Made by a program: the position numbers and the translations under genes
Part shown: piece after piece, positions 1 to 32,000 of the stretch
How the letters are laid out: every line of letters begins with the position of its first letter
Position numbering within the stretch: position 1 is the first letter of the stretch
Assembly: GCA_964648855.1 (NCBI GenBank)
Contig: CAZYLT010000001.1
Coordinates: 60,001 to 92,000, forward strand
DNA: 32,000 nucleotides
Source of the DNA: an uncultured archaeon
GTDB taxonomy: Archaea; Asgardarchaeota; Thorarchaeia; Thorarchaeales; Thorarchaeaceae
Reading direction: 5' to 3'
Notes under the pieces: model-generated
Database searches by the model: none
What the model saw: only the letters and a program-made list of their open reading frames with translations
Told to the model about the DNA's origin: nothing

Positions 1-833
1 TCCATGTCACACATGATGACTCAATGTCTAAACGTGACACGGGCTGGATTCAGTTCTATGTATCGAGTGTTGATGAACTCTACCATACTCTGATTCAAGC
101 ATTCAAACTTGCAGAGGATGAGAGGGTTCTGATGCCCGTCATGGTGAATGCAGATGGGTTCGTACTGAGTCATACAGTTCAACCCTATGACTATCTAGAG
201 CCAGAAGAAGTGGACAAGTTCTTGCCACCCTATACACCACCCCATTGGGTGATGGACCCCGGCAATCCGATATCGCATGGTAACATCGTCTTCCCCGAGT
301 ATTACCAAGAATTCCGATATGGAATGCATGAGGGTAACAAGAATGCGCTTGAAGTCTATGCAGAGATTGAGAAGGAATACAAAGATTTGTTTGGGAAGTA
401 CTTTGGCGGTCCGATCGATTGCCACATGTGCGACGATGCAGATGTAGTATTTACTTCGCAAGGTTCTGTGGCTGCAGAAGCGATTGACGCAGTTGATGAG
501 TTGCGAGAGGAAGGATACAAGGTTGGAAATGCCCGGATGCGTATGATTCGGCCGTTCCCAGTACAACATGTCCGAGAGCTCGCAGGAAAAGTGAAAGGAA
601 TCGCAGCTTTTGACAGAGGAGTATCATATGGCAATGGAGGACATGTAGCTAATGACATGCGTGCATCCCTATATGGTACCGAACATCGACCAATTATTAA
701 GGACTATATTGGTGGGCTTGGAGGACGGGATGTCACTGTTGATGATATCAAGCAGATACTATTGGATACCATGAAAGCTGTGGAGAACAACGAAATTGAG
801 CCAGAGGAGATCTGGCACGACTTGAGGGAATGA
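1..833 (+). CDS. porA: Pyruvate/2-oxoacid:ferredoxin oxidoreductase alpha subunit (5'-partial; frame open to the window edge)
   Basis: The frame is open from nt 3 (HVTHDDSMSKRDTGWIQ, matching the family DHxDSMxxRDTGWIQ motif). Other motifs: LPVMVNxDGFxLSH-like (LMPVMVNADGFVLSH), RPFP and GLGGRDVT. The stop overlaps the beta subunit start (ATGA). Confidence 0.93.
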   Translation, partial: HVTHDDSMSKRDTGWIQFYVSSVDELYHTLIQAFKLAEDERVLMPVMVNADGFVLSHTVQPYDYLEPEEVDKFLPPYTPPHWVMDPGNPISHGNIVFPEYYQEFRYGMHEGNKNALEVYAEIEKEYKDLFGKYFGGPIDCHMCDDADVVFTSQGSVAAEAIDAVDELREEGYKVGNARMRMIRPFPVQHVRELAGKVKGIAAFDRGVSYGNGGHVANDMRASLYGTEHRPIIKDYIGGLGGRDVTVDDIKQILLDTMKAVENNEIEPEEIWHDLRE

Positions 834-1741
834 AAATGGTTGCAACTAGAGATATGCCACTGAAAGAATATGTGCTGAAAGGGAATGCTGCATGTGCGGG
901 CTGCCAAGATATGGTAGCCCTCCGTCATGCTCACAAAGCGTTTGAAGGCAATGTTATCCAAGTCGTTCCTGCATGCTGCACAAGTGTAGTGCAGTCACTA
1001 TGGCCGAAGAGCGGCCTGGCAATCCCAGTGCTCAACACTGCATTTGCAGCTTCAGGAGCAACAGCTTCTGGAGTTCGAGCAGCTCTGAAAGCGAAGGGTA
1101 AGGAAAACACCCAAGTTATGGTCTGGGCCGGGGACGGGGGAACTTTTGATATCGGCATACAGGCCTTAAGTGGAGCATTCGAGCGTCGAACAGACTTCCT
1201 TTACGTGTGTTACAACAACCAAGTCTATAGTAACACTGGCACACAGCGGTCAGGTGCAACTCCCCTCTATGCCAAGACAACCACAACATGGTATGGAAAA
1301 ACGGAACCAGAGAAAATGCTGGACATGATTGTTGCCGCCCATGAGCCTGCGTATCAAGCAACTGCAAATACTGCTTATCCCAGAGACCTCTATGAGAAGT
1401 TCATGCGAGCCAAGGAAATCAAGGGACCAAAATTTATCCACATTTTCATTCCTTGTCCACAAGCATGGAATTATCCCGTTGAAAAGGGAGTTGAAATTGG
1501 CAAGCTAGCAGTTGAAACTGGATACTGGATCCAATGGGAACGGATAGGCGAAGATTTCGAACTGAATCGCCATAGTAAGAGGTATCAAGACCCCGAAAAG
1601 AGAAAGCCGATAGAAGAATTTCTGAGACTCCAAGGCCGTTTCTCGCACCTCTTCAAACCAGAGAAGGATGAAGAGAAAATCCAGGATTTCCAGAACTACG
1701 TACAGCATCGTTGGGATGTTCTGCTCAGAACATTCACATAG
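830..1741 (+). CDS. porB: Pyruvate/2-oxoacid:ferredoxin oxidoreductase beta subunit (TPP-binding)
   Basis: ACAGC, the TPP motif GDGGTFDIGIQALSG...YNNQVYSNTGTQRSGATP, and PCP. Translationally coupled to the alpha subunit. Confidence 0.95.
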   Translation: MKMVATRDMPLKEYVLKGNAACAGCQDMVALRHAHKAFEGNVIQVVPACCTSVVQSLWPKSGLAIPVLNTAFAASGATASGVRAALKAKGKENTQVMVWAGDGGTFDIGIQALSGAFERRTDFLYVCYNNQVYSNTGTQRSGATPLYAKTTTTWYGKTEPEKMLDMIVAAHEPAYQATANTAYPRDLYEKFMRAKEIKGPKFIHIFIPCPQAWNYPVEKGVEIGKLAVETGYWIQWERIGEDFELNRHSKRYQDPEKRKPIEEFLRLQGRFSHLFKPEKDEEKIQDFQNYVQHRWDVLLRTFT

Positions 1742-1750
1742 AGCCCAGTT

Positions 1751-1820
1751 GAAGTACTAGTCTTGCAGCTCAGGAGCTCCGATCATCATTCGGGCTCCAC
1801 GCTGCAATTCACTTCTTTTT
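1751..1820. terminator. Long imperfect hairpin plus T-tract between convergent genes
   Basis: Nested arms GAAGT/ACTTC, TTGCAGC(1763-1769)/GCTGCAA(1801-1807) and GGAGC(T)CCGA/TCGGGCTCC, followed by TTTTT. Confidence 0.6.
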
Positions 1821-1834
1821 CTAGTTATCCGAAA

Positions 1835-3919
1835 CTACTGGTTCTTAGATAGTCTTCTTCCAAACCAGATAGTCGACAGAACAATTGGAATCGCTACGAA
1901 GATGAGCACTATTGGGAGCGTCGTATAGGGTAATCTTGGATCTCCGCCATTCATAAATTCTTCAATATTCGATGACCCATCGCCATCTGGGTCTTCTGCT
2001 GCATCATCCACTGTCGGGTCAAGAGAGTAAAGGACCTCCCAGTTGTCTGGCATTCCATCTTGATCAGAATCCGGGCTAAACGGATCTGTTCCAGCCATGA
2101 ATTCTCTGACGTTGGTCAAACCATCATTATCATAGTCCAATTGCGCATCATCCATTGTTGGATCAAGGTTATTCATAATCTCCCAGAGATCCGGTATCGT
2201 ATCAACGTCAGAGTCAATATTGTGAGGATATGTGCGGTTTCCATATTCGTAGATATTGATGAGACCATCTCCATCCGGGTCCAGGTACGCATCATCAATC
2301 AAAGGGTTTGTGCAATTGACAACTTCCCACCCATCGGGCATGCCATCTGAGTCTGTGTCAGACTTTTGTGGAGCGGTGCCATTTCCATATTCGTCTATAT
2401 TCGAAAGAGAGTCGCCATCAGAGTCACGCTGTGCATCTGGTGATGTAGGATCCAAACCCTGCTCATATTCCCATAGGTCGGGCATACCATCCATATCCGT
2501 GTCTGCGCTATTGCTAGACGTGCCAATTATGATTTCTAGAGCATCACTCAATCCATCGCTATCTCGGTCAGTATTGAATAGCTCATTAGCCAGCCAGAAT
2601 TGAGTGCTATCTTTTATTCCATCATTATCCAAATCCTCGTCATACATCGCTTTCAGGTTAAAACGGACATCAGAAGATTCGTTGCCATAAATAACTAACT
2701 CATAGAGTCCAATCAAATTCAAAGAAATGTTCGCAATCAATTCATCCTCGGCGATTTCTTGACTATTGGAGAATGTGTAGATTTCTTCTTTGCCGGGGGT
2801 ATACAGCTTCATCTTCAGGCCCACGCCAGACCAGCCGCCATTCAAAACCAATCGAGTCGTGGTTGAAATTGGGAGATAATAGGAGAGGTGAGTAGATGGA
2901 CGCACATATCCGTTGTATTGCAGAGTATGCAGTTTCTCATGGGCTCTAGACATTGTATACGCCATACTGGCGCCAATAGAAGCTACTGCATCTCGCGCTA
3001 CTGTATAATTGTAGAGTGGATTGTCCCATGCATCCTCTGAACTGTGGTAGGCACTGTCGGAGTCGAATCCAGATTCAAAGGCAAATAGAACATTCTCATA
3101 GCCCTCACTGAGAAAGGAGGCATGATCAGAACGACTCCATCCACTGAATTGGTCGTTCATAAGAGGCCGTACAAGATTCATACCGAAGTTCTTGCTCATG
3201 GCCCGGGATAGTTGAGCAAACTTCATGGTGTGGTGGTTATGGACCATCAACACTCTCTCATCTACTGGAGCATTCTCATCTTCTACTAGGAGCATGTCAA
3301 TGTTCCAATATGTTAGAATATCAATGCCTCGAGAATCAAAAATACTAGCCACCTCTGCACTCCCTAACAAGCCAATTTCTTCTGAATTCCAGGCGCAGAA
3401 GTATATGTCCAAGGGCCACTCATATTTTGACATGACACGAGCTAATTCAAGAGCTGCGGCAACACCTGTTCCATCATCGTTTGCACCCGGTGCGCCAGGT
3501 ACAGAATCATAATGCCCACCAAGCATGAGAACCGGAGCTCCATCAGGAAGGTATCCCGGTAATCTGCCAACCACTGATTTATGACTGCCGAGAATCTCCA
3601 CATTGATTCGCCCATTCGAGAGAACCTGCAACTGCTTAGAGATCCAGTTTCTAGCGTGTATGTTTGTCGAACTGAAGTGAGGTGGATTTCCGTGAGAGGT
3701 AGACCGAGAGCCATTCTCAGTCAGCTTCTGGATAAAGCCCAAGTATCTTGCTTGTGAGACCCCCTGAAAGATGGAACGAGAGAGGTCTTCGCCATAGATG
3801 CGAAGGGGGTTGACAGAGTCATCTTGAGGATCAACCGGAATAGTGAAACCCGATGTACAGATAACGGAAATGAAAAGAATAATAGTTATGATTATACAGA
3901 TGGATTTCTTTCTGGGCAT
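1835..3919 (-). CDS. Secreted, membrane-anchored M28 family metallo-aminopeptidase with TSP3-like Ca-binding repeats
   Basis: N-terminal signal/TM segment. Intact M28 motifs GGHYDS, GANDDGTG, SEEIGLLGS, NIDM, SDHASF and YHS. About 10 DxDxDG repeats, then a C-terminal TM with basic tail. Confidence 0.9.
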   Translation of the reverse strand: MPRKKSICIIITIILFISVICTSGFTIPVDPQDDSVNPLRIYGEDLSRSIFQGVSQARYLGFIQKLTENGSRSTSHGNPPHFSSTNIHARNWISKQLQVLSNGRINVEILGSHKSVVGRLPGYLPDGAPVLMLGGHYDSVPGAPGANDDGTGVAAALELARVMSKYEWPLDIYFCAWNSEEIGLLGSAEVASIFDSRGIDILTYWNIDMLLVEDENAPVDERVLMVHNHHTMKFAQLSRAMSKNFGMNLVRPLMNDQFSGWSRSDHASFLSEGYENVLFAFESGFDSDSAYHSSEDAWDNPLYNYTVARDAVASIGASMAYTMSRAHEKLHTLQYNGYVRPSTHLSYYLPISTTTRLVLNGGWSGVGLKMKLYTPGKEEIYTFSNSQEIAEDELIANISLNLIGLYELVIYGNESSDVRFNLKAMYDEDLDNDGIKDSTQFWLANELFNTDRDSDGLSDALEIIIGTSSNSADTDMDGMPDLWEYEQGLDPTSPDAQRDSDGDSLSNIDEYGNGTAPQKSDTDSDGMPDGWEVVNCTNPLIDDAYLDPDGDGLINIYEYGNRTYPHNIDSDVDTIPDLWEIMNNLDPTMDDAQLDYDNDGLTNVREFMAGTDPFSPDSDQDGMPDNWEVLYSLDPTVDDAAEDPDGDGSSNIEEFMNGGDPRLPYTTLPIVLIFVAIPIVLSTIWFGRRLSKNQ
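1928..2503 (-). repeat. Four tandem 48-aa (144-bp) units of paired DxDxDG (TSP3-like) motifs within the peptidase
   Basis: Each unit is a 26-aa DxDxDGMPDxWE...DA half plus a 22-aa DxDGDGLxNxxE...P half, covering aa 473-664. Confidence 0.85.
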
Positions 3920-4021
3920 AGGGCTCCTTTTTCTTGAAAATACATCAAGGTTTTGATTAACGCCACTAATTTTTTCAATGGTTAACAGTAAAAAGGAAGA
4001 ACTACGTATAGAAGGTTACCG

Positions 4022-5287
4022 ATGGCACTCAAAGACTTACCCATAGCGCTTGAAATGAAGGATCCAATTCACGGCTATATATCAGTTACAGAAATAGAAC
4101 GTGACATAATTGACCTTAGACTCACTCAGAGGTTGAGGTATATTCGGTCTCCAGCGGGTGTCAATTATGTATTCCCGGGAGCAGATACCTCTCTCATGGG
4201 ACGGCTCCTCGGTGTATCCTTTGTCACTGAGATATTCCTAGAGAATCTGGGTGCCAATTTGGAGGAGGTCATAGAATCCCGCCTAGCAGCGATTATTCTC
4301 ATGCTGTCCTATGGCCCGTACCCTAATGTAATGGAAGAATATTTCACTGTAAGAGGCATAAATCGAAAGAACATCGCCAAACTGATAATCAAAAAATCAC
4401 CTGTAACAGACCTCATCGAGGATAGCAGTTTGTCTGTTAATGAAGCAACAGATATGATTGAAAAGGGTGTGAATGTCAAAGGGTTAAGACTCGACTTGGT
4501 CACTACGCCCATCAATCCAGAACTCGTAGATAATCTTGAGCGGGACTCCTATTTCGCGGGCGTTGAATATGCTCAACTTGAGTTTCGTAAGCTATTCAGT
4601 TCTACGCGTATTGCCAAGAATAGAATGGCCTTTGACCGCTCTGCGGTATTTACTCTTGATTCCTATCTCTCTGCCGCAGCTAATATGTTTGACGCAGTCT
4701 ATTATCACAAAACAGTACGGGCGGCTGAGCTCATGCTACTTAGAATTCTGGATGAGGTAGGATCGAACATTATGCCGTCACCAGACGAGAATCTAGATGA
4801 TTTTCTGCTTACTGACGACATCACTTTCCATGACACTCTATTATCGGTTAGTCAAGGCGACACGGAAGAGATGAGACTTGCGAAATCGCTCTTCGAAGAT
4901 TATAGAAAGAGATACCTCATAAAAACAGTCACATCAAGAGGCATAGCCAATGAGCAATTCTTGCAAAAGCTGTCAACATCCGATGGGCTTTACTCGGTGG
5001 AGCAGGAAATTGCAGAAGAGGCAGATATTGACCCCAGTAACGTTTGGGTAGATTATCCCGACAGGCTCTCAGTCAGCTATTTTCCTGGTAAGCATCCTAT
5101 GGACCAGCTTGCCCTGTATGAGAGAGGTTCACGAGGCTATGAGTTTTGGAGAGTTGAAGAGATAAGCGGAATTGCTAGAAGCTTTGGAAGGAAACTGAAG
5201 ACGGTACGTGTGTATACAACCCGAGGCTACCGGTCAAAAGTACGAAAACCTGCAGAGAAGTTCCTAGAGAGCATTGATTCTGTCTAA
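4022..5287 (+). CDS. HD-domain dNTP triphosphohydrolase (SAMHD1/YdhJ-like) homolog with degenerate active site
   Basis: DPIHGYI, QRLRYI, VFPGA, RDSYFAGV and VYYHKTVRAAELML match the family scaffold, but the catalytic His/HD residues are absent. Confidence 0.8.
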   Translation: MALKDLPIALEMKDPIHGYISVTEIERDIIDLRLTQRLRYIRSPAGVNYVFPGADTSLMGRLLGVSFVTEIFLENLGANLEEVIESRLAAIILMLSYGPYPNVMEEYFTVRGINRKNIAKLIIKKSPVTDLIEDSSLSVNEATDMIEKGVNVKGLRLDLVTTPINPELVDNLERDSYFAGVEYAQLEFRKLFSSTRIAKNRMAFDRSAVFTLDSYLSAAANMFDAVYYHKTVRAAELMLLRILDEVGSNIMPSPDENLDDFLLTDDITFHDTLLSVSQGDTEEMRLAKSLFEDYRKRYLIKTVTSRGIANEQFLQKLSTSDGLYSVEQEIAEEADIDPSNVWVDYPDRLSVSYFPGKHPMDQLALYERGSRGYEFWRVEEISGIARSFGRKLKTVRVYTTRGYRSKVRKPAEKFLESIDSV

Positions 5288-5356
5288 TCACGGATTTTGG
5301 CAAGATATACACATAATGTATAATATAGCCGAACTGGTAGGCAGCATGGTGTTACA

Positions 5357-5845
5357 ATGACTGAACAACAAGACAAGAGCCCTGTTGCCGATATAATGAA
5401 AGATCCTAATATTGGTCTAATTGGAACCGGTGCGTTAGTTTGGATATTGAGCTTTTATGTACCGTTTATCGGACCACTTCTTTCAACTGTTGGGTTCGCT
5501 CTCGTGTGCTTGGCATCGGCAGTTACAGCTTTGAAACGCCCAATTGACAAGGCCATGCTCGGATTGATTATGGGAGCCGTTATACAAATTGTGGGGGGCT
5601 ATCTAACTGGAGTATTCCTCATTGGTTGGATTCTTTCACCGATTCTGACAGTAGTGGGCGGAGTCATGATTATTTTCTTCGCAATACCCCTCGCAGTGCA
5701 AACTGGAAAAATTCCCTTTGTCGAAGAATTCCAAGAGGCCATCCAGAAACAGGCCAAAGAAGGCGAAGAAAAAACGGATGAGCAGAGGGATATAGCAGAC
5801 GAAGAAACACAAGAGCAGGAAGAAGAGTCTAACGAAGGATACTAG
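5357..5845 (+). CDS. Hypothetical membrane protein (about 4 TM) with acidic C-terminal tail
   Basis: Two similar hydrophobic helical hairpins and a Glu-rich tail. Upstream AT-rich TATAATATA and GGT-type SD. Confidence 0.75.
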   Translation: MTEQQDKSPVADIMKDPNIGLIGTGALVWILSFYVPFIGPLLSTVGFALVCLASAVTALKRPIDKAMLGLIMGAVIQIVGGYLTGVFLIGWILSPILTVVGGVMIIFFAIPLAVQTGKIPFVEEFQEAIQKQAKEGEEKTDEQRDIADEETQEQEEESNEGY

Positions 5846-5871
5846 TCGTTGACAAGCGGATGTAAATAGTC

Positions 5872-5912
5872 GAGAGGTGTCGTATCGCCTCTCAATATTC
5901 TTCTCTTTTTTT
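5872..5912 (+). terminator. Hairpin plus pyrimidine/T tract downstream of the membrane protein gene
   Basis: GAGAGGTG(5872-5879)/CGCCTCTC(5886-5893) followed by TTCTTCTCTTTTTTT. Confidence 0.6.
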
Positions 5913-5993
5913 GATATATGTAGAACTAATCTTCTTAAGCACTCGTTGAAGGACAATCATGATAATCACGAATGATGTCCAGAGGTTCATGAT

Positions 5994-8270
5994 GTGTTCT
6001 CCTGTAGTAAGTGTAGTCAACCGACCTATATCAAAAATGCTGACCTAGAGGACCATATCCTCCGTATGGAGGTACAGTGCTTGAATGGACACAAGAGCAT
6101 TAGGAGAATGGCCGAGCGCCAAGCAGAAGAAATGCTCGGAGAGATTTTCGATAAACTGTTTGTATGCACTGAATGCGGCTCTTTTATGACTCAGGTAGAT
6201 ACAGGAGTGGATGACGAACGAGCCGAAAGCTCGTTTCTGTGTCCAATACATGGTATTGACCGACGGGAATTCCCTGCAAAGTTTCTTGCATCCATTTCAT
6301 TACTAAGCGCGGACGTAGACACCTCTCAATCAATAATAGATTCATTCAGATGCCCCGAATGCGGGCAGGTATATGTAATTAGAGAAATCGAAAAAAGAGA
6401 GGGTATTCTCGAACTCGATGTCGGTTGCTCTAACGGACACCGCTCAACAAGGTATATCTCTGAAGGTGTTGAGAAAAAACTACTCACGAAGGTATTACAG
6501 CGGCTCCTGCATTGCGACAGATGCGGACTCCCAGGAACAATTGTGGAGCTGGAAGAACGGCGAAAATCCATCCGAGCCCATGTATCTTGTCCAACACATG
6601 GAGTATCTAAGAAAGACATTCCGAAAGACTTGGTCGAAGCAGTCAGGGTAGCAGGGAATGAAATTCCTGAAGACGCCGTCGTAAGAGCCATGCTGAATTC
6701 GACTCGATGCCAAATACCTTTGGCAATCCGGGAGATTGAACATGATAAATCAGGCTACAAATTCAAGTGCGCATGCCCCGGGCAAGGGGATGTCGCTGAT
6801 ATGGTGCAGCCTGTCGAATGGAACGACTCAAATTCAGCACTTGTTACGGAAGCTTTGCTGACATGTAATGAATGCGGGTTGTTCACGCAAATCCTAGATG
6901 TCAATGAAAAGAGAGATGATGTCGAGTTTAGGGTTGTATGCCCAGTTCACGGCGTATTGGAGCGAAAGGTTCCCAAAGAGGTCTTTTCAATTGTCTTGGA
7001 TGAAGAGCAATCCATCGATAGAGTACCCTCAATTGTTAGAAGCTTGACTTGTCTTGCCTGTAATAACCCACTTCATTTGAGGGATGTTCAAGAAAAACAT
7101 GGACTCATTGAATTTGATATGGATGATAAGAAAGGGCATAGAACACAGAGATTTTTCACGCCTGACTTGAACCAAAATGCACTCGTAAGCATTTACAGGA
7201 ATCTCTATCGGTGCCCTGAGTGTTATGAGCAGCTTGACTTAGTCTATTTGGACCAGCAAGATAAGAAGACAAGGGTTGTACGATTATGCCCGTTACACGG
7301 GAAATTTGTTCTGGATGTTCCACATAACCATGCTGAAGCTATGAAACTGGCTCACGAAGAGATAGAATTGGACAAATTGACTCCTCCAGAACAAGCTCCA
7401 ACCATCGATGAAGAGAAGGAAATAGAGCCGGAAATAGAGGTCACCAGTCCACGAGGGAAGAAAGTCAAAGTCCTACGTGGCTGTGAAATAGTTGGGGGTA
7501 AGTTCGATTACAAAGTGAAAGTTCAGAATGACTCTGACTACGTCATTACAAATGTGACCGTAAGCATTGTCGCATACCCTGAGGATTGCATGGAACTGGG
7601 TGGCGAAAATGTCAAGACAATTTCAAGGATTGAGGTCGGGGGTTTTCGGAGCCCGCAATTCACATTCTACCCCACCAAAGACTGTGTTCAGGGTAAGGTC
7701 GTGGCTACTGTTTCCTATATTGATTTCAGAGATAGATTGCACACCCTTCAAGTTGAGCCATATCTTATTCGTTCTGTGTGTGATATGTTAAAGCCTACAG
7801 TAGCAAGCAGTAAGGAATTCGACCTCGTCTTAAATGGCCTCACAAAGACAGACCAAGAACAATTGCTTGAATGGAATGCCCGAGTGTTGTTCACGAAAGC
7901 GGAGAAACTCCTTCCCACAAAGAATTTCCACATTGTTGACTGTGAGGAGCAGCTTGTCGGCAATCAGTTCATTGGTACGATTAGAGGATATGCAAAGGGC
8001 AAGTACACAGAAAAAAGGGTGGCGGTTGTCATGCTCATTTCCGGACCAGAAATGGGCAGACATGCAACTGTTAAGCTTGAGGCGTTGGGAGACGATATTG
8101 CAATGCTGCCCACCACAATCGACGAGCTCGCTGAAACCATGGATTCTTGGATCTGTCTCAGATGTGGTGCACCTCTTGAAGCGGAGGAAGTCAAGCAGCT
8201 TGGCAAGAGACTGCCAATAAGATGTCGATATTGTTCACATACATTGACAATGGGTCTCTATTTGATGTAG
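5994..8270 (+). CDS. Multi-Zn-ribbon repeat protein with Ig-like plus platform (adaptin/coatomer appendage-like) C-terminal domain and terminal Zn ribbon
   Basis: GTG start with GAGGT SD upstream. Eight CxxC-x21-C(P)xHG/CxxGH units, a beta-rich domain from KKVKVLRG, and terminal CLRC...CRYC. Confidence 0.75.
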   Translation: MFSCSKCSQPTYIKNADLEDHILRMEVQCLNGHKSIRRMAERQAEEMLGEIFDKLFVCTECGSFMTQVDTGVDDERAESSFLCPIHGIDRREFPAKFLASISLLSADVDTSQSIIDSFRCPECGQVYVIREIEKREGILELDVGCSNGHRSTRYISEGVEKKLLTKVLQRLLHCDRCGLPGTIVELEERRKSIRAHVSCPTHGVSKKDIPKDLVEAVRVAGNEIPEDAVVRAMLNSTRCQIPLAIREIEHDKSGYKFKCACPGQGDVADMVQPVEWNDSNSALVTEALLTCNECGLFTQILDVNEKRDDVEFRVVCPVHGVLERKVPKEVFSIVLDEEQSIDRVPSIVRSLTCLACNNPLHLRDVQEKHGLIEFDMDDKKGHRTQRFFTPDLNQNALVSIYRNLYRCPECYEQLDLVYLDQQDKKTRVVRLCPLHGKFVLDVPHNHAEAMKLAHEEIELDKLTPPEQAPTIDEEKEIEPEIEVTSPRGKKVKVLRGCEIVGGKFDYKVKVQNDSDYVITNVTVSIVAYPEDCMELGGENVKTISRIEVGGFRSPQFTFYPTKDCVQGKVVATVSYIDFRDRLHTLQVEPYLIRSVCDMLKPTVASSKEFDLVLNGLTKTDQEQLLEWNARVLFTKAEKLLPTKNFHIVDCEEQLVGNQFIGTIRGYAKGKYTEKRVAVVMLISGPEMGRHATVKLEALGDDIAMLPTTIDELAETMDSWICLRCGAPLEAEEVKQLGKRLPIRCRYCSHTLTMGLYLM

Positions 8271-8299
8271 TAGGTAACTCAGCACCTACAGTTTTCCTG

Positions 8300-8863
8300 C
8301 TAAATGTCGCCATCCCACTCAATGGTCGTTTCTCTGTTGATTCCAAGATGAGTGAGAATTCTATCCACTAATGAATCCACCAATTCCTCAATCGAAGAAG
8401 GCTTGCTCCAAAAGGCGGGACTTGCCGGAAATAGAGTAGCACCAGCCTCAACCACTTTTTCCATATTGCGGATGTGTATCAGATTAAGTGGGGCTTCTCG
8501 TGTCACCAAAACCAATGGTCGGTTCTCTTTAAGTGAACAGTCAGCGGCTCGTGAGATCAGATTGTCTGCAAATCCGTTTGCGATACTTGCCAGTGTTTTC
8601 ATGGAACACGGGGCGATGAGCATCCCGTCTAGATGGAAACTGCCACTGGCGGGCTGGGCAGCTAGGTTCGCCTCGTCGTATACTTGATGCACCCTCTTTA
8701 CGAGATTATCCACTGAAACGCCGGTTTCAAGTTCGAGAGTTTTCTTCCCCCACTTGCTTATGACAAGATGAACCTCTGTGTTGGCCTTGTTCAGAGCCTC
8801 AATCGATCGCTCACCATATATTGCACCACTAGCACCGGTGATACACACCAAAACTCGTTTCAT
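8300..8863 (-). CDS. ubiX: Flavin prenyltransferase UbiX
   Basis: ITGASGAIYG, ASGS, APCSMKTLASIANGFADNLISRAAD, LKENRPLVLVTREAPL and PAFW. ATG at 8863 is preferred over GTG at 8875. Confidence 0.95.
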   Translation of the reverse strand: MKRVLVCITGASGAIYGERSIEALNKANTEVHLVISKWGKKTLELETGVSVDNLVKRVHQVYDEANLAAQPASGSFHLDGMLIAPCSMKTLASIANGFADNLISRAADCSLKENRPLVLVTREAPLNLIHIRNMEKVVEAGATLFPASPAFWSKPSSIEELVDSLVDRILTHLGINRETTIEWDGDI

Positions 8864-8946
8864 AACAAATACCACAGTCCCGTTAGCAGTCTATTAGATT
8901 TATCGAACCAATATACTCTTTCCGGGTCGATATTTCTCATTCTAAA

Positions 8947-10791
8947 TCACATAAGAAATGATGAAAAAAGGATGAACAAGAATGCTGCAGAGCCTGCTGC
9001 AATCCCCTTCCTCTTCGCGATAGACGCAGCTTCTGCAATATCCATAGTCAGTGTGTCAAAGCCCTTCTCTCCAAAGACATGCAATTGCTCAATCACATCA
9101 AAGCCAAAGCCAACCTCTACTTCATCCATATCGTCCAGAGCATCACCCGCAGCTTCCGAGATCGCGTCAAGAATGCGGTCCGGTTTTTTTATCCCCACGG
9201 ATGGATACCCTTTGCTGGACATCGAAACGGCATTCACAACATGCGTATCGGTAGTAAGAATTTCTGAGTCAGTGAATCCCTCTCTTTGCAAGCGATTTAA
9301 CACTCTAGCTCTAAATCCTTGATGAACATTGTTCCCGTCCACGATAATGAATGCATATTTCTCGTCATCTATTTTCATTACGAGGGCGATAATGCCACCA
9401 GGGCCCATACCTTCTTTGATACTCAAGTCTCTAGGAAGTTTCTGGGAAATGCCCATAGAAACTCGTCTTTTCGAACTATCACTTAAGATATCCACAGCAT
9501 TTACTACAGCATTCGCGTACTGCTCAGCCTCAGGGTCACCAGGCATGACGGAAACAGCATCATCGCCAATCGTGTTATGTGCATCTACAATGGATACTTG
9601 ACCAATTTCCGGAGATTGGGCTCTGACTTGGTCTGCTGCATTCCTTCCTACTTCAAGTGATATATCGTCGGTGAAATGAGGAGCACTAGTGGTAACTGTG
9701 ATTGCATTTTCTCCCGATCCGAACGCCCAAGTTGTGAATTTACCCGAGCTCCCCTTTATCGGTCCGGATATCTTATCGTACACTTGGGTTTTCCTGACCA
9801 GACTATCAATAGTCTGCAGAATTCGGGGGTATTCATCTTTGCTAGCTAGGTTCTGATGATGCGTACATGTTCCATGCAAAACAAAACCTTGAACCCCAAA
9901 CTCATCGCGGATATGTTGAATGATTGTGCCGGGCAGTCCGCTACTTCCAATATCCCTGAAGGGTCCTGGATGTATGTAGAGAATAACCCCGACTGCCTTC
10001 AAGCTTCCACCAGACTTTATCACCATGGTCTCTATCGGAAGGTCCTGCGAGACAGAGATATCCATCATAATTTCTTCGAACGGTGCCGGGTTCTCAGCCA
10101 AATAGTCGTAGCCGAAAGCTCGCAGCAGCGAAGGACCATGAATGCCCAAGTCGCGCTCAAAGGGCATGCTCACCGCATTGAAAATGTACAGCACAACAAT
10201 CGCGTCAACAACAAGAATGCACATGAGAGCGAGAAACCAAAACGCAGGCAAAGCAGGTAGCACTCCCAGTATTGCGTCAATTATGAGAAAAGAAGAAATC
10301 CAGGACAAAGGAACCATCAAAGCTCCAAGGAAATTCCGTGCGACCCCATAATCACTCATGCCCGTAATCAGAAATGAACAGAGTAGAAAGGCAACACCAA
10401 GTCCCAGAAACCAGAGCTTGATTTCCAGAAATGGAGACCCCGCCAAGGAATCTTCTATTGCACCAATTGTACCCAATGAACACCAAGAGATTATTCCAAG
10501 GAATATCGTTCCAAATGTTCTCCTTGTATCCAATGGAGATCCAGGATTTCTCACAACCAAGTAAAGAAGGCCGGTTCCCACAAATGAACAGATCAGCATT
10601 AGCAATAAGTAGGACACAAACACAACAAATACATCGGAAACTGGTGAAAGAAAGAATTTCGTCGTGGCAATGATAAATGAGCTCAGCAATACCGTTAGGA
10701 AAATCCTCCCAAGTATTCCAATGAATGAGGGCAGCTGCCATACCTTCGAGTACAGGCTGATTGTTTCCTTTACTTTAGCCTTTTCGCCCAT
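8947..10791 (-). CDS. DUF2070 family archaeal membrane protein
   Basis: N-terminal multi-TM region, HPGPFRDIGSSGLP, LHGTCTHHQN, DAHN, DGNN, TTDTHVVN and a C-terminal TM. Confidence 0.85.
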   Translation of the reverse strand: MGEKAKVKETISLYSKVWQLPSFIGILGRIFLTVLLSSFIIATTKFFLSPVSDVFVVFVSYLLLMLICSFVGTGLLYLVVRNPGSPLDTRRTFGTIFLGIISWCSLGTIGAIEDSLAGSPFLEIKLWFLGLGVAFLLCSFLITGMSDYGVARNFLGALMVPLSWISSFLIIDAILGVLPALPAFWFLALMCILVVDAIVVLYIFNAVSMPFERDLGIHGPSLLRAFGYDYLAENPAPFEEIMMDISVSQDLPIETMVIKSGGSLKAVGVILYIHPGPFRDIGSSGLPGTIIQHIRDEFGVQGFVLHGTCTHHQNLASKDEYPRILQTIDSLVRKTQVYDKISGPIKGSSGKFTTWAFGSGENAITVTTSAPHFTDDISLEVGRNAADQVRAQSPEIGQVSIVDAHNTIGDDAVSVMPGDPEAEQYANAVVNAVDILSDSSKRRVSMGISQKLPRDLSIKEGMGPGGIIALVMKIDDEKYAFIIVDGNNVHQGFRARVLNRLQREGFTDSEILTTDTHVVNAVSMSSKGYPSVGIKKPDRILDAISEAAGDALDDMDEVEVGFGFDVIEQLHVFGEKGFDTLTMDIAEAASIAKRKGIAAGSAAFLFILFSSFLM

Positions 10792-10889
10792 GGAATGTCA
10801 CCGTTGGTTCTAAAATGTTCCACACCACCCGTCTTAAGAAACTTGCCACACTGTTTCCTAGCCAGATACCTGCCCCCACCTATAATTTT

Positions 10890-10930
10890 ATATCGCATTC
10901 GATATTTTCTTCTAATATCATATTCGATAT
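10890..10930. promoter_or_regulatory. Two tandem palindromic operator candidates (ATATCR-N4-CGATAT) upstream of padR, next to a TATA-like element
   Basis: ATATCG-CATT-CGATAT (10890-10905) and ATATCA-TATT-CGATAT (10915-10930), 25 bp apart. TATAATTTTATA at 10881-10892 and SD AGGAGG before ATG 10953. Confidence 0.65.
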
Positions 10931-10952
10931 TAATTCCTGAGTCTAGGAGGAA

Positions 10953-11495
10953 ATGAAAGCTATGCCAAAATCTGAAAGAGATGAATGCGATGATTTGAGA
11001 GAACCGCATTCTATTCCAAGGGGGCTCCTCCGTTTCGTCGTGATGCGCCTTCTCGAGGGCGAAGAGATGAGTGGAACAGATATCATGAATACCCTCCGTG
11101 AGAGAAGTGGTGGTAGGTGGCAACCCAGTCCGGGATCCATATATCCGATACTTTCATCGTTGGAAAAGGACGAGTATATTGAACCAAAAGAAACTGAGGG
11201 GCGTAGCAAGGCCTACATCTTAACAAGTGCCGGCAAAGAAAGACTTGACCTCATGATAGAGAAACATGGAAAGGTCAAGCACAAGGCACAGCTTGGACCT
11301 AGATTGTGGATTTCGTTATTGCACCCACACGAACGGGTCGAGTTTCTAAACTCGTTGATTGATTCCAACTTGCAGACAATCAGCGAGAATCTTGAGTACC
11401 TGACATCAAAACAGAAAGCGAAGCTCGTCAAGGAGCTTGGGGAACATAGAAAGACAATTACTGACTTGACAGAGAGACTGAGTGAAAATGAGTGA
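10953..11495 (+). CDS. PadR family transcriptional regulator
   Basis: RGLLRFVVMRLL, WQPSPGSIYPILSSLEKDEYI and YILTSAGKE. Confidence 0.92.
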   Translation: MKAMPKSERDECDDLREPHSIPRGLLRFVVMRLLEGEEMSGTDIMNTLRERSGGRWQPSPGSIYPILSSLEKDEYIEPKETEGRSKAYILTSAGKERLDLMIEKHGKVKHKAQLGPRLWISLLHPHERVEFLNSLIDSNLQTISENLEYLTSKQKAKLVKELGEHRKTITDLTERLSENE

Positions 11496-13350
11496 GATTG
11501 AATATCTAGGTGGAGAGAGAACAAACCGTAGGGGAGCTGCAAGCTATATGCTAAGCGGCTTGCTTCGAAACAAGGGAGTCACGATACTTGCCCTTATCTT
11601 GACAGTAGTATCAACTTTTTTGCTAACAGTCCCAATGGTCATTGTCGGTATTGCAATTGATGAGCTGGCAATATCCGGCCTTAGTACGCAGTTCGTAATC
11701 TATGTCTGGGAGATAGTTATCCTAACTGCATTATACATGGGTCTCTATTTTGTGGTTGGATATATCTGGGCTATTGTCACTCTTAGATGGGAACGTGACG
11801 CCAGGCAAGAATTCTTTGAGGCGTTACAAGAGTACAGCATGACATTTCATGATCAAATAGACAGCAAGAGAATCCTCTCTATTGCCATGCAAGACATTAG
11901 ATGGGTAAGATTCTCTCTGAATCCAGCACTGCGAAACCTTGCGGGGGGACTAGCTCAATTCGCGATTACTGGTGCATTCTTGGCGTCAGTTGATTTGCTG
12001 CCGTCTATGATCGGATTTCTCTCCATTGGAGGAATTTCAATACCGGGACTCACATTGACTATGGTGATTGGCGCGCCGCTATACCTTGCCTTTGCATATA
12101 GATACGCCAACGCAGTTGAGCCCATCAGAAGAAAGCGTTCTGAAGACATGGAACGGTTGACTTCTATTTCGCAAGGTGTGTTTCGTGGCATCGAAGTTGT
12201 GAGGGCGTTTGGCGCAGAGGACCGCGAGGAAGAGAAATTCCGTAAGGCAAGCGAGGAGTACAAGGAGTCTGTCGCAAGAGAGGGAAAGCTGGCAGCTTTC
12301 TACATACCAGCACTCGTGCTAACGGGCATGACCGCATTAGCTTTCTTCTACGGCGGGTTTGCCGTCATTTCAGGAGCTCTTACTGTCGGTGGGCTTATTC
12401 AAGTGCTCACCCTACTCTCAGCTCTTGTTGGGCTCAATTTCTTACTACCCAGAATGCTTCTGGTTCTTCGAGGGGGCTACGTCAATGCTCAGAGAGTAGT
12501 TGATATTTTGAATTGGGAGGACCCAATGATTGAACCTCCAGAAGAGCCTAAGGACTTCGATTGGACTGAAGATATTGTATTTGATAATGTCAGTTTCCAA
12601 TATGGAGTAGAAAATGATAACGGACACCACTATGCTCTCAAAAACATCAACTTGACAATTCCCGGAGGTTCTCGTGTAGCACTGATTGGGGGTCCTGGTG
12701 GAGGAAAGAGTACAATCCTTAAGCTACTATTAAGGCTCTATGACCCAACTGAAGGAGAAATCAGAATTGGCGACAAGCAGCTGCAGTATGCCCGTACAGA
12801 AACTGTTCGAGATGCAGTAGGCTTAGTGGAACAGGATGTCTTCTTGTTTAGGATGAGTATTCGAGAGAACATAGCGTTTGGAAACAAAAACGCGAGTCTA
12901 GAGGAGGTCAAGCAGGCAGCCAAAAGAGCGCAAGCACATGAATTCATTAAGGAACTGCCCGAGCAATACGACTCCCTGATTGGTGAGAGAGGCATGACGC
13001 TCAGCGGCGGTCAACGTCAACGCTTAGCCATAGCAAGGGCCCTAATTCAAGATCCGAAGATTCTGCTACTGGATGACTCGGTCAGTGCGGTTGATGCTCA
13101 AACAGAGTATCTACTCAGACAGGCCCTTGAGGAGGTCATGGCTGGAAGAACTAGTATCACAGTGACACAGAGACTCAGAACACTTCTGGAATCAGATTTG
13201 GTAGTAATTGTAGATAAAGGACAGCTTGTCGATGTTGGAAGCCATGATGAACTGATGAGAAAATCCGATCAATACAGGAGAATCTTTGAACGTTTACCCG
13301 GAGCACGGCAGTTGCTTGATACAATCGCTACGCAGGGAGGTGCTGCCTAA
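11488..13350 (+). CDS. ABC exporter fused TMD-NBD, degenerate half of a heterodimer (TM287-like)
   Basis: 6 TM segments, Walker A GGPGGGKST, signature LSGGQRQR, Walker B ILLLDD (catalytic E>D) and switch His replaced by Gln (VTQRL). ATG 11488 overlaps the end of padR. Confidence 0.92.
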   Translation: MSEIEYLGGERTNRRGAASYMLSGLLRNKGVTILALILTVVSTFLLTVPMVIVGIAIDELAISGLSTQFVIYVWEIVILTALYMGLYFVVGYIWAIVTLRWERDARQEFFEALQEYSMTFHDQIDSKRILSIAMQDIRWVRFSLNPALRNLAGGLAQFAITGAFLASVDLLPSMIGFLSIGGISIPGLTLTMVIGAPLYLAFAYRYANAVEPIRRKRSEDMERLTSISQGVFRGIEVVRAFGAEDREEEKFRKASEEYKESVAREGKLAAFYIPALVLTGMTALAFFYGGFAVISGALTVGGLIQVLTLLSALVGLNFLLPRMLLVLRGGYVNAQRVVDILNWEDPMIEPPEEPKDFDWTEDIVFDNVSFQYGVENDNGHHYALKNINLTIPGGSRVALIGGPGGGKSTILKLLLRLYDPTEGEIRIGDKQLQYARTETVRDAVGLVEQDVFLFRMSIRENIAFGNKNASLEEVKQAAKRAQAHEFIKELPEQYDSLIGERGMTLSGGQRQRLAIARALIQDPKILLLDDSVSAVDAQTEYLLRQALEEVMAGRTSITVTQRLRTLLESDLVVIVDKGQLVDVGSHDELMRKSDQYRRIFERLPGARQLLDTIATQGGAA

Positions 13351-15389
13351 TGGCAATGCGCAGACGACACGTGAGAGGAGAACGAGAAAGCAAGCGTTCC
13401 AGGCCTGTGTGGGTCTTACTCAGAAGAATGATAGATTATCTTGGGGAATTCAAGAGGATAGTAGCCATTGGAGCTGTATTTTCACTACTAGGAACCGCTG
13501 TCGCCGTTTTCGATCCTCTTGTGTTGAAATGGGGAATAGACGCCGTGGGTTTACAGAATACGGAACTCTCTGTTCTATTCGGGTTGGTCAGCCTATATGT
13601 ACTTCTTAAAGTCATATCATGGGCTCTAAATGGAGCAAATGTATGGATCTTAGCTGAAGCACAAGCGGGATTCACACAGACAGTTCAGTCAGATGTTTAC
13701 GATCATCTCGTGCAAGCGGATCTATCTTACCATAAATCGGCACAAAGCGGAAATGTAACCTCAAGAGTCACATCGGACACGGATAGCCTTACGATTGGAA
13801 TACAGGTCATAATCGATTTTGCAAGCCAAGCTCTCATGCTGGTGTCTACATTCCTGCTCCTCTGGTTTGTTTCGCCCACTATTGCAGTAACGTCGCTTGT
13901 CGTAGTGCCAGGAGTAGCCCTAATTGCAGTCTTATTCGGTACAGTTGGGCAGAGAATAATGCTAGAATCCCAACGGGCATATGGGCGCGTTTCGGGTCAG
14001 ATTGCGGAAAGTCTTGCAGGTGTCCATGTTGCAAAAGCATTCAACCGAGAAGATGAGTTAGCTGAAGAAATGTGTGAGCTTAATGAAGAAGCTTACCATC
14101 ATGGCTCCAAGTTCATGATTCTGATGAGTGCAATGCAGCCTCTTATGCGTGGTATTGGTCAGTTTGCAGTTGCAGCGTTACTCTTCGTGGGTGGCTCTTT
14201 GGCAGTGGGCACATTACCTCTGCTATCTGTGTCAGATGTTTTTCTAGGCATCATCCTCGTCAACAGACTCATGTGGCCGCTGCTCATTCTTACTATGATG
14301 GCATCTCAGCTCCAAGCATCTCTTGCCGCTATGGACAGAATATCTGATGTTACTGAAGCAAAGAGAGCTATTGATGACAGGCCAGATACAAAAGCACTCA
14401 AAGCGGAGAATGATGGGATATACTTTGAAGATGTCACATTCGAATATGTTGAAGACACACCGGTACTGAAAGATGTCACATTTCGGATTCAACCGGGCAA
14501 AACAGTAGCCATCGTTGGCCATACTGGAGCGGGAAAAACTACTGTTGCGGCACTCATCAATCGTTTCTATGACCCCACAAGAGGACGAATTCTAATTGGG
14601 AACCAGGACTTGAGGAATATCACGCTGGAATCCCTGCATGATAACGTATCTCTAATACCTCAAGAGCCATATTTGTTTGATGGAACTATTATTGAAAACA
14701 TTCGATACGGTAAACCAAGTGCATCTAGAAATGAAATCATTGAGCTCTGCAAGATTATCGGCGCCAATGAGTTTATTGAGGTCCTGGCTGAGGGATATGA
14801 CTCCAGAGTATATGAAAGTGGAAAGAATCTGAGTGCGGGACAACGGCAAATGATTACGATTGCACGAACTATGCTCGCAGATCCTAAGATACTGATTCTT
14901 GACGAAGCCACGAGCAGGCTAGATGCTTACAGCGAGTCTCTTGTGCAAGACGCTCAAGAGAAGCTTTTCGCGGGAAGGACAACTGTAGTGATAGCACATA
15001 GGTTGACAACAATTGCGAATGCTTCACGAATCCTTGTATTCGAAGAAGGAGAAATAATTGAACGTGGTACACACGAAGAACTCTTAGCTCAGGACGGGAA
15101 GTTCAGATCCCTCTACGAAACATATTATGTGCATCAAGGTATTGATGAACTCACAGAAGAGATTGCGAAGAGGGCAGGAGATGAAGTAGCCAAGGAAGAT
15201 GCAGGAAAGACAGTCGCATCAGGACAGAGCATGTTGACCATGGCAGGTGGTAGCGGGGAAAGCCGAAAGAAGATAGGTGACCGCCCCAAGGAGATATCTC
15301 CAGAGATTCTTGATCAGATGAAGGACAACATGGATGAATTACCACCCCACATTAGGGATGCAATCAAGGAAGATAAAGATGAAGCCTGA
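13350..15389 (+). CDS. ABC exporter fused TMD-NBD, consensus half of a heterodimer (TM288-like), with C-terminal extension
   Basis: Walker A GHTGAGKTT, signature LSAGQRQM, Walker B ILILDE and IAHRL. Coupled to the upstream gene via TAATG. Confidence 0.92.
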   Translation: MAMRRRHVRGERESKRSRPVWVLLRRMIDYLGEFKRIVAIGAVFSLLGTAVAVFDPLVLKWGIDAVGLQNTELSVLFGLVSLYVLLKVISWALNGANVWILAEAQAGFTQTVQSDVYDHLVQADLSYHKSAQSGNVTSRVTSDTDSLTIGIQVIIDFASQALMLVSTFLLLWFVSPTIAVTSLVVVPGVALIAVLFGTVGQRIMLESQRAYGRVSGQIAESLAGVHVAKAFNREDELAEEMCELNEEAYHHGSKFMILMSAMQPLMRGIGQFAVAALLFVGGSLAVGTLPLLSVSDVFLGIILVNRLMWPLLILTMMASQLQASLAAMDRISDVTEAKRAIDDRPDTKALKAENDGIYFEDVTFEYVEDTPVLKDVTFRIQPGKTVAIVGHTGAGKTTVAALINRFYDPTRGRILIGNQDLRNITLESLHDNVSLIPQEPYLFDGTIIENIRYGKPSASRNEIIELCKIIGANEFIEVLAEGYDSRVYESGKNLSAGQRQMITIARTMLADPKILILDEATSRLDAYSESLVQDAQEKLFAGRTTVVIAHRLTTIANASRILVFEEGEIIERGTHEELLAQDGKFRSLYETYYVHQGIDELTEEIAKRAGDEVAKEDAGKTVASGQSMLTMAGGSGESRKKIGDRPKEISPEILDQMKDNMDELPPHIRDAIKEDKDEA

Positions 15390-15400
15390 TTCCATAACAT

Positions 15401-16171
15401 TTACACAGAAAATTTGACTTGTCGTGAAGTAATGATAGAAGCTCCCAAGAGGATGTAAGACTCGCCAGCCAAGATGAGGTTTAGGGAATCTAGATGCGGA
15501 AAAGAGAAGAATATCCAAAATACGACACGAATCAAAAACAATAGACATCCAAATAACGCAAGCCCTATTGGCATGGCAAGAATTCCTCCGCGATAGCTCG
15601 TAAACACTAAGCCGAGCGATACTGCAATCATTGTGAGTCCAACAGCTAAGGGGATATGAGTTAATAGATTCAGAGTCGGTACAATTCTTGAAAGGATTAG
15701 ACAAGCAACTAGTGGAATGATTATAACAATCAAAGAAATGACAAAAATCAACAGCCCTAGTTTTCTTTTCTCTAGAAATTGCATGACTTCGTTCACAGCT
15801 ACAAGATAGCCAAATACACCCATCAGCCAAAGGGCAACCGCAACTATTTGGAGAATGCCTGTGGATAAATAGAAGCTAGTGCCAACTGATAATTGACTGA
15901 TGATAAGAGCAGCAGCTTCTCCTGCTGTAAAAGAGAAGAGCCCGAAGGTCAATAGAATATTCATCATATGAAATGGGTCCTCTCTAACAAGGCCATCATC
16001 ACCGAACTGAGCTAGGCCCAAAATAGCTACGCCGAAGGCCGCCAGTAGCGTAATTGTTGACATAACAATGCTCAACAGTGTGTGTTGATTGGTTAACCAG
16101 AGACCAAAACCAAGAATAGCGATAACTAATGCCCCCACAAAAAATGGCAACATCAGTCTTCTTAATTTCAT
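15401..16171 (-). CDS. Multi-pass membrane protein (about 8 TM), membrane sensor-like
   Basis: Almost entirely hydrophobic helices. The LLTFGLFSFTAGE segment resembles membrane-associated sensor domains. SD GGAGG upstream. Confidence 0.7.
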   Translation of the reverse strand: MKLRRLMLPFFVGALVIAILGFGLWLTNQHTLLSIVMSTITLLAAFGVAILGLAQFGDDGLVREDPFHMMNILLTFGLFSFTAGEAAALIISQLSVGTSFYLSTGILQIVAVALWLMGVFGYLVAVNEVMQFLEKRKLGLLIFVISLIVIIIPLVACLILSRIVPTLNLLTHIPLAVGLTMIAVSLGLVFTSYRGGILAMPIGLALFGCLLFLIRVVFWIFFSFPHLDSLNLILAGESYILLGASIITSRQVKFSV

Positions 16172-16281
16172 TTAGGTCATAAGCCTCCAAAGGCATTCTT
16201 TTCAAAGTTCTACTTTAATTCGTATATTATGATGACAGACGGAAATTCTTCCTCGAACATCCATTTCTTGACTGAGGAGAG

Positions 16282-17475
16282 CTACGCCGTCATTAGTTCC
16301 CATTCAATGCTGTACGCTGTATTCGGAAAGTTCTTTCTCAGTTGATTCCTAGACAAGGAGAGTATCTTACTTACGACAGAGGAACCTGTTAGGCTTGCCA
16401 CTCTCTTAGTAATGAATTGCATCAACGCGCGATAGCCATCTCGGAGGGCCTCTGGAGTAATATCTCCCTTGACTGCGGCAGATGAGAGGGAGCTCTTTAC
16501 CTCAACATCAACAGACTCCTCAAGACTGATGAATACTAACCATGGGTAGGCACCCTTTAGCGCCTTCTGCGATGCAAGAAATATTTCACGTGCCTTTGAA
16601 TATCCAACAATTCGCGCAGATTTTTTAAGAATACTCTGAAGGACGTGGGAATTCATTATCAATGCTGCCTGAGCCTCTGAAACGGGCTCTACAGCTCTGC
16701 GTTGAGCTAATGTGGTAATATTGTCCAAGAACCTCTTGAGGTCAGAGGTCTTGATGCGTTCTGCCACTATTGAGAGAGGAGTTTCACCATCCAAGACTGT
16801 CAGTAGTTCTGCAGACTCTTGGGACACACCATCAACAGCACGTCCAGTTCGTACAAGTGATGTGGCCTGATATATGTCGTCAGGCTTGGCCGGATTGAAA
16901 ATTGTTATTGCCGTCTCCCAGTAGGCCTTTGCAGCCAAATCCATGGCTATCTCAAGAGGCACCTCAAGGAAATCTGCTGCATCTTCAACAGTACAGGCAT
17001 CAGGAATGAGACTCAGAAATGCGACTACATCGGGGTCTTTTGTAATCATGTCCCAATTCAGTTTGGGATGGATAATGCTATCTTCAGATATTTGTTCCCG
17101 AACGAATTCTTCCCTCACCTCGTTTTCAAATCTCGAATGCACAGCCAAATCCATATCCACAAACTCAAGGATATTGAATATCTCTTCGAATCTGTCAACC
17201 AGATTCCTGAGTTTCTGCCTAATGAGTTCAGTATCCTCAGTAGCTGACACGGCGCCTAATGTCCATTTACCGAATTCCACAAGGATTTTGTAATCCGTGC
17301 CTTCGAAGGCTCGTGCTTGAGAATCTATTGACCGGGTAGCCTCATTGAAGAATGAAGTCATGGCTGAGATGAAAGAGGATATCAAGTCAGGATCGAAGAT
17401 GGATTCTGCAAATTCTTTGTGATAGAGGCATCTTCCTGAGTCCTTCTTAATGATATAGAAACTCCTTACCTTCAT
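16282..17475 (-). CDS. Longin-domain protein with C-terminal winged-helix-like domains
   Basis: N-terminal FYIIKKDSGRCLYHKEF...DPDLISSFISAMTSFF...YKILVE...IRQKLRNLVDRFEEIF is a typical longin pattern. Two later HTH-like segments (TVEDAADFLEV; LDGETPLSIVAERI). Confidence 0.75.
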   Translation of the reverse strand: MKVRSFYIIKKDSGRCLYHKEFAESIFDPDLISSFISAMTSFFNEATRSIDSQARAFEGTDYKILVEFGKWTLGAVSATEDTELIRQKLRNLVDRFEEIFNILEFVDMDLAVHSRFENEVREEFVREQISEDSIIHPKLNWDMITKDPDVVAFLSLIPDACTVEDAADFLEVPLEIAMDLAAKAYWETAITIFNPAKPDDIYQATSLVRTGRAVDGVSQESAELLTVLDGETPLSIVAERIKTSDLKRFLDNITTLAQRRAVEPVSEAQAALIMNSHVLQSILKKSARIVGYSKAREIFLASQKALKGAYPWLVFISLEESVDVEVKSSLSSAAVKGDITPEALRDGYRALMQFITKRVASLTGSSVVSKILSLSRNQLRKNFPNTAYSIEWELMTA

Positions 17476-17609
17476 CTTGATGCTCCTGATCTCTCTATAC
17501 CGCTACAATCGTGAAACCTCTTTTGAAGAGATTACCCTGATTTCTTTACTACTACATTGTCAAGTTGTGAGATAACATTTCATTAATCCTATAAGGAGCT
17601 TATGCGTGC

Positions 17610-18230
17610 ATGCCCATCATGAACGATGATGAGCACCTTGCGATGGCCTGTCCCACCTGTGGACATTTCGGGCTAACGGTTCATTCAATGATCTATAGCA
17701 TCCCATTTTTCAATGAGCTAGCCATGTTCACTATGCATTGCCCCGAATGCGGTTTTAGTCACAACGACATATTCTCTCCTGAAGACAGAGGACCGATGAG
17801 ATGGACTCTGCATGTTGACGACCCAGACCTACTTAGAGCCAGAGTTGTAAGGTCAGGCACAGGTACGGTCAGGTTCCCCGAATTTGGAATTGATATTGAA
17901 CCAGGTCCTGCAGCAGAAGCCTATATTTCGAATGTTGAGGGCGTCTTGGTCCGAACACAATCGGTTGTTGAAACTGCCACTAGGTTTGCAGATAAGGAGA
18001 AAGAAAAAGAGAAGGGGCGAGAGGTGCTGAGAATGATTGAAAGAGCCATTGAAGGGGATTTGGAGTTTACAATGGTGGTTGAGGACCCTGCAGGAGTGAG
18101 CGGCATTCTTCCCGAGGATATGAGCAAAGTGAAGAGAGAAGAACTGACTCAAGAAGAGGCTTCCGAACTGAGAGGAGCTCCTACATGGATAGATGCAGCA
18201 AGAGAGGATTATCCTCAGCGTAAGGGTTAA
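17610..18230 (+). CDS. zpr1: ZPR1 zinc-finger domain protein (archaeal single-domain type)
   Basis: CPTCG...IPFFNE...CPECGF, RVVRS, IEPGPAAEAYISNVEGVL and VEDPAGVS. Confidence 0.93.
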   Translation: MPIMNDDEHLAMACPTCGHFGLTVHSMIYSIPFFNELAMFTMHCPECGFSHNDIFSPEDRGPMRWTLHVDDPDLLRARVVRSGTGTVRFPEFGIDIEPGPAAEAYISNVEGVLVRTQSVVETATRFADKEKEKEKGREVLRMIERAIEGDLEFTMVVEDPAGVSGILPEDMSKVKREELTQEEASELRGAPTWIDAAREDYPQRKG

Positions 18231-18257
18231 AACTGCTCTAATTCGTTTCACTCATAC

Positions 18258-18334
18258 GGGCCGGTAGATTAGCCTGGTAGATCGTCTGGTTTGCATCCAG
18301 AAGGTCTCGTGTTCAAATCACGACCGGTCCACCA
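18258..18334 (+). tRNA. tRNA-Ala(UGC), intronless, CCA encoded
   Basis: Acceptor GGGCCGG/CCGGTCC with G3:U70 Ala identity pair and A73. Anticodon stem TCTGG/CCAGA with TGC at 18292-18294. T-arm TCGTG-TTCAAAT-CACGA. Confidence 0.95.
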
Positions 18335-18470
18335 TTATTCTCATAACTTACAGCCGGCAGGTGAAACGACCGCTATTCCTCAAGTTTATTATTGGAGATA
18401 ACTAGATTCTTTATTTGAAGATACGTATTCTACGTGTGTTCGCGTGAATTAGAAAGGCAAGCTGAGTATT

Positions 18471-19835
18471 ATGGCAATGCGCACTAGAGGACCTCTTGAA
18501 GAGGATTTAGATAGAAAACCAAGAGCAGCAGTGTTTTGGGATGCTGAGAATGTTACGTTCAAAGATGAAAGAAGTATTGCTGAAGAGTTCAGAAAATGGA
18601 TAGAGGACAAATATACGCCAGATGCACTCTTGGCATTTGCAGATTGGAATGGTCCCTATAGAGACCAGGGTCGTTTGCTGTACCGAATTGGGTTTGACTT
18701 GATTCATGTCCCTGATGAACTGAAAGACAGCGCGGATTGTCAAATGGCAGCATATGCTGTAGATTGGCTTCTTCGTTCTCCTAGGACCAGCACGTATGTT
18801 CTAGCATCAGGCGATGCTGTGTTTGAACCATTGATTCTTGCCCTTCAGAAACAAGGCAAAGAGGTTGTCGTAATTAGCAATCCGCTGACTACCCGCCCTG
18901 AAACAATACTACGTGCAGATGATTATCGAGATATCGATTCATTCAGACCGACCATTCTGAAACTCGAAACTATAGAAGACGAGAAAGCGCAAAAAATGAC
19001 TCCCGAAAAGACACGAGATGTGGCTTTCAGGAGGCTACAGGAAGCTATTACGAAGCTTAAGAAGCTGGGAAGGAAGACCCCGAGGAAATACGTCAAAGCT
19101 GTTGCAGAACATCTCAACCCGGGCCTGAAGATGGGAGAAGAAGGATATGATACCTGGGATCAGATCATCAGCCAGGCCCTATCGGAGAGACTGGTAGGTT
19201 TGGAGGGAGACGAACCTTATGCACAATTAGTATTGACGAGGAAGGTCGCGAAAATCTCAGAAGATGAAACTGAGAGTCTCGATAAGATGATGCAAGAGTT
19301 CCGAGATATTGTTGAAGAAATGCATGAGAAAGGCGAACATACCGGAATGGAATCTGTGGTTCATAGAGTCCGAGAAGAGAACTTGGATTATACTCAACTC
19401 GGATACAATAAGTTTGGAGACTTCGCCAGAGCTGCAGAAAGCAGAGATCTCATTCGCATAGTTGAGCGGGATGATAGCCCACCGGCACTTAAGCCAGCGT
19501 ACACGTTTGATAAAATGCTCGAGTGGTATCAAAATAATACCCGGAAATTCTTTGGACAAGGTGCAAAGGTTCCGAGTGACAGATTCATCAAGCGAACACT
19601 CCGCATGCTCTACAAATATGATGCTAGCATCTCTGAAATGGAGGAATATCTCAGAGACCCAGATATTCGTGAGGTCTATAACCAAATTCTGAATGCCAGT
19701 GGGCTCTCGTTCATCCCTCCATACGAGCAGATACTCCTGTCAATTCTGTTGGGGAAGGGATGGGGCTGTGAGAGATCAATAGAAGTAGTCAATCAAGAAC
19801 TCTCACCTTTGGGCTATGAGATAGAGTGTCCCTAG
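18471..19835 (+). CDS. NYN-domain ribonuclease with OST-HTH/LOTUS domains (MARF1/limkain-b1-like architecture)
   Basis: VFWDAEN, KDSADCQM and LASGDAVF are NYN motifs. Two LOTUS-like segments (EEGYDTWDQII; YTQLGYNKFGDFARAA). Confidence 0.85.
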   Translation: MAMRTRGPLEEDLDRKPRAAVFWDAENVTFKDERSIAEEFRKWIEDKYTPDALLAFADWNGPYRDQGRLLYRIGFDLIHVPDELKDSADCQMAAYAVDWLLRSPRTSTYVLASGDAVFEPLILALQKQGKEVVVISNPLTTRPETILRADDYRDIDSFRPTILKLETIEDEKAQKMTPEKTRDVAFRRLQEAITKLKKLGRKTPRKYVKAVAEHLNPGLKMGEEGYDTWDQIISQALSERLVGLEGDEPYAQLVLTRKVAKISEDETESLDKMMQEFRDIVEEMHEKGEHTGMESVVHRVREENLDYTQLGYNKFGDFARAAESRDLIRIVERDDSPPALKPAYTFDKMLEWYQNNTRKFFGQGAKVPSDRFIKRTLRMLYKYDASISEMEEYLRDPDIREVYNQILNASGLSFIPPYEQILLSILLGKGWGCERSIEVVNQELSPLGYEIECP

Positions 19836-19979
19836 CACTATCCAAGCTTTCAACTAGAAAATAGAACTGCATGGCATCCTCGGACTCTGAATCAACTAAT
19901 ACGAAAACCTTCACCGTGCCAGAAAATTACGGGAAACTTATGGGACAATATTCATTACAGAGGGTATTTTTCTCCGAGA

Positions 19980-21623
19980 ATGACTGTCATGCAAGGTATC
20001 ATTGACGTAGTGAATGTCATCGGTGGCCTTGCTCTATTCATGTTTGCCATTCGGATGCTTAGAGAAACACTCGGGAAAATATCCGGAGCAGCTGTCGCGC
20101 GAGTTCTTGAGAAGGTCAGCAACAACCCAATCAAGGGAATGGGCGCTGGAGCTGCAGCGACCTTTATGACCCAAAGCTCTAGCATCACGGTCTTAACGCT
20201 CATCGGATTTGTGAATGCTGGCGTCATGACATTCTCTCAATCCGTTAATGTGATGCTTGGGTCAGAAATAGGAACAACTCTGACAGCACAGTTAGTTGCT
20301 TTTGATATTGGTATTTTCTATTGGCCTTTGCTCACTATCGGATTTTTTGGGGATATGTTTTCTCGCAATGAGAAAGTGAAATTAACGTGCAAAGTCATTT
20401 TCAGCCTTGGTTTAATCTTCTTGGCGATGGAGTTTATGAAAGCGGGGGCCAGACCTCTCGGAGAGAGTGCCTTTTTTGTTGATATAATTAACAGCTATGG
20501 AGCCTTTCCAATAATTGGCATACTCATAGGCACAGCCATTGCAGGAATCACGCAAAGCAGCTCAGCTACCACAAGTTTGGTTATCGCACTCGGTGGAGTG
20601 GGAATAATAGGACTGAATTCAGGTATAGCACTCATAATGGGCGCAAATATTGGGACCTGCTTTCTCGAATTGTTTGCTGGAGTTGGGGCTACCACTCCGG
20701 CAAAAAGGACAGCCATTGCTCAGACACTAATCAACATTATTGGAGTTTTAGTCTTCTATCCATTCATTGCACCCTTCGCGGATTTGGTGAGAATGACCTC
20801 CATCGATATCCCAAGGCAAATAGCTAACGCCCATACAATCTTCAATGTAATGGTGAGCCTCATTTTTGTCCCGTTCGTCGGAGTACTTGTTCGATTCTGT
20901 GAATGGCTCATACCAGACAAGGAAGGCGAACAGATTGGGCGTCGTTTCTTTGATGACCAGATGCTTAATCTCCCACAGGCCGCGCTTCTAGAAGCTGAGA
21001 GAGAAGTCACCAAGACAAGCGAAACAACCCTCAAGATGATTGAGATTTCGCAGATAGCGCTGTTGGAAGGAAATATTGACTTAGCGCACCAAGTGATAAA
21101 ACTCGAGGATGAGGTTGACGATAGTTGCCGCATGACAGAGGACTTCATAGATAGAATCAGGGGAGAGGAGCTATCTGAGGAACAAAGAATCTGGCGTCAT
21201 AAACTTCTTCGTATTATAACTGACATTGAAAGGGTAGGAGACTTGGCTCAAAACATAGCGGAATTTGCAGCTGAGCGTCTAACGAATGGTATAACGTTCT
21301 CAGATCAAGGTACCGAACAAATTCGGGAAATGTTCATTCTAGTTCAGGATACCTATGAGATGGCTATCCGAGCCCTGAAAACAAAGCACCAGGGATCAGC
21401 GAAAAGAGCAATCCAGATGGAGGATGAAGTTGACCTCTTGGAGAGAAAACTTCGTGATGCCCATAATAAGAGAATGAGGGAAGGAACGTGTATGGCTGAA
21501 GCAGATACTGTCTTCACCGAAACACTTCGAAATCTGGAAAGAATTAGCGACCATGCAGATAATATTGCCCTCGACGTTCTGAATATGCAAATGGATGATT
21601 ATTTGGAGATTTTACAGAGCTGA
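19980..21623 (+). CDS. Na+/Pi cotransporter family protein with C-terminal PhoU-like domains
   Basis: Two QSSS repeats, GSEIGTT and GANIGT motifs, RQIANAHTIFN, and PhoU-type DIERVGDLAQNI and NLERISDHADNI. Confidence 0.93.
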   Translation: MTVMQGIIDVVNVIGGLALFMFAIRMLRETLGKISGAAVARVLEKVSNNPIKGMGAGAAATFMTQSSSITVLTLIGFVNAGVMTFSQSVNVMLGSEIGTTLTAQLVAFDIGIFYWPLLTIGFFGDMFSRNEKVKLTCKVIFSLGLIFLAMEFMKAGARPLGESAFFVDIINSYGAFPIIGILIGTAIAGITQSSSATTSLVIALGGVGIIGLNSGIALIMGANIGTCFLELFAGVGATTPAKRTAIAQTLINIIGVLVFYPFIAPFADLVRMTSIDIPRQIANAHTIFNVMVSLIFVPFVGVLVRFCEWLIPDKEGEQIGRRFFDDQMLNLPQAALLEAEREVTKTSETTLKMIEISQIALLEGNIDLAHQVIKLEDEVDDSCRMTEDFIDRIRGEELSEEQRIWRHKLLRIITDIERVGDLAQNIAEFAAERLTNGITFSDQGTEQIREMFILVQDTYEMAIRALKTKHQGSAKRAIQMEDEVDLLERKLRDAHNKRMREGTCMAEADTVFTETLRNLERISDHADNIALDVLNMQMDDYLEILQS

Positions 21624-21768
21624 CTCGATTGTCAAAATGGACCAAGTCGACCAGTTCTATTGCGTGATTTGGGCGACAGAGGATTAATTAGACGCTTTGT
21701 AGCTAGCGTGTAGTGATGAAACTTGCTTGATGGTAAGGAACTGACCTTCCCAGAAAGAAAGAGTTGTA

Positions 21769-21817
21769 GAAATTGCTACGGCTGCCAAAAGGTTGCCATA
21801 GCAGTTTCACTTTTTTT
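21769..21817. terminator. Hairpin flanked by T-rich tracts between convergent genes (possible bidirectional terminator)
   Basis: GAAA-TTGCTACGGC...GCCATAGCAG-TTTC stem (21769-21808). T7 at 21811-21817 on +, and CTCTTTCTTTCT downstream on -. Confidence 0.5.
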
Positions 21818-21908
21818 CGTTTTATAGATTCATAATCCCATCATTGCGTAATTTGCCCTGTGCTCACGCCGCTTTATTGACATATTTAGTACTCCACCCA
21901 TATTGGCC

Positions 21909-22190
21909 CTATCGCGCATACCCTTCCTGCATTGAATAGAATACGAATGAAGCAGAAATTATCGCCAAGCTGAGCGAAAACATTCCTGAAATGATGATGG
22001 AAACCGCCTGAAAAACAACGACAGAAACTTCCACTAAGGGAACTAGCCATAGATACATAAGAATTCCACTCAATACCACATAGTTTGTTGTAATCCACAA
22101 TGCTACAGAAATAATCCCGAATATCCCCGCTAAAGCCAGATGAGCAAAGGAGATGAAGGGAGTACTTCCATGATTGCTTGCTAGGGCCAT
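21909..22190 (-). CDS. Small hypothetical membrane protein (about 3 TM)
   Basis: 93-aa ATG ORF, strongly hydrophobic, filling an otherwise empty gap. No family recognised. Confidence 0.5.
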   Translation of the reverse strand: MALASNHGSTPFISFAHLALAGIFGIISVALWITTNYVVLSGILMYLWLVPLVEVSVVVFQAVSIIISGMFSLSLAIISASFVFYSMQEGYAR

Positions 22191-22335
22191 ATTGCATTTA
22201 GGATTTTAGGACGCATTGTGGGCTTTGTTCTCGGTAATCAGATGGTCAATATATGCTTTCTATCCAAGTCTGCCATAGCTCAGGAATGTATATAATTAGC
22301 AAGAATCTCCCCCGTCTAAAGGGGAATCTACAAGA

Positions 22336-24906
22336 ATGCACCGCCACAAGTTCATTATAGTACTTTTCATGTTCATTTTCATCTCACCGTGTATAATGCG
22401 GCCAGATGGATTAACTGTAATTGAAGATGCTGATCCGTCACCCATTAGTGTGGTGTCGGACCTTCCATCAGGAACAGATTTGAGCAGGGTTCAATGGAAA
22501 ACTGATCATAATCCCAATCATGGTCTAGAGGACTGGACTAGTGTACACGATCCAGACCATCTATACAACTATCGAACAACAGAGCAATACACATGGTATG
22601 CTGATACTCCATGGCCAGTAAACGAAGGCAGTAGGTCAATGGGCTTCCAAGCTAGAGCCATAGACCCGCTTCATCCAAGTGAACCAGAAGTTAAGCAGAG
22701 TTCCCAATCATCAGAGTTCAATCCAGTCAATCTCACTCTAAATTTTGATTATTATATAGACCAGAATGAAAATCCGGCCGATACAGATTACGTATATCTA
22801 CATCTCAGGTTGAGCTCTTTCGGAGATAGACATCTCTATTACTATCTAAGTGGAACCGATTCATCCAAACAGAACTCGTCATATTATGCGTATTTCGAGC
22901 TCGAACAAACAGAAGGCATATGGCACGATTTTGACAGGAACATCACTGAAGATTACTTTGAAGCATTCTCAATGTATCCTGCTGAGTATGAATACATGGA
23001 ATTCATCATGCATGCAGAAACAACATCTTATGTACGAGCATTCCTTGACGATGTAAACCTAGTAAACGGGACAAACCAAATTGTATCTGGATCAACGAAA
23101 AATGGCAATTTTGAGGGGGGCGGATTTTGGTACATCGTCAATCGTGACCCCACGGATATAGCCCGAACCACAACTAGGAAGGAAGAGGATTATGCGCTGA
23201 ATATGACTGCCATCTCTAACGGTAACCGAAGCCAAGGTCGTTGGTCATTTGGTCCAGATATCCGTCTCACTGAAAATAACAAGGACCAATTCCGATTCTG
23301 GTGGAGAATCAACGAATACGTGGGCGCATCTAACTACACCCATGCCTATATCAGTGTGCAATGTTCCAATGCCACTCATGAGTTCTACCTCTACTACGTT
23401 TTAGCAAGCGGGTTGGAATCGCCATTGGAGAGTCTTTCAGGCATTATAGAAATCCAACCTAGCGGGTTTAATACAACTGACACATGGACATACTTCAATC
23501 GTAGCATATGGGACGATGTTACTGCGTATAATCAGACCAGTGAGGTTGTTGTCGAAGATATAGATGTTCGGATATTCGCCCAACATAGGTTTTCCCGCCT
23601 ATCAGTTCTTTTCGATGAAATGGTCCTAGAATCCTCGTCCTTGAACGACATGGGTTATGAAGACCAAGGGGAGGTAGGAGAAGAAATCAGGGCGTGGGGT
23701 CTTCCAGGGGAGGAGGCCGCGTTCACCGTTACGGATGATGCATTCAATGGAAACAAGGCCGCCAATCTGACAATCAGCAACGGAGATTCATTCTATGTTA
23801 ATCAGGAAATAGCCAATCGCCCGCTAGATGCTTCAACCGAAACCTATCTGGAAATGACCTGGAAGCTCAACGAGTTCTCATCACAGGCTGATGAAATATT
23901 TGCCTTGACAATCTCATTAGAGGACAACAATGACCTGATCTACATCTTTGCAAATGAAACCAGCCCAAATGGAGAGTGGGACGATGACTATATGATGGTT
24001 CCCAATGCAAATGTCGTTGGTCAATGGCACACACTACACAGAAATATCGTAGCTGACTATGAAACCGTCTTCGGCACAACCCCCGACACTGCATTTTCAT
24101 ACATCTACATCGAAGTGTCAACAGAATCCGGGGGAAGACTTGAGATTCTCTTTGATGATGTCTATATGTATGATGACATAGCCCCCGAAATTTCCAATGT
24201 CGAGTACACGCCAGTAGTGCCAGAGTATGATGATGTCGTGACCGTGAATGCTAGCGTTTTTGACCCGAGCTTGTATACTGTACTGCTCCACTATCGGGTT
24301 GATTCTGGTGATTGGACCATACTCACAATGACATCGTCAGATGATGTGTTCTCAACCCAGATTCCTGGTCAAGTATATGATAGTACCGTTGAATTCTATG
24401 TGTCGGCAAACGATACATTTGGCAAGACAAGTACCGGGCTCAATGAATCAGCCTACTTCCAATATACTGTTGTTGACACTACTGCCCCAACTCTGCAGTT
24501 TGTTACTCCCACGGATTCTGCCACTGTAAGCGGCACTGTGGAAATCAATGCAACAGCGATAGACGAAGGTAGTGGACTTACAGTACTGGTTGTCTTGCTC
24601 GATAGTGAGCAGCTCTTTAACTCGACATCTTCTCCCGAAGTGTTCGATTGGGACACCACTACGGTGGTGAATGGTGACCATACGCTTGAGTTGATAGCAC
24701 ATGATGCTGCGGGCAACTCAGATAGTGTTGAGATAACAGTCACAGTGGAGAATGAAGCAACTCCGACCACAACTACTACTACGACCACTACAGATACGAC
24801 ACCACCGCCTCTCGATGTAGGGGCAATATTGCTAGCCGTGGCTGTGATAGCAGCGATTGCAGTGATTGTATTGTATCTTGTAGTGCTCAAACCACGTAAG
24901 ACATGA
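22336..24906 (+). CDS. Cell-surface glycoprotein: three repeated beta-sandwich (DUF3047/CBM-like) domains, Ig-like domains, Thr-rich linker, C-terminal TM
   Basis: Signal peptide; repeats WHDFDRNITEDY, WTYFNRSIWDDV and WHTLHRNIVADY; DTTAP...WDTT...AHDAAGN Big-like domain; poly-Thr; TM plus KPRK; many NxS/T sequons. Confidence 0.8.
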   Translation: MHRHKFIIVLFMFIFISPCIMRPDGLTVIEDADPSPISVVSDLPSGTDLSRVQWKTDHNPNHGLEDWTSVHDPDHLYNYRTTEQYTWYADTPWPVNEGSRSMGFQARAIDPLHPSEPEVKQSSQSSEFNPVNLTLNFDYYIDQNENPADTDYVYLHLRLSSFGDRHLYYYLSGTDSSKQNSSYYAYFELEQTEGIWHDFDRNITEDYFEAFSMYPAEYEYMEFIMHAETTSYVRAFLDDVNLVNGTNQIVSGSTKNGNFEGGGFWYIVNRDPTDIARTTTRKEEDYALNMTAISNGNRSQGRWSFGPDIRLTENNKDQFRFWWRINEYVGASNYTHAYISVQCSNATHEFYLYYVLASGLESPLESLSGIIEIQPSGFNTTDTWTYFNRSIWDDVTAYNQTSEVVVEDIDVRIFAQHRFSRLSVLFDEMVLESSSLNDMGYEDQGEVGEEIRAWGLPGEEAAFTVTDDAFNGNKAANLTISNGDSFYVNQEIANRPLDASTETYLEMTWKLNEFSSQADEIFALTISLEDNNDLIYIFANETSPNGEWDDDYMMVPNANVVGQWHTLHRNIVADYETVFGTTPDTAFSYIYIEVSTESGGRLEILFDDVYMYDDIAPEISNVEYTPVVPEYDDVVTVNASVFDPSLYTVLLHYRVDSGDWTILTMTSSDDVFSTQIPGQVYDSTVEFYVSANDTFGKTSTGLNESAYFQYTVVDTTAPTLQFVTPTDSATVSGTVEINATAIDEGSGLTVLVVLLDSEQLFNSTSSPEVFDWDTTTVVNGDHTLELIAHDAAGNSDSVEITVTVENEATPTTTTTTTTTDTTPPPLDVGAILLAVAVIAAIAVIVLYLVVLKPRKT

Positions 24907-24915
24907 ACACCGAAC

Positions 24916-24973
24916 AGGGATAGCCCAGAGATTTGGAAAGAAATCCTTGGGCATCTCTCTTTCTCTCTTTTCT
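24916..24973 (+). terminator. Hairpin plus pyrimidine tract after the surface protein gene
   Basis: GCCCAGAGATTT/AAATCCTTGGGC stem extended by AGGGAT/ATCTCT, then TTCTCTCTTTTCT. Confidence 0.6.
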
Positions 24974-25167
24974 ATGCTGATACGGCCACGCCACCAAAAT
25001 AGTCACACGTCTTTCGGAGACTGATAGGGCCTTGAGGTTTTATCAGAATAGTCGATCTCCTCAAAAACTGTAACAAGCGATGTCTTAGCAGTTAAGGGCG
25101 GTTGCTAGAGAAGATTGTCCATTCTGAAGAGGATAGTAGATACAATCTAAAATCGGTGAGAAGGAGG

Positions 25168-25253
25168 TAGGGCCCGCCCCAGAAGAAAGAGTTGTAGGTT
25201 ATTCGCGTGGTTAGGAGGGGGAGATTTGATCTACGTCTCTGGAACAGACCCTA
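25168..25253 (-). ncRNA. Candidate small non-coding RNA closed by a 17-bp terminal stem
   Basis: Minus-strand UAGGGUCUGUUCCAGAG (25253-25237) pairs with UUCUGGGGCGGGCCCUA (25184-25168) in 17 consecutive pairs, 5 of them G-U. TTATAAAA box at 25281-25274, starting 28 nt upstream. Confidence 0.45.
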
Positions 25254-25373
25254 GGTATATTCGATGATTTTGATTTTATAATACTATGTCTTTATGCATA
25301 AATGACCCATTGAGAAAAGAAGGTATAATCTGGGACTCGATTGAAGCTCTGTACACGCGGTCGCAAGAAGACT

Positions 25374-25877
25374 TCACTGCTTCGTAATCCGGGTCTTGTC
25401 GAAGCGGCTGATTTTCCGTTCCAGTGCCTTTACATACGGTTCCAGATGGCTTGCTGCACCCTCAAGAATCTCTGAGGGGCACTCTGATAGCTTTCTAGCC
25501 ATGGCGGTAATCTCTACCTGAGAAAGGTATGATGCAATTGGGCATTGGGACAAAAAGACCTCACCTGAGCCCGTCTGAAAGACCGGAAAGGCTCTGCATC
25601 TCAATGGACGCACCTCATATATCTCGCACTCTCCGTCAGTAAGATACGGACACGCCATATCATCGCCCCACTCAGTGATGAACACATCTTCAGATACTGA
25701 GATGAAGTGATTAGGATAGCCCATCTCCACAATGGCAGAAACCTCGTTCCCTGTCGCCACAGCACCGCCAAATTTGCAGCAGTGTGAGCCACATGACTTG
25801 CAGATGTCTAGCTCGTCATTTGAGGAGGTATCTACAGCTCCATAATCATCCTGTTCCTCGTTGACCATTACCATCAA
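25374..25877 (-). CDS. YkgJ family cysteine-cluster (CxxCxxCC) protein
   Basis: CKSCGSHCC, CPYL and CEIYEVRPLRCRAFP. Exact start uncertain. Confidence 0.88.
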   Translation of the reverse strand: MMVMVNEEQDDYGAVDTSSNDELDICKSCGSHCCKFGGAVATGNEVSAIVEMGYPNHFISVSEDVFITEWGDDMACPYLTDGECEIYEVRPLRCRAFPVFQTGSGEVFLSQCPIASYLSQVEITAMARKLSECPSEILEGAASHLEPYVKALERKISRFDKTRITKQ

Positions 25878-26012
25878 CGGTTAGGATGCTTCAGTTTCAT
25901 CAAAATAAGTCAGCGCTTCTGGCATACGTACGGAATATCATAGATTCAGGGTGGCTAGAGAGTAGTAGATAGTGTCCACTGATGTGAACCGTGGGAGGCC
26001 CGGTTACGGGCT

Positions 26013-26384
26013 CTAGTATCCCCACTCTTGTCCGAGGCGTTGTCGATACCAACGTCTTCCTTTCTTTGTGAGAGAATATGTGCCACCTATCTCGTTCAGA
26101 ATATTCATCTGGACCATATTCTGAATAACGCTGTATAGCTGAGAGTCTGATGCCCCAGTAGCATTCTTCAGAGATGCAAAGTCCATCTTCCCGTTTCGCT
26201 TGATTGTCTGAGCAATCTCAAACTTACCAACGGAACGACCATCATCGCGTACTATTAAGTGACCACAGTTCGTGCAAAGTAAATCCCCCTTGCTTTCGTC
26301 TCGGGCGACTTCGTTGCTACCGCAAATCGGACAGGTTCTCTTTGAGAATCTCAGTGAACTACGATTTGTCATGATTGCGACCAC
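26013..26384 (-). CDS. TFIIB-type Zn-ribbon fused to winged-helix domain
   Basis: CPICGSNEVARDESKGDLLCTNCGHLI is a TFB-type ribbon. It is followed by a wHTH (MDFASLKNATGAS...YSLTKKG). The start may be ATG 26372. Confidence 0.8.
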   Translation of the reverse strand: MVAIMTNRSSLRFSKRTCPICGSNEVARDESKGDLLCTNCGHLIVRDDGRSVGKFEIAQTIKRNGKMDFASLKNATGASDSQLYSVIQNMVQMNILNEIGGTYSLTKKGRRWYRQRLGQEWGY

Positions 26385-26438
26385 TTCTTCTCAATCGTGA
26401 GCCCTGATAAAACTAGCGAAGTGGATAATTCGTCTGGG

Positions 26439-26945
26439 CTATTCCGTTTCGTTGCTTAGGCTCCTGAAGAATTGATCATAGTCGATTTCGAAGGCGACCT
26501 TTTGTCCGGGGCGTACTCGGCCACCTTTTCCATCTAGTTCAACATAGCCCATATCAGCAAGTTCTTTCAAATCAGCTTTGACGCTTCTTTGGCTCTTCTT
26601 TCGAAACTTGGTTACTCGCTCTAATGATATCCACTCTCCCTCTTGATACGTGAGTGTGATAACAACCAAAAGCGTTGCAGCGAGCCTGTCCGGAAGGTGA
26701 CTGTCTTGTTCTGCTCCCTGAACTGCTTCATGAGTTTCCATGTAGAACGTATGTGTAAGGGGGTTATGGCGAATGACAAATCCAAAAGGCTGTAGAAGTT
26801 CATGCAGTTTTGCAAGGCGATTGAAGAGAATATGACGACCGTAGACTTCTGGTAAAGCCAACGCATCCAGTAAATCTTCAACAGACGCGCCAACAGTAGT
26901 CCCAGACTGTGTCAAACGGTTCACAAGAATGGCAAATTCGTTCAT
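26439..26945 (-). CDS. KITE family tandem winged-helix protein (Nse1/Nse3-MAGE/ScpB-like)
   Basis: Two WH-like halves (LHELLQPFGFVIR; ATLLVVITLTYQEGEWISLE...LKELADMGYVE...RPGQKVAFEID). ATG 26945 overlaps the upstream stop (ATGA). Position in the SMC operon supports the call. Confidence 0.7.
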   Translation of the reverse strand: MNEFAILVNRLTQSGTTVGASVEDLLDALALPEVYGRHILFNRLAKLHELLQPFGFVIRHNPLTHTFYMETHEAVQGAEQDSHLPDRLAATLLVVITLTYQEGEWISLERVTKFRKKSQRSVKADLKELADMGYVELDGKGGRVRPGQKVAFEIDYDQFFRSLSNETE

Positions 26946-27574
26946 TCTTTCCATATCTCCCCAGTTTCATGGTCATAACTCAGTTCACCGCGAGAAACAA
27001 GAATTACTACGTAGAGAAATCGTTTGAGGAATACTTCAATTTCATCAGCAGAAATCAAATCGCGGATAAGAAATCGCTTATTGGCGGGAATATTGGACAA
27101 GAAACCATTCATCGCATCAATAAAGACAGCATCCTCCGTCTGGAATGTGAAATCATCAGGGATTCCTCTCATTTTCGGAGGCTCTTCTTCGCCAGGCTCT
27201 TCTGACATGGACTGAATTAGACTCAAAATTCGTTCTAGAGCGCGATTCAGAGTGGTGTAGGTCATCGAACCAAATCTGATTGGATGCCGATAAGAAATGA
27301 GCTTGGCCAATTGCATGGGTGTCAATTCTCGCACTCGTGACACATAGATGTCAGGAGCAGAAAGAATGCGGGCTAATTCCTGCACTCGACTAATCTTGGC
27401 TTCCAAGATATCATTTAACAGAGAGTCTAAGTCAACTTTTACATCCAGGTCTGTTGCCAGGTTTCTCAACTCAATATACGAGTCCCACAATTGGTATTCA
27501 AGAGGATCCGCACCGGATTCTCTAATCTCTCGTGCAACAGTGGCAATCTTCTCAGCGAGCATCGTTGCAGACAA
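26942..27574 (-). CDS. Kleisin (ScpA/Nse4-like) subunit
   Basis: Helical N-terminus (DPLEYQL), Pro/Glu linker and C-terminal WH (RFLYVVILVSRGELSY). Lies directly behind smc, with SD GAGGTG before a TTG start. Confidence 0.72.
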   Translation of the reverse strand: MSATMLAEKIATVAREIRESGADPLEYQLWDSYIELRNLATDLDVKVDLDSLLNDILEAKISRVQELARILSAPDIYVSRVRELTPMQLAKLISYRHPIRFGSMTYTTLNRALERILSLIQSMSEEPGEEEPPKMRGIPDDFTFQTEDAVFIDAMNGFLSNIPANKRFLIRDLISADEIEVFLKRFLYVVILVSRGELSYDHETGEIWKE

Positions 27575-27584
27575 TTCTCACACC

Positions 27585-30500
27585 TCATTGTCCTGAGAAA
27601 CTGGGGCTTTCAATTATCACGGATGGCTCAACGCCACCTGGTGATACAACACCAAGTCGCTTGTCAGCATTCTTCAGCAGATGCGTACTCTTTGCAGGTG
27701 TGAAAATTATGAACTGACTGTTTCTGGATGAGTCATATAATAACCGACTAACCATCTCGGTGTTCGTTGCATCCAAGAATGTATCAATCTCGTCCAGAGA
27801 ATAGACTGGAGCTGGATTGAATCGCTGCAATGCTAGTATCAGACCAATGGCTACAAGGGAGCGCTCTCCTCCAGACCCTGCACTGAGTTCCTCGAACTCC
27901 TCTCCTCTGAATTTGCATTTGAAATCAACACCATAGACCTGGTTACGAAGCGATAAATCAAATCTAACTTCGCCCGAAAAATTAACGCTATTGAGTATCT
28001 CGTTAACATTTTCCTCCACACTCTGAAGGGTTTCATTCATTCCGTTGTGGTACTCTTCCCTGATTTTGTTGATCGTATCCTCCGCCGCGCTTACTTCACC
28101 CTCTAGTTCTGCAACCTTTTTTGTTAGATTACTTAGTCTGTCCTTCAACTTATTCTCAGTGATAGCTATAGTTTCTGATACATCTTGATAATCATCTAGA
28201 AGATGCCTAACTCTGATGAGTTCATTGCGAACAGTTTCCAGACCCCTGACTTCAGCAGGCTGTGTTTGTCCTTCAATCTCATCCTTGACCCGGTTTCTCT
28301 CACTCGACATGGCATCGACCTGCTTCTTGGATTGAATGACCTCCAAGCGACTATTGCGTATCTGAAGATTCATCTCTAGTAGTGCTTCGCGATTCTCCGA
28401 GATTTGTGAATCAAGCTCTTTCTGGTCCTTCTGAAGTGCTTTTCTTTCTGTTTCAAGCTCGGTGATTTTCTGTTTCAAGTCGTCAATGAAACCTAGAATC
28501 TCCGTACCCTCATTTTCAAAACTCTTCAGCTCATCTCGAACTTCCGCCAGTCGCTCAGAGTACATCTCAATATTCTCATTCACAGAGTGAAGTTCTTGAC
28601 GTCTGACTTCTTGATTCTTCTCAGAAGACACGAGGCGATTATCCAGATCCTTCAATTGCTTCTGGAGCCTTCTCTGTTTCATCCGGAGCGCTGATTGCTG
28701 TCCAAGAAGCCTACTCCTCTCAGGGGGTTGCGAATTGTCTAGTTCCCTCAGTTTCATCTCAGCACTATCAAGCTCTTGTTGCAGACCCTCCAATTTTGAC
28801 TCAAGACTAGCAACTTCTGATTGCTGCTCAGGAATGCCATCAAGGAGCTTCTTTCTTCTTTCCCAAATCCCACTCCATCTTGATACTTGGTTCATTAATT
28901 CTAAGACTCTCTCTCTTTCTGCAGCAGTTTCTTCTATCTTTTCCATAATGGCTGTGAGCTGCTTCCTGGCAATTATTAGCTCATTTCTCGTTTTCTTGAG
29001 CTCTTTCTGCAAGGGTGCCAGAGAGATAATACCAGTAGGCTCTTTTCTAGGGTGGCTGATTGTTCTTTCTTCATTCTTAGCGATTACTTGACCATCCAGT
29101 GTAACAATGTTGACTAAGACCTTGTTGGATAGTCTATAGGCGGACAGAGAATTCTTTGTCAATACATAATCCCCGATTGCCTTTGCTACTATCTCCTTTT
29201 CCATCCCTTCTAGTCCAGTTACATCCCAAAGCCAGCCAAGAGCTCCCGGGTACTCAGAAATATCAACATGTTGTGGGCTCTCGCCATCATGAGCTAATAC
29301 AATCGGAGAAGGTGCATCCAAGGAGTCTCTCAGTTTTTGAAGTAAGTCAAAATCTGCCGTATTGCTGGCAATAAAGGCTAAAGAAAGATTAGAATCCAAT
29401 ACAGCCTCAAGTGCGTCCCCATGATTCTCATCGACAGAAAGCTCTGAAAGCAAAGGTCCAATGACATTCTCCAGTTGACGTTCGTCTATTGCTTCTCGCA
29501 ACTGGTTGACAGAATCTGGAATGCGTGCGGAGCGCTCAGCCAATTGATTCTCAAGGGAGTCTATCTTCTTCTGCAGCTCGGAAACCTTCGATGAACGTTG
29601 AAACCGAGTTTCATTTAGCTTGGAAAACCGGCTTTCTATCTGTGCTTTTTTCGCCTCCAGATCTTCTTCGTCAACTCCATCTACAGTGTCCCAAAGCTCC
29701 CCCCACTTGTTCTCTATAGATTGGAGTTCTGCCTCATCAACCTGTAGTTTTTCTCGAAGGCTGCGCATAAGCAGGTCAGTGCTTCGTACCTCAGCCTGCA
29801 ATGCCCGGTAGTCGCCGTGAACTTCTGCTCTTTTGGAATTCCATTCTGCAAATTCATCCAACTTATCATCGAGCTCTTCGCGTTCTTGGTCAACCTCTTC
29901 CATTTCAGCACTAATGGCCTTGTGCTCTTCCATGTATCCCTCTCTAGATTTGCTGATTCGTTGCAAGTCCTGGGATAGACTCTCCTTCTTGCTCTTCTCC
30001 ATTGCAAGTTTTTCTTCCAAATCACGAATTTCCTGAACTAAGCGTCTATTAGAGTCCTCTAGTTTGCTCAGACGGCGCTCTTCTTCCTCTATTCGTGCAG
30101 TGGTTTTTCCAATCTCCAACTGGTTTTTCTGGAGTGACTGGTTCACTAACTCCAATCTGTCTTGCAGGTCTGAAATGAGAGATTCAACAGTTGAGTATTC
30201 TTCTAGAACCGACCCTAGTCCCTCTTCTTTCTCTTCTATCTCTAGTCGAATTTCATCTATTCTAGTATCCAAGTCCTTCAAGAGAGCCCATTTGTGCTCT
30301 AGCTCAAGCTCTTTCTCTTCTTTCTGTAACCGTCGTTTCTTCTCTAACCTTTCAATATCATGTCCTAAGAACTCTAGTTCCTTTTCAACGACTTGTGCCT
30401 CGCTCTTGGCAGATCCCAGATTTTCACTACTCTGAGATACTCTTGATTCTTCAAGACTTATACGGTTTCGCAGTTCGTCAAGACCGGTTCCTTCCTCTAC

Positions 30501-30977
30501 CAGCTTTCGAACCTCTACTGGATCCATATTACGAAGAGCATTAATTCGTTCTTGAGGCATGAACACAAGAGGATTATCTGGGTCAAAACCGAGCGTTTCC
30601 ACCAATTGATGCATCTCGGATGCCTTCACTCTCCTACCATCAATGTATGCTCGAGGAATGCCATCACGGCTGATTTTTCTTTCAAATCTACGTGATTGCC
30701 CATTGACCTTGGCTACGAGTTCTACCGTACCAGAAGAGGCACCATGCCGCACAAAATCACTCCATTTCGAATATCTCCGTTCGCGTTGATTAGAGCCCAA
30801 TGCAAATTTGATGGCATGGAAAATCGACGTTTTTCCGGAGCCATTCGGACCGACCACTACTGTAAGACCTTTGTCAAGCTCTACGGTACCCTCGTAGAAT
30901 GACAAGAAATTCTTCAGCCGTACTGACTCAATATGCACATCAGTTTGATTCAACTCGATCGTAACCTCATCTTCCAA
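27585..30977 (-). CDS. smc: SMC family ATPase, Smc5/6-related
   Basis: LKNFLSF, Walker A GPNGSGKTS, Q-loop FMPQER, long coiled coils around a hinge (VIGPL...VTLDG), signature GSGGERS, Walker B/D-loop LDEIDTFLDATN and QFIIFTP. The start may be a few codons downstream. Confidence 0.93.
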   Translation of the reverse strand: MEDEVTIELNQTDVHIESVRLKNFLSFYEGTVELDKGLTVVVGPNGSGKTSIFHAIKFALGSNQRERRYSKWSDFVRHGASSGTVELVAKVNGQSRRFERKISRDGIPRAYIDGRRVKASEMHQLVETLGFDPDNPLVFMPQERINALRNMDPVEVRKLVEEGTGLDELRNRISLEESRVSQSSENLGSAKSEAQVVEKELEFLGHDIERLEKKRRLQKEEKELELEHKWALLKDLDTRIDEIRLEIEEKEEGLGSVLEEYSTVESLISDLQDRLELVNQSLQKNQLEIGKTTARIEEEERRLSKLEDSNRRLVQEIRDLEEKLAMEKSKKESLSQDLQRISKSREGYMEEHKAISAEMEEVDQEREELDDKLDEFAEWNSKRAEVHGDYRALQAEVRSTDLLMRSLREKLQVDEAELQSIENKWGELWDTVDGVDEEDLEAKKAQIESRFSKLNETRFQRSSKVSELQKKIDSLENQLAERSARIPDSVNQLREAIDERQLENVIGPLLSELSVDENHGDALEAVLDSNLSLAFIASNTADFDLLQKLRDSLDAPSPIVLAHDGESPQHVDISEYPGALGWLWDVTGLEGMEKEIVAKAIGDYVLTKNSLSAYRLSNKVLVNIVTLDGQVIAKNEERTISHPRKEPTGIISLAPLQKELKKTRNELIIARKQLTAIMEKIEETAAERERVLELMNQVSRWSGIWERRKKLLDGIPEQQSEVASLESKLEGLQQELDSAEMKLRELDNSQPPERSRLLGQQSALRMKQRRLQKQLKDLDNRLVSSEKNQEVRRQELHSVNENIEMYSERLAEVRDELKSFENEGTEILGFIDDLKQKITELETERKALQKDQKELDSQISENREALLEMNLQIRNSRLEVIQSKKQVDAMSSERNRVKDEIEGQTQPAEVRGLETVRNELIRVRHLLDDYQDVSETIAITENKLKDRLSNLTKKVAELEGEVSAAEDTINKIREEYHNGMNETLQSVEENVNEILNSVNFSGEVRFDLSLRNQVYGVDFKCKFRGEEFEELSAGSGGERSLVAIGLILALQRFNPAPVYSLDEIDTFLDATNTEMVSRLLYDSSRNSQFIIFTPAKSTHLLKNADKRLGVVSPGGVEPSVIIESPSFSGQ

Positions 30978-32000
30978 GTAGTCTATCTAAACGATCTTTA
31001 CTTCGCTTTGCTCGTAATAATCTCGTCAGTTTCTCATCAGTAGAGCCAGTCAAAAGAAAGGGGTATTGACTTAGAAACTCACGGTCCTCTGGAGTTAAAG
31101 GAAGGTTGGAGTTCAGAGTTTCTATTACCTGTTGTGTCCGATGAAAATTGTCGCCCACCGCCATTAGGTATAGCTGGTCCAGGAACTCATCAGGATATTC
31201 TTCTGATAAGCGCTCATAAGGGGGATGAAATTCACCTTCAGCTTTCTGAGCAATGTCATCAATCACCTGTTTCCTACCAAGTGGAATGAGTCCGGCCTCC
31301 TCAATCATCTTCTCAAGCTCACCTTTTGTATAATCGCTCTTCTCATCGAGAGGATTTCTAACGAGAAAAGATGCTAGGTGAGTAATGTCTGAGAAAGCCC
31401 AGCCTTCAGTGACTTGAGCTAAAAGCGCAGGGTCAGCTGAAGAACCAGCCAAGACCTTTTCCAAGACTCGAACCCTATCCTCCAGGGTCGGTGATTGGAA
31501 TACATAGGTTTGCTCAAATAGAATTAGCGCATCTCTATCGATGGCCTTTGGATTACTGGTCTGACATATAACCAGTATTTCATCATCGTTCCATGAGCAG
31601 TTCTTCATCTCCAGTGAGAGAACAGCGGCCTGATTCGTATTGCTTTCCGCCAGAAGTTCTAGGCGTTCGATATACAACATTGCTGGCGAGTTCCGCTTTG
31701 CGAATTCGAAACCAGTTCGGATCATTTCAGGCAAACGTTCAGAAGACTCCAACATGTCTTCAAATCTGAATCTTAGGAGCCTGAGAGGAATTTCAGTAGA
31801 TATATGGTGAACAAATGACATGAAGTCAGTTCCCGGAGGGCCGATGAGTAGAGTCTTTCCACTGAATTCGAGCCCAAGTTTCTGAAGTTCGGACTGGTGT
31901 TCTTTGGCCCCCTCTAGTTCCTTCTTTAGCTTCCTCGCGTCCTCTATCACTGACTGTTGCGATATCTCCCTAGGTGGGAGCTCCTCTGGTTCTATAAGGT
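30967..32000 (-). CDS. AAA+ ATPase-like protein with degenerate Walker motifs (5'-partial)
   Basis: LLIGPPGTDF, FEFAKRNSPAMLYIERLE, TSNPKAID, PTLEDRVRVL and TEGWAFSDI follow the Cdc48/Vps4/PAN-type AAA scaffold. The frame stays open to the window end (LIEPEELPPREISQQS). Confidence 0.8.
   Translation of the reverse strand, partial: LIEPEELPPREISQQSVIEDARKLKKELEGAKEHQSELQKLGLEFSGKTLLIGPPGTDFMSFVHHISTEIPLRLLRFRFEDMLESSERLPEMIRTGFEFAKRNSPAMLYIERLELLAESNTNQAAVLSLEMKNCSWNDDEILVICQTSNPKAIDRDALILFEQTYVFQSPTLEDRVRVLEKVLAGSSADPALLAQVTEGWAFSDITHLASFLVRNPLDEKSDYTKGELEKMIEEAGLIPLGRKQVIDDIAQKAEGEFHPPYERLSEEYPDEFLDQLYLMAVGDNFHRTQQVIETLNSNLPLTPEDREFLSQYPFLLTGSTDEKLTRLLRAKRSKDRLDRLLGR

Follow-up and report, generated by a model that had tools for sequence, protein, structure and literature searches.

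An operon led by a catalytically dead AAA-type gene, followed by genes for an SMC paralog, a small kleisin and a KITE protein, lies in the window analysed here, a 32,000-nucleotide stretch of a Thorarchaeon genome. The AAA-type gene, which is conserved across Asgard lineages, is what is new at this locus, and the SMC-kleisin-KITE core has already been published. It remains to be explained how eukaryotes came by several specialised SMC complexes and the factors that regulate them, and among prokaryotes Asgard archaea offer the closest point of comparison. The locus probably encodes the Thorarchaeotal version of a second SMC complex that is Asgard-wide, belonging most likely to the archaeal 'SMC5/6-related' SMC-kleisin-kite lineage, with the AAA protein as an accessory subunit; a second archaeal operon of that type was reported by Yoshinaga & Inagaki 2021 (PMC8665677) and by van Hooff et al. 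(bioRxiv 10.1101/2024.01.07.573240). Neither the conserved pseudo-ATPase, a putative subunit, nor the linked MoxR/zincin-vWA pair, a putative remodeller, both described below, appears in the literature that we found.

Gene order and boundaries of the operon

Four minus-strand ORFs make up the operon, with neighbours overlapping or 10 nt apart, and a further ORF trails the KITE gene:

30967..32000, continuing 134 nt past the window end, minus strand: AAA-like pseudo-ATPase (full gene L009:4968-6134:-, 388 aa)
27585..30977, minus strand: SMC paralog (1130 aa)
26942..27574, minus strand: small kleisin (210 aa; helical N-terminus, winged helix at the C-terminus)
26439..26954, minus strand: KITE (171 aa; two tandem winged-helix domains)
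26013..26384, minus strand: TFIIB-type zinc ribbon and winged-helix protein (123 aa; Pfam Zn_Ribbon_TF, E 1e-8)

Read from the DNA, the AAA stop codon TGA (30969-30967) falls inside the first SMC codons, and the AAA/SMC overlap is 11 nt provided that the SMC gene starts at TTG 30977; a TTG at codon 9, preceded by GAGGT, is an alternative SMC start. A gap of 10 nt separates the SMC stop from the kleisin start, and the kleisin and KITE ORFs share 13 nt, or just the ATGA if KITE starts at the Met conserved among its orthologs. The sequence-only reading of this DNA had described four genes overlapping or 10 bp apart, which the junctions and ORFs on the DNA confirmed, and had called them a complete SMC-kleisin-KITE operon led by a pseudo-AAA gene, with which folds, motifs and recurring gene order agree.

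The order AAA, SMC, kleisin, KITE, tightly spaced, was found in Asgard families f1, f2, f7, f8, f9, f24 and f19 (our labels), and because it recurs in about 40 Thorarchaeota loci and six further Asgard families, the arrangement is not due to chance. The SMC paralog is single-copy in conserved synteny and is present in 39 of the 43 sampled genomes of the host family. Its sequence identity follows the taxonomy, falling from about 50% between members of the family to 29% at the level of the order and 23-28% phylum-wide. Single copy, conserved synteny and this identity gradient indicate vertical, housekeeping-like inheritance, unlike that of a mobile defence island.

The AAA-like pseudo-ATPase

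The AAA-like protein was recognised as a classical AAA fold by Pfam PF00004 (30.9 bits, over the cut-off of 21.2), and its family profile matches Cdc48/p97 in PDB at E 5e-30. Walker A reads GPPGTDF and Walker B LYIERLE in all 31 Thorarchaeota AAA orthologs aligned, both departing from what active enzymes of the classical AAA type carry (GxxGxGK[ST] in Walker A, hhhhDE in Walker B). Indeed, the P-loop is lost in six of the seven Asgard families, with the Walker A Lys/Thr and the Walker B Asp/Glu replaced, and only the f19 protein keeps GTGKT, its Walker B being IDNFD. The Asgard protein shares the AAA alpha/beta and lid fold, by Pfam and profile, with the classical-clade AAA ATPases (Cdc48/p97, PAN, FtsH, Vps4), and differs from them in these Walker replacements, in being a single AAA module and in having, at its C-terminus, a family-specific helical domain about 85 aa long. 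Residues that are near-invariant among 44 orthologs sit mostly in this C-terminal domain, for which no ESM Atlas look-alike at 0.9 or above and no recognisable relative was found.

In each of the seven Asgard families examined, the SMC paralog is immediately preceded by the AAA gene, whose sequence identity is 16-21%. The two genes overlap or are at most 35 nt apart; in one f9 locus the distance, taken to the first start codon, reaches about 300 nt. Within Thorarchaeota, genomes that miss the SMC paralog also miss the AAA gene. With an intact frame and a dN/dS of 0.13 against an 85%-identical ortholog, the gene is under purifying selection. From gene order and conservation, we infer that its product is a non-enzymatic accessory subunit or adaptor of the SMC complex.

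That the gene is instead a mere conserved neighbour or a decaying relic, outside the SMC complex, is quite improbable in our view. Such a reading gains from the heavy truncation of the AAA core in f7 and f8 and from a tie to the complex that is known from genes alone, whereas the intact frame and low dN/dS, the position immediately upstream of the SMC paralog in seven families despite so little identity, the shared absence from the same Thorarchaeota genomes and the retention of the C-terminal domain where the core is reduced all speak against it. The earlier suggestion of an unreported AAA-fold partner held up, in that a dead AAA gene leads the operon and we found no paper describing such a partner; 'AAA' occurs 0 times in the preprint 10.1101/2024.01.07.573240.

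Relation of the SMC, kleisin and KITE proteins to SMC5/6

The SMC paralog matches Pfam SMC_N at E 4e-41 over residues 16-1112 and has the split ABC-type head of the SMC superfamily, its motifs read from the sequence: Walker A (GPNGSGKT), Q-loop (PQ), signature motif (SGGERS) and Walker B (LDEID) are intact, and a Pro occupies the H-loop position. Against SMC_hinge it scores 18 bits at residues 503-616, below the cut-off of 22.5; a PF06470 match is precomputed for most Thorarchaeota orthologs, and hinge-region Gly and Pro residues are invariant across the family. Set against the canonical SMCs, the paralogs form an Asgard-wide clade of their own, with named members that include Jord-, Baldr-, Hod-, Odin-, Hel- and Sigynarchaeota and Lokiarchaeum ossiferum, and among the 120 matches listed for the paralog only Thorarchaeota orthologs occur.

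For the 210-aa kleisin no Pfam match was obtained, no kleisin family was found in 18 orthologs, and Nse4_C and Nse4-Nse3_bdg matched 0 of the 18 at E<=1. In the AF2 model the C-terminal winged helix block has a pLDDT of 79-85, and the N-terminal helices are poorly modelled at low confidence. The top structural match among 48,161 chains is 4i99_C, the ScpA C-terminal winged helix bound to the Smc head (Z 8.2, rmsd 2.2 over 61 residues); with the kleisin family profile, this chain is matched at E 0.0016 and the ScpA of the same genome at E 1e-5. Fold and profile both indicate that the C-terminal winged-helix domain is of the SMC cap-binding type. ScpA gives the only significant sequence matches, with none to Nse4. 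Among ESM Atlas look-alikes, a protein language model lead only, clusters bearing Nse4_C are the nearest named ones at 0.92 (197 shared features) and 0.83, and ScpA clusters follow at 0.81.

The AF2 model of KITE (pLDDT 76) predicts two tandem winged-helix domains in a 171-aa protein encoded beside the kleisin, which is the architecture and size (about 170-200 aa) of a KITE. Its best Foldseek matches are ScpB (E 8.5e-6), MAGE-A3, MAGE-G1/Nse1, Nse1-Nse3-Nse4, JetB and MukE, with MAGE-A3 and MAGE-G1 (E 1.7e-4 and 8e-4) behind ScpB, and both domains are covered by ScpB matches only (Z 10.5 over 145 residues and Z 9.8 over 142). Pfam SMC_ScpB (PF04079) matches 0 of 18 KITE orthologs, compared with E 9.5e-33 for the genome's canonical ScpB, and in searches with MAGE and SMC_Nse1, MAGE matches one of the 18 weakly (E 0.067). 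Profiles built from Thorarchaeota alone gave no meaningful PDB match for either small protein.

The operon resembles prokaryotic Smc-ScpA-ScpB in subunit logic and gene order, in the match of ScpA to the kleisin C-terminal winged helix by sequence and fold, and in the match of ScpB to both domains of the KITE fold. It differs in its small subunits, which carry no ScpA/ScpB Pfam signal, and in its SMC, which scores 318.8 bits against TIGR02169, the canonical prokaryotic SMC equivalog, under the curated cut-off of 729.4, compared with 883.9 bits for the canonical SMC elsewhere in the same genome. That SMC belongs to a true Smc-ScpAB: a separate smc-scpA-scpB, which the earlier reading had proposed looking for, was found. 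A second SMC beside a canonical Smc, a separate operon that pairs it with a small kleisin and a kite not of ScpB type, an Asgard host and a presumed homodimer are shared with the published archaeal 'SMC5/6-related' operons, and the papers describing these (PMC8665677; 10.1101/2024.01.07.573240) mention no AAA-fold gene and no MoxR-vWA pair. With eukaryotic Smc5/6 and its Nse4 and Nse1/Nse3, the operon has in common an SMC, a short kleisin and a tandem winged-helix KITE, a paralog profile shifted towards Smc5/6 relative to the canonical profile, MAGE, Nse3 and Nse1 among the KITE fold matches, and the Nse4_C-bearing kleisin look-alikes. Unlike eukaryotic Smc5/6, it has one SMC and one KITE gene rather than pairs, a KITE without a RING domain, and no Nse2 or Nse5/6; its SMC is closer in sequence to Smc1-4, and its AAA-fold partner has no eukaryotic counterpart.

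The SMC head had earlier been read as Smc5/6-type rather than condensin-type, which the analysis did not bear out. The motifs quoted for it (VFMPQERI, SGGERS, DEIDTFLDATN and QFIIFTP) are present, but the C-terminal head segment that contains them gives 74 bits with Pyrococcus Smc, 46-57 with Smc1-4 and only about 30 with Smc5/6, and a 36-aa H-loop query (the 'TP' region) has Pyrococcus Smc as its sole match (E 1.5). These results favour a divergent duplicate of condensin-type Smc-ScpAB that is confined to Asgard archaea and bears no special relation to Smc5/6, its Smc5/6-like motifs being convergent or a long-branch effect, as do the same ranking for the whole paralog (Pyrococcus Smc and Smc1-4 best, Smc5/6 last), the detection of ScpA by the kleisin profile, the restriction of two-domain KITE fold matches to ScpB, and the identity of the nearest nameable non-Asgard relatives, which are canonical-type SMCs of DPANN, Euryarchaeota and Thermoplasmatota, with no TACK. 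We nevertheless hold such a duplicate to be rather unlikely. The paralog profile gains absolute score on Smc5/6 (yeast Smc6 191 bits and Smc5 165-187, compared with <131 and 136-174 for the canonical profile) and loses over half on Smc1-4 (from 550-650 to 240-285); the Nse4_C look-alikes of the kleisin outrank ScpA; the KITE lacks the ScpB Pfam signal that the genome's own ScpB gives; and two published phylogenies join the second Asgard/TACK operon to SMC5/6, Nse4 and Nse1/3 (PMC8665677; 10.1101/2024.01.07.573240). Membership of the SMC5/6-related lineage is accordingly an indirect, sequence-based assignment, drawn from published trees and mixed proxies (profile shift, kleisin look-alikes). 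A homodimeric archaeal precursor of Smc5/6-Nse4-Nse1/3, also proposed for this locus by the sequence-only reading, is an idea already published in the same two papers.

Linked MoxR-vWA pair and possible functions

A gene pair encoding a MoxR ATPase and an HExxH-vWA protein adjoins the operon head-to-head in four families, and it is tied genomically to SMC genes in six Asgard families. The MoxR protein consists of AAA_5 and AAA_lid_2 with an intact P-loop, and its vWA partner has a DxSxS MIDAS motif, in both respects like MoxR-vWA remodelling pairs such as CbbQ-CbbO, NorQ-NorD and RavA-ViaA; unlike these, the Asgard partner has a conserved N-terminal HExxH and the pair is tied to SMC genes. We found no paper linking such a pair with SMC genes. 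A link specific to the SMC paralog was weakened, as the pair adjoins canonical smc in f9 and f24 and occurs without a nearby SMC in f17 and f20; MoxR was not found in about seven f9 genomes that carry the paralog.

By analogy with Smc-ScpAB and Smc5/6, the SMC paralog would form a homodimer whose ATPase heads are bridged by the small kleisin, with its N-terminal helices on one neck and its C-terminal winged helix on the other cap, and the kleisin would bear a dimer of the tandem winged-helix KITE. Such a ring may entrap or extrude DNA, serving to maintain or repair the chromosome in a cell that also has the canonical Smc-ScpAB. The AAA-fold protein whose gene opens the operon, presumably co-translated, is predicted to be unable to bind or hydrolyse ATP in Thorarchaeota, and the MoxR ATPase with the HExxH-vWA(MIDAS) protein may, speculatively, remodel the SMC complex. 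A further and doubtful possibility is that the dead AAA is a fourth subunit of an Asgard SMC5/6-type ring and forms, with MoxR and HExxH-vWA(MIDAS), a dedicated machine for the loading, release or proteolytic opening of SMC-kleisin rings; if true, the archaea most closely related to eukaryotes would possess a prokaryotic functional analogue of eukaryotic loaders, unloaders or separase. If the AAA and MoxR-vWA proteins do associate with the ring, an archaeal SMC complex would for the first time be known to have dedicated accessory factors, and there would be a concrete hypothesis for SMC ring regulation predating loaders, unloaders and separase. The complex could be approached by reconstitution, and the family is also present in the cultured Lokiarchaeum ossiferum.

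SMC-based defence against plasmids or viruses (Wadjet- or Lamassu-like), in place of chromosome maintenance, appears highly improbable. It could draw on the AAA protein, whose best specific library match is the anti-phage ATPase IetA at a low score (35 bits, cut-off 510), and on DUF4194, the Wadjet JetB family, which matches two of 18 KITE orthologs (best E 0.0018). Restriction of episomal DNA by eukaryotic Smc5/6 (PMC10586767) lends it some plausibility. A Wadjet-like anti-plasmid role, raised by the sequence-only reading, found no support in a PADLOC search of the operon proteins: the SMC paralog gave generic ABC-head matches only, that to JetC at 33.8 bits, kleisin, MoxR and vWA gave nothing relevant, and KITE gave two generic winged-helix rows (E 0.002-0.006). 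PADLOC showed no Jet match for kleisin or KITE, and the operon does not fit a JetABCD system. The window contains no nuclease gene, in keeping with the earlier remark that no JetD-like nuclease was visible, and in none of the families examined does the operon contain or adjoin a gene for a nuclease or another effector. The vertical pattern of the single-copy SMC paralog likewise argues against defence.

The zinc-ribbon/winged-helix gene follows KITE in 27 Thorarchaeota loci at 60-97% identity, staying behind KITE even where other genes part KITE from the kleisin; among the families, only f1 and f2 yielded it. A candidate member of the complex, it has a dN/dS of 0.04.

Operon architecture and genome setting

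Four tightly packed ORFs on the minus strand occupy window positions 26439-32000, and when the ORFs and their junctions were read from the DNA, the four-gene operon proposed there by the sequence-only reading was confirmed.

Genes of the operon (window positions unless a locus is named)
L009:4968-6134 (L009, the locus holding the full gene; start outside the window end), minus strand, AAA-like gene, 388 aa
27585-30977, minus strand, SMC, 1130 aa
26942-27574, minus strand, kleisin ORF, 210 aa
26439-26954, minus strand, KITE ORF by predicted fold, 171 aa

The AAA stop codon falls inside the opening SMC codons, with GAGGT directly 5' of an alternative TTG start for the SMC; 10 nt separate the SMC from the 210-aa ORF, and the 210-aa and 171-aa ORFs overlap (by ATGA, if the start is the Met conserved in orthologs). 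The related loci all come from Thorarchaeota (Asgard) MAGs; identity is 88% for one of them and 42-58% for about 40 more. The same genome carries a canonical SMC on another contig (TIGR02169, 884 bits; cut-off 729 bits), followed by ScpA (PF02616) and ScpB (PF04079, E 9.5e-33), so that the separate canonical smc-scpAB, whose presence had been proposed as a check, does exist. The window SMC reached 319 bits on TIGR02169, under the cut-off, and therefore represents a second, divergent SMC; the genome has two true SMCs only.

Two genes downstream of the operon are not conserved with it: one (window 25374-25877, minus strand) encodes a protein with a CxxCxxCC zinc/iron-chelating domain and has a counterpart only in the closest relative (L011), and the other (window 22336-24906, plus strand) encodes an 856-aa protein in which Big_7 and DUF3047 domains occur. 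In one Thorarchaeota subclade a 1.7-4 kb insert separates kleisin from KITE (L013:10042-11785, L016:10042-13396, L053:10042-14003), carrying a gene on the opposite strand, about 446 aa long, plus further ORFs in some loci, and in these loci KITE and a Zn-ribbon/winged-helix gene remain paired.

Kleisin and KITE subunits

No Pfam family was found for either the 210-aa or the 171-aa protein, and both had been assigned as kleisin and KITE in the sequence-only reading; fold comparison bore out the two assignments. In the AF2 model of the 210-aa protein the N-terminal helices were poor and the C-terminal winged helix was better (block pLDDT 79-85). A Foldseek-independent structure search of 48,161 representative chains gave as top match 4i99_C, the ScpA C-terminal winged helix on the Smc head (Z 8.2, rmsd 2.2, 61 residues), which was the only chain with Z >= 8, with Scc1-C and another ScpA-C lower in the ranking. 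A diverse kleisin profile of 18 orthologs found 4i99_C at E 0.0016, and a 38-sequence profile picked out the ScpA of this genome (E 1e-5). The 210-aa protein is thus a kleisin whose winged helix matches ScpA by both fold and profile, and is homologous to ScpA at least in the C-terminal domain. As a lead toward Nse4, the ranking of the kleisin's language-model look-alikes in the ESM Atlas placed both Nse4_C-bearing Bathyarchaeota clusters (score 0.92, with 197 features shared) and, at 0.83, a eukaryotic Nse4 cluster above ScpA clusters (0.81, 0.80).

For the 171-aa protein, the AF2 model (pLDDT 76) showed two winged helices in tandem, and Foldseek ranked ScpB first (E 8.5e-6), then MAGE-A3, MAGE-G1/Nse1, Nse1-Nse3-Nse4, JetB and MukE. 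The sole fold matches spanning both domains were to ScpB (Z 10.5 over 145 residues, Z 9.8 over 142). Among 18 KITE orthologs, none matched the ScpB Pfam model, one matched MAGE (E 0.067) and two matched DUF4194. By its modelled fold, the 171-aa protein is a KITE, which may belong to either the ScpB or the Nse1/3 type.

Affinity and spread of the SMC paralog

Every SMC head motif that had been quoted as Smc5/6-type was found in the SMC sequence, but the scores speak against that assignment: the C-terminal head segment containing them scored 74 bits against Pyrococcus Smc versus about 30 against Smc5/6, and the H-loop segment aligned with Pyrococcus Smc only. The entire SMC likewise scored best with Pyrococcus Smc (130 bits), followed by Smc3, Smc1 and Smc2 (79-88) and Smc5/6 (58-62). 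At the H-loop position (SMC residues 1088-1094), every member of the Asgard paralog family has a Pro (FTP, VTP, FLP or LVP) in place of the Leu or Ser-Leu of canonical archaeal SMCs; this Pro may resemble the TP of Smc5/6. When profiles of 25 diverse paralogs and 25 canonical SMCs were compared on PDB targets, the paralog family gained absolute Smc5/6 signal and lost most Smc1-4 signal. Overall, the sequence proxies for an Smc5/6 affinity are mixed.

Profile scores on PDB targets (paralog profile; canonical profile)
Yeast Smc6: 191 bits; <131 bits
Smc5: 165-187 bits; 136-174 bits
Second Smc6 entry: 156 bits; 132 bits
Smc1-4: 240-285 bits; 550-650 bits

Two published phylogenies described, in TACK and Asgard archaea, a second operon whose SMC, kleisin and kite group with SMC5/6, Nse4 and Nse1/3 (Yoshinaga & Inagaki 2021, PMC8665677; van Hooff et al., preprint 10.1101/2024.01.07.573240). 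Because the genome has only two true SMCs, elimination makes it somewhat likely that the window SMC belongs to this SMC5/6-related lineage. The operon core is a second SMC-kleisin-KITE operon, probably SMC5/6-related, of an Asgard archaeon; the earlier interpretation stood for such an operon with a pseudo-AAA gene, and was not borne out in its Smc5/6 argument from head motifs.

A homology search with the SMC returned, among the matches listed, Thorarchaeota orthologs only. Across 1.84 billion representatives, scores below the Thorarchaeota orthologs were graded from 658 to about 200 bits, with members named from Jord-, Baldr-, Hod-, Odin-, Hel- and Sigynarchaeota and Lokiarchaeum ossiferum. 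In a FastTree phylogeny of 117 SMCs, the 42 paralogs formed a single group (local support 100) separate from 75 canonical-type SMCs, including the genome's own. Among 201 sampled Asgard genomes, the paralog was present in families f1 (Thorarchaeota), f2, f7, f8, f9 and f24, and in f19 as an 835-aa short form; the remaining families gave canonical-level matches or none. The short f19 operon (L097:5694-10701, L098:3270-8286) encodes an SMC with all ATPase motifs intact. Several f9 genomes have three SMC-type ORFs: the canonical SMC, the paralog and an SMC-like one of about 1485-1493 aa (genome and contig coordinates G040:C27:98983-100125, G147:C2:364004-365140, G132:C32:72432-73727).

Putative pseudo-AAA partner and the adjacent MoxR-vWA genes

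The AAA-like protein matched PF00004 above cut-off and its family profile matched Cdc48/p97 (E 5e-30), which by sequence identifies a classical-clade AAA fold. In 31 of 31 aligned Thorarchaeota orthologs the Walker A sequence is G..G.DF and the acidic pair of Walker B is missing, in agreement with the earlier designation as pseudo-AAA. At the SMC-paralog loci of six other families, an ORF matching the AAA profile stood directly upstream of the SMC in 6/6 (E 1e-14 to 1e-60), and a kleisin-sized ORF and then KITE followed the SMC wherever the contig extended far enough. Across 44 orthologs the AAA core was variable (truncated in f7/f8, expanded in f9), an intact GTGKT P-loop occurred only in f19 (Walker B, IDNFD), and most near-invariant positions fell in a C-terminal domain of about 85 aa (..QLY.., ..L..L....F.L.., ..L..AK..). 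The f19 protein also has a long coiled-coil-like N-terminal extension. A dN/dS of 0.13 (against an 85%-identical ortholog) argues that the AAA gene is not decaying; values were 0.07 for SMC, 0.10 for kleisin and 0.08 for KITE. Thorarchaeota genomes without the AAA gene were largely those without the SMC paralog, which may reflect single deletions since the genes are adjacent. The preprint on archaeal SMC operons (10.1101/2024.01.07.573240) makes no mention of any AAA protein, and full-text searches found no paper tying one to archaeal SMC. The conserved pseudo-AAA partner is therefore the new element of the locus, whose SMC-kleisin-KITE core was already published, and the MoxR/zincin-vWA pair beside it is possibly another.

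Just past the window end and divergent from the operon lies a MoxR-type ATPase (AAA_5 and lid, intact GGHGGGKT), and a second divergent gene there encodes a protein of 564 aa in which an HExxH motif is conserved near the N-terminus and a vWA domain with a DSSGS MIDAS motif forms the C-terminal part. A Wadjet- or Lamassu-like defence role for the operon, of which Wadjet-like anti-plasmid surveillance had been raised earlier, is unlikely: in PADLOC, none of the kleisin, KITE, MoxR and vWA proteins matched a relevant defence system, the SMC drew only generic ABC-head matches and the AAA protein drew weak IetA matches; no nuclease gene lies near the operon, as already remarked for a JetD-like nuclease in the window; and inheritance of the operon looks vertical and syntenic.

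MoxR and HExxH-vWA orthologs hold the same position in Thorarchaeota and f2, and in f7 and f8 the pair runs in the same direction as the other genes at tight spacing, so that all six make up one MoxR-vWA-AAA-SMC-kleisin-KITE operon. The arrangement in f9 and f24 differs, with the pair tail-to-tail with canonical smc-scpB (L101:4848-12543, L104:4286-12771, L102:4043-11981). No MoxR ortholog was seen in about seven f9 genomes that have the paralog, nor in f19, where one genome was searched specifically and six were part of the phylum sample. More distant MoxR and vWA homologs (36-40% and 27-32% identity) occur in f17 and f20 with no SMC nearby. Since the linkage is not exclusive in f9, f24, f17 and f20, a functional tie between the pair and SMC rings is offered as a hypothesis only. 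Next to MoxR-vWA in f9/f24, the canonical smc is directly followed by an ScpB-like gene, with no intervening scpA. At the f17/f20 loci (L105:6254-11122, L106:2577-7248, L107:3352-8003), each MoxR-vWA pair has a co-directional ORF of 440-480 aa in front.
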